Positions 1 to 59,738 of a DNA stretch of 59,738 bases are shown in pieces. The notes below the pieces were generated by a model that was not told the DNA's origin, did no database searches, and saw nothing but the letters and a program-made list of their open reading frames with translations. The position numbers and the translations under genes were made by a program. The stretch is from Pseudomonadota bacterium (GTDB lineage: Bacteria > Pseudomonadota > Gammaproteobacteria > Burkholderiales > Burkholderiaceae_C), in contig JBDKLR010000035.1 in the NCBI GenBank assembly GCA_039795515.1, positions 1-59,738 on the forward strand, read 5' to 3'. Each line of letters opens with the position of its first letter. Positions within the stretch are counted from its first letter, which is position 1.

Positions 1-2
1 TC

Positions 3-143
<141 letters not shown>

Positions 144-1340
144 TCAGTTGGCGAAAGCCGCGATGCCGGTGATGGCGCGGCCCAAGATCAGCGCATGGAT
201 GTCGTGGGTGCCCTCGTAGGTGTTGACCACCTCGAGGTTGACCAAATGGCGGGCCACGCCAAACTCGTCGCTGATGCCGTTGCCGCCCATCATGTCGCGC
301 GCCATGCGGGCGATGTCCAGCGCTTTGCCACAGGAATTGCGCTTCAAGATGGAGGTGATTTCCACACTGGCCGTGCCTTCGTCTTTCATGCGGCCCAGTC
401 GCAAGCAGCCTTGCAGGCCAAGCGCAATATCGGTTTGCATGTCGGCGAGTTTTTTCTGAATGAGTTGGTTGGCGGCCAAGGGACGGCCAAACTGCTGGCG
501 GTCCAAGGTGTATTGGCGGGCGCGGTGAAAACAGTCTTCGGCCGCACCCAACGCGCCCCAGGCGATGCCATAGCGGGCGCTGTTCAAACAGGTGAACGGG
601 CCTTTCAAGCCCTGCACCTCGGGGAAGGCGTTTTCCTCCGGCACGAACACACCGTCCATCACGATTTCACCGGTGATCGAGGCGCGCAAGCCCACTTTGC
701 TGTGGATCGCAGGGGCACTCAAACCGGCCATGCCCTTGTCCAAAATAAAGCCGCGGATCGGGCCGACCGCGCCCGACTCGCTCACCTCTTTGGCCCAAAC
801 CACAAACACATCGGCGATTGGCGAATTGGAAATCCACATCTTGTTGCCACTGAGTTGGTAGCCGCCAGGGACCTTGTGGGCGCGGCTGGCCATGCTGGCC
901 GGGTCAGACCCGTGATCGGGCTCGGTCAGGCCAAAGCAGCCGATCCACTCGCCGGTGGCGAGCCGGGGCAGGTATTTTTGGCGCTGGGCTTCAGTGCCAA
1001 ATTCAAAAATAGGTGTCATCACCAGGGACGATTGCACGCTCATCATGGAGCGGTAACCGGAGTCGACGCGCTCGACTTCGCGGGCGATCAATCCATAGGC
1101 GACATAACTCAAACCGGGGCCACCGTAGCTCGTCGGGATGGTGGGGCCGATCAGACCGAGTTGACCCATTTCACGAAAAATGGCGACGTCGGTTTTTTCG
1201 TGGCGAAACGCTTCGGTGACGCGCGGCAGCAGCTTGTCTTGGCAATACGCCGCAGCCGCGTCGCGGATCATGCGCTCGTCTTCGCTCAGTTGTTGGTCGA
1301 GTAGAAACGGGTCGTCCCAGTGGAATGCGGTCTTGGCCAT
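144..1340 (-). CDS. gcdH: Glutaryl-CoA dehydrogenase (acyl-CoA dehydrogenase family)
   Basis: [14 protein letters not shown]-terminus, [14 protein letters not shown], and C-terminal [25 protein letters not shown] are typical of GcdH. Confidence 0.92.
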
Positions 1341-1491
1341 GGATGCTCCGGTCAGCAGGTCTGTTCGTGTGAGTCGGCCATGTTAATCGGCTTGGATGAG
1401 GGCCTGGGTGACGGGGGTTTGGATGTGGGTTTTCAAGCCTGTCCGCTCGAATCTGCATGCGCAAAACTGGAAAACTTGAGCGCTGGCAAAT

Positions 1492-1525
1492 GTAAAGACC
1501 GTAAAGATTTGTAAAAAGCGTAAAG
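1492..1525 (+). repeat. Four phased GTAAA(G/A) direct repeats upstream of the flagellin-like gene
   Basis: GTAAAG at 1492, 1501 and 1520, GTAAAA at 1511 (spacing 9, 10, 9). Confidence 0.6.
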
Positions 1526-1612
1526 AGGCCTCAAGTTTTTCAAAGTTCGGTTTGAAGGGCGTTTTTTCTGCAATGCTTGGCGCTTGTCTTGGCTTTCAAC
1601 CCTCTACCGCCC

Positions 1613-2431
1613 ATGATCAACAACACCCATTTATCGGCGCTCTACGCCAACAAAGCCGCCAACAAATGGGCAGACGTGGCCGCCACGTCGAGCGAGCGCA
1701 TCAGCACCACCTTGCGCATCAACCGCAGCTCGGACGACCCTGCCGGCTTGATGGTGGCGACCACACTCAGCGCCGAGTTGAGCTCCTACACCCGCGCCAT
1801 CGACAACATCCACAGCGGCATCGCGGCGGTGCAAATGGTCGATGCCTCGCTCACCAGCATCACCAGTTATTTGACCGAAATGCGCACCCTGGCGGTGTCG
1901 GCGGCCAGCGCCAACAGCGCCACGGCATTGGCGGCTTACCAAACCAGTTTTTCCAGTTACCGCAGCGACATTGACAACGTGGCGACCTACACCACCTTGA
2001 ACGGGTCGTCCTTGATGGACGGGTCGACCACCTCGCTGGCCATCCAAGCAGGCATCGCCGCGGGCGACAGCCGCACCTTGAGTTTTTCATCGGCGACGAC
2101 CGCGAGCTTGGGTCTGACTTCTTTGGATGTGTCGACCGACGCCAGCACCGCCATCACCACCATCGACACGGCTTTGGAAACAATCGCCAGCTACCAATCC
2201 AAGATGGGTGCTTATGAAACCCTGATGGACCACCGCGAAACACTGGCCAACAACATGGTGCTGGCCAAAACAACGGCCTATGGCCACATCATGGATGCGG
2301 ACATCGCCGCGGAAACCACCGCCTTGGCCGCGGCGCAAATCGGTCAAGAAGCGGCCACCGCGGTCATGGTGCAGGCCAACACCATCAGCAAAGAAATCGT
2401 CGCCTACTTGTTACAAGGCATGACCAACTGA
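1613..2431 (+). CDS. Flagellin-like protein, minimal (D0/D1 only), divergent
   Basis: N-terminal ERISTTLRINRSSDDPAGL, central TTLNGSSLMDG...IQAG, C-terminal IMDADIAAETTALAAAQIGQEAATAVMVQAN. ATG 1613 preferred to TTG 1577 because homology starts there. Confidence 0.85.
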   Translation: MINNTHLSALYANKAANKWADVAATSSERISTTLRINRSSDDPAGLMVATTLSAELSSYTRAIDNIHSGIAAVQMVDASLTSITSYLTEMRTLAVSAASANSATALAAYQTSFSSYRSDIDNVATYTTLNGSSLMDGSTTSLAIQAGIAAGDSRTLSFSSATTASLGLTSLDVSTDASTAITTIDTALETIASYQSKMGAYETLMDHRETLANNMVLAKTTAYGHIMDADIAAETTALAAAQIGQEAATAVMVQANTISKEIVAYLLQGMTN

Positions 2432-2438
2432 GCTGCCG

Positions 2439-2657
2439 TCAAATGACCCGGATGATGCGCCAGCCGCGGTCCATTTTGCGAAACACAAATTTACGCTCGA
2501 GCTTGCGGGTTTTGACCAGGTAATAACTCAAAACGCGGATGCTTTGGGCTTTGCGCTCGTCATCAAAGAACAGGCTCTCGCCGACCTCCATCGCCGCCAG
2601 GGTGACGAGGTGGTCTTGTTGTTTGATGTTCTCCAGCTTGATGCGCTCGACGAGCAT
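2439..2657 (-). CDS. Small basic hypothetical protein (72 aa), phage-like MEVGES...RKF...GWRIIRV type
   Basis: AAAGGA SD 7 nt before ATG 2657, host-like codon usage, basic composition. Confidence 0.7.
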   Translation of the reverse strand: MLVERIKLENIKQQDHLVTLAAMEVGESLFFDDERKAQSIRVLSYYLVKTRKLERKFVFRKMDRGWRIIRVI

Positions 2658-2731
2658 GGGCAAATCCTTTGGTAGCCTTTGGGATTCGGCACCAAAAAGA
2701 CAAACTTGAGCAACAAACTTTCAAATCAACA

Positions 2732-3751
<1,020 letters not shown>

Positions 3752-3844
3752 GGTCACCAAGGAGACGCTGGAGGGTGGGGAATCATAAGGTTTCGGTCAG
3801 CATCGGTGTTTTAGAATGCCACATACTTTTGTGAAGGGTCTTTC

Positions 3845-3979
3845 ATGTCTAGCAACCATCATTCTGACGAATCCACCGACGTGGTCGAGTCCATTGTTCC
3901 CCTCATGCCCATCGTGTTGCCCGTGGGCGGCGCGGTTCTGATTTTTTTGCTGGCTTTCATCGCCGTTTTCATGGCCTGA
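3845..3979 (+). CDS. 44-aa single-pass membrane peptide (not in ORF track)
   Basis: Translates as MSSNHHSDESTDVVESIVPLMPIVLPVGGAVLIFLLAFIAVFMA*. Weak SD GAAGGG upstream, terminator downstream. Confidence 0.65.
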   Translation: MSSNHHSDESTDVVESIVPLMPIVLPVGGAVLIFLLAFIAVFMA

Positions 3980-4004
3980 TTGCCGCCCTGTTCCAAGCCC
4001 CCAC

Positions 4005-4030
4005 AGCGCCCGTCCCGTGGCGCTTTTTTT
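4005..4030 (+). terminator. Intrinsic terminator after the small ORF
   Basis: AGCGCC-cgtcccgt-GGCGCT followed by a T run. Confidence 0.7.
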
Positions 4031-4096
4031 ATTGGCTTGAGCTGAAGCACTTGGCACAGGTGCTTGAGCTGAATCAATAAAGCTGAGGAGACAAGC

Positions 4097-5947
4097 ATGA
4101 CTTCAACCGCCCCCACAGGCGCGGGGCTGACCGCCCCATCATTTGTGAAAAACAAAAAACTGATCGCTTGGGTCGCCGACATGGTGGCCTTGTGCAAACC
4201 CGCTGCGGTGCACTGGTGCGATGGCAGCCAAGCCGAGTACCAACAACTGTGCCAACGCCTGGTCGACGCGGGCACCTTCACCAAACTCAACCCCGCCAAA
4301 CGCCCCAACTCGTTCTTGGCCTGCTCTGACCCATCGGATGTGGCCCGCGTGGAAGACCGCACCTATATTTGCTCGGCACAAAAAGAGCAGGCCGGTCCGA
4401 CCAACAACTGGATGGACCCGGCCGAAATGCGTCAAACCCTGCAACCCCTGTTTGACGGTTGCATGGCCGGACGCACCATGTACGTGGTGCCGTTTTCCAT
4501 GGGCCCCTTGGGCAGCCCGATCGCCCACATCGGCATCGAGCTCTCCGACAGCGCCTATGTGGCGGTCAACATGAAGATCATGACCCGCATGGGCCAAGCC
4601 GTGTATGACGTGCTGGGCGAGAGCGGTGAGTTCGTGCCTTGTGTGCACACCGTGGGTGCGCCTTTGAAAGCCGGCGAGACAGATGTGCGCTGGCCTTGCA
4701 ACAAAACCAAGTACATCGTGCACTACCCCGAAACCCGTGAAATTTGGTCTTACGGTTCGGGTTACGGTGGCAACGCCTTGCTCGGCAAAAAGTGTTTTGC
4801 CCTGCGCATCGCCTCCAACATGGGCCGCGACCAGGGCTGGTTGGCCGAGCACATGCTGATCTTGGGTGTGACCAACCCCGAAGGCCAGAAATACCACGTG
4901 GCGGCGGCTTTCCCCAGCGCCTGTGGCAAAACCAATTTCGCCATGCTGATTCCCCCAGCGGGCATGCCCGGCTGGAAGGTCACCACCATCGGTGACGACA
5001 TCGCTTGGATCAAACCCGGTGCCGACGGCAAGCTGCGCGCCATCAACCCCGAGGCCGGCTACTTTGGCGTCGCCCCGGGCACCAACACCTTGACCAACCC
5101 CAATTGCATGGCCAGTTTGGACAAAGACGTGATCTTCACCAATGTGGCGCTGACCGACGACGGCGATGTTTGGTGGGAAGGCATGAGCGACGCGCCCGCC
5201 CACTGCATCGATTGGCAAGGCCAAGACTGGACGCCCGCCATCGCCAAAGAAACCGGCGCCAAAGCCGCCCACCCCAATGCCCGCTTCACCGTGGCCGCGA
5301 CCAACAACCCTGCGCTGGACAGCGCCTGGGACGACCCCGCTGGCGTGGTGATTGACGCGTTCATCTTCGGTGGTCGCCGCTCGACCACGGTGCCCCTGGT
5401 CACCGAGGCCCGCAACTGGGTGGAAGGCGTTTACATGGCCGCCACCATGGGCTCGGAAACCACCGCCGCGGCCGCTGGCCAGCAGGGTGTGGTGCGCCGT
5501 GACCCGTTTGCCATGTTGCCTTTCGCGGGCTACAACATGAGCGACTATTTCCAACATTGGCTCCAGCTGGGTCACAAGCTGCAGGCCAGCGGTGCCAAGT
5601 TGCCCGCGATTTACTGCGTCAACTGGTTCCGCAAAGGGGACGACGGCAAATTTGTCTGGCCCGGTTATGGCGAGAACATGCGCGTGCTCAAGTGGATGAT
5701 CGACCGCATCGAGGGCAAGGCCGCCGGCAGCGACAACGTGTTTGGCATCAGCCCCAGCTACGCTGAACTGAACTGGAACGGTCTGAGCTTCAGCGCCGAA
5801 CAATTCCACACCGTCACCCACATCGACAAAGCCGCTTGGCAAACCGAACTGGGCTTGCACGACGAGTTGTTCCAACAACTCGCGCACCACCTGCCTGCTG
5901 AGTTGCCCGCCACCAAGGCTGCCATTGCTGAACGCCTCGGCGTTTGA
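4097..5947 (+). CDS. pckG: Phosphoenolpyruvate carboxykinase (GTP)
   Basis: [21 protein letters not shown] and PFAMLPF motifs. GAGGAG SD. Confidence 0.96.
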
Positions 5948-7572
5948 TGACAGCAGGCCAGCGCATGACACACCCCGCCGTGCAATGGCCTGCCCAACAA
6001 CTCGAAACCCATTACGCCGATGGGCGTGCGCTGCGCTGCTTTGTCGAGCGGCCGCGCAGCCTGCATGCGCTGCTGGAAAACGCGCTCACGTGCAACCCCC
6101 AAGGCACAGCCTTGGTCTGCGACGACACGCGTCTGAGCTATGCCGCGCTGGACACCCAAGTGGGCCGATTGGCCGCAGGCTGGCAAGGCTTGGGGGTGCA
6201 GGCGGGTGACCGCATCGCCTTGCTGTTGTCCAACCGGATCGAGTTTGTGCTGTGTCTGCTGGCCGCCACCCGTTTGGGCGCGATCACGGTGCCTTTGAGC
6301 ATCCGCGAGCAAACACCGGGCTTGCATTACATGCTGGACCACTGCGGTGCGGTGATGCTGGTGCATGACGCCGATTTGCACGGTGTGCTGTCCGCTGCTG
6401 ACAGCCTGCCCGCGCTGCGCTGGCGCGTGAGTTTTGACGGTTGTGCAGACGCCCTGGACTTTGAGAGCCTCTTGGCCGAGCAACCACTGCAGCAAGCCGC
6501 GCCGGTGCAAGAAGAAGACACGGCGGTGATTTTGTACACCTCCGGCACCACGGGTCGACCCAAAGGCGCCATGCTCAGCCATTTGGGCATCGTGCACTCG
6601 TGCATGCATTTCCAACATGGCATGGGCTTGGGGCCGAACGATTGCAGCATCGCCGCCGTGCCCCTGAGCCATGTCACCGGCTTGGTGGCGCTGATCACCA
6701 CCATGCTGCATGTCGCGGGCAAATTGGTCATCTTGCCGGTGTTCAAAGCGCCGCTGTTTTTGCAACTCGCCGTACGCGAGCAAATGACCCACAGCCTGAT
6801 GGTCCCCGCCATGTACAAGCTGTGCCTGATGCAGCCTGGTTTTGCCGACATGCCATTGGCGTCTTGGCGCATCGGTGCTTATGGCGGCGCGCCCATGCCG
6901 GTGGCCAGCATCGACGAATTGGCGGCCACGCTGCCGCAGTTGGTGCTGATGAATTGCTATGGCGCGACCGAAACCACGTCGCCCGCGACCATGATGCCGC
7001 CGGGTGAAACCGCCGCGCACAACGACACCGTTGGCGTGCCCGTGGTGTGTGCCGAGATGCAAGTGATGGACGACGATGGACAGGCCTTGCCCGCTGGCGA
7101 GATGGGCGAGATTTGGATCAAAGGTCCGATGGTGGTGTCGGGCTATTGGGCCAACCCCGAGGCCACCGCCAAAGAATTTGTCCAGGGCTTCTGGAAATCG
7201 GGCGACATGGGCAGCATCGATGCACAAGGCTATGTGCGCATCTTGGACCGCAAAAAAGACATGCTCAACCGAGGTGGCTACAAGATTTACTGCATCGAGG
7301 TGGAAAACACCTTGTACCAACACCCCGCGGTGGCCGAGTGCGCCATCGTTGGCAAACCATGTCCGGTGTTGGGTGAACGGGTGCATGCCTTCATCAGCCT
7401 GCGCGACAGCGTCACGCCCGAGGAACTCACCGGGTTTTGCGCGACGCGTTTGTCGCGCGAAAAAGTGCCCGAGACCTTCACCCTGAGCACCACCCCATTG
7501 CCACGCAACGCGAACGGCAAACTCATGAAGCGCGAGATGCGCGAGGACTTGCTGCGCAGTCTGGCAACTTAA
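5947..7572 (+). CDS. Class I adenylate-forming enzyme (acyl-CoA ligase)
   Basis: [22 protein letters not shown] and PRNANGK motifs. TGATG overlap with the pckG stop. Confidence 0.88.
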
Positions 7573-8345
7573 GCCTTGGGTGTGGTCAGCGCTTGCGCCA
7601 GCGCCAAGTACTCGGCCACCGGCACCTCTTCGGCGCGGCGCTGCACATCGAATTCACCTGAAAAGCCGCGCGCCTCCAACCACTTGCCCAAGGTGTGACG
7701 CAACAGTTTGCGGCGCTGGCTGAACGCCACTTGCACCAACTCGCTGAGCAAGCGCGCATCCAACACCGCGGGTGCGGCCCAAGGCGTCATGCGCACCACC
7801 GCACTGTCCACACGGGGCGGTGGATCGAAGGCCAGCGGCCCGACCAAGAGCACCATGTCCATCTCGTAACGCCATTGAAGCATCACACTCAAGCGACCGT
7901 AATGGGCGGTGCTGGGCTGCGCCACCATGCGCTCCACCACTTCTTTTTGCAACATGAAGTGCTGGTCTTTCACCACCGCCACGTGCCCGAGCAGGTGAAA
8001 CAAAATCGGCGTCGAGATGTTGTAGGGCAGGTTGCCGACCACCCGCAGTGCCTGGGTGTTCAAGTCCCGAGCCAGCGCTGTGAAATCGACTTTCAAGACA
8101 TCCGATTCGGTCACTTGCAATTGCGGGTGCTGGCGCAAACGCTTGGCCAAATCGCGGTCGAGCTCGATGACCTGCAAGCGCCCCAAGCGCTCCACCAATG
8201 GCTGGGTCATGGCGGCCAAGCCCGGGCCAATTTCCACCATCACGTCGGCTTTGTCGGGTGCGATGGCTTGCACGATCTGATCGATCACGCCGCTGTCGGT
8301 CAAGAAATGTTGCCCGAATCGCTTGCGGGCTTGGTGCTGCGCCAT
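7569..8345 (-). CDS. rsmA: 16S rRNA dimethyladenosine transferase
   Basis: [33 protein letters not shown]. Confidence 0.96.
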
Positions 8346-8360
8346 CAGACGGCGCGCTGT

Positions 8361-9764
8361 TTATTGCGGCGTGTCACGGTATTCCACGAAAGCGCGGCCA
8401 CGCACTTCGCGCTCCCAGGTTTTGTAGGCCTCGTCAAACTTGCGCTCGCGCAACACATTGCGGGCCAGGTCTTGTTGCTCGCGCACACTCAAAGGCGCTT
8501 CGCGACGCTCCAACACCTGGATCAGGTGCACACCAAAACGCGACACCAGCGGATCGCCCAACTGGCCTGGCGCGAGCTTGGCCATGGCCGCCTCGAACTC
8601 GGGCACCATCATGCCCGGGTTGGCCCAACCCAGGTCGCCACCTTGGGCCGCGCTGCCGTCTTGCGAGTTGGTCCGTGCCAGGTCTTCAAATGTAGCCAAG
8701 CCGGTTTCGATTTGCTTTTTGTAACGGGTGAGTTCGGCGCGCGCCGCGTCCTGGCTCAACTTGCCGCCTGGGCGCAACAAGATGTGTCGCGCGCGGGTTT
8801 GGGTGATGGTGGTGGGCATGGCGTTGGGGTTGCGCCGCTCCAGCAGTTTGAGCACATGAAAGCCCGCGCCCGAACGCAAGGGGCCGGTGACGCCACCAGG
8901 CACCAGGCTCTTGACCGCATCCGCAAACAAACTGGGGTATCGGTCCGGGCTGCGCAAACCCAATTGACCCCCATTGCTGCGGTCTGGGGCTTGTGAATAC
9001 TGCACCGCCAATTGGGCAAAGTCGGCCCCGCCTTGGGCTTGCTTCAACAGTTCTTCGGCTTTGGAAAAAGCCTTGGCCACCTCGTCGTTGCTGGCTTTCT
9101 CAGGCACCGCGATCAGGATGTGGGCGATGTGGATGTCGGGGTTGCTGCCCGCATTGGCCTGGCTGCTTTCGCGCAAGAACGCCTCCACCTCGAAATCTTG
9201 CACCCGGATGCGTCCGGTCACCTCGCGCTCGCGCACACGTTGCAACAGCATCTGACGGCGAATTTGGTTGCGGTACTGCTCCCAGGAGATGCCTTGTTGT
9301 TGCAAGCGCTGTTTCATCTCCTCGGTGCTGATTTGGTTGCGCTGGGCGGTGCCGGCCACGGCTTGATCCAGTTCCTCGATGCTCACTTGCATGCCTGTTT
9401 GACGCGCAACCCCGAGTTGGGCGGTTTCATCGATCAAGGTTTCCAAGGCTTCCAGCAACAAGGCGTTGCGGTTGAGTTTGGCGGCCGAGGGGTCGGCCAG
9501 CATCGCCAATCGATTGACTTCCAAATTGGTGATCGGCTCGTTGTCGACCACCGCAACGATGTAGTCCAAGGACTTGGGCGCATCAGGTGTGCTCAACAAT
9601 TGGGGGTTGGGCGCGGTTTCCCCGCTCGGGGCGGGCATGCTCAAGCCACTGGCGGACTTGGGCTTGACCGGCTTGAGGGCTTGACCCGAGGCCGTCACGG
9701 CGCAGGCGAACAACAAACCGGCGGTCACGGACTTGATTAAAAAAGGCTTGCGGTGGTCAGTCAT
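8361..9764 (-). CDS. surA: Periplasmic chaperone/PPIase SurA
   Basis: Signal peptide, IVAVVDNEPIT, two parvulin domains (HILI, HILL, GGDLGW). Lies downstream of lptD. Confidence 0.92.
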   Translation of the reverse strand: MTDHRKPFLIKSVTAGLLFACAVTASGQALKPVKPKSASGLSMPAPSGETAPNPQLLSTPDAPKSLDYIVAVVDNEPITNLEVNRLAMLADPSAAKLNRNALLLEALETLIDETAQLGVARQTGMQVSIEELDQAVAGTAQRNQISTEEMKQRLQQQGISWEQYRNQIRRQMLLQRVREREVTGRIRVQDFEVEAFLRESSQANAGSNPDIHIAHILIAVPEKASNDEVAKAFSKAEELLKQAQGGADFAQLAVQYSQAPDRSNGGQLGLRSPDRYPSLFADAVKSLVPGGVTGPLRSGAGFHVLKLLERRNPNAMPTTITQTRARHILLRPGGKLSQDAARAELTRYKKQIETGLATFEDLARTNSQDGSAAQGGDLGWANPGMMVPEFEAAMAKLAPGQLGDPLVSRFGVHLIQVLERREAPLSVREQQDLARNVLRERKFDEAYKTWEREVRGRAFVEYRDTPQ

Positions 9765-12252
9765 ATTGGCCAAATCGGCTGGGGGCGAGTTTGAAAGGTT
9801 CTCGCAAATTTTGGTAGCGAGAGATGTTGTCTCTGACCGAGGCAATGTTGCCCACGCCCAGTTTGGAAAAATCGTTGAGCTCCAATTGGAACATCAAGCG
9901 GGTGGTCGCGCTGTTGAGCGACACCTGGCTGCGCGTCATGGCAAAACGGCCGACCCAACAACCGGCGTCGTATTCCAAGCCCAGCAAGGTGTCGACCAAG
10001 CGCTTTTCTTGCAAGTTGTAATTGAAACGGCCCAGGCTGTACCAGCGCTGATCGCCCAAGCCGCGGCCTTGCTGCAGATCGACGCCCTTGTCGCCCCACA
10101 GGTCGTTGATCGGCCACTGCCAAGACATGTCCGCAGTCTCTGACGAGGCGCGCTGATGGCGGTAGGCGGCGCTCAGCACACGGTACCCACTGGGGTTGTA
10201 GCGCGCGGCCAGCGACTCGCGCTCGGAGCGGGCAAATTCAGGGTTGTATTGCACGATGCTGTCGACCGAGAAACGTGGCGTGAAATTGAAGCTGGCACCG
10301 GCCAAGATGTCGCTGTAGGTCGCGGTCAAAGGGACATCGGTGGGCGTCAACAACACCCGCTGATCACTCAAGCGAAAGCGCTGCGCCAGTCCAAACCGAG
10401 CCCCTTCGGCCCCTGTGTCTGGGTTGAGCAGTCGCGAGGTGGCGCCCACCGTGAACGTGTGGGTGTCTGAAATTCGGTCATTGCCCGAAAAAGCGTTTTC
10501 GGTGAACACCGTGGCGAAGTTGAAGTCATTGAAGCCGGTGTCGTAATTGGGCAAGTCGTTTTGGGTGCGGTAAGGGGTGTTCACGTAAAAAGCGCGCGGC
10601 TCGAGGGTCTGAGTCCAGTTCAAGCCCAGCAGGCTGGTGCGCCGCTCGAACACCGCACCCGTGTCCAGGCTGAAGGTGGGCACGCCCACTTGCCCTGTGT
10701 CACTGGGCGTGCTGTTGCCGTAGATGCCCCGGTAAGAACTGTCGTATTGGTATTGACGCGCTTGCAACAACAGCTTGGGCGTGACGTAGCCATAGGGCAC
10801 CAGCGTCGGTCGACTCAGCTGGGTTTGCAGCACCACCCGGTTGGCGTTGGGCTGGTTGCAATAGGCGTTGCCGCTGTTGGCGCCGCAAAAAAAGCTGCGG
10901 TCCACGCTGAAGCGCGTCAACTCGCCACCGACGTTCCAATCGAAACCGCCGGGCAAATTGCTGCGCAAATAATTGGCGTTGATTTGAGGCAAGCGGTCAA
11001 AGGGCGCGGCAATCGATGTGCTGGCATCGGCGTCTTGCAAGGTTTGCCACCTTTGCACACTGACCGTGCTGCTGAAAGTACCGCTGGCCCAGCCCAAGCT
11101 GGCGCTGTTGGACAAAATGCGTTGCGCCAACGGGTCGCCAGAGCTGCTGGCGAAGTCCCGCCAATAGTTGGCGTCGCTCACCCGGTTCAAGTTGAAGACC
11201 AAAGAAATGGGCTGGCTGGCATTGCCCCAACCCGTGTGTTGGTGGCTGTAGCCCCAGCGTGATTGGTTGCGCAACTCGTCCACTGGCATCAATTCCAAAC
11301 GCGCCGTACCGACAAAAGGCGGTTGCGGCACGTTGCGCTCCATGTAGCGGAATTCATTGCTCAGTTTCAAACCTCGGCGGGTCATGGGCGTGGCGGTGAT
11401 GGTCAGGTCCCGGTTGGGTGCGAGATTGACGTAGTAGGGCACGCTCATTTCCACACCACCCAAACTGTCCAAACCAAAGGTGGGCGGTAAAAAACCCGAT
11501 TTGCGTTCATCACTCAGTGGGAAGCTGAACGAAGGCACGGGCAAGATGGGCACGCTTTTGAAAATCAAGGCCGCATCGCTGGCCACGCCCTCGTTGCGGT
11601 CCATGTCAAAGGTGATTTGCTCGGCCTGCATGAACCAGTCGGGCATCCATGAAGGCCCTGGTTTGCGGGTGCAGGTGGTGTAAGTGGCTTTTTTGGCGCT
11701 GGCGTGCTTGTCGTCCACGAAGTCCATGCGCTCGGCCTCTCCGTGGCCTTGGGTGCGCAAGAACTGGTAGCGCGGTTTCAAGATGAAGCCTTGCATCGCG
11801 TCCACCTGCAAGTCCAACAACGCACCCTCGTAGCGATTGCCTGCCCGGTTCAGATAGACCTGGCCACTGGCCTTGGCCTGGTCTTGCTGTTGCCGGTACT
11901 CGATGCTGTCGGCGCGAATCAAGGTGTCGCCTCGGCGCAATTGCACACGGCCTTGCAACAGGGTTTCCACATCGGGGCGGCCAGAGATGTGGTCGCTGTC
12001 CACATAAGTGGGTTGCCCTTGCCGATCGGCGCTGCTGGGTCTTTCAGGCAGTGCTGCGCTCGGTTGCAATTTCAAGGCTGGCCCCGGCCCCTGGGGCGCT
12101 GGTTGTGCGTTGCTGGGCGGTTTGAGCAAACTGTCCAAGGCTTCGCTGGACCGCAGCTGGGCGGTCTGCGCCCAGGCCTGTGAAGCGCTGAGCCAAATAC
12201 CGATCAAGGGCAGCAAGCCGGCAAGCATCGATGGGTGAAATGGCAGTCGCAT
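9757..12252 (-). CDS. lptD: LPS assembly outer-membrane protein LptD
   Basis: ATYTTC, RKSGFLPP, PYYVNLAPNRD, LEPRAFY, EYDAGCW, FQLEL. Confidence 0.94.
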   Translation of the reverse strand: MRLPFHPSMLAGLLPLIGIWLSASQAWAQTAQLRSSEALDSLLKPPSNAQPAPQGPGPALKLQPSAALPERPSSADRQGQPTYVDSDHISGRPDVETLLQGRVQLRRGDTLIRADSIEYRQQQDQAKASGQVYLNRAGNRYEGALLDLQVDAMQGFILKPRYQFLRTQGHGEAERMDFVDDKHASAKKATYTTCTRKPGPSWMPDWFMQAEQITFDMDRNEGVASDAALIFKSVPILPVPSFSFPLSDERKSGFLPPTFGLDSLGGVEMSVPYYVNLAPNRDLTITATPMTRRGLKLSNEFRYMERNVPQPPFVGTARLELMPVDELRNQSRWGYSHQHTGWGNASQPISLVFNLNRVSDANYWRDFASSSGDPLAQRILSNSASLGWASGTFSSTVSVQRWQTLQDADASTSIAAPFDRLPQINANYLRSNLPGGFDWNVGGELTRFSVDRSFFCGANSGNAYCNQPNANRVVLQTQLSRPTLVPYGYVTPKLLLQARQYQYDSSYRGIYGNSTPSDTGQVGVPTFSLDTGAVFERRTSLLGLNWTQTLEPRAFYVNTPYRTQNDLPNYDTGFNDFNFATVFTENAFSGNDRISDTHTFTVGATSRLLNPDTGAEGARFGLAQRFRLSDQRVLLTPTDVPLTATYSDILAGASFNFTPRFSVDSIVQYNPEFARSERESLAARYNPSGYRVLSAAYRHQRASSETADMSWQWPINDLWGDKGVDLQQGRGLGDQRWYSLGRFNYNLQEKRLVDTLLGLEYDAGCWVGRFAMTRSQVSLNSATTRLMFQLELNDFSKLGVGNIASVRDNISRYQNLREPFKLAPSRFGQYD

Positions 12253-12303
12253 GAAAGGGCTGGGCGGCTCGCAAGAGCGCTGTTTGTAGAATTTGGATTA
12301 TCC

Positions 12304-13428
12304 ATGAGCACCTCCACCCCTGACACCACCGCCGTGCCAACGCCCCAAGACGCGGTGGCCGCCTTGGGCTGGCTTGACCCCGAACGCGGTTTGCGTTTTG
12401 CCAATTGGCTCTTGGCGATCGCCCCCGATCACCAATTGCAAGCGCACACGGTGCGCGTGGCCTCTGCCGATGCCAGCTTCAGGCGTTATTTCCTGGTCAA
12501 TGGTTGGGAGGAAGGTGTCAGCCACATCCTGATGGATGCTCCTCCCGACAAAGAAAACAGCGCGCCTTTCGTGGCCATCGCGCAGTTGATGCAACAAGCC
12601 GGCTTGTTGGTTCCCCGCGTGTTGGCTTGGGACCAGACGCAGGGTTTCATGCTGTTGGACGATTTGGGCACACACACCATGATGCAGGTGTTGGACAACG
12701 CCCCCATGCCGCGTCGCCAAGCCTTGTTTGAACAAGCGGTGGACGCCTTGGTGTTGTGGCAGCAAGCCTCACGGCCCGGCGTGTTGCCCCCTTATGACCA
12801 GGCCTTGTTGCAACGTGAGTTGCAACTCTTTCCCGACTGGTATGTGGCGCAGCACAAGCAGGTGGTGTTGAGCGAAGCACAAACGCAGCAACTGCACACC
12901 GTGTTCGAACGCTTGGTGGCCCACAACCTGGCCGCGCCGCAGGTGTATGTCCACCGCGATTTCATGCCGCGCAACCTGATGGTCCCCCACAACCCCAGCG
13001 AAACCAGATTGGGTGTGTTGGATTTCCAAGACGCGGTCCATGGGCCGATCACGTATGACATCGCCAGCCTGATGCGTGACGCGTTTGTCAGCTGGGACGA
13101 AGATTTTTGTTTGGACATCACGGTGCGTTACTGGCAACAAGCCCGTGCCGCGGGCCTCATGGCCTTTGAAGATTGGGACACGGACTTTGGCGCGTTTTAC
13201 CGTGCGGTGGAATGGATGGGTTTGCAACGGCATTTGAAAGTGGCGGGCATCTTTGCGCGACTGACTTTGCGCGATGGCAAGCCCAAATACCTGGCCGACA
13301 CCCCACGTTTCATTGGCTATATGCGCGCCACAGCCAGCCGTTACCGTGAGCTCACGCCCTTGCTGCGATTGCTGGACCAGATCGAAGGCACGACGGCCGC
13401 AAGCGGTTACGCCTTCGGGCGCGTTTGA
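12304..13428 (+). CDS. amgK: Aminoglycoside-phosphotransferase family kinase, AmgK-like anomeric MurNAc/GlcNAc kinase
   Basis: DASFRRYF, HRDFMPRNL, LDFQDA, GLQRHLKVAGIFARL. Divergent from lptD as usual. Confidence 0.8.
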   Translation: MSTSTPDTTAVPTPQDAVAALGWLDPERGLRFANWLLAIAPDHQLQAHTVRVASADASFRRYFLVNGWEEGVSHILMDAPPDKENSAPFVAIAQLMQQAGLLVPRVLAWDQTQGFMLLDDLGTHTMMQVLDNAPMPRRQALFEQAVDALVLWQQASRPGVLPPYDQALLQRELQLFPDWYVAQHKQVVLSEAQTQQLHTVFERLVAHNLAAPQVYVHRDFMPRNLMVPHNPSETRLGVLDFQDAVHGPITYDIASLMRDAFVSWDEDFCLDITVRYWQQARAAGLMAFEDWDTDFGAFYRAVEWMGLQRHLKVAGIFARLTLRDGKPKYLADTPRFIGYMRATASRYRELTPLLRLLDQIEGTTAASGYAFGRV

Positions 13429-14150
13429 GCATGCACCGTTTTTACGCAGCCTGCCCATTGCACCCGGGTGACACCTTGACCCTGCCGGCCGACACCGCCC
13501 GCCATGTGCAAGTGATGCGGCTGCAACCAGGCGATGCATTGACCTTGTTCAATGGCCTGGGCGGCAGTCACAGCGCACGGGTGCTCAGCATGGGGCGGCA
13601 ACAGGTGGAAGTGGTCATCTTGCAGCATGACACCAGCGAACGTGAGTCGCTGTGCCAGACACAGCTGGTGATGGGCATGCCGGCCAACGAACGCATGGAC
13701 TGGTTGGTGGAAAAGGCCACCGAGTTGGGGGTGTCGCGCATCACACCGGTCATGACCCAACACACGGTGTTGCGACTCACCGGCGAGCGCGGCTTGAAAC
13801 GTCAAGCGCATTGGCAAGGTATTGCACAAGCGGCCTGCGCCCAGTCGGGGCGCAACCGGGTGCCACAGATCGATGCGCCGTTGTCATTGAACGATTGGTT
13901 CAAGTCATCGTCGAACGATACCCACATCGCCAAATACCTTCTGTCTTTACACACCGATGCCCGCCCTTGGCGAGCGGTTTGGGGCGCGAACGCGCCTTCC
14001 CAATTGGTGCTGCTGAGCGGGCCTGAAGGCGGCTTGAGCAGCGACGAAGAGGCGATAGCGATGGCTGCGGGGTTTGTGCCTGTGCATTTGGGTGCTCGTG
14101 TGTTGCGCTCGGAAACCGCACCCCTGGCAGTGCTGGCACAACTGCTCTGA
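13425..14150 (+). CDS. rsmE: 16S rRNA m3U1498 methyltransferase
   Basis: EKATELGV, GPEGG, LGARVLRSETAP. Confidence 0.95.
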   Translation: MSMHRFYAACPLHPGDTLTLPADTARHVQVMRLQPGDALTLFNGLGGSHSARVLSMGRQQVEVVILQHDTSERESLCQTQLVMGMPANERMDWLVEKATELGVSRITPVMTQHTVLRLTGERGLKRQAHWQGIAQAACAQSGRNRVPQIDAPLSLNDWFKSSSNDTHIAKYLLSLHTDARPWRAVWGANAPSQLVLLSGPEGGLSSDEEAIAMAAGFVPVHLGARVLRSETAPLAVLAQLL

Positions 14151-14164
14151 CCGCCGCGCTGGCC

Positions 14165-15034
14165 TCAGGCTTTTTCGACAGGAAATTGTTGGTCCAGCCA
14201 AGTGTTCATTTTGTTGAACACCAGGTGTTTTTCAGGGTCGTTGAAGATCTCGTGGTACATCACGTTGAAACACTGGCTGTGCAGCACAGCAGCAGGCGCT
14301 GCTTGGGCAAAGTCGATGCTGCCTTGCGGGTTGACCAAATGGTCTTGGCCTGCATAAATCAACAAAGCGGGGGTATCCCACGCCGGTGCTTGCTGCACCG
14401 CTTTCTCGCCTTCGCCAATGATCCAAGCCGCCAATTGGGCTGAAATCCGGTCGTGCACCAGTCTGTCTTCTCGGTATGCCCGCACCGCTTGTGCGTCTCG
14501 CGCCAGCCAAGCCAACTGCAAACCATTGCCCACACGCAGGTGAGGCAGTAGTTTGGGCATGGTGGCCAACAAGAGTTTTTGCACCGGGTTGGTGAACGCC
14601 CCGAACGCGGGTGAACTCAACACAGCCGCATCCACGCGACAGGCTTTTTCAGCCAGTGCACGCGCCACCACCAAACCACCCATGCTGTGTCCGAGCAAGA
14701 TCAAAGGTTCGCCACTTTGTGGATGCTGAATATCGGCCACCACTGCAGCCAAATCATCGACCAGTTGATGTGGCGTGGCGACCTCCCCGCGCACCCCACT
14801 GGACAAGCCATGGCCGACATGGTCAAAACCCTGCACGGCAAAACCCGCACTGGCCAATGCAAAAGCCACATGGTTGTAGCGGCCCATGTGCTCGCCCAAG
14901 CCGTGCACCAGCAGCACCTGGCCACGCGCTTGTCCTTCGGGTGCTGGCCAGTGGTAACGCGCCAGCAGGTGGTCGCCGCTCAACCAATCGCTGATGGACG
15001 GGTGAAACGCGTGTTGCGGGGCCAAGTGGGACAT
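14165..15034 (-). CDS. Alpha/beta hydrolase, lysophospholipase/monoacylglycerol lipase family
   Basis: VHGLGEH, GHGLSSG, GHSMGG nucleophile elbow, YHEIFND. Confidence 0.88.
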   Translation of the reverse strand: MSHLAPQHAFHPSISDWLSGDHLLARYHWPAPEGQARGQVLLVHGLGEHMGRYNHVAFALASAGFAVQGFDHVGHGLSSGVRGEVATPHQLVDDLAAVVADIQHPQSGEPLILLGHSMGGLVVARALAEKACRVDAAVLSSPAFGAFTNPVQKLLLATMPKLLPHLRVGNGLQLAWLARDAQAVRAYREDRLVHDRISAQLAAWIIGEGEKAVQQAPAWDTPALLIYAGQDHLVNPQGSIDFAQAAPAAVLHSQCFNVMYHEIFNDPEKHLVFNKMNTWLDQQFPVEKA

Positions 15035-15035
15035 G

Positions 15036-15629
15036 TCAATTTCCGTTTCGAATGGAGCGCAATTGAAACACAGCGGTTGCAGCACGGGCATTTGGCCAAA
15101 AGCGCACCTCACCATGTTCTTGCAGACCAAAGGCGTCTTGGATTTGCAAATGGTTTTTTTCCGCCAAGGCGCGAAAGTCCGAGAAAGTACCGACCCGGAT
15201 ATTGGGCGTGTCGTACCACTGGTAAGGCAGTTTTTTGGTGACCGGCATGTGGCCTTGCAACACACTCCAGCGGTTGGGCCAATGCGCGAAGTTGGGGAAG
15301 GTCACGATGCCCATGCGCCCGACGCGTACGGTCTCGCGCAACATGGTCTCGGCATTGCGCAAATGCTGCAAGGTGTCGATTTGCAGCACCACGTCAAAAC
15401 TTTCATCGCCAAACATCGCCAGACCTTGGTCCAGGTTGAGTTGGATCACTTGCACGCCACGTTGCACACAAGCCAGCACATTGGCGTCATCAATCTCCAC
15501 GCCATACCCACTGCAACCATGGTGTAGCTGCAAATGCGCCAACAAGGCCCCGTCGCCACATCCCAGGTCCAACACGCGGCTGCCGCGCGGCACCAGCCGC
15601 GTGATCGCGTCACGCAACACCGTGTTCAT
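15036..15629 (-). CDS. metW: Methionine biosynthesis protein MetW
   Basis: [27 protein letters not shown]. Follows metX. Confidence 0.95.
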
Positions 15630-16756
15630 GATGCACCCCCGATGCTGATCCGCTCGAAATACGCACGCACCAGCGACAAATAGCGCGGGTCTTCCAACAA
15701 GAACGCGTCATGCCCATGGGGCGCGTCAATCTCCGCATAGCTGACCTGGCGCTCATTGGCGACCAAGGCCTGCACCATCTCGCGGCTGCGGGCCGGCGCA
15801 AAACGCCAGTCGGTGGTGAAACTCACCAATAAAAATTGCGCAGTGGCGCGCGCCAATGCGGCTTTGAGATCGTGTTGGTAGGCTTTGGCGGGATCGAAAT
15901 AGTCCAAGGCCCGGGTGATCAGCAAATAGGTGTTGGCATCAAAGTACTCGCTGAACTTGTCGCCTTGATAGCGCAAATAACTCTCAATTTGAAACTCGAT
16001 GTCCTGGGTGCTGTATTTCAGAGCGTCGCCACTTTGCAGCATGCGGCCAAACTTGCTGTTCATCACATCATCGCTGAGGTAGGTGATGTGACCCAACATG
16101 CGGGCGATGCGCAAACCGCGCTTGGGGACCACGTTGTGCGCGTAAAAGTGACCGCCGTGGAAATCTGGATCGGTGACGATGGCGCGCCGCGCCACCTCGT
16201 TGAAAGCGATGTTTTCCGCATTCAAATTCGGCGCACTGGCGATCACGACCGCATGCCGCACACGTGATGGAAATTGCAAGCTCCAGCTGAGTGCTTGCAT
16301 GCCGCCCAAGCTGCCACCCATCACCGCCGCGAGTTGTTCAATGCCCAAGGCGTCCAGCAAGCGCGCCTGCGCATTCACCCAGTCCTCGACCGTGACCACT
16401 GGAAAATCCGCGCCATACACCCGCCCGGTGTCGGGGTTGGTGTGCATCGGGCCGGTGGAGCCGAAACACGAACCGAGGTTGTTGACACCAATCACAAAAA
16501 AACGGTCGGTGTCCACAGGCTTGCCCGGGCCGATCATGGTGTCCCACCAACCTTCGCTTTTGTCTTGCCCGGCATAGCGCCCAGCCACATGGTGTGAAGC
16601 GTTCAAGGCATGACAAATCAACACCGCGTTGTCGCGCCTGGCATTGAGCTCGCCATAGGTCTCATAACTCAAATGGTATTGACGCAATTGACCGCCACTT
16701 TGCAACGGCAAAGGCTGTTCAAACGTCATGGACTGAGGCGTGGCAATGAGCGACAT
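15626..16756 (-). CDS. metX: Homoserine O-acyltransferase MetX (acetyl vs succinyl specificity not determined)
   Basis: [28 protein letters not shown]. Confidence 0.94.
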
Positions 16757-16757
16757 C

Positions 16758-16793
16758 AAAAAAAATCCGGCATCGCTAAACAACGAGGCCGGA
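16758..16793 (-). terminator. Terminator-like hairpin plus U8 in the metX leader (riboswitch expression platform)
   Basis: Minus strand UCCGGC-cucguuguuuagcgau-GCCGGA-UUUUUUUU-G-AUG. Confidence 0.7.
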
Positions 16794-16804
16794 AGGGCTG
16801 ACGT

Positions 16805-16853
16805 CTTTAGCTGAACTTGTTAAAGCGCCCGCAAGCTGAAGCAAATCGGCGCT
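16805..16853 (-). ncRNA. SAM-II type riboswitch aptamer upstream of metX
   Basis: Minus strand AGCGCC-GAUUUG-cuucagc-UUGC-g-GGCGCU-uuaacaaguuc-AGCUAAAG: P1 stem plus the GAUUU, UUGC and AGCUAAA hallmarks. TATACT -10 at 16861-16866. Confidence 0.85.
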
Positions 16854-16929
16854 GTGCCAAAGTATAACCACCACGCTTGAGGGCCCTTGTGCCCACGCCC
16901 TTGAAGCTGAAAGTCGTGCAAGTTTTAAT

Positions 16930-16990
16930 TTGGTGCGCAATTTGCTTTGCTTTGGTGCGCAACCCGGTTTGCGCCTTTTTTTGCACCAAA
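16930..16990 (+). promoter_or_regulatory. Putative nitrogen-control region of amt (NtrC-like half sites, sigma54-like GG-N10-GC)
   Basis: TTGGTGCGCAA twice (16930, 16952), TGCACCA at 16982, tGGtgcgcaatttGCt at 16931-16946. Confidence 0.45.
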
Positions 16991-17017
16991 AACGTACATC
17001 AATCCCCAGGAGATCTC

Positions 17018-18220
17018 ATGGATGCACTCAAACAGGGCGCGGATGCCTTGTTCATCTTGCTTGGCGCCATCATGGTGTTGGCCATGCACGCGGGCTTTGC
17101 CTTTTTAGAACTGGGCACGGTTCGCAAGAAAAACCAGGTCAATGCCTTGGTGAAAATTTTGGTTGATTTCAGCATTTCGACCGTGGTCTATTTCGTGGTG
17201 GGCTACAGCGTGGCTTATGGGACCACGTTTTTTGTCGACGCCGCCACCCTGTCGCAACGCAACGGCTACGACCTGGTGAAGTTTTTCTTCTTGCTCACCT
17301 TCGCCGCGGCCATTCCCGCCATTGTGTCGGGCGGGATCGCCGAACGCGCTCGCTTTTACCCTCAACTGCTGGCAACTGCTGTCATTGTGGGCTTTATTTA
17401 CCCTTTCTACGAAGGCATTGCTTGGAACCAGCATTTTGGTTTTCAGGCTTGGCTGAAAGCGACCACCGGTGACGAGTTCCATGATTTCGCGGGCTCGGTG
17501 GTGGTTCATGCGGTTGGCGGTTGGATCGCCTTGCCTGCGGTCCTCTTGCTGGGTGCCAGATCGAACCGCTACAAAAAAGACGGCGCCATCTCGGCCCACC
17601 CGCCTTCGAGCATCCCCTTTTTGGCGCTGGGTGCCTGGGTGCTGTGCGTGGGTTGGTTCGGTTTCAATGTGATGAGCGCCCAAACCATCGACAAAATTTC
17701 GGGTTTGGTCGCGGTCAACAGCCTGATGGCCATGGTGGGCGGGACCTTGACCGCCTTGTGGCTGGGCAAAAACGATCCGGGGTTTGTGCACAACGGCCCC
17801 TTGGCCGGCTTGGTCGCGGTGTGCGCCGGCTCGGATTTGATGCACCCCTTCGGCGCCTTGGTCGTGGGCGGTGTGGCAGGCGCTTTGTTCGTGGTCATGT
17901 TCACCCTGACCCAAAACAAATGGAAGATCGACGACGTGCTGGGTGTTTGGCCTTTGCATGGCTTGTGTGGAACATGGGGCGGCATCGCTGCGGGTTTGTT
18001 CGGCAGCGCCAGTTGGGGCGGCTTGGGCGGTGTGAATTTGCAAGCCCAGGTCTTGGGCACCCTGTTGGGAGTGGTTTGGGCCTTGGTCAGTTCAGCGGTG
18101 CTCTATGCCATCTTGAAGGCAGTGATGGGCTTGCGCCTGAGCCAAGAAGAAGAGTTTGAAGGCGCCGACTTGAGCATTCACCAGATCAATTCCAGCCCTG
18201 AGCGCGAAACCAGTTGGTGA
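17018..18220 (+). CDS. amt: Ammonium transporter (Amt family), no adjacent glnK
   Basis: MHAGFAFLE, SGGIAER, DFAGSVVVH, DDVLGVWPLHG (both conserved His present). AGGAG SD. Confidence 0.93.
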   Translation: MDALKQGADALFILLGAIMVLAMHAGFAFLELGTVRKKNQVNALVKILVDFSISTVVYFVVGYSVAYGTTFFVDAATLSQRNGYDLVKFFFLLTFAAAIPAIVSGGIAERARFYPQLLATAVIVGFIYPFYEGIAWNQHFGFQAWLKATTGDEFHDFAGSVVVHAVGGWIALPAVLLLGARSNRYKKDGAISAHPPSSIPFLALGAWVLCVGWFGFNVMSAQTIDKISGLVAVNSLMAMVGGTLTALWLGKNDPGFVHNGPLAGLVAVCAGSDLMHPFGALVVGGVAGALFVVMFTLTQNKWKIDDVLGVWPLHGLCGTWGGIAAGLFGSASWGGLGGVNLQAQVLGTLLGVVWALVSSAVLYAILKAVMGLRLSQEEEFEGADLSIHQINSSPERETSW

Positions 18221-18390
18221 TTTTTGTGGTTTTTTGTGCTTTTGGTCCACCTGTTTGGGATAAACACTTGGTTTTGAAGCAGTTTTCTGTTTCATAATGG
18301 CTCGAACTGCGTTCATTCAAAGGGTTGACAGCGCAGTGTGTGTGGTGATCGGCTAGTTTCGCTTCTTGGCTTTCGTGGACAGGTGCAATC

Positions 18391-18428
18391 GGGACTCCAT
18401 CGCTTTTTTCTTTTTTTTATGGAGTCCC
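18391..18428 (+). promoter_or_regulatory. SD-sequestering hairpin in the RRM gene leader
   Basis: GGGACTCCAT / ATGGAGTCCC perfect 10-bp inverted repeat with an 18-nt pyrimidine-rich loop. The right arm contains the GGAG SD. Confidence 0.7.
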
Positions 18429-18431
18429 TGA

Positions 18432-18854
18432 ATGGGCAACAAACTGTACGTCGGCAACCTGCCGTATTCCGTGCGCGATGGCGACCTGGAACAATCTTTT
18501 GGTCAATTTGGCACCGTCACCAGTGCCAAGGTCATGATGGAGCGTGACACTGGCCGCTCCAAAGGCTTTGGTTTCGTGGAAATGGGCAGTGATGCAGAGG
18601 CACAAGCAGCCATCTCTGGCATGAATGGTCAACCCCTCGTTGGTCGCAGCCTGGTCGTGAATGAAGCACGTCCCATGGAGCCCCGCCCCCCCCGCAGTGG
18701 CGGCGGTGGCTATGGTGGTGGCGGCGGTGGCGGCTACGGCGGTGGTGGTGGCGGCGGTTACGGCGGCGGCGGCGGCGGTGGTCGTCGTGAAGGCGGTGGC
18801 GGTTACGGTGGTGGCGGTCGTCGTGAAGGCGGCGGCGGTCGCAACGAATACTGA
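18432..18854 (+). CDS. RRM RNA-binding protein with Gly-rich tail
   Basis: RNP2 LYVGNL, RNP1 KGFGFVEM, VNEARP, GGGY repeats. Confidence 0.95.
   Translation: MGNKLYVGNLPYSVRDGDLEQSFGQFGTVTSAKVMMERDTGRSKGFGFVEMGSDAEAQAAISGMNGQPLVGRSLVVNEARPMEPRPPRSGGGGYGGGGGGGYGGGGGGGYGGGGGGGRREGGGGYGGGGRREGGGGRNEY
18698..18840 (+). repeat. Gly-coding low-complexity repeat including a 36-bp period duplication
   Basis: GGY codon runs. ggtcgtcgtgaaggcgg at 18780 and 18816. Confidence 0.8.
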
Positions 18855-18870
18855 TCTGCTGCTATTCAAC

Positions 18871-18895
18871 AAAGGCCTCGAAAGAGGCCTTTTTT
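18871..18895. terminator. Bidirectional intrinsic terminator
   Basis: AAAGGCCTC-GAAA-GAGGCCTTT-TTT between convergent genes. Confidence 0.88.
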
Positions 18896-19545
18896 CATGG
18901 TTTCTCGTTTTCGGGGTGCAACACCACCCGGACCCGGCCGCGCATGGTCAACAACTGTTCCAAATTGTCGGCTCGAAGTTGATCGGCGCGGAAACTGTTC
19001 GCCCCTCGGGTCACCACCACGGGCAAATCGGTTTGCATGCTGTCGGTGTTGGCAAAGAAATGCAAGAACTCGCTCTTGACCGTCAGGGCCTGCGGTTGGG
19101 CTGCAGTGGATGCGCGGTACACCTGCGCCTGTCCGATCAACTGCACCTCGGAACCGTCTTCATTGCTCAAGGCCTTTTTCGCCGATGCGGAAGTGACGCG
19201 TCCATCTTTGGCATACATCAACATCTGCGGCTGCTCAACCATGGTGACCAAGGTGTCTTCGAAATGCATCGCAGAGAGCCCCGCGACGGATGACTGCAAC
19301 TGGCCTTGCAAGTTGTAGGTGTTCAAGGTGAATTGGCGCAAATCGTAATTGGCCACATGCTGGGGGGTTTTGACCGGAGTGTTGGTTAAAGGCGGCGGTG
19401 CGGTGCGTACCAACCAAGTGCTGACCAAGAGCAGCAAGCCCAACACCAACACGGGCAACCAACCCAAGACGACATCCAAGGCCCATTGCGCTTTTTGTCG
19501 CAATGTGCGCGTGCCAGGCATTCCAGGTGTCGCAAGCAAGCTCAC
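18895..19545 (-). CDS. lptC: LPS export periplasmic protein LptC
   Basis: Single N-terminal TM then beta-jellyroll-like sequence (VQLIGQAQV, SEFLHFF, GRVRVVL). Follows kdsD-kdsC. Confidence 0.85.
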   Translation of the reverse strand: MSLLATPGMPGTRTLRQKAQWALDVVLGWLPVLVLGLLLLVSTWLVRTAPPPLTNTPVKTPQHVANYDLRQFTLNTYNLQGQLQSSVAGLSAMHFEDTLVTMVEQPQMLMYAKDGRVTSASAKKALSNEDGSEVQLIGQAQVYRASTAAQPQALTVKSEFLHFFANTDSMQTDLPVVVTRGANSFRADQLRADNLEQLLTMRGRVRVVLHPENEKP

Positions 19546-20081
19546 AACAACACCTCACGCAACAATCGTTCGTAGTGACCGCTGGCTTGTAACAGGACAT
19601 CACACACTTCACGCACCGCCCCTTGACCACCGGGTGTTTCGGTGACATGGTGTACGCGTGCCAACACTTCGGGGTGCGCCTGTGGAGGCGCAAACGACAG
19701 CGCAGCAGGCAAGAGCATGGGCAAGTCGGGCCAATCGTCGCCCATGGCTGCTGTTTGATGCCAGCTCAACCCCAAGGCGCGCAAACTCTCGAGGGCCGCG
19801 CTGTGCTTGTCTTCAACGCCAAAGTGCGCGTGTTCGATTTGCAAGGCCTGCAAACGCAAACGCAATGCGACGCTGTCACGGCCCGTGATGATGACCGGTT
19901 GGATGCCCGCACGCTGCAACAGTTTCAGGCCATGGCCATCCAGGGTGTTGAAGCGCTTGGTGGTTTCACCCGTCTCCGCAAAATACAGCCCGCCATCGGT
20001 CAGCACACCGTCCACGTCCAACAACAAGGCTTTGATGGCTTGGGCTTTGTCGAGCAATGCAGGGGGAAAGCGGTTGTGCAT
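19542..20081 (-). CDS. kdsC: KDO 8-phosphate phosphatase (HAD)
   Basis: LDVDGVLTDG, ITGR, GDDWPD, GGQGAVRE. Confidence 0.93.
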   Translation of the reverse strand: MHNRFPPALLDKAQAIKALLLDVDGVLTDGGLYFAETGETTKRFNTLDGHGLKLLQRAGIQPVIITGRDSVALRLRLQALQIEHAHFGVEDKHSAALESLRALGLSWHQTAAMGDDWPDLPMLLPAALSFAPPQAHPEVLARVHHVTETPGGQGAVREVCDVLLQASGHYERLLREVLL

Positions 20082-20083
20082 GG

Positions 20084-21073
20084 TCAGATCACCTTGGCGC
20101 GCATCAAGTCGTTGCTGTTGACAAAGCCAATCAGCTTGTCTTGTTCGTCCACCACCAACACGCTGGTGATGCGATGCTGCTCCATGATGTCCGCCACTTC
20201 CGCGGCCAGCACATGCGCGCGCACAGTCATGGGGTGAGGCTTCATCACTTGGGCTGCGGTCAACGTGCGCATGTCCACCCCTTTTTCGATCAAGCGGCGC
20301 AAGTCGCCGTCGGTGAAGATGCCCAGCACATGCTGTGACGGGTCCACAATGGCTGTGGCCCCCAAACCTTTGAGACTGATCTCGCGCAACATCTCGCTGA
20401 ACCCGCTGTCGGGCAGCACTTGGGGCACATCGTTGCCATGGCGCATGACGTCGCGGACATGGGTCAGCAAACGACGACCCAAGCTGCCACCGGGGTGCGA
20501 GCGTGCAAAGTCCTCGGCCTTGAAACCACGGGCATCCAGCAAGGCCACCGCCAACGCGTCGCCCAAAGCCAGTTGCACCGTGGTGCTGGCCGTGGGGGCC
20601 AAATTCAAAGGACAGGCTTCTTTTTCAACACTGCTGTCCAACACCCAGGTGGCGTGTTGCGCCAAGGTGGAACTGGTGTTGCCGGTGATGGCCACCAACA
20701 CAATGCCTTGGCGTTTGATGACAGGCAAGAGTGCCGACAATTCCTCACTCTCGCCGCTGTTGGACAAGGCGATGACCAAGTCCTCTTCGGTGACCATGCC
20801 CAGGTCGCCGTGACTGGCTTCGGCAGGGTGTACAAAAAAGGCAGGCGTGCCGGTGGACGCCAGCGTGGCCGCGATTTTTCGCCCGATGTGGCCACTCTTG
20901 CCCATGCCCATCACCACGACACGACCGCGCACCGACAACAAGGCTTGCAAAGCACCTAAAAACTGATCACCCAATCGAGTTTGCATTTGGTGAATGGCGG
21001 CGGCCTCGATGCTCAAGGTGTCGCGCGCCAACGCCAGCAAATGTGTTTCTTGTGTGGGTGTGAGCGTGGTCAT
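20084..21073 (-). CDS. kdsD: Arabinose 5-phosphate isomerase (KpsF/GutQ)
   Basis: GMGKSGHIGRK, HPAEASHGDLG, LAPTAST, HPGGSLG, CBS pair. Confidence 0.94.
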   Translation of the reverse strand: MTTLTPTQETHLLALARDTLSIEAAAIHQMQTRLGDQFLGALQALLSVRGRVVVMGMGKSGHIGRKIAATLASTGTPAFFVHPAEASHGDLGMVTEEDLVIALSNSGESEELSALLPVIKRQGIVLVAITGNTSSTLAQHATWVLDSSVEKEACPLNLAPTASTTVQLALGDALAVALLDARGFKAEDFARSHPGGSLGRRLLTHVRDVMRHGNDVPQVLPDSGFSEMLREISLKGLGATAIVDPSQHVLGIFTDGDLRRLIEKGVDMRTLTAAQVMKPHPMTVRAHVLAAEVADIMEQHRITSVLVVDEQDKLIGFVNSNDLMRAKVI

Positions 21074-21114
21074 GGCGGCTATTATGCTTTTCGAAATGTG
21101 CGCAATTGCTTGGG

Positions 21115-22542
21115 TTATTTGCCGATGCAAAAACTGGCAAATATTTCACCCAACAAGTCATCGGCGCTGAAAGCGCCCGTCAATCCCGACAAGGCTTGCT
21201 GTGCGAGTCGACATTCTTCGGCCAACAAATCCAAAGCAGGCGACTCGACATGCAACACCGATTGCGCTTGTTTCAAATGCTGCTGCACCTGCTGCAAAGC
21301 ATTCAGATGCCGTGCGCGCGCCGTGAACACGCCCTCTTGGGCACCGGACTGCCAACCAGCCAATTGCAAAATGCGTGCACGCAAGGTGTCCAAACCCAGG
21401 CCCGTTTTGGCCGACATGAACACCGCCTCTGCATCGTCGTTCATCGGTGCCGACAAGGTGTCGCATTTGTTGTGAACACGCAGCAAACGGGTTTGTGTGG
21501 GCATGGCTTGCAGCACATCTTGCTGCAAGCGGCTTTGTGCCTTGGCATATCCTGGGTCATGCGCACGGCTCAGATCGTTGAGCAGCAGCACCATGTCGGC
21601 CTGTTTGATTTGTGCCCACGCGCGTTCAATGCCGATTTGTTCAACCTCATCGGCCTCGCTCATGGCGCGCAAACCGGCCGTGTCGAGCACATGGATCGGC
21701 ACGCCTTCGATTTGAATCGATTGGCCCAGCACATCGCGCGTGGTGCCTGCGATCGGTGTGACGATGGCGAGTTCAGCGCCCGCCAAGGCATTGAGCAGCG
21801 AGCTTTTGCCGGCATTGGGTTGTCCAGCAATCACCAACTTCAAGCCGTCTCGCAACAACTGTCCTTGTTGGGCCTGCGCCAACAACTGCGAGGTGTGTGT
21901 CAACAAGGTTTGCAGTTGCTGCGCCACGCCCAATGAGGCGATGAAATCAATGTCTTCTTCTGGGAAATCCAAACACGCCTCGATCTGCATGCGCAAGTGC
22001 ACCAGGTCTTGCAGCAAAGCATTCACCTGGTCTGAGAAAACACCCTGCAAGGACCGCCCCGCACTGCGCACCGCGGCTTCGGTGTTGGCATCGATCAAAT
22101 CTGACACCGCCTCGGCCTGCGCCAAATCGATTTTCTGATTCAAGAAGGCGCGTTGGGTGAATTCACCCGGCATGGCTTGGCGCAAATGCGGCAACACGGG
22201 TTGTTGATCAGGGCCTGTTGATTGGGCCAAACCCAAACAACGCTGCATCACCATCTGCATCACCACAGGACCACCATGGCCTTGAAGCTCCAGCACGTCT
22301 TCGCCGGTGTAGCTGTGTGGTGCGGGAAAGTAAATCGCCAACACCTGGTCAATCGGTCTGGCTTGCTCGTCTTGCAAGGTGATCAGGTGCGCATGACGGG
22401 CCTGCAAGGATTGGCCGCACAGGGCATGGGCAAATGCGGCCAAGTGGCGGCCACTGATGCGCACCACCCCGACGGCGCCACGACCAGGTGCCGTGGCCAC
22501 CGCAATGATGGGGTCGTCGCGTTGCGCAAGCATGGGCGTCAC
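21115..22542 (-). CDS. mnmE: tRNA modification GTPase MnmE
   Basis: GQPNAGKSS, GTTRD, DTAG, NKCD, terminal FCIGK. Confidence 0.97.
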   Translation of the reverse strand: MTPMLAQRDDPIIAVATAPGRGAVGVVRISGRHLAAFAHALCGQSLQARHAHLITLQDEQARPIDQVLAIYFPAPHSYTGEDVLELQGHGGPVVMQMVMQRCLGLAQSTGPDQQPVLPHLRQAMPGEFTQRAFLNQKIDLAQAEAVSDLIDANTEAAVRSAGRSLQGVFSDQVNALLQDLVHLRMQIEACLDFPEEDIDFIASLGVAQQLQTLLTHTSQLLAQAQQGQLLRDGLKLVIAGQPNAGKSSLLNALAGAELAIVTPIAGTTRDVLGQSIQIEGVPIHVLDTAGLRAMSEADEVEQIGIERAWAQIKQADMVLLLNDLSRAHDPGYAKAQSRLQQDVLQAMPTQTRLLRVHNKCDTLSAPMNDDAEAVFMSAKTGLGLDTLRARILQLAGWQSGAQEGVFTARARHLNALQQVQQHLKQAQSVLHVESPALDLLAEECRLAQQALSGLTGAFSADDLLGEIFASFCIGK

Positions 22543-22564
22543 GCGCTCGGGTGGGATCGGCCGG

Positions 22565-24223
22565 TCAGTTCAAGCCGAGCTGCTTGTTGATCATCCATTG
22601 CTGGGCGATCGACAAAATATTGTTGGACAACCAGTACAGCACCAAGCCCGCAGGAAAGAAGAAGAACATGACGCTGAACGCCAGCGGCATGAACCACATC
22701 ATCTTGGCCTGGATCGGGTCCGGCGGTGTCGGGTTGAGCCAGGTTTGCAACATGGAGGTGGCGGTCATCAGCAAAGGCAAGATGAACCATGGATCAGGCG
22801 CTGCCAAATCGTGCACCCAGCCCACCCACGGCGCGTTGCGCATTTCCACCGAGGACAACAACACCCAATAAAGCGCAATGAAAAAAGGAATTTGAACCAG
22901 GATGGGCAAACAACCGCCCAAAGGATTCACTTTTTCCTCGCGGTAAATTTTCATCATCTCCATTTGCATTTGCTGCGGGTTGTCTTTCAAGCGCTCGCGC
23001 ATTTCCATGATCTTTGGATTGATGGCTTTCATCTTGCCCATGCTTCTGTAGGCTTGCGCGTTCAACCAGTAAAAAGCGGCTTTGAGCACCACGACCAGGG
23101 CGACGATCGACCAACCCCAATTGCCGATGAAACGATAGAGCTCATACAGCAACCAAAACAAAGGCTTGGACAAAATGGTCAACCAGCCATAGTCTTTCAC
23201 CAACTCCAAACCCGGGTAAGTGGCTTCCAGGTTTTTTTCTTCTTGTGGGCCGATGAACAAACGGGCGTTTTGACTCAACTGGCCACCGGCGGCGATCGTG
23301 GGCAGTGGCGCCACCATGCCCACGCTGTAAAGGTTGTTGTCGATTTTGCGAGCAAAGATGTCGCGTGCTTGCCCATCGTCGAGCAACCAGGCTGAGGCGA
23401 AATAGTGCTGCACCATGGCCACATAGCCTTGATTGGTCTGCTTTTCAAAATCGGCTTTGCCTTTTTCAATGTCGGCAAAGTCCACCTTTTGGTATTTCTT
23501 CTGACTGGTGTAAACCGCAGGGCCTGTGAAAGTGGAATAAAAAGCCGATTCACCTTCAAGCTTGTTGCCGTCGCGCAGCAACTGCACATACAACTGGGGT
23601 GCAATCGCGGCAGTAGAGGTGTTGAGGATGTCGTGTTGCACCGACACGGTGTAGCTGCCACGGTGGAAGGTGTAGGTTTTCACCAATTTCACACCGCCTG
23701 CTGCCGCCGATTCAAAACGCACGCTGAAACTGTCTTCGCCGTCTTTCAAGCCTTTGCTGCCAGAAAAGGACATGGGCGATTGATGGGTGGGCCAGGGGGC
23801 GTTGCTCGGGCCGCCGACCAAACCGGTTTGCGCCATGTAAACACGTTCTTTGCTGTCGTCCAGCAACACCACGTTTTGACCGGCGCGGTTGGCATCCGTG
23901 TGTTTCAGCAATTCGGCACGCACCAAGTTGCCACCCATTGTGTCAAACGTGACTTTCAACACATCGCTGACCACCTCGATGCGCTCGCTGGTCACAACAG
24001 TGCTGGGCGCTGCTTGCACCTGCGGCAACGCGGTGGTGTTGGTCGCCGGGGTGGGCAATGCCGCGGCGGGGTTGTTGGCTGTGCTGTCTGCTTTTTTCTC
24101 AGCCTTCACCGCGCTGGGGAAAAACGTGGGCATGCGCCCGTTGTGGAGTTGCCACTGATCCCACAGCATCACCAATGAAAAACCAAAAACTACCCAAAGG
24201 ATGGTGCGGCGAATATCGTTCAT
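22565..24223 (-). CDS. yidC: Membrane protein insertase YidC
   Basis: VQHYF, DYGWL, GNWGWSI, NPLGGCLP, PAGLVLYW. Confidence 0.97.
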   Translation of the reverse strand: MNDIRRTILWVVFGFSLVMLWDQWQLHNGRMPTFFPSAVKAEKKADSTANNPAAALPTPATNTTALPQVQAAPSTVVTSERIEVVSDVLKVTFDTMGGNLVRAELLKHTDANRAGQNVVLLDDSKERVYMAQTGLVGGPSNAPWPTHQSPMSFSGSKGLKDGEDSFSVRFESAAAGGVKLVKTYTFHRGSYTVSVQHDILNTSTAAIAPQLYVQLLRDGNKLEGESAFYSTFTGPAVYTSQKKYQKVDFADIEKGKADFEKQTNQGYVAMVQHYFASAWLLDDGQARDIFARKIDNNLYSVGMVAPLPTIAAGGQLSQNARLFIGPQEEKNLEATYPGLELVKDYGWLTILSKPLFWLLYELYRFIGNWGWSIVALVVVLKAAFYWLNAQAYRSMGKMKAINPKIMEMRERLKDNPQQMQMEMMKIYREEKVNPLGGCLPILVQIPFFIALYWVLLSSVEMRNAPWVGWVHDLAAPDPWFILPLLMTATSMLQTWLNPTPPDPIQAKMMWFMPLAFSVMFFFFPAGLVLYWLSNNILSIAQQWMINKQLGLN

Positions 24224-24498
24224 AAAGGAGGGGGCTGATGAGGGGAAAGGGGCTCGGTTTTGGAAAACCAACTCGAGGGAAACATGGATGGAACGGGATC
24301 ATGACCGCCATCGCACCATGGATGACAACGTGCCAAACGCTTCAGTGTCAGGTAACTGCCCGCAGCTGCGCCATGCATGGCCAAGGCCTGGATGGCATAA
24401 ACAGAACAAGTCGGCTCAAAACGGCATGAAGAGCCCAGCCAGGGGCTCAGAACCAAGCGGTAGGCTTTCACGATGGTGATCAGCAAACGCTGCATCAT
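24220..24498 (-). CDS. yidD: Membrane protein insertion efficiency factor
   Basis: CRFEPTCS, RCHPWCDGGHDPVP. Confidence 0.94.
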   Translation of the reverse strand: MMQRLLITIVKAYRLVLSPWLGSSCRFEPTCSVYAIQALAMHGAAAGSYLTLKRLARCHPWCDGGHDPVPSMFPSSWFSKTEPLSPHQPPPL

Positions 24499-24833
24499 TC
24501 TTGTTCCAGTTTGGCAAACAGCAAAAGCAACTCTTCTCGAACGACCGCGCGCAAGGCGCTGGAGGTGGCACTGACAAAATGCTGTCGATCAAATTCGCGG
24601 CGAAGGCGCACCACATGATCGGCTTGTGGCAACCCTTGCGCGGCGACGGCGTAGATCTGCCGCTTGATGGTGTTGCGCGTCACCGCTCGTTTGGCCAAGC
24701 GCTTGGGCACCACAGCACCTATGCGCGCGATCACCGCCGGTTTTTGCTGGTGCAGCGCAAAGTGAGGGGTTGTGGCCACCACACCTGCAGACATGACCGC
24801 ATCAAAATCTGCGCGCTGCGTGATTTTGTTCAC
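24495..24833 (-). CDS. rnpA: RNase P protein component
   Basis: KRAVTRNTIKR (RNR motif variant), position between rpmH and yidD, GTG start. Confidence 0.9.
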   Translation of the reverse strand: MNKITQRADFDAVMSAGVVATTPHFALHQQKPAVIARIGAVVPKRLAKRAVTRNTIKRQIYAVAAQGLPQADHVVRLRREFDRQHFVSATSSALRAVVREELLLLFAKLEQE

Positions 24834-24860
24834 GCCGCCATTCCGCTTGCGGAAATGCGG

Positions 24861-24995
24861 TCAGACAGCCAGGCGTTTACGGCCTTTGGCGCGACGCGCA
24901 TTGATGACCGCGCGGCCACCACGTGTTTTCATGCGGACCAAAAAGCCATGGGTGCGCGCACGGCGCGTTTTAGAGGGTTGGTAAGTGCGTTTCAT
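24861..24995 (-). CDS. rpmH: 50S ribosomal protein L34 (not in ORF track)
   Basis: Translates as [44 protein letters not shown]. Confidence 0.98.
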
Positions 24996-25125
24996 GTGAA
25001 GTCTCTAATGTGTTCAGGGAAAACCCAAGATTATCCCTAATTTTCAAGCCTTTGTCCTTGGCTTTGACAGCAAATTCTGACCCGGCCTTCGATATTTTGT
25101 TTTTAGATGTGGGATTTTCTCAATC

Positions 25126-25183
25126 TGTGGATAATTTTTTGATAAAGTACGCCAAATGCGCGCTCATCCCGAATCTATCCACA
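25126..25183. promoter_or_regulatory. DnaA boxes in the dnaA promoter region
   Basis: TGTGGATAA 25126-25134 (perfect, reverse orientation) and CTATCCACA 25175-25183 (1 mismatch). Confidence 0.85.
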
Positions 25184-25208
25184 GTTTTGTCGGCCTTTTG
25201 GGCTTGTC

Positions 25209-26612
25209 ATGAGCAGCCACACCGTCCCTTCAGACCAAGCCGATGCCGGCCAGGCGCTGTGGCAGAGTTGCGTGGACCAGCTCGCGCAAGAATTGCCCGA
25301 ACAACAGTTCAACACCTGGATCAAACCCCTGCAAGCCACCGTTTCCGATGACTTTTCCAAAGTCACCGTGGTGGTGGGCAACCGGTTCAAGCTCGACTGG
25401 ATTCGCGCCCAATACGCCGGGAAAATCAGTGCTTTGCTGGCCCAGTTTTACGGGCAAACCGTCCTGTTGGAATTTGCCTTGGCCGCCAAAGAGGCGCCTG
25501 TGCGCACCGCCTTCAGCGTGGCGCAGTCCGAACCCGAAGATTTGCCATCCCCCAACAGCCCACTGAGCGCTGACGCGGGTCTCAACGGCTTCAAAAACAG
25601 GCTCAACAGCAGCCTTTGTTTCGACTCCTTGGTGGAAGGCACTGCCAACCGCATGGCGCGCGCTGCCGCCATGCACGTGGCCAATGTGCCGGGTCAGCTC
25701 TACAACCCTTTGTTCATCTATGGCGGCGTCGGCTTGGGCAAAACCCATTTGATGCACGCGGTGGGTAATCAATTGCTGCAAAACCGCCCCGAAGCCAAGG
25801 TGTTGTACATCCATGCCGAGCAATTTGTGTCCGATGTGGTCAAGGCTTATCAGCGCAAAACCTTCGATGAATTCAAGCACCATTACCACTCGCTGGATCT
25901 GCTGCTGATTGACGATGTGCAGTTTTTCGCCAATAAAGACCGCACCCAAGAAGAGTTTTTCAATGCCTTTGAGGCCTTGCTCGCCAAAAAGTCGCACATC
26001 GTGATGACCAGTGACACCTATCCCAAAGGACTCACCGACATTCACGAGCGCTTGGTGTCGCGTTTCGACTCTGGTTTGACAGTGGCCATTGAGCCACCAG
26101 AGTTGGAAATGCGGGTGGCGATTTTGATCAACAAGGCCCGCTCAGAGGGTGCGGAAATGCCCGAAGAAGTGGCGTTTTTCGTGGCCAAAAACGTGCGTTC
26201 CAACGTGCGTGAGCTCGAGGGCGCCTTGCGTAAAATTTTGGCCTATTCGCGCTTCAACCAAAAAGAGGTGTCGATCCAGTTGGCCCGAGACGCCCTGCGC
26301 GACCTGCTGTCGATCCAAAACCGCCAAATTTCAGTGGAAAACATCCAAAAAACCGTCGCCGACTATTACAAGATTAAGGTCGCCGACATGTATTCCAAGA
26401 AACGCCCGGCTTCGATTGCCCGGCCACGTCAAATCGCCATGTACCTGGCCAAAGAACTCACCCAAAAAAGCCTGCCCGAAATTGGCGAGCTGTTTGGGGG
26501 GCGTGACCACACCACCGTGCTGCACGCGGTTCGCAAAATTTCTGGCGAGCGCCAAACATTGAGCGAACTCAATCAGCAGTTGCACGTGCTTGAACAAACG
26601 CTCAAAGGATGA
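25209..26612 (+). CDS. dnaA: Chromosomal replication initiator DnaA
   Basis: [43 protein letters not shown]. Confidence 0.99.
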
Positions 26613-26854
26613 AAATGCCCTTGCTGCCGCCAAACCCTGTGAATAAAGCTGGCACAAGTGCTCGGTTATCCACAGGTGCAGCCGTATTGGGAAAGTTATC
26701 CAAGATGACGACCGCCCTGCGCCATGGCTTGCACACAGTGTTTGGCGGTCACCAAGTTGTTGAAATAACAGTAGAAAATAGCCTTGTCCACACAAAACGG
26801 CATGGCTTATCTACTACCACTATTGAAATATAAAGAAATCAAGAAGAGGATGAC
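26613..26854. other. oriC: Probable replication origin oriC
   Basis: DnaA boxes TGTGAATAA 26638, TTATCCACA 26666, TTGTCCACA 26784, weaker ones at 26696 and 26729. Then a GC patch, trio-like CTACTACCACTA 26811-26822, and an AT-rich tract. Confidence 0.78.
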
Positions 26855-27961
26855 ATGATTGTCTTGAAAGCCACCCAAGAGCACATTGTTGCAGCGCTGC
26901 AATCGGTTGCAGGCATTGTTGAACGTCGACACACCTTGCCCATCTTGGCCAATGTGATGATCAAAAAGACAGGCAGCAGTTTGCAATTGACCACCAGCGA
27001 TTTGGAAATTCAAATCCGCACTGAAGCGGCCCTGGGCGGTGACAGCGGCAACTTCAGCACCACCGTCGGTGCGCGCAAGTTGATGGACATTTTGAAGTCC
27101 ATGCCCAATGACCAAACCGTGAGTTTGGAATCCAATCAAAACAAATTGCTGCTCAAGAGCGGTAAAAGCCGCTTCACTTTGCAAACCTTGCCAGCTGAAG
27201 ATTTCCCCTTGGTGCAAGAGTCGGCCAGTTTCGGTCCGATGTTCAGCATTCCACAAAAAACCTTGAAAACCCTGCTGCAGCAAATTTCATTTGCCATGGC
27301 GGTGCACGATATTCGCTACTACCTCAACGGCATTTTGTTTGTCGCAGAAGGCAAGCAACTGAGCTTGGTGGCCACCGACGGCCACCGCTTGGCGTTCACG
27401 TCGGCCACGCTGGAAGTGGAAGTGCCCAAGCAAGAAGTGATCTTGCCGCGCAAAACCGTGTTGGAGTTGCTGCGCTTGTTGAGCGACAAAGAAGGCAATA
27501 TCGACATGCAATTTGCCAGCAACCAGGCCAAGTTTGCCTTCGATGGCAAAGAATTTGTCACCAAACTGGTCGAGGGCAAATTCCCTGATTACAACCGCGT
27601 CATTCCCAAGAGCCACAAAAACACGGTCACTTTGGGTCGTGCCGCATTGCTCACCACCTTGCAACGCACAGCCATTCTCACCAGCGACAAGTTCAAAGGG
27701 GTGCGCATCAACCTCGAACCCGGTTTGCTGCGTGTGGCTTCCAGCAATGCCGAGCAAGAAGAGGCGGTGGATGAAATCGAAATCGATTACGCCGGTGACG
27801 CGATTGAAATTGGTTTCAACGTGTCTTATCTGATCGACGTGTTGGTCAACATGACCGAAGACATGGTGCGCATGGACTTGGCAGATTCCAACAGCTCGGT
27901 GTTGGTGACCATTCCCGAGAACAACTTTTTCAAATACGTGGTCATGCCCATGCGCATTTGA
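26855..27961 (+). CDS. dnaN: DNA polymerase III beta clamp
   Basis: HTLPILAN, VATDGHRL, GKFPDY, terminal VVMPMRI. Confidence 0.99.
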   Translation: MIVLKATQEHIVAALQSVAGIVERRHTLPILANVMIKKTGSSLQLTTSDLEIQIRTEAALGGDSGNFSTTVGARKLMDILKSMPNDQTVSLESNQNKLLLKSGKSRFTLQTLPAEDFPLVQESASFGPMFSIPQKTLKTLLQQISFAMAVHDIRYYLNGILFVAEGKQLSLVATDGHRLAFTSATLEVEVPKQEVILPRKTVLELLRLLSDKEGNIDMQFASNQAKFAFDGKEFVTKLVEGKFPDYNRVIPKSHKNTVTLGRAALLTTLQRTAILTSDKFKGVRINLEPGLLRVASSNAEQEEAVDEIEIDYAGDAIEIGFNVSYLIDVLVNMTEDMVRMDLADSNSSVLVTIPENNFFKYVVMPMRI

Positions 27962-28015
27962 TGCGCATCAGCAGCCCCCTACTGGTTTGTTTTTTCGTGC
28001 TTTTGCACGTGATGA

Positions 28016-30589
<2,574 letters not shown>

Positions 30590-31297
30590 TCAAGGGGCCA
30601 GGCTGGCCCCTGACACGCCGTGGGTCCGCATGGCGTTCTGCACAAAGCCTTCTTCTTTGAGGCTTTGTAAACAAGCCTCCAACCATTGATGGGCTTGCGG
30701 CCCTCTGGATTTCGGGCAGGCCATGGCTTGCTGGATGGCCATGAACGCACCGGGCAACAAACGCAAACCACCATGAGTGGCCGCATCGGTCTCGAGCTGG
30801 TGCTTCACACCCGCCGCCACATCGTGACCGCCTTGCAAGAATGCAGGCACCACCGCTTTGGACGACTCAGCCCGCACCAAGGCGGCGTGTTGCAGATGGC
30901 GGCTCAAAAACAAATCGTAGGCGCTGCCCAAACCCACCACCACTTGCCGACCGGGTTGGTCCACCTCGGACATGTCGGTGATGGGCGAGTCTTGCTTCAC
31001 CAAATAGCAGCCTTCAATCAAGAGATAAGGCTTGGTGAAGGCGATGTGTGCCGCGCGCGAAGGATCGACCGCCAAAAACCCCAAGTCGACCTGGTCTTGT
31101 TCCAATGCTTGTACCGCTTCACGTGCGTTGTTCACGACCAGCAAACGGCACTCGGCTTGAAGGGTGCGCGCGATGTGCCGCGCCATGTCCACCGACACGC
31201 CTTGGGCGCTGTCGCCATCGGCTTGCGCCCGCAAGGGGTTGCCCAGGTTGATGACGCAGCGCAGCACTCCGGGGGGGGGGGTCAGTGGGTGGTGCAA
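30590..31297 (-). CDS. Family-3 (PBP2) substrate-binding domain protein, no obvious signal peptide
   Basis: GVLRCVINLGNP, GVSVD, FLAVDPSR, FTKPY, GSAYDLFL. The TTG start at 31297 is inferred and uncertain. Confidence 0.75.
   Translation of the reverse strand: MHHPLTPPPGVLRCVINLGNPLRAQADGDSAQGVSVDMARHIARTLQAECRLLVVNNAREAVQALEQDQVDLGFLAVDPSRAAHIAFTKPYLLIEGCYLVKQDSPITDMSEVDQPGRQVVVGLGSAYDLFLSRHLQHAALVRAESSKAVVPAFLQGGHDVAAGVKHQLETDAATHGGLRLLPGAFMAIQQAMACPKSRGPQAHQWLEACLQSLKEEGFVQNAMRTHGVSGASLAP
31271..31281. repeat. G11/C11 homopolymer
   Basis: 11 consecutive G on the + strand. Confidence 0.9.
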
Positions 31298-32061
31298 GTG
31301 CGGTAGCTGGGGTCGGTGCGGTCGAGTTTGCGCAGCAATGCGGGCCAGGCGATGCCTGGGCCTTGACCGGCGGTGGCGACTTTCATGACCTCGGCCATGT
31401 TGTCGGTGATGGCACTGGGGATCATGACCAGCGGCCCGCAGGCTTGTGCGGTTACTTGGATTTGACAAGCGCTTTCCAAGATGTACATGTTGAGGAACGC
31501 GTCGGCGGCGCTCTTGCCCGTGGTGAGCAAACCATGGTTGCGCAGGATCAGATATTTCTTGCTGCCAAGGTCGGCTTGCAGACGCGGGATTTCATCGCCA
31601 CGCAAGGCCAAGCCTTCGTAGTCGTGATAGGCCACGTTGTTGACGATGAAGGTCGACTGTTGGCTGATCGGCAACAAACCAGATTCGAGTGCACTGACCG
31701 CGACACCGGCGCGGGTGTGGGTGTGCATCACGCACTGCGCGTCGTGGCGCACCGCGTGGATCGCGCTGTGGATGGTGAAACCAGCGGGGTTGACCGGGAA
31801 GGTGCTGGGCAAGAGCTTGTTGCATGCCATGTCGACTTTCACCAAGCTGGAAGCGGTGATTTCATCGAACATCAAACCATAGGGGTTGATCAAAAACTGT
31901 GGTGAACCATCGGTGATGTTGTCGGGCAATTTCAAGCTGATGTGGGTGAACACCAAATCGCTCCAGCCATACATCGCGACGAGTCGGTAGGCGGCGGCCA
32001 GGTCGCAGCGCAATTGCCATTCTTCTTCGCTCACCAGTTCTTTCATCGAGGGGATGTGCAT
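31282..32061 (-). CDS. Class II aldolase/adducin family protein
   Basis: [37 protein letters not shown]. Confidence 0.92.
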
Positions 32062-32167
32062 GGGGTCTCCTGTGGTTGTGATGACGTTGTGTCCACGTGG
32101 CTTTGATTGTGTCACTGTCTGTATGAAAAAGCAGCCACTTAAAATAGGCGGTTTACAAAGGCGGCAA

Positions 32168-34126
32168 ATGCTTTACCCCGAGCAGTTCGATGTGATTGTG
32201 GTTGGTGGCGGTCACGCAGGCACCGAAGCCGCGCTGGCCAGTGCGCGCATGGGTTGTCGCACCTTGCTGCTGACCCACAACATCGAAACCCTGGGGCAAA
32301 TGAGTTGCAACCCGTCGATCGGTGGCATTGGCAAAGGCCACTTGGTTAAAGAAGTGGATGCCTTGGGCGGTGCCATGGCCTTGGCCACCGATGCCGCGGG
32401 CATTCAGTTTCGCATCCTCAACCGCTCCAAAGGACCGGCGGTGCGCGCCACCCGCGCCCAGGCCGATCGCGTGTTGTACAAAGCCGCGATACGCCATCAG
32501 CTCGAAAACCAACCCAACCTGTGGCTGTTCCAGCAAGCGGTGGACGACCTGATGCTGGAAGGCACCAAGGTGGTGGGTGCGATCACACAAGTTGGTGTTC
32601 GCTTCTCTGCGAAGGCCGTTGTTTTAACAGCCGGCACTTTTTTGGATGGCAAAATCCACGTCGGTTTGCAAAACCACTCGGCCGGGCGGGCGGGCGATCC
32701 CCCGGCCTTGCGCTTGTCGGCCCGTTTGAAAGAATTGAAACTGCCTCAAGGCCGCTTGAAGACCGGCACACCACCGCGCTTGGATGGACGCACCATCGAT
32801 TTCAGCCAATGTTTGGAGCAAGCGGGTGACGGCATGCCTGGCGGTGAATCCAGCGACATGCCGGTGTTCAGCTTCAGGGGTCGGCGCGAGATGCACCCGG
32901 CGCAAATGGCATGCTGGATCACCCACACCAATGCGCGCACCCACGACATCATCCGCGCAGGCTTTGACCGCAGCCCGATGTTCACCGGCAAGATCGAGGG
33001 CGTGGGTCCGCGTTACTGCCCGAGCGTGGAAGACAAGATCAACCGCTTTGCCGACAAGGCCAGCCATCAAATTTTTCTCGAGCCCGAGGGGCTGACCACC
33101 AACGAGTACTACCCCAACGGCATTTCCACCAGCTTGCCTTTTGACGTGCAACTCGACCTGGTGCGCTCCATGAAGGGCCTGGAAAACGCCCACATCTTGC
33201 GGCCTGGCTATGCCATCGAGTACGACTATTTTGATCCGCGCGAACTCAAACGCAGTTTTGAAACCAAGCAAATCGAGGGTTTGTTTTTCGCGGGTCAAAT
33301 CAACGGCACGACCGGCTATGAAGAAGCGGCGGCCCAAGGCTTGTACGCTGGCATGAACGCCGCGCTGCTGGTGAAAGGCCAAGCAGCTTGGACACCTGGT
33401 CGGGATCAAGCGTACTTGGGCGTGTTGGTCGACGATCTGGTCAACCAGGGCGTGGTCGAGCCTTACCGCATGTTCACCAGCCGGGCAGAGTTCCGCTTGC
33501 AATTGCGCGAGGACAATGCCGACGCCCGCTTGACCGAGAAAGGCCGCGAACTGGGCTTGGTTGGCGACGCCCAATGGGACGCTTTTTGTCGCAAGCGCGA
33601 TGCTGTTTCACGTGAAACACAGCGCCTGGCCTCGCTTTGGGTCAACCCCAGCAACCTGCCCGCGGCCGAGGCCGAGCGCGTGTTGGGCAAATCCATTTCG
33701 CATGAACACAGCCTGGCCGATTTGTTGCGCCGCCCCGATGTCAGCTATGACGCCTTGATGAGTCTGGACGGCGGGCGTTTCGCCAGCCTCGAATTGGCCG
33801 CCATGGACGGTGTTTCACGTGAAACCGTGGTTGAGCAAGTGAACATCTCGGCCAAGTATTCGGGCTACATCGACCGCCAGCGCGACGAAGTAGAGCGCGC
33901 TGCGCATTACGAGCAGCTGCCTTTGCCCGAGGCCCTGGACTACATGGCCATTCCGGCATTGAGCATCGAGGTGCGGCAAAAACTGCAAAAGCACCGCCCT
34001 GAAACCTTGGGGCAAGCGTCGCGCATTTCGGGCGTCACCCCCGCCGCCATTTCCTTGTTGCTGATTCATTTGCGCCGCGCCCGCCACGGTGGTTTTGAGT
34101 TGCCACAGGCCGAGGCTTCCGCGTGA
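32168..34126 (+). CDS. mnmG: tRNA uridine 5-carboxymethylaminomethyl modification enzyme
   Basis: [42 protein letters not shown]. Confidence 0.98.
33604..33619. promoter_or_regulatory. parS: parS site 1 (inside mnmG)
   Basis: TGTTTCACGTGAAACA, perfect palindrome. Confidence 0.93.
33811..33826. promoter_or_regulatory. parS: parS site 2 (inside mnmG)
   Basis: TGTTTCACGTGAAACC, 1 terminal mismatch. Confidence 0.9.
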
Positions 34127-34761
34127 ACCATGTCTTGGCCCCGGCCTTGGCCCGGGGTTTGGCTGATCTGGGCTTGCCATTGAGCGATGCACAGCAACAG
34201 CAGTTGCTGGCTTATCTGGATCTGTTGGTCAAGTGGAACAAGGTTTACAACCTCACCGCGGTGCGCGATCCCGAACAGATGTTGACCCAGCATGTGATGG
34301 ACTGCTTGGCCGTGGTCACGCCCTTGCGCGCGCGCTTGCCGCAACTCCAAACCGTGTTGGACGTCGGTGCTGGGGGCGGATTGCCGGCGGTGGTGTTGGC
34401 CATCGCCTGCCCAGAAGTGCGGGTGAGCGCGGTCGACACCGTGGCTAAAAAAGCCGCGTTCATTCAAACCGTGGCTCACGCTCTTGGCCTGCGGCATTTG
34501 CAAGGCGTGCATGCACGGGTGGAAGAGTTGTCCGGTCCGTATGACCTGATCACCTCACGCGCCTTTTCGTCCTTGGCGGATTTCGTCCAGGGCTCCCGCC
34601 AGGCCCTGGCCCCGCGGGGTGTCTGGATGGCGATGAAGGGTCGCCATCCTGCGGACGAGTTGCTGGCCCTGTCTGACGAGGTGCTGGTCGAGCAGGTGCA
34701 GGCCTTGCAAGTGCCTGGCTTGGCGGCCGAGCGTTGTTTGGTATGGATGGTGTTGCGTTGA
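34123..34761 (+). CDS. rsmG: 16S rRNA m7G527 methyltransferase
   Basis: [25 protein letters not shown]. Follows mnmG. Confidence 0.95.
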
Positions 34762-34796
34762 ATCAGCACACCTTTGATCGCTGCAGTCGCTTGAAG

Positions 34797-34812
34797 TGTT
34801 TCACGTGAAACA
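34797..34812. promoter_or_regulatory. parS: parS site 3 (intergenic)
   Basis: TGTTTCACGTGAAACA, perfect palindrome. Confidence 0.93.
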
Positions 34813-34870
34813 AGGCCGGGACAGCGCGGGCAGTTACACTCTGCTCCCTTTCTGAATTTCAAGGTTTCCC

Positions 34871-35485
34871 ATGTTGGGCATCGCAGACTACCCGGCTTTT
34901 GTCGGCGCGGTCATCCTCTTTTTGGCCATTCCAGGCCCTGGCAATTTGGCATTGCTCACCGCCACCGGCATGGCGGGTGTGCGCGGCGGGCTGATGTCCT
35001 GCCTGGGCATCATCGCCGGCGACCAGGTGTTGATGTGGGCGGCGGTCGCCGGTTTGTCGGCGGTCCTCATGGCCTCGCCCGCTTGGTTTGGCGCGGTGCA
35101 ATGGATGGGCGCGATTTACCTGGGTTATTTGGGCATCAAGATGGTCTTGGCCAAACCAGGCGATGCACCGCTGCTGGACATGTCCTCGGGTCGTTTTTTC
35201 CGCCAGTCTTTGTGGATCACCTTGTTCAACCCCAAGGCCATCGTGTTTTACATGGCGTTTTTCCCGCTGTTTGTTGACCCGCAGCAACCGCCCACCTTGG
35301 CCACCTTTGGTTTGATGGCGGTCACCATCGCCGCCCTCACCTTTCTCTACAGCCTGATCCTCACGGTGTTGGCCAGTCGTTTGCGCCGCCGCATGAGCCA
35401 GCACCCGTGGATCGGTCCTTTGCTGCAAAAAGTGGCTGGCACCTTGTTGGTGGCGTTTGGCCTTCGGCTCGTTTTTCAAAAGTAA
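34871..35485 (+). CDS. LysE/RhtB family amino acid exporter
   Basis: IPGPG, GAIYLGYLG, NPKAIVFY, multiple TM segments. Confidence 0.9.
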   Translation: MLGIADYPAFVGAVILFLAIPGPGNLALLTATGMAGVRGGLMSCLGIIAGDQVLMWAAVAGLSAVLMASPAWFGAVQWMGAIYLGYLGIKMVLAKPGDAPLLDMSSGRFFRQSLWITLFNPKAIVFYMAFFPLFVDPQQPPTLATFGLMAVTIAALTFLYSLILTVLASRLRRRMSQHPWIGPLLQKVAGTLLVAFGLRLVFQK

Positions 35486-35491
35486 ATCCAC

Positions 35492-36289
<798 letters not shown>

Positions 36290-36328
36290 TGTAAAGAGGC
36301 GGCTCGTCCGCCACAAAGAGAGCGACAA

Positions 36329-37240
36329 ATGGTCACTAAAAAAATCAAAGGCCTGGGCCGTGGTCTGGAAGCCTTGTTGGGCCCCACCGCCACAGAAACC
36401 GGCCACTTGGCCGCCGCCGAGCGCAGCCCCGCCACCTTGTCGGTCGAGCAAATGGTCGCCGGCGTCTACCAGCCCCGCACCCGCATGGACGAGGGCGCTT
36501 TGTACGAATTGGCCGAGAGCATCAAAACCCAGGGCGTGATGCAGCCGATTTTGGTGCGACAGCTTTCCTCGGGTGCCAACGCTGGCAAATACGAAATCAT
36601 CGCGGGCGAGCGGCGCTTTCGCGCCTCCAAGCTCGCCGGTTTGAGCGAGGTGCCAGTGCTGGTGCGCGACGTGCCCGATCAAACCGCCGCCGCCATGGCC
36701 TTGATTGAGAACATGCAGCGCGAGGACTTGAACCCGTTGGAAGAAGCGTTGGGCATGCAGCGGCTGATCAAAGAATTTGGCCTGACCCACGAGCAAGCGG
36801 CGCAGGCTGTGGGCCGCTCACGCAGTGCGGCCAGCAATTTGTTGCGTTTGCTGAACCTCGCCGACCCGGTGCAAACCATGCTGATGGCGGGCGACATCGA
36901 CATGGGCCATGCCCGCGCTTTGTTGTCCTTGGACAAGGCGGCGCAAATCACCGCCGCCAACCAAATCAGTGCCAAAAAACTCTCGGTGCGCGAAGCCGAG
37001 AGCCTGGTGAAAAAAATCGGCGCGGATTTTTCCTTGGTCACGCAAAAACCAAAAAAAGAAAAATCCCGCGACTTGAAACGCTTGGAAGAAGAGCTCTCGG
37101 ACCTGTTGACCGCACAGGTGGAGATCCGTGTGAAAAAACAAGTCAAGCGCCAAGGCCGCATGGAGCAAATCGGCGAGGTGGCCATCGAATTTGGCTCGCT
37201 CGATGCCCTGAACGGCTTGATCGACAAATTGCGCGGCTAG
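36329..37240 (+). CDS. parB: Chromosome partitioning protein
   Basis: GLGRGL, QPR, IIAGERRFRA, ENMQREDL, HTH. Confidence 0.96.
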   Translation: MVTKKIKGLGRGLEALLGPTATETGHLAAAERSPATLSVEQMVAGVYQPRTRMDEGALYELAESIKTQGVMQPILVRQLSSGANAGKYEIIAGERRFRASKLAGLSEVPVLVRDVPDQTAAAMALIENMQREDLNPLEEALGMQRLIKEFGLTHEQAAQAVGRSRSAASNLLRLLNLADPVQTMLMAGDIDMGHARALLSLDKAAQITAANQISAKKLSVREAESLVKKIGADFSLVTQKPKKEKSRDLKRLEEELSDLLTAQVEIRVKKQVKRQGRMEQIGEVAIEFGSLDALNGLIDKLRG

Positions 37241-37293
37241 TGTTTACACCGCCTCGGGCGGGCCTGGTGGCAAGTTATCCTTGGCGACGCCGC

Positions 37294-37318
37294 AGCGAGA
37301 CGTTTGATCTCGCTTTTT
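37294..37318 (+). terminator. Hairpin plus T tract between parB and the ABC operon
   Basis: AGCGAGA-cgtttga-TCTCGCT-TTTT. Confidence 0.5.
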
Positions 37319-37342
37319 CATGCGATCTCAGGAGACTTTGTC

Positions 37343-38644
37343 ATGTCATGTTCCGCAACACGCATCTGGCGCCAAAGCGCCGTGGTTTTGTCCATGGGCT
37401 TGTTGGCGGGGCTGGCCCAGGCGCAAGAAACCTTCAAGATCGGCATCGTCAGTTTTTTGTCTGGCCAAGCCGCTGAGAGCTTCGGCATCCCTGCCGTCAA
37501 TGGCGCCAAGGTCTTGATCGAGGCCTTCAACAAGGGCCAAGCGCCTGCGCCCTACAACAAGGTGGGTATTGGCGGCATGCCGATCGAAGTCATTTATGTC
37601 GACGAAGCGGGTGGCGCCACCAAACAAGTGCAAGAGTTGCGCAACCTCTACGAGCGCGACAAGGTCGATGTGGTGGTGGGCTATGTCGGCTCAGGCGATT
37701 GCTTGGCGGTGGCTCCTGTGGCTGAAGAATTGAAAAAATTTCTCATCCTGTACGACTGCGGCACGCCCCGTATTTTCGAAGACAACAGCTTCCGCTATGT
37801 GTTTCGCACCGCGGCCCATGCCACCATGGACAACGTGGCGCTGACCCGTTACCTCAAGGCCCGCAACATTCCCGTCAAGAGCTTCAACCTGATCAACCAA
37901 GACTACGCCTGGGGTCAAGACTCGCGCAAAGACTTTGTGTTGTCCATGGCCAACCTCTACCCCGATGCCAAGCCCGGCGTGGACCAATTGCCCAAGTTTG
38001 GCGCGGGCCAATACGGCACCGAAATTTCGGCGCTGATGTCTCAACCCGCAGACTTGGTGCATTCCAGTTTGTGGGGCGGTGATTTGCAAGCCTTCATCTT
38101 GCAGGCTGGTCCCCGGGGACTGTTCAAAAAATCGCAAGTGGTGTTGAGTGCGGGTGACCATGTGTTGCCTGGCTTGGGCAACAAAATGCCCGACGGCACC
38201 ATCCTGGGTGCGCGCGGTGCCTATGGCTTGATGGCCCCTCCTTCTCCCCTGAACACCTGGTGGTGGGACACCTACAGCAAAGCCCACAACGTCTACCCGG
38301 TGCAAGCACCCTACCGCATGGCCCAAGCCCTGATGGGTTTGAAACTCGCCGCTGAAAAAGCCATGGCGCAAAACAAAGGCAAGAAACCCACCACCGAAAT
38401 GCTCGCTGCATCGATGCGTGGCAGCGAATGGCTGTCGCCAGCGGGCAAGATCCGCATGGCCTTGTCCAATGGCCAACAAGCCATTCAAGACACCGCCATT
38501 GGGCGCACCAAGTGGGACGACAGCAAGAAGATGGTGATGATCGAAGACATCCAGCGCTTCGATGCCGAGTGCGTCAACCCGCCCCTGAACGTGAAGTCGG
38601 AAGACTGGCTCAAGTCGGGCTTTGCCGGAGCCAAGTGCAAGTGA
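37343..38644 (+). CDS. Liv-type (HAAT) ABC substrate-binding protein
   Basis: Signal peptide (AQA), KIGIVSFLSG, NQDYAWG. AGGAG SD. Substrate unknown. Confidence 0.88.
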   Translation: MSCSATRIWRQSAVVLSMGLLAGLAQAQETFKIGIVSFLSGQAAESFGIPAVNGAKVLIEAFNKGQAPAPYNKVGIGGMPIEVIYVDEAGGATKQVQELRNLYERDKVDVVVGYVGSGDCLAVAPVAEELKKFLILYDCGTPRIFEDNSFRYVFRTAAHATMDNVALTRYLKARNIPVKSFNLINQDYAWGQDSRKDFVLSMANLYPDAKPGVDQLPKFGAGQYGTEISALMSQPADLVHSSLWGGDLQAFILQAGPRGLFKKSQVVLSAGDHVLPGLGNKMPDGTILGARGAYGLMAPPSPLNTWWWDTYSKAHNVYPVQAPYRMAQALMGLKLAAEKAMAQNKGKKPTTEMLAASMRGSEWLSPAGKIRMALSNGQQAIQDTAIGRTKWDDSKKMVMIEDIQRFDAECVNPPLNVKSEDWLKSGFAGAKCK

Positions 38645-38671
38645 CGAACGCGTCTTGCAGGGGTTGATGGC

Positions 38672-39568
38672 ATGCAACTCGCATTGACCATCTTGATCGA
38701 CGGTTTGAGCTACGCCTCGTGGTTGTTCATCGTGGCGCTGGGACTCACCTTGGTGTTTGGGGTGCTCAAAATCCTCAACATCGCGCACGGCAGTTTTTAT
38801 GCCTTGGGCGCTTATGCCGCGGCCACCACAGTGGCTGGCGTCACGGCCATGAACACCTCGCCTTACATGTCTTTGCTGGCCATGTTGGTGGCGGCCTTGT
38901 TGGTGGCGTTGTTGGTCGCCCCGGTCACCGAACGCGGCTTGCTGCGTTTTTTCTATGGCCAAGACGAGGTGCTGTTGGTCTTGGTCACCTACGCCATGTT
39001 CCTCATGCTGGAAGACGTGACCAAACTCATTTGGGGCGCGAACCCGTATTACGTGTCTGAGCCCTATGGCTTGTTTGGCAACATCGACATCGGGCACCAA
39101 AGCTATGTCGGTTACGACCTGTTTCTGATGGTGTTGGCGGTGGTCGTGGGCCTGGTGGTTTGGTGGGGCTTGAACCGCACCCGCTTTGGCAAGATCGTCA
39201 CCGCGGTGATCCACAGCCCCGAAGTCGCGTCCAGCATGGGCGTCCAGGTGTCGCGTGTGTACATGGCGGCGTTTGGCATTGGCATCTTTTTGGCGGCCTT
39301 GGGTGGCGCGTTCACCGCCCCCATGATTTCGGTGCAACCCGGCGTGTCGGTGGGCGTGATCATCATTTCCTTTGCGGTGGTCATCATCGGTGGCTTGGGC
39401 AGCATCGAGGGTGCGGCGATTGGTGCGCTGATCGTCGGTTTGGCGCGCGCCTTCGCGGTGCACCTGGTGCCGGTGGCCGAGTTGTTCTCGGTTTACTTGG
39501 TCATGGCCCTGGTGCTCATGTTCAGACCGCAAGGCTTGTTCCAACGCATCCAAGCGAGAAAAATCTGA
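38672..39568 (+). CDS. LivH-like ABC permease
   Basis: ALGLTLVFGVLKILNIAHG, IIGGLGS. Confidence 0.9.
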   Translation: MQLALTILIDGLSYASWLFIVALGLTLVFGVLKILNIAHGSFYALGAYAAATTVAGVTAMNTSPYMSLLAMLVAALLVALLVAPVTERGLLRFFYGQDEVLLVLVTYAMFLMLEDVTKLIWGANPYYVSEPYGLFGNIDIGHQSYVGYDLFLMVLAVVVGLVVWWGLNRTRFGKIVTAVIHSPEVASSMGVQVSRVYMAAFGIGIFLAALGGAFTAPMISVQPGVSVGVIIISFAVVIIGGLGSIEGAAIGALIVGLARAFAVHLVPVAELFSVYLVMALVLMFRPQGLFQRIQARKI

Positions 39569-40518
39569 TGCTGGCTTTGACGGGTCGCGCGCTGTTGTTG
39601 CTCTTGGTCGGTTGCGGGCTCGGCCTGTTCTTGCCCAAGTGGCTGCAGTTCATGCTCACCATGGCCCTGGCCAATGGCCTGGTGTCTTTGGGCATTGTGT
39701 TGCTGATGCGTGGCGGTGTGGTGGCGTTTGGCCAAGGCCTGATGTCGGCGCTTGGTGGTTATGCTGCGGCGCTGATGTTCCAGCACTGGGGCGTCACCGA
39801 TGGCCTGTTGTTGCCTTTGTTGGGTGGTTTGGTCGCCATGCTGATCACCGCGCCTTTTGCGCCATTGCTGGCGCGTTACAGGGGCATCTTCTTTTCCATG
39901 CTGACTTTGGCCCTGTCCATGGTGGGGTATGGCATTTTGGTCAAGACCGAGTCCTTGGGCGGCTCCGACGGTTTCAATATGGGGCGGGTCAGCTTGCTGG
40001 GGCAGGCCTTGGCCGATGGACAAGTGGGCTTTGCCCTGTTCGCCATCACCTTGGGTTTTGCCGTGGCCGCGGGTTTGGTGGCGCGCATTTACTTTGGCTC
40101 CACACGTGGCTTGGTAACCCGGGCCATTCGCGACAACGAGCTGCGGGTGGAATACATGGGCGGCTCGGTCAGCCACACCATGGCGATCAATTTTGTGGTG
40201 GCGGCTTTCATGGGTGGCATGGGCGGTGCATTGGCGGTCATGGCCTTGGGTCACATCGATCCCAATTTCAGTTACTGGACCACCTCGGGTGAGTTCGTCT
40301 TTGTCGCCATCTTGGCCGGCAGCCACAGTGTGGTGGCCGTCATGTTGTCCTCGGTGGTGCTGGAGGTGGTGCGCTCGTTTTCGAGTTCGTATTTCCCCAC
40401 CACCTGGCAGTTTGCATTGGGTTTGTTTTTGCTGTTGGTCATTCGCTTTTTGCCCCAGGGCTTGGGCTCGCTGTGGCAAAAGAAAGCGTCCGCTGACCCG
40501 TCAGAGAGGTCCACATGA
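39568..40518 (+). CDS. LivM-like ABC permease
   Basis: FGQG, FSMLTLA, GGSDG, AIRDNE. TGATG coupling. Confidence 0.88.
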   Translation: MLALTGRALLLLLVGCGLGLFLPKWLQFMLTMALANGLVSLGIVLLMRGGVVAFGQGLMSALGGYAAALMFQHWGVTDGLLLPLLGGLVAMLITAPFAPLLARYRGIFFSMLTLALSMVGYGILVKTESLGGSDGFNMGRVSLLGQALADGQVGFALFAITLGFAVAAGLVARIYFGSTRGLVTRAIRDNELRVEYMGGSVSHTMAINFVVAAFMGGMGGALAVMALGHIDPNFSYWTTSGEFVFVAILAGSHSVVAVMLSSVVLEVVRSFSSSYFPTTWQFALGLFLLLVIRFLPQGLGSLWQKKASADPSERST

Positions 40519-41288
40519 GCGCACAAGTGCTTTTGCAAGCCCAGGGTTTGAACAAGCGTTTTGGCGCGGTGGTGGCCGCGCAAGACTTGCAGGTGAACAT
40601 CCGCGCGGGCGAGCGCATCAGCTTGATCGGCAGCAATGGTGCGGGCAAAACCACCTTCGTCAACATGATCACCGGCTATATCAAACCGGATGAAGGCCAG
40701 ATTCGCTTGGACGGCCAGGACATCACGGCCTTGAACCCGCGCGAGATCACCCGCTTGGGCGTGGCGCGCTCGTTTCAAATCCCGCAGCTCTACCCCAGCT
40801 TGAGCGTGCTGGACAACATGCTGGTGGCGCAAACCATCCACACCCAGCGCTTGTCTTGGTGGCGGCCTTCCAACAGCCCTGATGCGGTGCAACGCGCGCA
40901 AGACCTGTTGGCGCGTTTTCGCTTGCGCGAGCATCAGCACCGATTGGTTGCCGAGCTGCCCGGTGGTTTGCGCAAACTGGTCGACATTGCTTTGGCCATG
41001 ATGGGCTCGCCCAAGCTGTTGCTGCTCGATGAACCGACCAGCGGTGTGGCGGCAGAAGAAAAATTTCCGATGATGGACACGGTCATGCAAGCGCTGAACG
41101 ACCAACCGCTGACGGTCTTGTTTGTCGAGCACGACATGGACATCGTCAGCCGTTATTGCGACCGGGTGATCGCGTTTTACAGCGGCCGCATCATCGCCGA
41201 CGATGTGCCCTCTGTCGCCTTGTCCAACGCCGATGTGCGTCGCTATGTCACCGGCGAGCGCGACCCGCAGGAGGCCCCCCATGCTTGA
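40515..41288 (+). CDS. LivG-like ABC ATPase
   Basis: GSNGAGKT, RSFQ, LLLDEP, VEHDMD. Confidence 0.9.
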   Translation: MSAQVLLQAQGLNKRFGAVVAAQDLQVNIRAGERISLIGSNGAGKTTFVNMITGYIKPDEGQIRLDGQDITALNPREITRLGVARSFQIPQLYPSLSVLDNMLVAQTIHTQRLSWWRPSNSPDAVQRAQDLLARFRLREHQHRLVAELPGGLRKLVDIALAMMGSPKLLLLDEPTSGVAAEEKFPMMDTVMQALNDQPLTVLFVEHDMDIVSRYCDRVIAFYSGRIIADDVPSVALSNADVRRYVTGERDPQEAPHA

Positions 41289-41922
41289 GCTCGACGACTT
41301 GCATGTGGACATCGCCTCGGCGCAGGTGTTGCGCGGTTTTTCCATGCGTGTCGCGCAAGGCCACATGGTCGGCCTGGTGGGGCGCAATGGCGCAGGCAAA
41401 ACCAGCACCATGCGCAGCATCATGGGGCACTTGCCTCTGCGCCAAGGGCGGTTGCGTTGGAACGGCCAAGACCTCGCCAACTTGCCGCCCGAAGCGCGTG
41501 CTGGATGGGGTGTGGGCTACATGCCGGAAGACCGGGGTTTGGTGCCCGAACTCACGGTCGAAGAAAACATCTGCATCCCGCTGTGGGTCAGCAAAACCTT
41601 GCACGCACCCGACCGATTGGCTTTTGTGTACCAAGTCCTGCCTGAGTTGAAAGACATGGCGCAACGACGCGCCTTGTTGCTTTCGGGCGGACAGCAAAAA
41701 CTGGTGGCCTTGGGCCGGGCCTTGGCGGTGGGCACCAAGCTGTTGCTGTTGGACGAACCGTTTGAAGGGGTCGCACCCGCCTTGTCGATGCGCATTTCCG
41801 AGGTGTTGCACCAACTCAAGGGTGCCGATTTGTCGGTGCTGATTTCGCAGTCGGACTTGAACCATTCCAGTGGTTTGCTTGACAGCACCGTGGTGATTGA
41901 GCGCGGTGCCAATGTGGCTTGA
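41281..41922 (+). CDS. LivF-like ABC ATPase (short)
   Basis: GRNGAGKT, PEDR, LSGGQQ, LLLDEP. Confidence 0.9.
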   Translation: MLELDDLHVDIASAQVLRGFSMRVAQGHMVGLVGRNGAGKTSTMRSIMGHLPLRQGRLRWNGQDLANLPPEARAGWGVGYMPEDRGLVPELTVEENICIPLWVSKTLHAPDRLAFVYQVLPELKDMAQRRALLLSGGQQKLVALGRALAVGTKLLLLDEPFEGVAPALSMRISEVLHQLKGADLSVLISQSDLNHSSGLLDSTVVIERGANVA

Positions 41923-42054
41923 TTGAAAACACCAACGGTCAATGCTTGCTGTGCTCGCGCAAGACAGACACGATGGGTCGAATGCATAGCGAACGTCGCA
42001 GCTTTGCTGCGGTGAGCGGCATTCGATTCATCGGGGCTGGCCAGGCCTGAAAGA
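41915..42054 (-). repeat. Dispersed structured element, copy 1
   Basis: 41987-42020 is the exact reverse complement of 48698-48731, and 42042-42054 of 48650-48662. The core is enclosed by a 15-bp stem (41971-41985 / 42019-42033). Confidence 0.85.
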
Positions 42055-42097
42055 AGGGCTTGCTGGCCTCACGGCATGCAACCCGCACGGCACTTGG

Positions 42098-43525
42098 TCA
42101 GTACAAAAACACCTTGCCCGGATTCATGATGTTGTGCGGGTCCAAAGCATGTTTGATGGCGCGCATCATGTGGACCGCGCCGGCGCCTGCCTCGTTCACC
42201 AAGAAATCCATTTTGTGCAGACCGATGCCGTGCTCTCCTGTGCAAGTGCCTTCCAGCGCCAAAGCACGGGCCACCAGTTTGTCGTTCAGCGCTTCAGCCG
42301 TGGCGCGTTCTTGCGCGTTGTCGGGGTCGATCAAATAACCAAAGTGGAAATTGCCATCGCCCACATGGCCGACCAAGAAATACGGGATGCCCGAGGCATC
42401 CACCTCGGCCACCGAGTCGAGCAAGCAGTCGGCCAAGCGTGAAATCGGCACACAGGTGTCGGTGCTGATGGCGCGGCAACCGGGGCGGCTTTGAATGCCG
42501 GCAAAGTAAGTGTTGTGCCTGGCGGTCCACAAACGGGTGCGCTCCTCGGGCGTGGTCGCCCATTCAAACGCATGGCCTTCAAATTCGCTGGCGATCTCTT
42601 GCACGGTTTCGGCCTGCTCTTTCACGCTGGCCGGCGAACCGTGGAACTCCATCAGCAGCATCGGTTGCACCGGCAAACTGAGCTTGGAATACTGGTTCAC
42701 CATGCGCACTGCGTTGGCGTCGATCAACTCGACCCGCGCAATCGGGATGCCCATTTGGATGATTTGGATCGTGGTGCGCACCGCCGCTTCGATGCTGGGG
42801 AACGAGCAAGTGGCGGCCGACACCGCTTCGGGCAGGGGATACAGCTTCAAGGTGATTTCGGTGATCACACCCAAGGTCCCTTCGCTGCCCACCATCAAGC
42901 GGGTCAGGTCGTAGCCTGCAGAGGACTTGCGGGCCCGGGTGCCGGTGCGAATCACCTCGCCGCTGGCGGTGACCACTTCCAAGCCCAACACGTTTTCGCG
43001 CATGGTGCCGTAGCGCACGGCGTTGGTGCCGCTGGCGCGGGTCGCGCTCATGCCACCAATCGAAGCGTCTGCGCCTGGGTCGATCGGGAAAAACAAACCG
43101 GTGCTTTTGATTTCTTCGTTGAGTTGTTTGCGCGTGACCCCGGCTTGCACCGTCACGGTCAGGTCCTCGGCATGAACCGACAAGACCTTGTTCATGCGGC
43201 CCAAGTCGATGCTGATGCCGCCTTGCACCGCCAGCAAATGACCTTCCAGCGAGGAACCGACACCGAACGGGATGACCGGGACCTGGTGCGCCGCCGCCAA
43301 GGACACGGCTTGGGCCACATCGTCGGTGGACTCGGCGAACACCACGGCTGCCGGTGGTGGCACGGTGGTGTAGGCCGACTCGTCGCGGCCATGCTGTTCG
43401 CGCACCACCATGGCGGTGGAGCAGCGTTCGCCGAAATGTGCTTTCAAGGCATCCAGCAGGGCTTGCGGCACCTCGCGTTGTTGGACGACGGGCATCAGAT
43501 GTTGGGCGGTGCTGGGTGCGTTCAT
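42098..43525 (-). CDS. FAD-linked oxidase, D-lactate dehydrogenase/GlcD family
   Basis: GSSLEGH, DPGADASIGG, GSEGTLG, GHVGDGNFH, GEHGIG, MNPGK. Confidence 0.9.
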   Translation of the reverse strand: MNAPSTAQHLMPVVQQREVPQALLDALKAHFGERCSTAMVVREQHGRDESAYTTVPPPAAVVFAESTDDVAQAVSLAAAHQVPVIPFGVGSSLEGHLLAVQGGISIDLGRMNKVLSVHAEDLTVTVQAGVTRKQLNEEIKSTGLFFPIDPGADASIGGMSATRASGTNAVRYGTMRENVLGLEVVTASGEVIRTGTRARKSSAGYDLTRLMVGSEGTLGVITEITLKLYPLPEAVSAATCSFPSIEAAVRTTIQIIQMGIPIARVELIDANAVRMVNQYSKLSLPVQPMLLMEFHGSPASVKEQAETVQEIASEFEGHAFEWATTPEERTRLWTARHNTYFAGIQSRPGCRAISTDTCVPISRLADCLLDSVAEVDASGIPYFLVGHVGDGNFHFGYLIDPDNAQERATAEALNDKLVARALALEGTCTGEHGIGLHKMDFLVNEAGAGAVHMMRAIKHALDPHNIMNPGKVFLY

Positions 43526-43595
43526 GGCAGGCTCCTGTAGAGCACCCATTCTAGGAAGAAACACCCCTTCAAGGGTGTCGCACACGAGCGTGGAT

Positions 43596-44297
43596 TCAGG
43601 GCTGCAGTTCGATTTGCGCCTGCATGCCCAAGCGCACCGTGGTTTTGCCGCTTTCATGTGGAATCGGGATGGGCGCGGCATCCGCCATGGGGCTTTTGGC
43701 CATCAGGGCCATGGGCTGGGGGTCGGTCACATCTGGCGTCGGCGAAAACACGAGCGACTGGATGCGGTAGTTGGCAAAACCAAAAGCCTGTGCGATCTGG
43801 CTGGCCTTGTTTTTGAAGTTGAGCGCCAGTTCTTGCACCAGGTTTTTTTCGGTTTGCTGTCGCAGGGGGTCGGAGAGGCGAAATTGCACGCTTTGAATGC
43901 GCATCACACGGGTCAGCTCGGAGGTCAACTGGGCCAGCGCCGCGGTGTTGGTGGACAACAAAACCAGTTCGGCCTGCGCGCGCCATGGGGTGGTCTTGCC
44001 TTTGGGGTCCCAAATGGGTGATGTGTGAACCTGGCCGATTTGCAGCATCACGCCTGGGACTTGGCGCGCTTGTGCCACGGCTGTTTGCAGCTGAGCCAAC
44101 ACGCTTTGGGTGATGTCGTGGGAGTTGCGGCCCTCGCGCGACACCACCATGCTGACCAACAGTTCGTCGTTGTCCACGGTGGCGCTGGCTTGCGCGTCGA
44201 GTTGGGCTTTGGCCGGGGTGTCGGGGATGGGCTTGGTTTGGGCCAGGGCCACGGTGGCTTGGCAGACCAGCAGCCAGGCCAGCAAAATTGTTTTCAT
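43596..44297 (-). CDS. SIMPL (DUF541) domain periplasmic protein
   Basis: Signal peptide (ALA), DELLVSM, FKNKASQIAQAFG, ESGKTTV pattern. Confidence 0.75.
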   Translation of the reverse strand: MKTILLAWLLVCQATVALAQTKPIPDTPAKAQLDAQASATVDNDELLVSMVVSREGRNSHDITQSVLAQLQTAVAQARQVPGVMLQIGQVHTSPIWDPKGKTTPWRAQAELVLLSTNTAALAQLTSELTRVMRIQSVQFRLSDPLRQQTEKNLVQELALNFKNKASQIAQAFGFANYRIQSLVFSPTPDVTDPQPMALMAKSPMADAAPIPIPHESGKTTVRLGMQAQIELQP

Positions 44298-44482
44298 GTC
44301 AGGTGTCTCGTGTTGAAAAGAACACTTAACGTGCCAGCATGAAACTCGGTGAGCCCAGCGCCACAACTTGAACAAAGGCTCGCATTTGCATGTTGTCCTC
44401 GCGCGCGCCAAGGGGTTGTGGGCCGGGGTGTCCTGCTTGGCCTGTGGCCTGAGACAATGCGCCGCTAAAGAGGAATCACCAG

Positions 44483-45040
44483 ATGGGCAACCGACTCACA
44501 CAAATCGCCACCCGCACCGGCGACGATGGCACCACCGGCTTGGGCGACAACCGCCGTGTCAGCAAAAACAGTTTGCGCGTGCACGCCATGGGCGAGGTGG
44601 ACGAGCTCAACTCCCACATCGGCGTGTTGCTCTGCGAGGACATGCCCAACGACGTGCGCGAGCTGCTGGTGGAGGTGCAACACCAGTTGTTCAATTTGGG
44701 CGGTGAACTCAGCATCCCTGGTTTTGAGTTGCTCAAGGCCGAGGCGGTGCTGGCCTTGGACCATGCTTTGGCCGATCACAACGAGGCACTGCCCAAGTTG
44801 CAAGAATTCATCTTGCCGGCGGGCACGCGTGGCGCGTCATTGGCCCATGTGTGTCGCACCGTGGCGCGTCGCGCCGAGCGCGCCGTGGTGGCTTTGGGTG
44901 CGGAAGAAGCCTTGAACGACACGCCTCGCCAATACCTCAACCGCTTGTCCGACCTGATGTTTGTGCTCGCGCGCGTGCTCAATCGCATGAATGGCGGCGA
45001 TGACGTGTATTGGAAAAGCCAGCGCATGAGCGCTGGTTGA
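44483..45040 (+). CDS. ATP:cob(I)alamin adenosyltransferase, PduO type
   Basis: TRTGDDGTT, GEVDELNS, FILP, RRAER, YLNRLSD. Confidence 0.93.
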   Translation: MGNRLTQIATRTGDDGTTGLGDNRRVSKNSLRVHAMGEVDELNSHIGVLLCEDMPNDVRELLVEVQHQLFNLGGELSIPGFELLKAEAVLALDHALADHNEALPKLQEFILPAGTRGASLAHVCRTVARRAERAVVALGAEEALNDTPRQYLNRLSDLMFVLARVLNRMNGGDDVYWKSQRMSAG

Positions 45041-45090
45041 AACAGACGCCAGCGCATGAGCGCTGGTTGAACAAGACCCCAGCGCTGGCC
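45018..45090. repeat. Tandem palindromic repeat, 30-bp period
   Basis: GCCAGCGCATGAGCGCTGGTTGAA at 45018 and 45048, then a collapsed CCAGCGCTGG at 45079. Confidence 0.9.
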
Positions 45091-45411
45091 TTATTTCTTC
45101 ATGCCCAATATCCAATCCACCAGCATGTTGATTTCTGCTTGGCTCAGGTTCAAGAAGGCGGGCATGATGCTGCGGCCACCGCCAGCCCAAACGCCTTTGC
45201 CACCGTTGCGGATTTTGTCAGCCAGGTAGGATTTGGCCTCAGGGTCGCCGTGGTATTTCTCGGCGATCTTTTCGTATGAAGGCACCGACATGGTGTGCTG
45301 ATCGATGCTGTGGCAACCCAGACAGGCTTTCTCTTTGGCCAAACTCGCGGCATCTTGTTGGGCCATGGCCCACAACGGCAAGCAGCACAACAACAGAGCG
45401 ATACGTTTCAT
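45091..45411 (-). CDS. Class I c-type cytochrome (c551/c552-like)
   Basis: Signal peptide (AMA), CLGCH, GGKGVW...MP. Confidence 0.92.
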   Translation of the reverse strand: MKRIALLLCCLPLWAMAQQDAASLAKEKACLGCHSIDQHTMSVPSYEKIAEKYHGDPEAKSYLADKIRNGGKGVWAGGGRSIMPAFLNLSQAEINMLVDWILGMKK

Positions 45412-45481
45412 GAACAGGTCCCGAGAAAATGACAAATTCTAGGGAGCGATCAATGCCATGGCATGCGCAAGGGTCTTGCGT

Positions 45482-46054
45482 TCAGGGGTTGGTGCCCAGC
45501 AAACGCAGGCGAAATGCCGGGTCCGAGGTGCGCGCAGACAGCCAGATGCCAAAAAACAATTGGGCAAATTCAGCATCGGCAATCTCGCCCCGAGGTTGTC
45601 CGTTGTGCCAAAACACCGCGGCCTCACCGGGTCGCTGCAAGCCCAGCAAGCGGTCGCCTTTGCGCACTTTCGGGAAGACGCGCAGCATTTGCGCCATCCA
45701 AGCCTGTTCTTGGGCGGGGCTCACGGTGGCGATGCGGCGCATCTCCTGGATTGAGCGTTGCGCAATGTCTTTGGCCTCGAAGTTGCGCAAGTAATGAAGT
45801 TCCAAGGCCAGCACGTGTTCGTGTGCGGCTTGGGCTTGGAACGTTGGCATGGTCCACAAGGTGGCGTCGTACACGTCAAAGCCAAAGTAAGTGAAACGCG
45901 CCGTGCTGCGCCACGCCAAATCCGGGGTCGCCAACTCGGCCGGCACCGGCTGCGGCGCGGGTTTCTGTGCAACCGACACAGACGGCCATGTCAGGTGGAC
46001 CATCAGCAGGCCCAGCGCCACGCATCGGGTGAGGGCGTACAGGGCTTGGCGCAT
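45482..46054 (-). CDS. Chalcone-isomerase-like family protein
   Basis: FGFDVYDATLW, LELHYLR, FPKVRKGD, FFGIWL, LRLLG. Confidence 0.78.
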   Translation of the reverse strand: MRQALYALTRCVALGLLMVHLTWPSVSVAQKPAPQPVPAELATPDLAWRSTARFTYFGFDVYDATLWTMPTFQAQAAHEHVLALELHYLRNFEAKDIAQRSIQEMRRIATVSPAQEQAWMAQMLRVFPKVRKGDRLLGLQRPGEAAVFWHNGQPRGEIADAEFAQLFFGIWLSARTSDPAFRLRLLGTNP

Positions 46055-46056
46055 CG

Positions 46057-46482
46057 TCAACGGGGTGACAACACCGACATGGTGATGCGCGAGATGCAAC
46101 TCAAACGGCCTTGGTCGTCAAACATCTCAATGCCCCAGACCTGGGTGCTGCGTCCGATGTGAATGGGTCGGGTGATGCCGTTGACCCAACCCTCGGCCAC
46201 GCCGCGGATGTGGTTGGCGTTGATGTCCAAACCCACTGCGCGGTGATCGGGCGGGCACGAGTAGAAAGCGCCGCATGAGCCCAATGTTTCGGCCAACACC
46301 ACGCTGGCACCGCCGTGGATCACACCATAGGGCTGGCGTGTGCGTTTGTCCACCGGCATGCGGCCACGGATGAAATCGGGGCCAACTTCGAGGAACTCCA
46401 TGCCCAAGCTTTCGCCGGCGGTGTTGTAGTGGCTCTCGGTGAGCAATTCAATGCTGATCGGTTTGGTCCAAATGGCGGCCAT
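46057..46482 (-). CDS. Hotdog-fold thioesterase (PaaI/MenI-like)
   Basis: QPYGVIHGGASVVLAETLGS, GLDINANH. Confidence 0.92.
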   Translation of the reverse strand: MAAIWTKPISIELLTESHYNTAGESLGMEFLEVGPDFIRGRMPVDKRTRQPYGVIHGGASVVLAETLGSCGAFYSCPPDHRAVGLDINANHIRGVAEGWVNGITRPIHIGRSTQVWGIEMFDDQGRLSCISRITMSVLSPR

Positions 46483-46567
46483 GGGCAGAAACAGTTGATA
46501 GACAAAACTGCATCTTAGGGGCAATGCCCAGTCGCGGCACCGGGGAAGACTGATAACCTCTGACGCC

Positions 46568-48649
46568 ATGAACGCTTCCCACACCCCAGCGCCTTTTGTG
46601 CCGCAAATGCGCCTGTACCAGCAATGGCTGGCCGAGCACCGTCAACTGCATTTCGACGATTACCCCGCCATGTGGCAATGGTCGGTGACGCATCTCGAGG
46701 ATTTTTGGCAATCGGTGTGGGACTACCTGGATTTGCAATCGCCCACCCCGCACAGCGTGGTGCTCGAGCGCAACGTCATGCCAGGTGCGCGTTGGTTTGT
46801 CGGTGCCCAAGTGAACTACGCCCACCAGGTGCTGCGGCATGTGGACGCCGCCCATGCGGCGGGCATGCCGGCCATCATCAGCAACAACGAACGCGGGCAA
46901 CGGCGCGAATTGTCTTGGCCCGAATTGAAGCGACAAGTGGGCGCGATGGCGCTGCATTTGCAAGCACAGGGCGTGCAACCCGGTGACCGGGTGGCGGCTT
47001 ACCTGCCCAATATTCCCGAAACCATGGTGGCGTTTTTGGCGGTCACCAGCATCGGTGGCATTTGGAGTGTGTGTGCGCCCGACATGGGCACCAACGCGGT
47101 GGTCGATCGTTTCAAGCAAATCACCCCCAAGGTGTTGATCGGTGTCGATGGCGTCACCTACGGCGGCAAAGACCTGGCGCGCTTGGGCGTGGTGAGCGAG
47201 TTGCGTGCGGCCTTGCCCAGCGTCGAGCATGTGGTGGTCTATCAAAACCTGGGTGGCATGGCGCCCCTGCCGGACAGCGCCGATTGGTCGCAGGTGGTGC
47301 AGCGCGACGACGCCCCAGTGCAGGCCTTCACCCCGCAGTGGTTGCCGTTCAACCACCCGTTGTGGATTGTGTATTCGAGTGGCACCACCGGCCTGCCCAA
47401 ACCGCTGGTGCACGACCATGGCGGCACCTTGGTCAACGGCATGGCGCACAAAAACCTGCATTACGACGTGGCCTGCAGCTACGAGCCCAATTCCTGGGGC
47501 GAGCGCTTCATTTGGTACAGCTCCACGGGTTGGGTGATGTGGAACGCGCAGCTGAGTGGTTTGCTCAGCGGCACCACCTGCGTGATTTACGACGGCAACC
47601 CTGGCGGCTCGAAAGAGCGGCCCGATTGGGGCGTGTTGTGGCGTTATGCCGCGCAAGAAAAAGTCACCTTCTTTGGCGGCGGCGCGGCTTTTTTCAGCAA
47701 CTGCATGAAAGCCGGTTTAGAACTCAAAACCATCGCGGGTTTGCACACCATCCGCGCCTTGGGGGCGACCGGCTCGCCCTTGAGCGCCGAGGTGCAGCAA
47801 TGGGGCACCGCCCAGTTCAACGCGGTCTACCAAGCGGCGGGTGTTGAGCGTCCCGAGATATGGTGGTGCAATATTTCAGGCGGCACCGATGCGGGTGCCT
47901 ATGTCGGCGGTTTGCGCGACCTGCCCATGGTGCCGGGCGAGATGCAATGCCGCATGCTGGGTGTGTCGGTGCATGCGTTCAATGAGCAAGGTCAACCGGT
48001 GATCGACGAAGTGGGTGAGTTGGTCGTGACCCAACCGCTGCCCTGCATGCCGCCCTTCTTTTGGGGCGACACCGACAACCAGCGCTACCTGGGCAGTTAT
48101 TTCGACACCTTCCCAGCGGGCTTGGGCCGCCGACCCGGTGGGGGCGATTTGCCAGCCGATGCCGGCGCGGTCTGGCGACACGGCGACTGGCTCAAGATCA
48201 CGCCCGAGGGGCGCGCCATCATTTATGGCCGCAGCGACGCCACCATCAACCGCCACGGTTTGCGCATGGGCACCAGCGAGTTGTACAGCGCGGTGGAAGC
48301 CCTGCCCGAGGTGCTGGACAGCATGGTGGTGGATTTGGAGTACCTCGGCAAAGACAGCTACATGCCGCTGTTTGTGGTGTTGCGCGAAGGCGTGGCGCTG
48401 GACGCGGTGTTGCGAGACCGTTTGAACGCCGCGATTCGCACCGCACTCAGTCCGCGCTTTGTGCCGGACGACATTTACCAAGTGGCTGAAATCCCGCGCA
48501 CCTTGTCGGGCAAAAAGCAGGAGTTGCCAATCAAAAAACTCATGCTTGGTCAGCCCTTGGAGAAGGTGTTGAACAAAGACGCCATGGCCAATCCGGGTTG
48601 TCTCGATTGGTATGTGGCCTTGGCGAAGCGACATTTGGCGGCGGCTTAG
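46568..48649 (+). CDS. Acetoacetate-CoA ligase
   Basis: YSSGTTGLPK, TGWVMWN, ISGGTD, WRHGD, GRSDATINRHGLRMG, SGKKQELP. Confidence 0.9.
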   Translation: MNASHTPAPFVPQMRLYQQWLAEHRQLHFDDYPAMWQWSVTHLEDFWQSVWDYLDLQSPTPHSVVLERNVMPGARWFVGAQVNYAHQVLRHVDAAHAAGMPAIISNNERGQRRELSWPELKRQVGAMALHLQAQGVQPGDRVAAYLPNIPETMVAFLAVTSIGGIWSVCAPDMGTNAVVDRFKQITPKVLIGVDGVTYGGKDLARLGVVSELRAALPSVEHVVVYQNLGGMAPLPDSADWSQVVQRDDAPVQAFTPQWLPFNHPLWIVYSSGTTGLPKPLVHDHGGTLVNGMAHKNLHYDVACSYEPNSWGERFIWYSSTGWVMWNAQLSGLLSGTTCVIYDGNPGGSKERPDWGVLWRYAAQEKVTFFGGGAAFFSNCMKAGLELKTIAGLHTIRALGATGSPLSAEVQQWGTAQFNAVYQAAGVERPEIWWCNISGGTDAGAYVGGLRDLPMVPGEMQCRMLGVSVHAFNEQGQPVIDEVGELVVTQPLPCMPPFFWGDTDNQRYLGSYFDTFPAGLGRRPGGGDLPADAGAVWRHGDWLKITPEGRAIIYGRSDATINRHGLRMGTSELYSAVEALPEVLDSMVVDLEYLGKDSYMPLFVVLREGVALDAVLRDRLNAAIRTALSPRFVPDDIYQVAEIPRTLSGKKQELPIKKLMLGQPLEKVLNKDAMANPGCLDWYVALAKRHLAAA

Positions 48650-48822
48650 TCTTTCAGGCCTGCCTCTTGAGTTTTGCCCGGCGCAGTGGGCTCGTCCGCC
48701 GCTCACCGCAGCAAAGCTGCGACGTTCGCTACGTGGTCAAGCCCACTGCGCCGGGCTGAACATGAGCTTGTCGCGCGAGGGCGCTGGGGCAGCTTGAAGC
48801 TGATTTTCGAAATCAAGCAACA
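48650..48822 (+). repeat. Dispersed structured element, copy 2
   Basis: Same 34-nt core and 13-nt end block as copy 1. The core is enclosed by a perfect 17-bp inverted repeat, 48676-48692 / 48740-48756. Confidence 0.85.
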
Positions 48823-48826
48823 AATC

Positions 48827-50407
48827 TCAGGACTCAAGCGCCTTGGCCATGGTCTTGCCCAACTCCACACCCCATTGGTCAAACGCGTTGATGCCCCACA
48901 TCGCGGCTTGGCAAAACACCTTGTGTTCGTAAAGCGCGATCAGGGCGCCCAAGCTGTGCGGCGTGAGTTGCTCCATCCACAGCACCGTGCTCGGCACATT
49001 GCCGGCAAAGCTGCGGTGCGGTGCGAGGGCTTGTGCCTCGGCCTCGCTCAAGCCGCTGTCGCGCAACATGTTTGCGGTGTCGGAGACATCACGTCCCAGT
49101 GCCAGCGCTTGGGTTTGCGCTTGCAAATTGAGCAGCACCACGCGCTGGTGTTCAGCCGCCAGTGGCAGTGCGGCATGGCCTTGGCGCACACCGATGAAAT
49201 CGATGGGCACCAGATGTTGGCCTTGGTGCAGCAATTGGAAATACGCGTGCTGGCCATCGATGCCCAAACCACCCCACAGCACTGGCGAGGTGCCCACGCT
49301 GGCCATGTGGCCGTCGATGTGCACCCGCTTGCCGTTGGACTCCATGTCCATCTGTTGCAAGAAGGGCACCAAACGACCCAAGGCCGAGGCATAGGGCGCG
49401 ACATGGTGGGTCTGTGCGCCCAAGAAGTTGCGGTTCCACACGCCCCACAGCGCCATCAGCAAGGGCAGGTTGCGCGCGGCTGGGGTGTTGGCAAAGTGCT
49501 GGTCCATGGCCTGACCACCGGCCAACAGTTCCAAAAAAGCGGTTTTGCCTATGGCGATGGCCAATGGCAATCCAATCGCCGACCAGACCGAGTAACGGCC
49601 ACCGACCCAGTCCCAAAACAAAAAACAGTGCGCGGGCAAATACCCCGCCGCTTGCGCCAAAGCGGGCTTGGCGGTGACCGCGACGAGTTGATGGGCCAGC
49701 AAGGCCTCGCTGCAACCGCCGTCTTGCAACCAGCGCCGGGCCGATGCCGCCAAGGTCAGGGTTTCTTGGGTGGTGAAGGTTTTGCTCTGCACGATGAACA
49801 GGGTGCGAGCTGGATGCAGAGGCGCCAAGGTGGTGGCCAAGCTCCAGGGGTCGACATTCGACACATAGTGCACCCGCACGGGCGGCGGTGTCAGACGGGG
49901 CGACAACTGGCTCAGCGCTTCGCTGGCCATGCGCGGCCCCAGGTCCGAGCCGCCAATGCCCAGGTTGACCACGTCTGTGATCGTGTCGCCCAGAAAGCCT
50001 TTCAAGCCACCAGCGCGCAGCTGCTCGGCAAAGTCGGTGAAGCGCTGCAGCTCGTGCGCCACCTCGGCGGCGATGGCCTGGCCCCAAGGGGTATTCGGAG
50101 CATGGCCACGCAAGGCCACGTGCAACACCGGGCGTTGTTCGGTGGTGTTGATCGGCTCACCTCGGAACATCGCCTGTGCTTGGGCCAGCACATCGCTTTC
50201 TTCGGCGAGTTGCAACAGGGCTTGCATGATGGCCGGGGTCACGCGTTGGCGCGACGCGTCGGCTTGCAGGCCGGCGGCTTCAAATTGCAAGCGCTGGTTG
50301 CGCGCGGGGTCTTGCAACAGGTCGCGCAAATGCGCCTGTGGACCATCGGCCAAGGCTTGCAGACGCTGCCAAGCGGGACGTTGTTCGGGGCGGGTGAAAT
50401 GGGTCAT
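48827..50407 (-). CDS. pgi: Glucose-6-phosphate isomerase
   Basis: GIGGSDLGP, SKTFTTQET, WVGGRYS, MESNGK, FDQWGVELGK. Confidence 0.96.
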   Translation of the reverse strand: MTHFTRPEQRPAWQRLQALADGPQAHLRDLLQDPARNQRLQFEAAGLQADASRQRVTPAIMQALLQLAEESDVLAQAQAMFRGEPINTTEQRPVLHVALRGHAPNTPWGQAIAAEVAHELQRFTDFAEQLRAGGLKGFLGDTITDVVNLGIGGSDLGPRMASEALSQLSPRLTPPPVRVHYVSNVDPWSLATTLAPLHPARTLFIVQSKTFTTQETLTLAASARRWLQDGGCSEALLAHQLVAVTAKPALAQAAGYLPAHCFLFWDWVGGRYSVWSAIGLPLAIAIGKTAFLELLAGGQAMDQHFANTPAARNLPLLMALWGVWNRNFLGAQTHHVAPYASALGRLVPFLQQMDMESNGKRVHIDGHMASVGTSPVLWGGLGIDGQHAYFQLLHQGQHLVPIDFIGVRQGHAALPLAAEHQRVVLLNLQAQTQALALGRDVSDTANMLRDSGLSEAEAQALAPHRSFAGNVPSTVLWMEQLTPHSLGALIALYEHKVFCQAAMWGINAFDQWGVELGKTMAKALES

Positions 50408-50443
50408 GGACAGCAGATTGTGAACGGTTCAAGCAGCGTTGCG

Positions 50444-51094
50444 TCAAGCCTTGGGCACGCGCGCCAAAGCCTCTTGCGCCAAGCGGGTGATGCGCGCCCA
50501 ATCGCCTTGCGCCACGGCATCGGCGGGGGTGAGCCAAGAGCCGCCCACCATGGCCACATTGGGCAGCGTCAGCAACTCGGCCATGTTGTCGGGGGTCACG
50601 CCTCCGGTGGGGCAAAACTGCACATCGCCCAAGGGGCCACTCAAGGCTTTCAACATGCCCAGGCCGCCCGCTTGTGCGGCGGGAAACAGTTTCATGAGCG
50701 CAAAGCCGTAGTCGCGTGCGCGCATGACTTCCGACGGGGTCATGACACCGGGCATGAAAGGCATCTGGCAATCGATGGCGGCTTGCACCAGCGCATCGCT
50801 CAAGCCGGGTGACAAGGCAAAGCGCGCACCCGCGTTTTTCACCTGCTGCATCTCAGCGGCGCGGGTGACCGTGCCGGCACCCACCTGCATCTCAGGGACG
50901 TGCTTGGCGACCGCTTCGATGGCGGCCAAACCGGCGCTGTGGCGCAGCGTGATTTCCATGACGTCGATGCCACCAGCCAACAGCGCATGCGCCATGGGCA
51001 CGGCCTGGTCGACATGGCTGATGACGATGACGGGCACCACGCGCGAATGAAACCTGGGGCGTTGGAACGTGGGGTGGTCGGTGTGCAGGTTCAA
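50444..51094 (-). CDS. eda: KDPG/KHG aldolase
   Basis: EITLR, GAGTV, GVMTPSE, KLFPA, FCPTGG. TTG start overlapping the edd stop is inferred. Confidence 0.94.
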
Positions 51095-52917
51095 AGCGCG
51101 GTCTTTCCATCGGGCATCTGGGACAACAGGGGTGACGCGCCTTCTTCGGCCAGGGCCGCGTGTTGGCGGAACAAAGCGAACAGGCCACGACCGCTGCCCC
51201 AAGCGGTGTCGACAGGACGTTGCAGAGCGGGGCGGGCGCGCAATGCATCCTCGCCGATCTCCAGGGTCAGTGTTTGTGCGTCGCAGTCGAGGGTGATCAT
51301 GTCGCCGTTTTGAACCAAACCAATGACGCCGCCATTCACCGCCTCGGGCGACACATGGATGGCGGCCGGGACTTTGCCGGACGCGCCTGACATGCGGCCA
51401 TCGGTGACCAGCGCCACCTGGAAACCTTGGTCTTGCAACACACCGAGCATGGGTGTGAGTTTGTGCAACTCGGGCATGCCGTTGGCTTGCGGGCCTTGGC
51501 AGCGCACCACGGCGACAAAGTCTTTCTGCAACTGCCCGTCTTTGAACAGTTGTTGCAAGGCTTGTTGGCTGTCGACCACCACCGCGGGTGCACGCACCAC
51601 GCGGTGCGCGGGTTTCACCGCCGACACTTTCACCACCGCGCGGCCCAGATTGCCTTGCAGCAAGCGCAGGCCGCCATCGGGGCTGAACGGGTTTGGGAAG
51701 GGGCGCAGCACCGAGTCATCGGCCGACGTGCGGGGCACGGGTCGCCAGGCCAATCGACCGTGGTCCAGCCAAGGTTCTTTGGTGTAATGCTGCAAGCCAG
51801 GCCCCATGACGGTGTGCACATCGGCGTGTAGCAAGCCGGCTTGCAACAACTGGGCGATCAGAAAACCCATGCCGCCTGCGGCGTGGAAATGGTTGACGTC
51901 CGCCGAACCATTGGGATAGACCCGAGCCAGCAACGGCACCACCGCTGACAAATCGGAAAAGTCGTCCCAGTTGATCAGGATGCCAGCGGACCGCGCCATG
52001 GCCACCAAATGCAAGGTGTGGTTGGTCGAACCACCCGTGGCCAACAAACCGACCAGGCCATTCACCACCACGCGCGCGTCCACCTGATGGCCCATGCCCA
52101 CCGGGCCTTGCGACAAGGCCACCGCGCGTTGCACACCGGCTTCGAGCAGCGCGTGCCGCAGCGGGGTGTTCGGGTTGACAAAGCTGGATCCCGGCAACTG
52201 CAAGCCCATGATCTCCAGCAGCATTTGGTTGGAGTTGGCCGTACCGTAAAAAGTGCAGGTGCCGGGGCCGTGGTAGGCCGCTTGCTCGGCTTCAAGCAAG
52301 GTGGCGCGGTCGACCAGGCCTTGCGCGTATTGCTGGCGCACCTTGGATTTGTCGTCGTTGGACAAGCCGCTGGTCATCGGGCCCGCAGGCAAAAACACCG
52401 CGGGCAAATGGCCAAATTGCAATGCACCCATGAACAGCCCCGGCACGATCTTGTCGCACACGCCCAGCAACAGCGTCGCGTCAAACACGTTGTGCGACAG
52501 GCCCACAGCGGTGGCCATGGCGATCACATCGCGCGAGAACAAAGACAGCTCCATGCCGTCTTCGCCCTGCGTCACGCCATCGCACATGGCCGGCACGCCA
52601 GACGCCACTTGCGCGGTGGCCCCGGCAGCACGTGCGGCGCTGCGGATGGCTTCAGGGTACTGCTCGTAAGGCTGGTGTGCCGACAGCATGTCGTTGTAGG
52701 CGCTGACGATGCCCAGGTGCGGTTGGCGCTCTTGCCGCAGCACCAGTTTGTCGTTGGCTGGCATGGCGGCATAGGCATGGGCGGCGTTGGCGCAACCCAG
52801 TCCTTCACGGTAGGGGCCGGGCTTGCGGGCTTGCGCCAGATGCGCCAAATACGCCGCGCGGCTGTGGGCGCTGCGCGCTTCAATCCGTGCGGTGACCGCG
52901 GCCAAGGTGCTGTTCAT
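51091..52917 (-). CDS. edd: 6-phosphogluconate dehydratase
   Basis: [51 protein letters not shown]. Confidence 0.97.
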
Positions 52918-53636
52918 GGGGAGTCCTTTGCAATGTCACGCCAGAGGGCCACCGGGCAACGGCTTTGGTGCAGCACATGCGAGACGGGCAGCGCCAGGCT
53001 GGGCGCCAGCAAAGCGCGGTCCAGCACCGGTTGTTTGTCAGCCCCTGTCACCGGCAGCACGATGTGGCGTGCGGTCAGCAACATGCTGAGGTTTTGCGAC
53101 ACCCGCGCAAAGGGTGCGTTGGCTGGCGGATGCACCAGTTCGATGGCCACACAGGCCGGGGATTGCGTCGGGTCGAGCGCGTTCGGCAGGTTGATCGCTT
53201 CGGGAAACAAGGACGCGGTGTGTCCGTCTGTGCCCATGCCCAGCACCAGCACATCGGCCGCGCCCAGTTGGCGCATGGTGAAGGTGGCATGCCGGGCATA
53301 CACCGGCGGTGTGGCCAGATCGCCATCGGCGATCAGCGGCACCCAACGTGCGGCGGCGGCCAGGTCTTGGAGCAAATGCTGGCGCACCAAACCCGCATTG
53401 CTGGCCGGGTGGTCGCTGGGCACACAGCGTTCGTCCACCAAGGCGATGCTGATCTGCGACCAGGGCAGTGGCTGCACCCGCAAAGCCTGGAAAAGGGGGA
53501 TGGGCGATTGGCCACCAGACACACACAAGACCGCTTGCCCACGCGCTTGCACGGCGGCTTGCAAACGCGTCGCGATGTCGTGCGTCAAGGCCTCCACCGA
53601 ATAGGTGTGGCTGCTGAGCTGTGGCATCTGTGGCAT
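52914..53636 (-). CDS. pgl: 6-phosphogluconolactonase
   Basis: [27 protein letters not shown]. Confidence 0.94.
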
Positions 53637-55100
53637 TCAGCTTTCCTCGAACCAAGACAATTCGTCGCGCGCCATCAGCGCACTCGAGGCCGCAGGTCCC
53701 CAACTGCCCGCCAAATAGGGTTTGGGTTTGTCGTCCAGCTCGGCCCAGCCCGCCAGGATGGGATCGACCCAAGACCAGGCGGCTTCCAACTCGTCGCGCC
53801 GCATGAAATGCGTCAAGCGCCCTTTGATCACGTCCATCAGCAAGCGCTCGTATGCCTCGGCCCGGCGTTTCTCCGACGACTGTTGCAAGTCCAGCCCCAG
53901 GCGCACCGGGTGCATGCGCATGCCGGTGCCGGGCTCTTTCACCATCATGGCGAGTTCGATGGATTCTTCGGGTTGCAGCGTGATGATCAGGCGGTTCGGT
54001 TCACCCAGTGCGCTTTTGCCAAACACCGAGAACGGCTGTTCTGCAAACTCGATGATGATCTCCGACTGGCGGGTGTGCAGTCGTTTGCCGGTGCGCAAAA
54101 AGAACGGCACTTGCGCCCAGCGCGCGTTGTTGATTTGGGTGCGCAAGGCGACAAAGGTTTCGGTGCGGCTGTCGGGCGGCACATTGTCTTCTTCCAAATA
54201 GCCTGTCACCGCCTGGCCTTCGGATGAACCAGCGGTGTATTGGCCGCGCACCGTGTCGCGTTTGATGTCGGCCAAACTCATGCGGCGCAGCGAGCGCAGC
54301 ACCTTGAGTTTTTCATCGCGCACATCGTCGGCGTCCAGCGAGATCGGTTGCTCCATGGCGACGATGCACAGCAGTTGCAGCAAATGGTTTTGCACCATGT
54401 CACGCATGGCGCCCGCGCCGTCGTAAAAACCGGCGCGGCTGCCCACCCCCACGGTTTCGGCCACGGTGATTTGCACACTCTTGATGTAAGGGGCGCGCCA
54501 CAGCGGTTCAAAGATGGCGTTGCCAAAGCGCAGCACCATGAGGTTTTGCACCGTCTCTTTGCCCAGGTAATGGTCGATGCGGTAAATCTGCTGTTCGCCA
54601 AAGTACTTGGCCACGTCTTGGTTGATGGCGCGCGCAGAGGCCAGGTCGGTGCCCAGTGGTTTTTCCAACACCACCCGCGACAGCGCATCGACCAAACCCA
54701 CGCCGTGCAAATGCGCGCATATCTGGCTGAACAAACTCGGCGCGGTCGCCAGGTAAAACACCCGCAGGCGCGGTGTCGGACACGCCGCCTGGAGTGCGGC
54801 ATAAGCCGGGGCCGAGGTGACGTCCACACCCACATAGCTCAGGCGCTTCAAAAACGCTTGCCAGGTGTCGGTGTCAAAGCTGGTGGGGTCGATGAATTCA
54901 GGGGAACGCTGGTCGATGAACTGCAAATAGTCCTCTGTCGACCAGGCTTGCCGCCCCACCGCCAGGATGCGGGTCTGCGCATCCAGCCTGTCGTGCGCGT
55001 GCGCCATGTAGAGCGCGGGCAGCAATTTGCGAAACGACAAATCGCCAGCGCCGCCAAAAATCACGATGTCCAATGCGGCGTCGGTGGAAGAGGTGCTCAT
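53637..55100 (-). CDS. zwf: Glucose-6-phosphate dehydrogenase
   Basis: FGGAGDL, EKPLG, RIDHYLGKE, RDMVQNH, RTGKR. Confidence 0.97.
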   Translation of the reverse strand: MSTSSTDAALDIVIFGGAGDLSFRKLLPALYMAHAHDRLDAQTRILAVGRQAWSTEDYLQFIDQRSPEFIDPTSFDTDTWQAFLKRLSYVGVDVTSAPAYAALQAACPTPRLRVFYLATAPSLFSQICAHLHGVGLVDALSRVVLEKPLGTDLASARAINQDVAKYFGEQQIYRIDHYLGKETVQNLMVLRFGNAIFEPLWRAPYIKSVQITVAETVGVGSRAGFYDGAGAMRDMVQNHLLQLLCIVAMEQPISLDADDVRDEKLKVLRSLRRMSLADIKRDTVRGQYTAGSSEGQAVTGYLEEDNVPPDSRTETFVALRTQINNARWAQVPFFLRTGKRLHTRQSEIIIEFAEQPFSVFGKSALGEPNRLIITLQPEESIELAMMVKEPGTGMRMHPVRLGLDLQQSSEKRRAEAYERLLMDVIKGRLTHFMRRDELEAAWSWVDPILAGWAELDDKPKPYLAGSWGPAASSALMARDELSWFEES

Positions 55101-56299
55101 GCGGCGAGTGTTCCTGCGTCTTGTTTCAAGAAAATGTCTTTGTCTGGGAAAAACTGGGTGTGCAGCGGCAACAAGGCACCGCCCAAGGCCCGCGCCATGC
55201 TGCCCACGCGACCCGCCATCAATTCGGGCAGGTGCAAGCCCTCCGAGCGCACTTGCTGCAAGGCCTCTTGGGTGCGGGCCAGCAGCGCTTGCAACAAAGC
55301 AGGAGCGATCGAGCCGTCCATCAGCACCGCGTTCAAGTCCAGCAAGGCCGCTGCGCTGGTGATGGCCAGAGCCAAGCTGTGGGCCGCTTGGTCCAACCAA
55401 GGCTGGGTGTGGCGGTCGTGTTCGCTGCGCATGATCTCGTCTTGACCCACCAACAGCGGGTCCAGTCCAGCGGCCATGAGCGACTGCTCAAGTTGCCAAC
55501 CCGAGGCCAGCTCCAGCAATTGGCGTGCGTTTTGTGGCTCGCCATGGCTCAAAGGCATGGAGCCAATTGCGCCGGCATTGCCGCGCGGCCCACTCACGAT
55601 GTGGCCGTCCAGCACCAAACCACCGCCAATGAAGGTGCCCACAAACACGTACAGAAAATGCGGCACATCGCGCCCACGCCCTTGCACCAATTCGGCGACG
55701 CAGGCCGCGGTCGTGTCTTTGGCGAACTCCACCGGCAGCGGTGTCATGTCTTGCACCAGTTGCAGCAGGTCGAGTTGCGCCCAAGCGGCCATCACCTCGC
55801 TGGCTTGTGGCCCCATCAGGTCGCCCCAAGCGTGCATGGCCAGCGGGGCCGACAGGCCGATGCCGACGCAGCGCTGCCAGGCGTCGCCCAGCGCCACCTC
55901 CATGGCGGTCAAGCCTTCTTGGATTTTGGGAATCACCTCGGCCGGCGAGGGATAGGGGTAGGCGTGTTGCCAGCTGTGGCGCACCTGGCCCAAGAAATCC
56001 ACCACCACCACTTCGAGGTTGCGCCGTCCCACTTGCAAACCCACGCTGTAAGCCCCATCCGGGTTGAGGCTCAAGGGGATGGAGGGCTGGCCGATCTTGC
56101 CGCGGATGCGTTCTTGCTTGAGCAACAAACCGTCGTCGAGCAAACGGTTGACGATGATCGACACGGTTTGGGTGGACAGCTGGGTCAAGCGCGCCAGATC
56201 GGCCTTGGGGATCGCGCCGGCATGGCGAATGGCCCGCAACACGGTGCGCTCATTGAACTGGCGCATGCCGTTGTGGTTGGAGCCGCGCATGGTGTTCAC
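55097..56299 (-). CDS. ROK family transcriptional repressor (FrcR-like)
   Basis: N-terminal wHTH (NERTVL...ADLARLTQLS...GKIGQP), GTFIGGGLV, GNAGAIG. Confidence 0.9.
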   Translation of the reverse strand: MNTMRGSNHNGMRQFNERTVLRAIRHAGAIPKADLARLTQLSTQTVSIIVNRLLDDGLLLKQERIRGKIGQPSIPLSLNPDGAYSVGLQVGRRNLEVVVVDFLGQVRHSWQHAYPYPSPAEVIPKIQEGLTAMEVALGDAWQRCVGIGLSAPLAMHAWGDLMGPQASEVMAAWAQLDLLQLVQDMTPLPVEFAKDTTAACVAELVQGRGRDVPHFLYVFVGTFIGGGLVLDGHIVSGPRGNAGAIGSMPLSHGEPQNARQLLELASGWQLEQSLMAAGLDPLLVGQDEIMRSEHDRHTQPWLDQAAHSLALAITSAAALLDLNAVLMDGSIAPALLQALLARTQEALQQVRSEGLHLPELMAGRVGSMARALGGALLPLHTQFFPDKDIFLKQDAGTLAA

Positions 56300-56736
56300 A
56301 GCAGGATCACCCCTTTGCAAAACAAGGCGTTGCAAAAGGCGGTGCCTTCACCGGTTTGCACCAGCAGGCTGGCACCCCGGATGCGCTCGTAAAACGCAAA
56401 GCGCTCGACTGGCTCCACTTGCGTGGCTTGAAAGCCCTCGGCCACCACCAGGTCCACCACCGCTTGTTGCGCGGGTGTGCGGTGGCCCGGTGCACTGCCA
56501 CTCACTTGCATGTAGGCGGCGGGTTGCGGCACATCCAGTGCCAGTGGGAACACCGACAAGACGGCTTGCGACACCCGCGCCAGTGACAGGCCGGGCAGGC
56601 GCACCACCGGTTTGCCTTGGCTCAAAAAATCGGCGGTGAAATTGGCGTCGACCACGGCCACCCATTCGCCATGGCCCATGGCCGAGAGGTGCATCAACAA
56701 CGCAGGGGTCAGGATCGGGTCGATGCCTTTCAACAT
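56296..56736 (-). CDS. RbsD/FucU family sugar mutarotase
   Basis: MLKGIDP, MGHGE, DANF, ERFAFY, TGE, KGV. Confidence 0.92.
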   Translation of the reverse strand: MLKGIDPILTPALLMHLSAMGHGEWVAVVDANFTADFLSQGKPVVRLPGLSLARVSQAVLSVFPLALDVPQPAAYMQVSGSAPGHRTPAQQAVVDLVVAEGFQATQVEPVERFAFYERIRGASLLVQTGEGTAFCNALFCKGVILL

Positions 56737-57518
56737 GCCACGGCCTCTGGTGTCGACAGGTTCTCGGGCGCGATCGCGCCGGTGATCAGGCCCACAATTT
56801 CTTGCGGATTGGTGTTGGCGGTGCGGCGACTGCAGATGATGCGGCCTTGGCGGAACACCCAAATGCGATCGACCAAATCGAACACTTGGCGCAGGTTGTG
56901 GCTGATGATGATCAGCGGCACGCCACGGGCCTTCAAGCCTTTGATGATCTCTTCCACGCGGGCGGTTTCTTGCACACCCAAGGCGGCGGTGGGCTCGTCC
57001 AAGATGATGAGTTTTTTGGCGAACCCCGCCGCGCGTGCGATGGCCACGCACTGGCGTTGGCCGCCCGACATGCCGCGCAGCGAGGCCGACATGTCTTGGA
57101 TCTTCACGCCGGTGGTGGAGAGCATGTCCACCGATTGGGCGCGCATGGCTCGGTGGTTCAGGATGGACAGCGGGCCCAGATTGAGGCGGGTGATTTCGCG
57201 GCCCAAAAAGATGTTGGCGGGCACGTCCAGGTCCTCGGCCAGCGCCAAGGTTTGGTAGACGGTTTCGATGCCTTGCTCGCGCGCGTCCAGCGGGGAATGA
57301 AAACGCACGGCTTGGCCGTCCAGGTGAATCTCGCCCGCGCTCGGCTGTTCCACCCCGGTGATCAGGCGCACAAAGGTGCTCTTGCCCGCGCCGTTGTCGC
57401 CCACGATGGCGGCGTGTTCGCCCGGATGCAGCTCGAAACCAGCGTCGGTCAGGGCTTTCACCCCGCCGTAATGCTTGGTCAGGCCAGAAATCCGCAAAAC
57501 AGGGGTGGTTGCAGTCAT
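56730..57518 (-). CDS. Sugar ABC transporter ATPase (single domain)
   Basis: GDNGAGKST, IETVYQ, MSGGQRQ, LDEPTAALG, ISHN. Confidence 0.93.
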   Translation of the reverse strand: MTATTPVLRISGLTKHYGGVKALTDAGFELHPGEHAAIVGDNGAGKSTFVRLITGVEQPSAGEIHLDGQAVRFHSPLDAREQGIETVYQTLALAEDLDVPANIFLGREITRLNLGPLSILNHRAMRAQSVDMLSTTGVKIQDMSASLRGMSGGQRQCVAIARAAGFAKKLIILDEPTAALGVQETARVEEIIKGLKARGVPLIIISHNLRQVFDLVDRIWVFRQGRIICSRRTANTNPQEIVGLITGAIAPENLSTPEAVAC

Positions 57519-57583
57519 ACAGCGCTCATTGAAAGAAGAAGGGAGCATGAAGCATGCAGCACAGGGGTCGGATTTTATATAGG

Positions 57584-57600
57584 TAAATCTACTAGGTTTA
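57584..57600. promoter_or_regulatory. Candidate ROK operator in the divergent promoter
   Basis: TAAATCTA-C-TAGGTTTA near-palindrome in an AT-rich tract. Confidence 0.5.
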
Positions 57601-57690
57601 TTTAGTCCGGATTCTGATGTAATTCCACCCACAAGAACCTTTGCCGGGTGGGCCTGCAAAGCGCTTGTCCAACAACCAATGGGAGACACC

Positions 57691-58689
57691 ATGATCACGA
57701 AACGCAAATTGGGCCAATGGGCATTGGCCGCCACCGTGGCCGCCGCACTGGTCGCCTGTGGCAAAAAAGAACAAGCCGCTGCCCCTGCGGCCGCGCCAGC
57801 CGCTGCTGAAGTCACCATCGCCTACATCACCAACGGCAACACCAACGAGGGCTGGACGCTGATCAATGGCGGCGCCAAAACCGCTGGCCAGGCGCCCGGT
57901 GTGAAATTCATCGAACTCGCGGCTGAAAAAGGCGAGCTGTCCAAACAACTGGCCATCGTGGAAGACATGATCACCCGCAAGGTCAGCGCCATCGCCATCG
58001 CACCGGTGGACAGCAAGGGCATCGCGCCTGCGGTCAGCAAAGCCATGGCCGCTGGCATCCCGGTTGTCGCGGTCGACACCGGTATCAGCGGTGCAGACAT
58101 CAGCTCTTATGTGGCCACCGACAACATCAAGGCCGCCATGGTGCAGGGCGACTGGGCCGCCGACCAATTGAAAGACGGCGACACCGTGATCTACATCACC
58201 GGCGACCTGGGCCAGTCCACTGGTCAAGAGCGCAAAAAAGGCTTCTTGGACGGCTTGAACGCCAAGCGCAAGAACATGAAAGTCGTGGAAGTGCCCACCA
58301 CCTGGGACCAAACCATGGCGCAAAACGGCGTGGAAGCGGCATTGCGCGCCAACCCTGGTGCCAAAGTGATCGCTTGTGCCTGGGACGGCGGTGCCTTGGG
58401 TGCCAAAGCCGCCTTGATGGCCGCGGGCAAAAAAGCCGGCGAGGTGAAGATCGCAGGTTTTGACGGTTCACCCGGTGGCTTGGACATGATGAAGCAAGGC
58501 TGGCAACAAGCCAATGCCGCGCAAATGCTGGCCAAGATCGGTCAAGTGGGCGTGGAAACCGCCATCGCGGCCGCCAAGGGGCAGAAAGTGGAAGCGCGCA
58601 TCGACACCGGTTCATTCTTGGTCTTGCCTGAGAACGTCGACCAGTTCGCCAAAGACTCTGGCGTGGCGCAATTCATGAAAGTGAAGTGA
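57691..58689 (+). CDS. Sugar ABC substrate-binding protein (RbsB-like), predicted lipoprotein
   Basis: LVAC lipobox, Ala/Pro linker, AIAPVDS, GIPVVAVD, VATDN, AGFDG. Confidence 0.9.
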   Translation: MITKRKLGQWALAATVAAALVACGKKEQAAAPAAAPAAAEVTIAYITNGNTNEGWTLINGGAKTAGQAPGVKFIELAAEKGELSKQLAIVEDMITRKVSAIAIAPVDSKGIAPAVSKAMAAGIPVVAVDTGISGADISSYVATDNIKAAMVQGDWAADQLKDGDTVIYITGDLGQSTGQERKKGFLDGLNAKRKNMKVVEVPTTWDQTMAQNGVEAALRANPGAKVIACAWDGGALGAKAALMAAGKKAGEVKIAGFDGSPGGLDMMKQGWQQANAAQMLAKIGQVGVETAIAAAKGQKVEARIDTGSFLVLPENVDQFAKDSGVAQFMKVK

Positions 58690-58693
58690 ACCC

Positions 58694-59638
58694 ATGAAAT
58701 CGATCACCCAACAAGACTGGTATGGGGCGATCGTGGCGGTGCTGTTGCTGAGCCTGTTGCTCAGCATCGCATCGCCTTACTTTCTGACCACCGGTAATTT
58801 GTCCAACATCTTGGTGCAGGCCTCGGTCATTGCACTCTTGGCCGGTGGCCAAACCTTTGTCATCCTCACGGGTGGGGTCGACTTGGCGGTGGGGGCGCTC
58901 ACCGCCTTGTGTGGCGCGGTGGCCGGTCACATGATGATCAAACTCGGCATGCCGGTGGCACCTGCGCTGTTGGCAGCGGTCGCGATTGGCGCGGCCGTGG
59001 GTTTGTTCAATGGCTATTTGGTGGCTTTTGTCGGCATCCCTTCTTTCATCGTCACCTTGGGTGGCCTCACTTTGTGGCGCGGCATGGCCTTTGAGGCCAC
59101 GGGCGGCTTTGACAACGCCGGCATGCCTGCGCCCCTGCCCTTCATTGGCTATGGCGAGTTGCTGGGCGTGCCCATGCCCATCGTCATCTCGGGCCTGTAC
59201 TTTGTCGTGATGGCGTTTGTGTTGTCCAGCACCAAGCTGGGCCGCTATGTGTACGCCATGGGCTCGAATGAAATGGGTGCGCGCCAGGTCGGCATCCACA
59301 TCAAGGGCTACAAACTGGCGGTTTATGTGGTGTCGGGTCTGAGCTGCGCCTTGGGGGCCATCGTGTTGATGGCGCGCATGGATTCCAGCAGCGGCAAGAT
59401 GGCGCAGATGTTCGAGCTGGACGCCATCGCCGCCGTGATTTTGGGCGGCACCTCTTTGTTTGGCGGTCGCGGCTCGATTTGGGGCAGTTTGCTTGGCGCG
59501 ATCCTCATCACCATGGTGCGCAATGGCATGAACCTGCTGGAAATTTCGCAGTTCAAACAAATGATGGCGATTGGCGCGGTGGTCATCGTGGCGGTGTGGA
59601 TTGACGTGGTGCGTCGTCAGCGCATGTTGAAAAAATGA
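58694..59638 (+). CDS. Sugar ABC permease (RbsC-like)
   Basis: TFVILTGGVDL, IPSFIVTLG, ELDAIAAVILGGTSLFGG. Confidence 0.94.
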   Translation: MKSITQQDWYGAIVAVLLLSLLLSIASPYFLTTGNLSNILVQASVIALLAGGQTFVILTGGVDLAVGALTALCGAVAGHMMIKLGMPVAPALLAAVAIGAAVGLFNGYLVAFVGIPSFIVTLGGLTLWRGMAFEATGGFDNAGMPAPLPFIGYGELLGVPMPIVISGLYFVVMAFVLSSTKLGRYVYAMGSNEMGARQVGIHIKGYKLAVYVVSGLSCALGAIVLMARMDSSSGKMAQMFELDAIAAVILGGTSLFGGRGSIWGSLLGAILITMVRNGMNLLEISQFKQMMAIGAVVIVAVWIDVVRRQRMLKK

Positions 59639-59738
59639 CCGCCTCGGTGTGGGTGCTGGGCGAGGCCCTGATGGATTGCGTGGCCCAGCCCGACGGCCGC
59701 TTGCAGCCGCTGCTGGGTGGCAGCCCGTTCAACCTTGC
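59635..59738 (+). CDS. PfkB family carbohydrate kinase, 5' fragment (runs off the window)
   Basis: MTASVWVLGEALMD...LGGSPFNL. ATGA overlap with the permease. Confidence 0.82.
   Translation, partial: MTASVWVLGEALMDCVAQPDGRLQPLLGGSPFNL

What the first reader, a model, noticed from the sequence alone, without database searches (positions are those of the whole stretch)
41915..48822. Dispersed element with an invariant 34-nt core on interchangeable stems (copies at 41915-42054 minus and 48650-48822 plus)
Seen: both copies read block A TCTTTCAGGCCTG, left arm, core GCCGCTCACCGCAGCAAAGCTGCGACGTTCGCTA (identical, containing hairpin CGCAGC-AAA-GCTGCG), right arm, block C GCGCGAG, about 25 nt, then block D TTTTC(GA)AATCAAGC. 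The arms share no sequence between copies but each pairs with itself (15 bp with 2 mismatches; 17 bp perfect plus extensions). Both copies fill the gap between convergent genes. No transposase or target duplication is visible. Inference: structure is conserved while stem sequence is replaced wholesale, as expected for a protein-recognised RNA or ssDNA element such as an unrecognised ncRNA family, a REP/REPIN-like HUH-mobilised unit, or a 3'-end processing signal. Wobble pairs do not clearly favour one strand. Best candidate for an undescribed system here.
Basis: partly seen in the sequence, partly recalled or inferred. Interest (0 to 1): 0.72.

Follow-up and report, generated by a model that had tools for sequence, protein, structure and literature searches.

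The report
Hairpin passenger inside REP-like doublets
These are two copies of an uncatalogued 80-base DNA hairpin that is scattered between genes of some freshwater bacteria, keeps a fixed tip on changeable stems, and sits inside two unrelated known repeat families, so it is likely a non-coding passenger spread by a single-stranded-DNA transposase rather than a new RNA.

Summary
The core and self-paired arms are real: G000 holds 18 full copies and 24 of 139 genus genomes match. I found no convincing hit in other genera or in Rfam. Relatives show empty sites and other repeats at window site 1. In 68 of 168 copies a TIRtron-type TIR or a CGTC-type REP lies just outside, always in one polarity. 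Window copies are decayed halves of inverted doublets: a ~98%-identical strain keeps the partner, lost in a 162-nt deletion. Blocks A, C and D are not family features. No transcript-strand bias (28 vs 26) argues against a cis-acting RNA. The only candidate mover found is a TIR-flanked Y1 transposase present in 115 of 139 genomes, so the link is unproven. Verdict: a new variant of REPIN/NIME-type mosaics, in which one structured module sits in two different outer repeats in neighbouring lineages. The scan noted similar architectures on other DNA, but not this sequence.

The parts
41963..42041 (+). Hairpin module, copy 1. The + strand is the folded strand. Surviving half of an inverted doublet.
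   Evidence: fold; 84.9 bits; partner present in L199
41987..42020 (-).
41920..41922 (+). Stop codon of the ABC ATPase gene, and the 3-nt repeat at which a 162-nt segment with the partner hairpin is missing relative to L199.
   Evidence: joint 'skips 162' in 3 of 4 runs
41930..41962 (-).
42042..42095 (-).
48676..48756 (-). Hairpin module, copy 2. The - strand is the folded strand.
   Evidence: (78.9 bits)
48698..48731 (+). 34-nt conserved core of copy 2
48776..48792 (+).
48650..48662 (+). It is 86 nt further from the hairpin in ~98%-identical L198 and L289, so it is not a fixed part of the unit.
41203..41922 (+). Flanking gene: ABC transporter ATP-binding protein (context)
   Evidence: PF00005
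42098..43681 (-). Flanking gene: FAD-linked oxidase (context)
   Evidence: PF01565, PF02913
46568..48649 (+). Flanking gene: AMP-binding acyl-CoA synthetase (context)
   Evidence: PF00501
48827..50407 (-). Flanking gene: phosphoglucose isomerase (context)
   Evidence: PF00342

Best explanation
The element is an ~80-nt non-coding hairpin that sits at gene ends, often as inverted doublets enclosed by TIR or CGTC-type repeats, and it is likely spread as a single-stranded-DNA passenger of those doublets by a Y1 (HUH) transposase, probably the TIR-flanked one beside gltB. Shown: dispersal, empty sites in relatives, one favoured folding strand, covarying arms, fixed polarity inside the outer repeats, and decay of the doublets in this genome's lineage. 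Inferred: (a) the outer repeats are the cut-and-paste handles; (b) the invariant internal-loop core is kept because a protein reads it or because it nucleates folding of the ssDNA intermediate; (c) arms change freely because only pairing is selected, helped by copying of one arm onto the other; (d) in G000 the handles have eroded, so these two copies are probably immobile remnants. My odds that the TIR-flanked Y1 protein is the actual mover are about 1 in 3, and lower for the CGTC-bounded doublets of this lineage.
For: Copy number and patchiness: 18 full copies in G000. 24 of 139 genus genomes match, and five hold 16-30. Empty sites: of 28 relatives with both flanking genes at site 1, 13 have at most 59 nt stop to stop, 2 have ~100 nt without repeats, 9 have CGTC repeats without this core, and 4 have this core in other numbers or orientations. 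Nesting: a TIR lies upstream in 39 and a CGTC tail in 29 of 168 copies, with 0 and 0 reversed, at narrow distances. Doublets: 10 of 18 G000 copies are in inverted pairs. Relatives at ~85% show intact outer repeats, several with both halves, at G000's sites. ssDNA signs: tip loops on the folded strand are mostly TTT, TT, TCC, TCT or GNA triloops (that these suit DNA hairpins is recalled knowledge). There is no transcript-strand bias. Enzyme: the Y1 gene passes NF047646 at 82.5 vs 80 bits. Its TIRs fit the TIRtron motif GGGGWSAS (PMC3733652, passages). In G177 a module lies between the TIRs directly upstream of it, and in G261 and G257 a CGTC repeat lies 25 nt from its TIR. Arm co-change: a paired A-T/G-C swap separates G000 from L289, and two changes perfect the palindrome at C15:585 relative to L201.
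Against: The Y1 gene is in 115 of 139 genomes, most without the element, so it does not explain the distribution. In G000 and G277 it has only its downstream TIR, yet G277 has 30 cores and 54 CGTC repeats. 100 of 168 copies have neither outer repeat by my strict patterns; in G000 only 1 of 18 has. TIR-rich G202, G002 and G290 have no core (30 of their TIR loci read), and CGTC-rich G257, G222, G261, G253 and G199 lack this exact core. No Ssn-size GIY-YIG gene was found for the CGTC type. The two deletions examined sit at 3-4 nt repeats and look like slippage, not enzyme excision. Most copies of the core inside mosaics come from related genomes, so counts are not independent.
Confidence: 0.55

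Rival explanations
1. The hairpin is the driver, not the passenger: an unrecognised ssDNA-processing protein reads the invariant internal-loop core, and TIR or CGTC repeats are only preferred insertion or assembly sites.
For: The module is shared by two neighbouring clades that differ in outer repeat: TIR in G177, G272 and G221; CGTC in G277 and L264, decayed in G000 (one locus; the joining branch has 81/74 support). The core stays near-invariant while outer repeats decay in G000. A G-C to T-A double change in the loop-closing pair is seen in 5 of 242 copies. Sister hairpins in other lineages share the GTA bulge and GA-rich loop; one of them scores 30-47 bits with my model.
Against: No candidate gene recurs beside copies among 394 neighbouring ORFs in 208 clusters (45 and 41 proteins scanned). 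In 5 genomes tested each, no IntI passes its cut-off, and there is no reverse transcriptase and no DUF559; IS110 is in 1 of 5. Polarity inside both outer repeats is strict, as for a fixed component.
Confidence: 0.2
2. It acts as RNA: a protein-bound hairpin in 3' regions that stabilises or processes mRNAs or sponges a regulator, like the TwoAYGGAY motif, with mobility secondary.
For: 49 of 113 classifiable copies lie between convergent genes, against 182 of 1170 gene pairs in G000. G·T pairs and purine-purine mismatches also suit RNA. TwoAYGGAY elements likewise form doublets beside REPs (bioRxiv 10.64898/2026.09.22.753630, passages).
Against: Between co-directional genes the transcript carries the folded strand in 28 cases and the other strand in 26. 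There is no Rfam match at gathering score in the window, nor a meaningful one at E≤1 in six loci. Tip loops are not GNRA or UNCG tetraloops. Many relatives lack anything at the site.
Confidence: 0.15
3. The hairpins are attC-like recombination sites that let small cassettes, mainly toxin-antitoxin pairs, be gained and lost.
For: One folded strand with purine-rich mismatches and a bulged G near arm position 9. TA pairs lie next to or between modules: 19 of 140 loci hit 11 TA toxin queries drawn from those same loci, which is circular.
Against: RYYYAAC and GTTRRRY boxes flank only 2 of 230 copies. No integron integrase passes its cut-off in 5 genomes. None of G000's 13 loci has a TA pair. Shared cassettes mostly recur at the same chromosomal site.
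Confidence: 0.08

Closest known systems
REPINs / REP doublets with RAYT (Bertels and Rainey 2011, PMC3116915, passages)
   Same: Intergenic inverted doublets, lineage-restricted blooms, structured spacer with compensatory changes, singlets as decayed remnants, one Y1 gene per genome.
   Different: Here the conserved part is the tip of an inner 80-nt hairpin with its own arms. Each half folds on its own. The GTAG (170 of 242 copies) is an internal bulge, not a foot tag. Outer repeats are TIR or CGTC type, not GTAG REPs.
NIMEs: dRS3 flanking RS elements in Neisseria (PMC1797815, passages)
   Same: CGTC-type outer repeats (dRS3 = CGTC-1 per PMC3733652) enclosing families of 50-150-nt fillers; arrays differ at syntenic sites.
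   Different: RS elements are described as lower-GC and possibly inert. This filler is GC-rich, covarying and strand-polar, and also sits inside TIR pairs. That paper saw no NIMEs outside Neisseria.
TIRtrons / TIRYT (PMC3733652, passages) = TnpA-Y1 subclass 2.1 (bioRxiv 10.1101/279083, passages)
   Same: GGGGWSAS inverted repeats flank the Y1 gene and form dispersed dimers; one type of doublet is bounded by them.
   Different: No structured passenger inside TIR dimers appears in the passages I read; TIR blooms occur without it.
Ssn nucleases with SRM/NTS repeats (PMC11893778, section 6 and passages)
   Same: The outer CGTC-type repeat has the same tagged hairpin plan.
   Different: 0 of 182 such repeats match the published SRM pattern; no Ssn-size gene found.
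TwoAYGGAY motif, Rfam RF01731 (bioRxiv 10.64898/2026.09.22.753630, passages)
   Same: Conserved structured tip, doublets about 250 bp apart, REP association, large copy-number swings.
   Different: No sequence or model match; single hairpin without AYGGAY loops.

Membership tests
GTAG-type REP | GT[AG]G 0-2 nt 5' of a fully paired basal stem of at least 7 bp, at the foot of the hairpin | tested here: not met
   GTAG is present in 170 of 242 copies but internal. A permissive version of the rule passes 36 of 230.
GTAG-type REP | Cognate RAYT gene flanked by the repeat | tested here: not met
   Of 5 Y1 loci from element-rich genomes, 1 has a module, nested between TIRs; all are TIR-associated.
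REPIN (works like) | Inverted doublets, intergenic, singlets derived from doublets | tested here: met
   10 of 18 G000 copies are paired. Partners are present in close strains at window site 1 and at C63, and in ~85% relatives at site 2 and C22.
REPIN (works like) | Excision or cleavage by the Y1 transposase | not testable with these tools
   Needs biochemistry or raw reads; only contigs were available.
NIME-type mosaic | CGTC-type inverted repeats enclosing a 50-150-nt filler | tested here: met
   (in relatives; decayed in G000, which has 0 intact repeats).
NIME-type mosaic | dRS3/NTS or SRM consensus | tested here: not met
   0 of 182 match the SRM pattern.
Ssn/SRM system | Small GIY-YIG gene flanked by the repeats | tested here: inconclusive
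   None among the 150 listed of 168 PF01541 matches in 139 genomes; 18 weak ones were not listed. G261 (99% complete, 78 repeats) has only a 648-aa frame. Pfam may miss divergent Ssn.
TIRtron | Y1 gene between GGGGWSAS inverted repeats | tested here: met
   Both sides in most relatives read; only the downstream TIR in G000 and G277. This concerns the candidate enzyme, not the module.
Integron attC / CALIN | RYYYAAC and GTTRRRY boxes at the stem base; IntI | tested here: not met
   2 of 230 copies; TIGR02249 cut-off passed in 0 of 5 genomes.
MITE | Conserved terminal inverted repeats and target-site duplication | tested here: not met
   Ends are the least conserved part. No common duplication was evident by eye at filled versus empty site 1. 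ISfinder was not available.
Rfam families incl. TwoAYGGAY | Covariance-model score at the gathering threshold | tested here: not met
   0 matches in the window; 2 irrelevant sub-threshold matches in 6 loci.

The most novel reading that the evidence does not exclude
The invariant internal loop is the binding site of an ssDNA-processing protein. It is the real replicating unit of a modular system that swaps its outer handles between TIR and CGTC repeats, rebuilds its stems by arm-to-arm copying, and helps capture toxin-antitoxin cassettes at gene ends. It would also give a handle on how CGTC repeats multiply in genomes with no Ssn nuclease.
Probability: 0.15. Interest if true: 0.75.

Novelty: new variant of a known kind. 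Interest (0 to 1): 0.42.

Why it matters
TIRtron proteins and CGTC repeats are described, but what moves them and what their inner fillers do is open. This family gives a compact test case: one covarying module in two unrelated outer repeats, with empty, intact and decayed alleles of the same sites in close relatives, and a single conserved candidate enzyme. It also shows that a conserved-core, variable-stem hairpin with strong covariation can look like an ncRNA and still behave as mobile DNA.

Tried and rejected
Fuzzy regex scan timed out. First relative search used a mis-written pattern and found nothing, even in G000; it was redone. A looser genus pattern was swamped by chance hits. No match in plasmids or phages. 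All 11 viral pattern hits lack the hairpin context and read as chance. Model searches of 150 order and 150 family genomes gave only single hits of 23-29 bits against 58-90 in G000 (only 27 candidates scored per genome); the five order hits were read and are not convincing, and the six family hits were not read. RNAalifold on the MAFFT alignment found only the 11 tip pairs because the arms misalign. The 19-pair structure I then named was derived from these sequences, so leans towards it. RNA runs were contigs only and cannot show strand, ends or level. One joint from 41922 to 48696 in run X15 has a 25-nt side and is more likely another allele than a rearrangement. An inversion of the 6.6 kb between the two copies was considered; the same flanking genes keep their order in relatives. 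A K-turn or hammerhead reading of the loop was dropped on inspection (recalled consensus, not tested by tool). No protein folding or complex job was run, as there was no partner protein to test.
Full report
Observation. The 34-nt core is identical at 41987-42020 (-) and 48698-48731 (+), with none expected by chance. The arms pair as described. Both copies lie between convergent housekeeping genes. The window gave no Rfam match. The genome G000 (1.47 Mb, 62.6% complete) holds 18 full copies and one half copy, all intergenic, 10 of them in inverted pairs 160-200 nt apart.

Distribution. A core pattern matches 24 of 139 genus genomes; G000, G177, G221, G272 and G277 hold 16-30, and the rest 1-6. 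One of 150 other family genomes matched the pattern, without the tip hairpin. Covariance models gave only weak single hits in 150 order and 150 family genomes. Titled records with true copies are freshwater Limnohabitans, Comamonadaceae or Burkholderiales bins, so the genus is probably Limnohabitans (inference). Plasmids, phages and viral contigs gave nothing real.

Structure. That strand is more stable in 57 of 59 as RNA and 59 of 59 as DNA. Own arms score 33.0 against 21.9 for foreign arms and rank first in 29 of 59. On 53 aligned copies a 19-pair structure is 93.8% paired, with double changes at 12 pairs, 0 of 500 shuffles as high, and slid controls at most 59.4%. That structure came from these sequences and the copies are related, so this is support, not a probability. 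The fold is a tip hairpin, a GA-rich internal loop, a GTA bulge, then about 22 bp of arm with purine-purine mismatches at recurring positions. GTAG is present in 170 of 242 copies but lies inside the stem. Tip loops are mostly TTT, TT, TCC, TCT, GAA or GCA. The 242 include redundant orthologues and at least one chance match (L217).

DNA or RNA. Of 113 classifiable contexts (62 more were not classifiable), 49 are convergent, 10 divergent and 54 co-directional; among the last, the transcript carries the folded strand in 28 and the other in 26. Convergent pairs are 182 of 1170 in G000. The element prefers gene ends but ignores transcript strand, which fits inserted DNA better than a cis-acting RNA. 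RNA runs were contigs and could not test expression.

History of the window sites. At site 1, of 28 relatives with both genes, 13 have at most 59 nt stop to stop, 2 have about 100 nt without repeats, 9 have CGTC-type repeats (most enclosing sister hairpins), and 4 have this core in other numbers or orientations. L199, 98% identical in both flanks, has 162 more bases holding an inverted partner; G000 lacks them at a 3-nt repeat on the ABC stop codon. The shorter allele appears in contigs of 3 of 4 runs. At site 2, L224 (85-88%) has a full doublet inside CGTC repeats, and 17 nt of its partner arm survive at 48776-48792. Decay is also seen at C22, C63 and C15. The window copies are therefore leftover halves. 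Block C of copy 2 and block D of copy 1 are remnants or junction products; block A sits where outer repeats stood, but its 13-nt identity between the two copies is not fully explained.

Outer repeats. In 168 copies with full flanks, a TIR lies upstream in 39 (mostly 44-49 nt away) and a CGTC-repeat tail in 29 (mostly 31-43 nt), never reversed. The TIR fits the TIRtron motif and the other fits the CGTC class (PMC3733652: parts 1-2 of 8 and passages; figures and supplements not seen). None of 182 CGTC-type repeats fits the Ssn SRM pattern (PMC11893778, section 6 and passages). A one-locus tree of 31 rows puts TIR-type carriers (G177, G272, G221) and CGTC-type carriers (G277, L264, G000, L199) in two well-supported clades joined with weak support, 81/74. 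Both outer repeats also bloom without this core. CGTC-rich genomes carry at least three sister hairpins in the same slot, one detected by my model at 30-47 bits.

Enzyme. G000 has one Y1 gene, upstream of gltB, above the NF047646 cut-off. TIR-associated Y1 proteins correspond to subclass 2.1 (bioRxiv 10.1101/279083, passages). In G177 a module sits between its upstream TIRs. In G261 and G257 a CGTC repeat adjoins its TIR. Against this, it is in 115 of 139 genomes and lacks the upstream TIR in G000 and G277. No Ssn-size GIY-YIG appeared among 150 listed matches. IntI, reverse transcriptase and DUF559 were absent in 5 of 5 genomes tested each, and IS110 was in 1 of 5. No enzyme recurs among 394 neighbouring ORFs. 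Small neighbours are often toxin-antitoxin pairs: 19 of 140 loci by a circular test, mostly at shared sites, and none at G000's own loci.

How stems change. Between 97-98% identical strains, site 2 shows a paired A-T/G-C swap, and C15:585 shows two changes that perfect the palindrome. This fits arm-to-arm copying or strong selection; two cases cannot separate them. Rare chimeras with mismatched arms exist (L129, L242) and may be recombinants or misassemblies.

Comparison and verdict. It works like the inner part of a REPIN or NIME (PMC3116915 and PMC1797815, passages) and parallels TwoAYGGAY doublets (bioRxiv 10.64898/2026.09.22.753630, passages). It fails membership as a GTAG REP, attC site, MITE, SRM or Rfam family. 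Eight literature searches returned no description of this family; subscription papers, figures, supplements and ISfinder were not covered. Earlier scan notes report the same architecture in other genomes but no look-alike of this sequence. New variant of a known kind; interest 0.42.

Noticed in passing
L345:1040-1260, L411:1520-1960, L385:395-701, L391:1985-2305: At least three sister hairpin families fill CGTC-bounded doublets in other lineages. They share a GTA or GCA bulge, 2-3 G-C pairs and a GA-rich loop on one strand, a motif also forming the tip loop of many CGTC repeats.
   Followed up: partly
G000:C47:9640-9720 and C56:340-420; L009:2570-2660: A second long hairpin with a GAAA tip often follows the module (its motif lies within 400 nt downstream in 56 of 168 copies); it folds on the opposite strand.
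   Followed up: partly
G261 (78 repeats), G257 (118), G222 (80): Large CGTC-repeat blooms in genomes where PF01541 finds only a UvrC-size protein; the mover of these repeats is unexplained.
   Followed up: partly
L001:1462-2221 (G000:C103): A TIR-associated Y1 transposase occurs in most of the genus, usually as one copy and next to gltB in the loci read; G000 and G277 have lost the upstream TIR.
   Followed up: partly
L009:1660-3330, L119:1255-1919, L120:322-1219, L124, L135: Toxin-antitoxin pairs (PIN/Phd, PIN/FitA, HepT/nucleotidyltransferase, PemK and others) bracketed by repeat mosaics; the HepT pair recurs after hisD with either TIR or CGTC mosaics.
   Followed up: partly
L221:1416-3030: A module lies just downstream of cas1-cas2 in a metagenome contig.
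   Followed up: no
G000:C117:2740-2810 and 3040-3130: Flanking segments of the doublet are tandemly duplicated and differ in copy number from L211.
   Followed up: no
L408:1380-1700 (G254): Small GIY-YIG-like ORF (weak Pfam hit) with no repeats evident in the 800 nt read.
   Followed up: no
window 31278: A lone TIR-like 9-mer elsewhere in the window.
   Followed up: no
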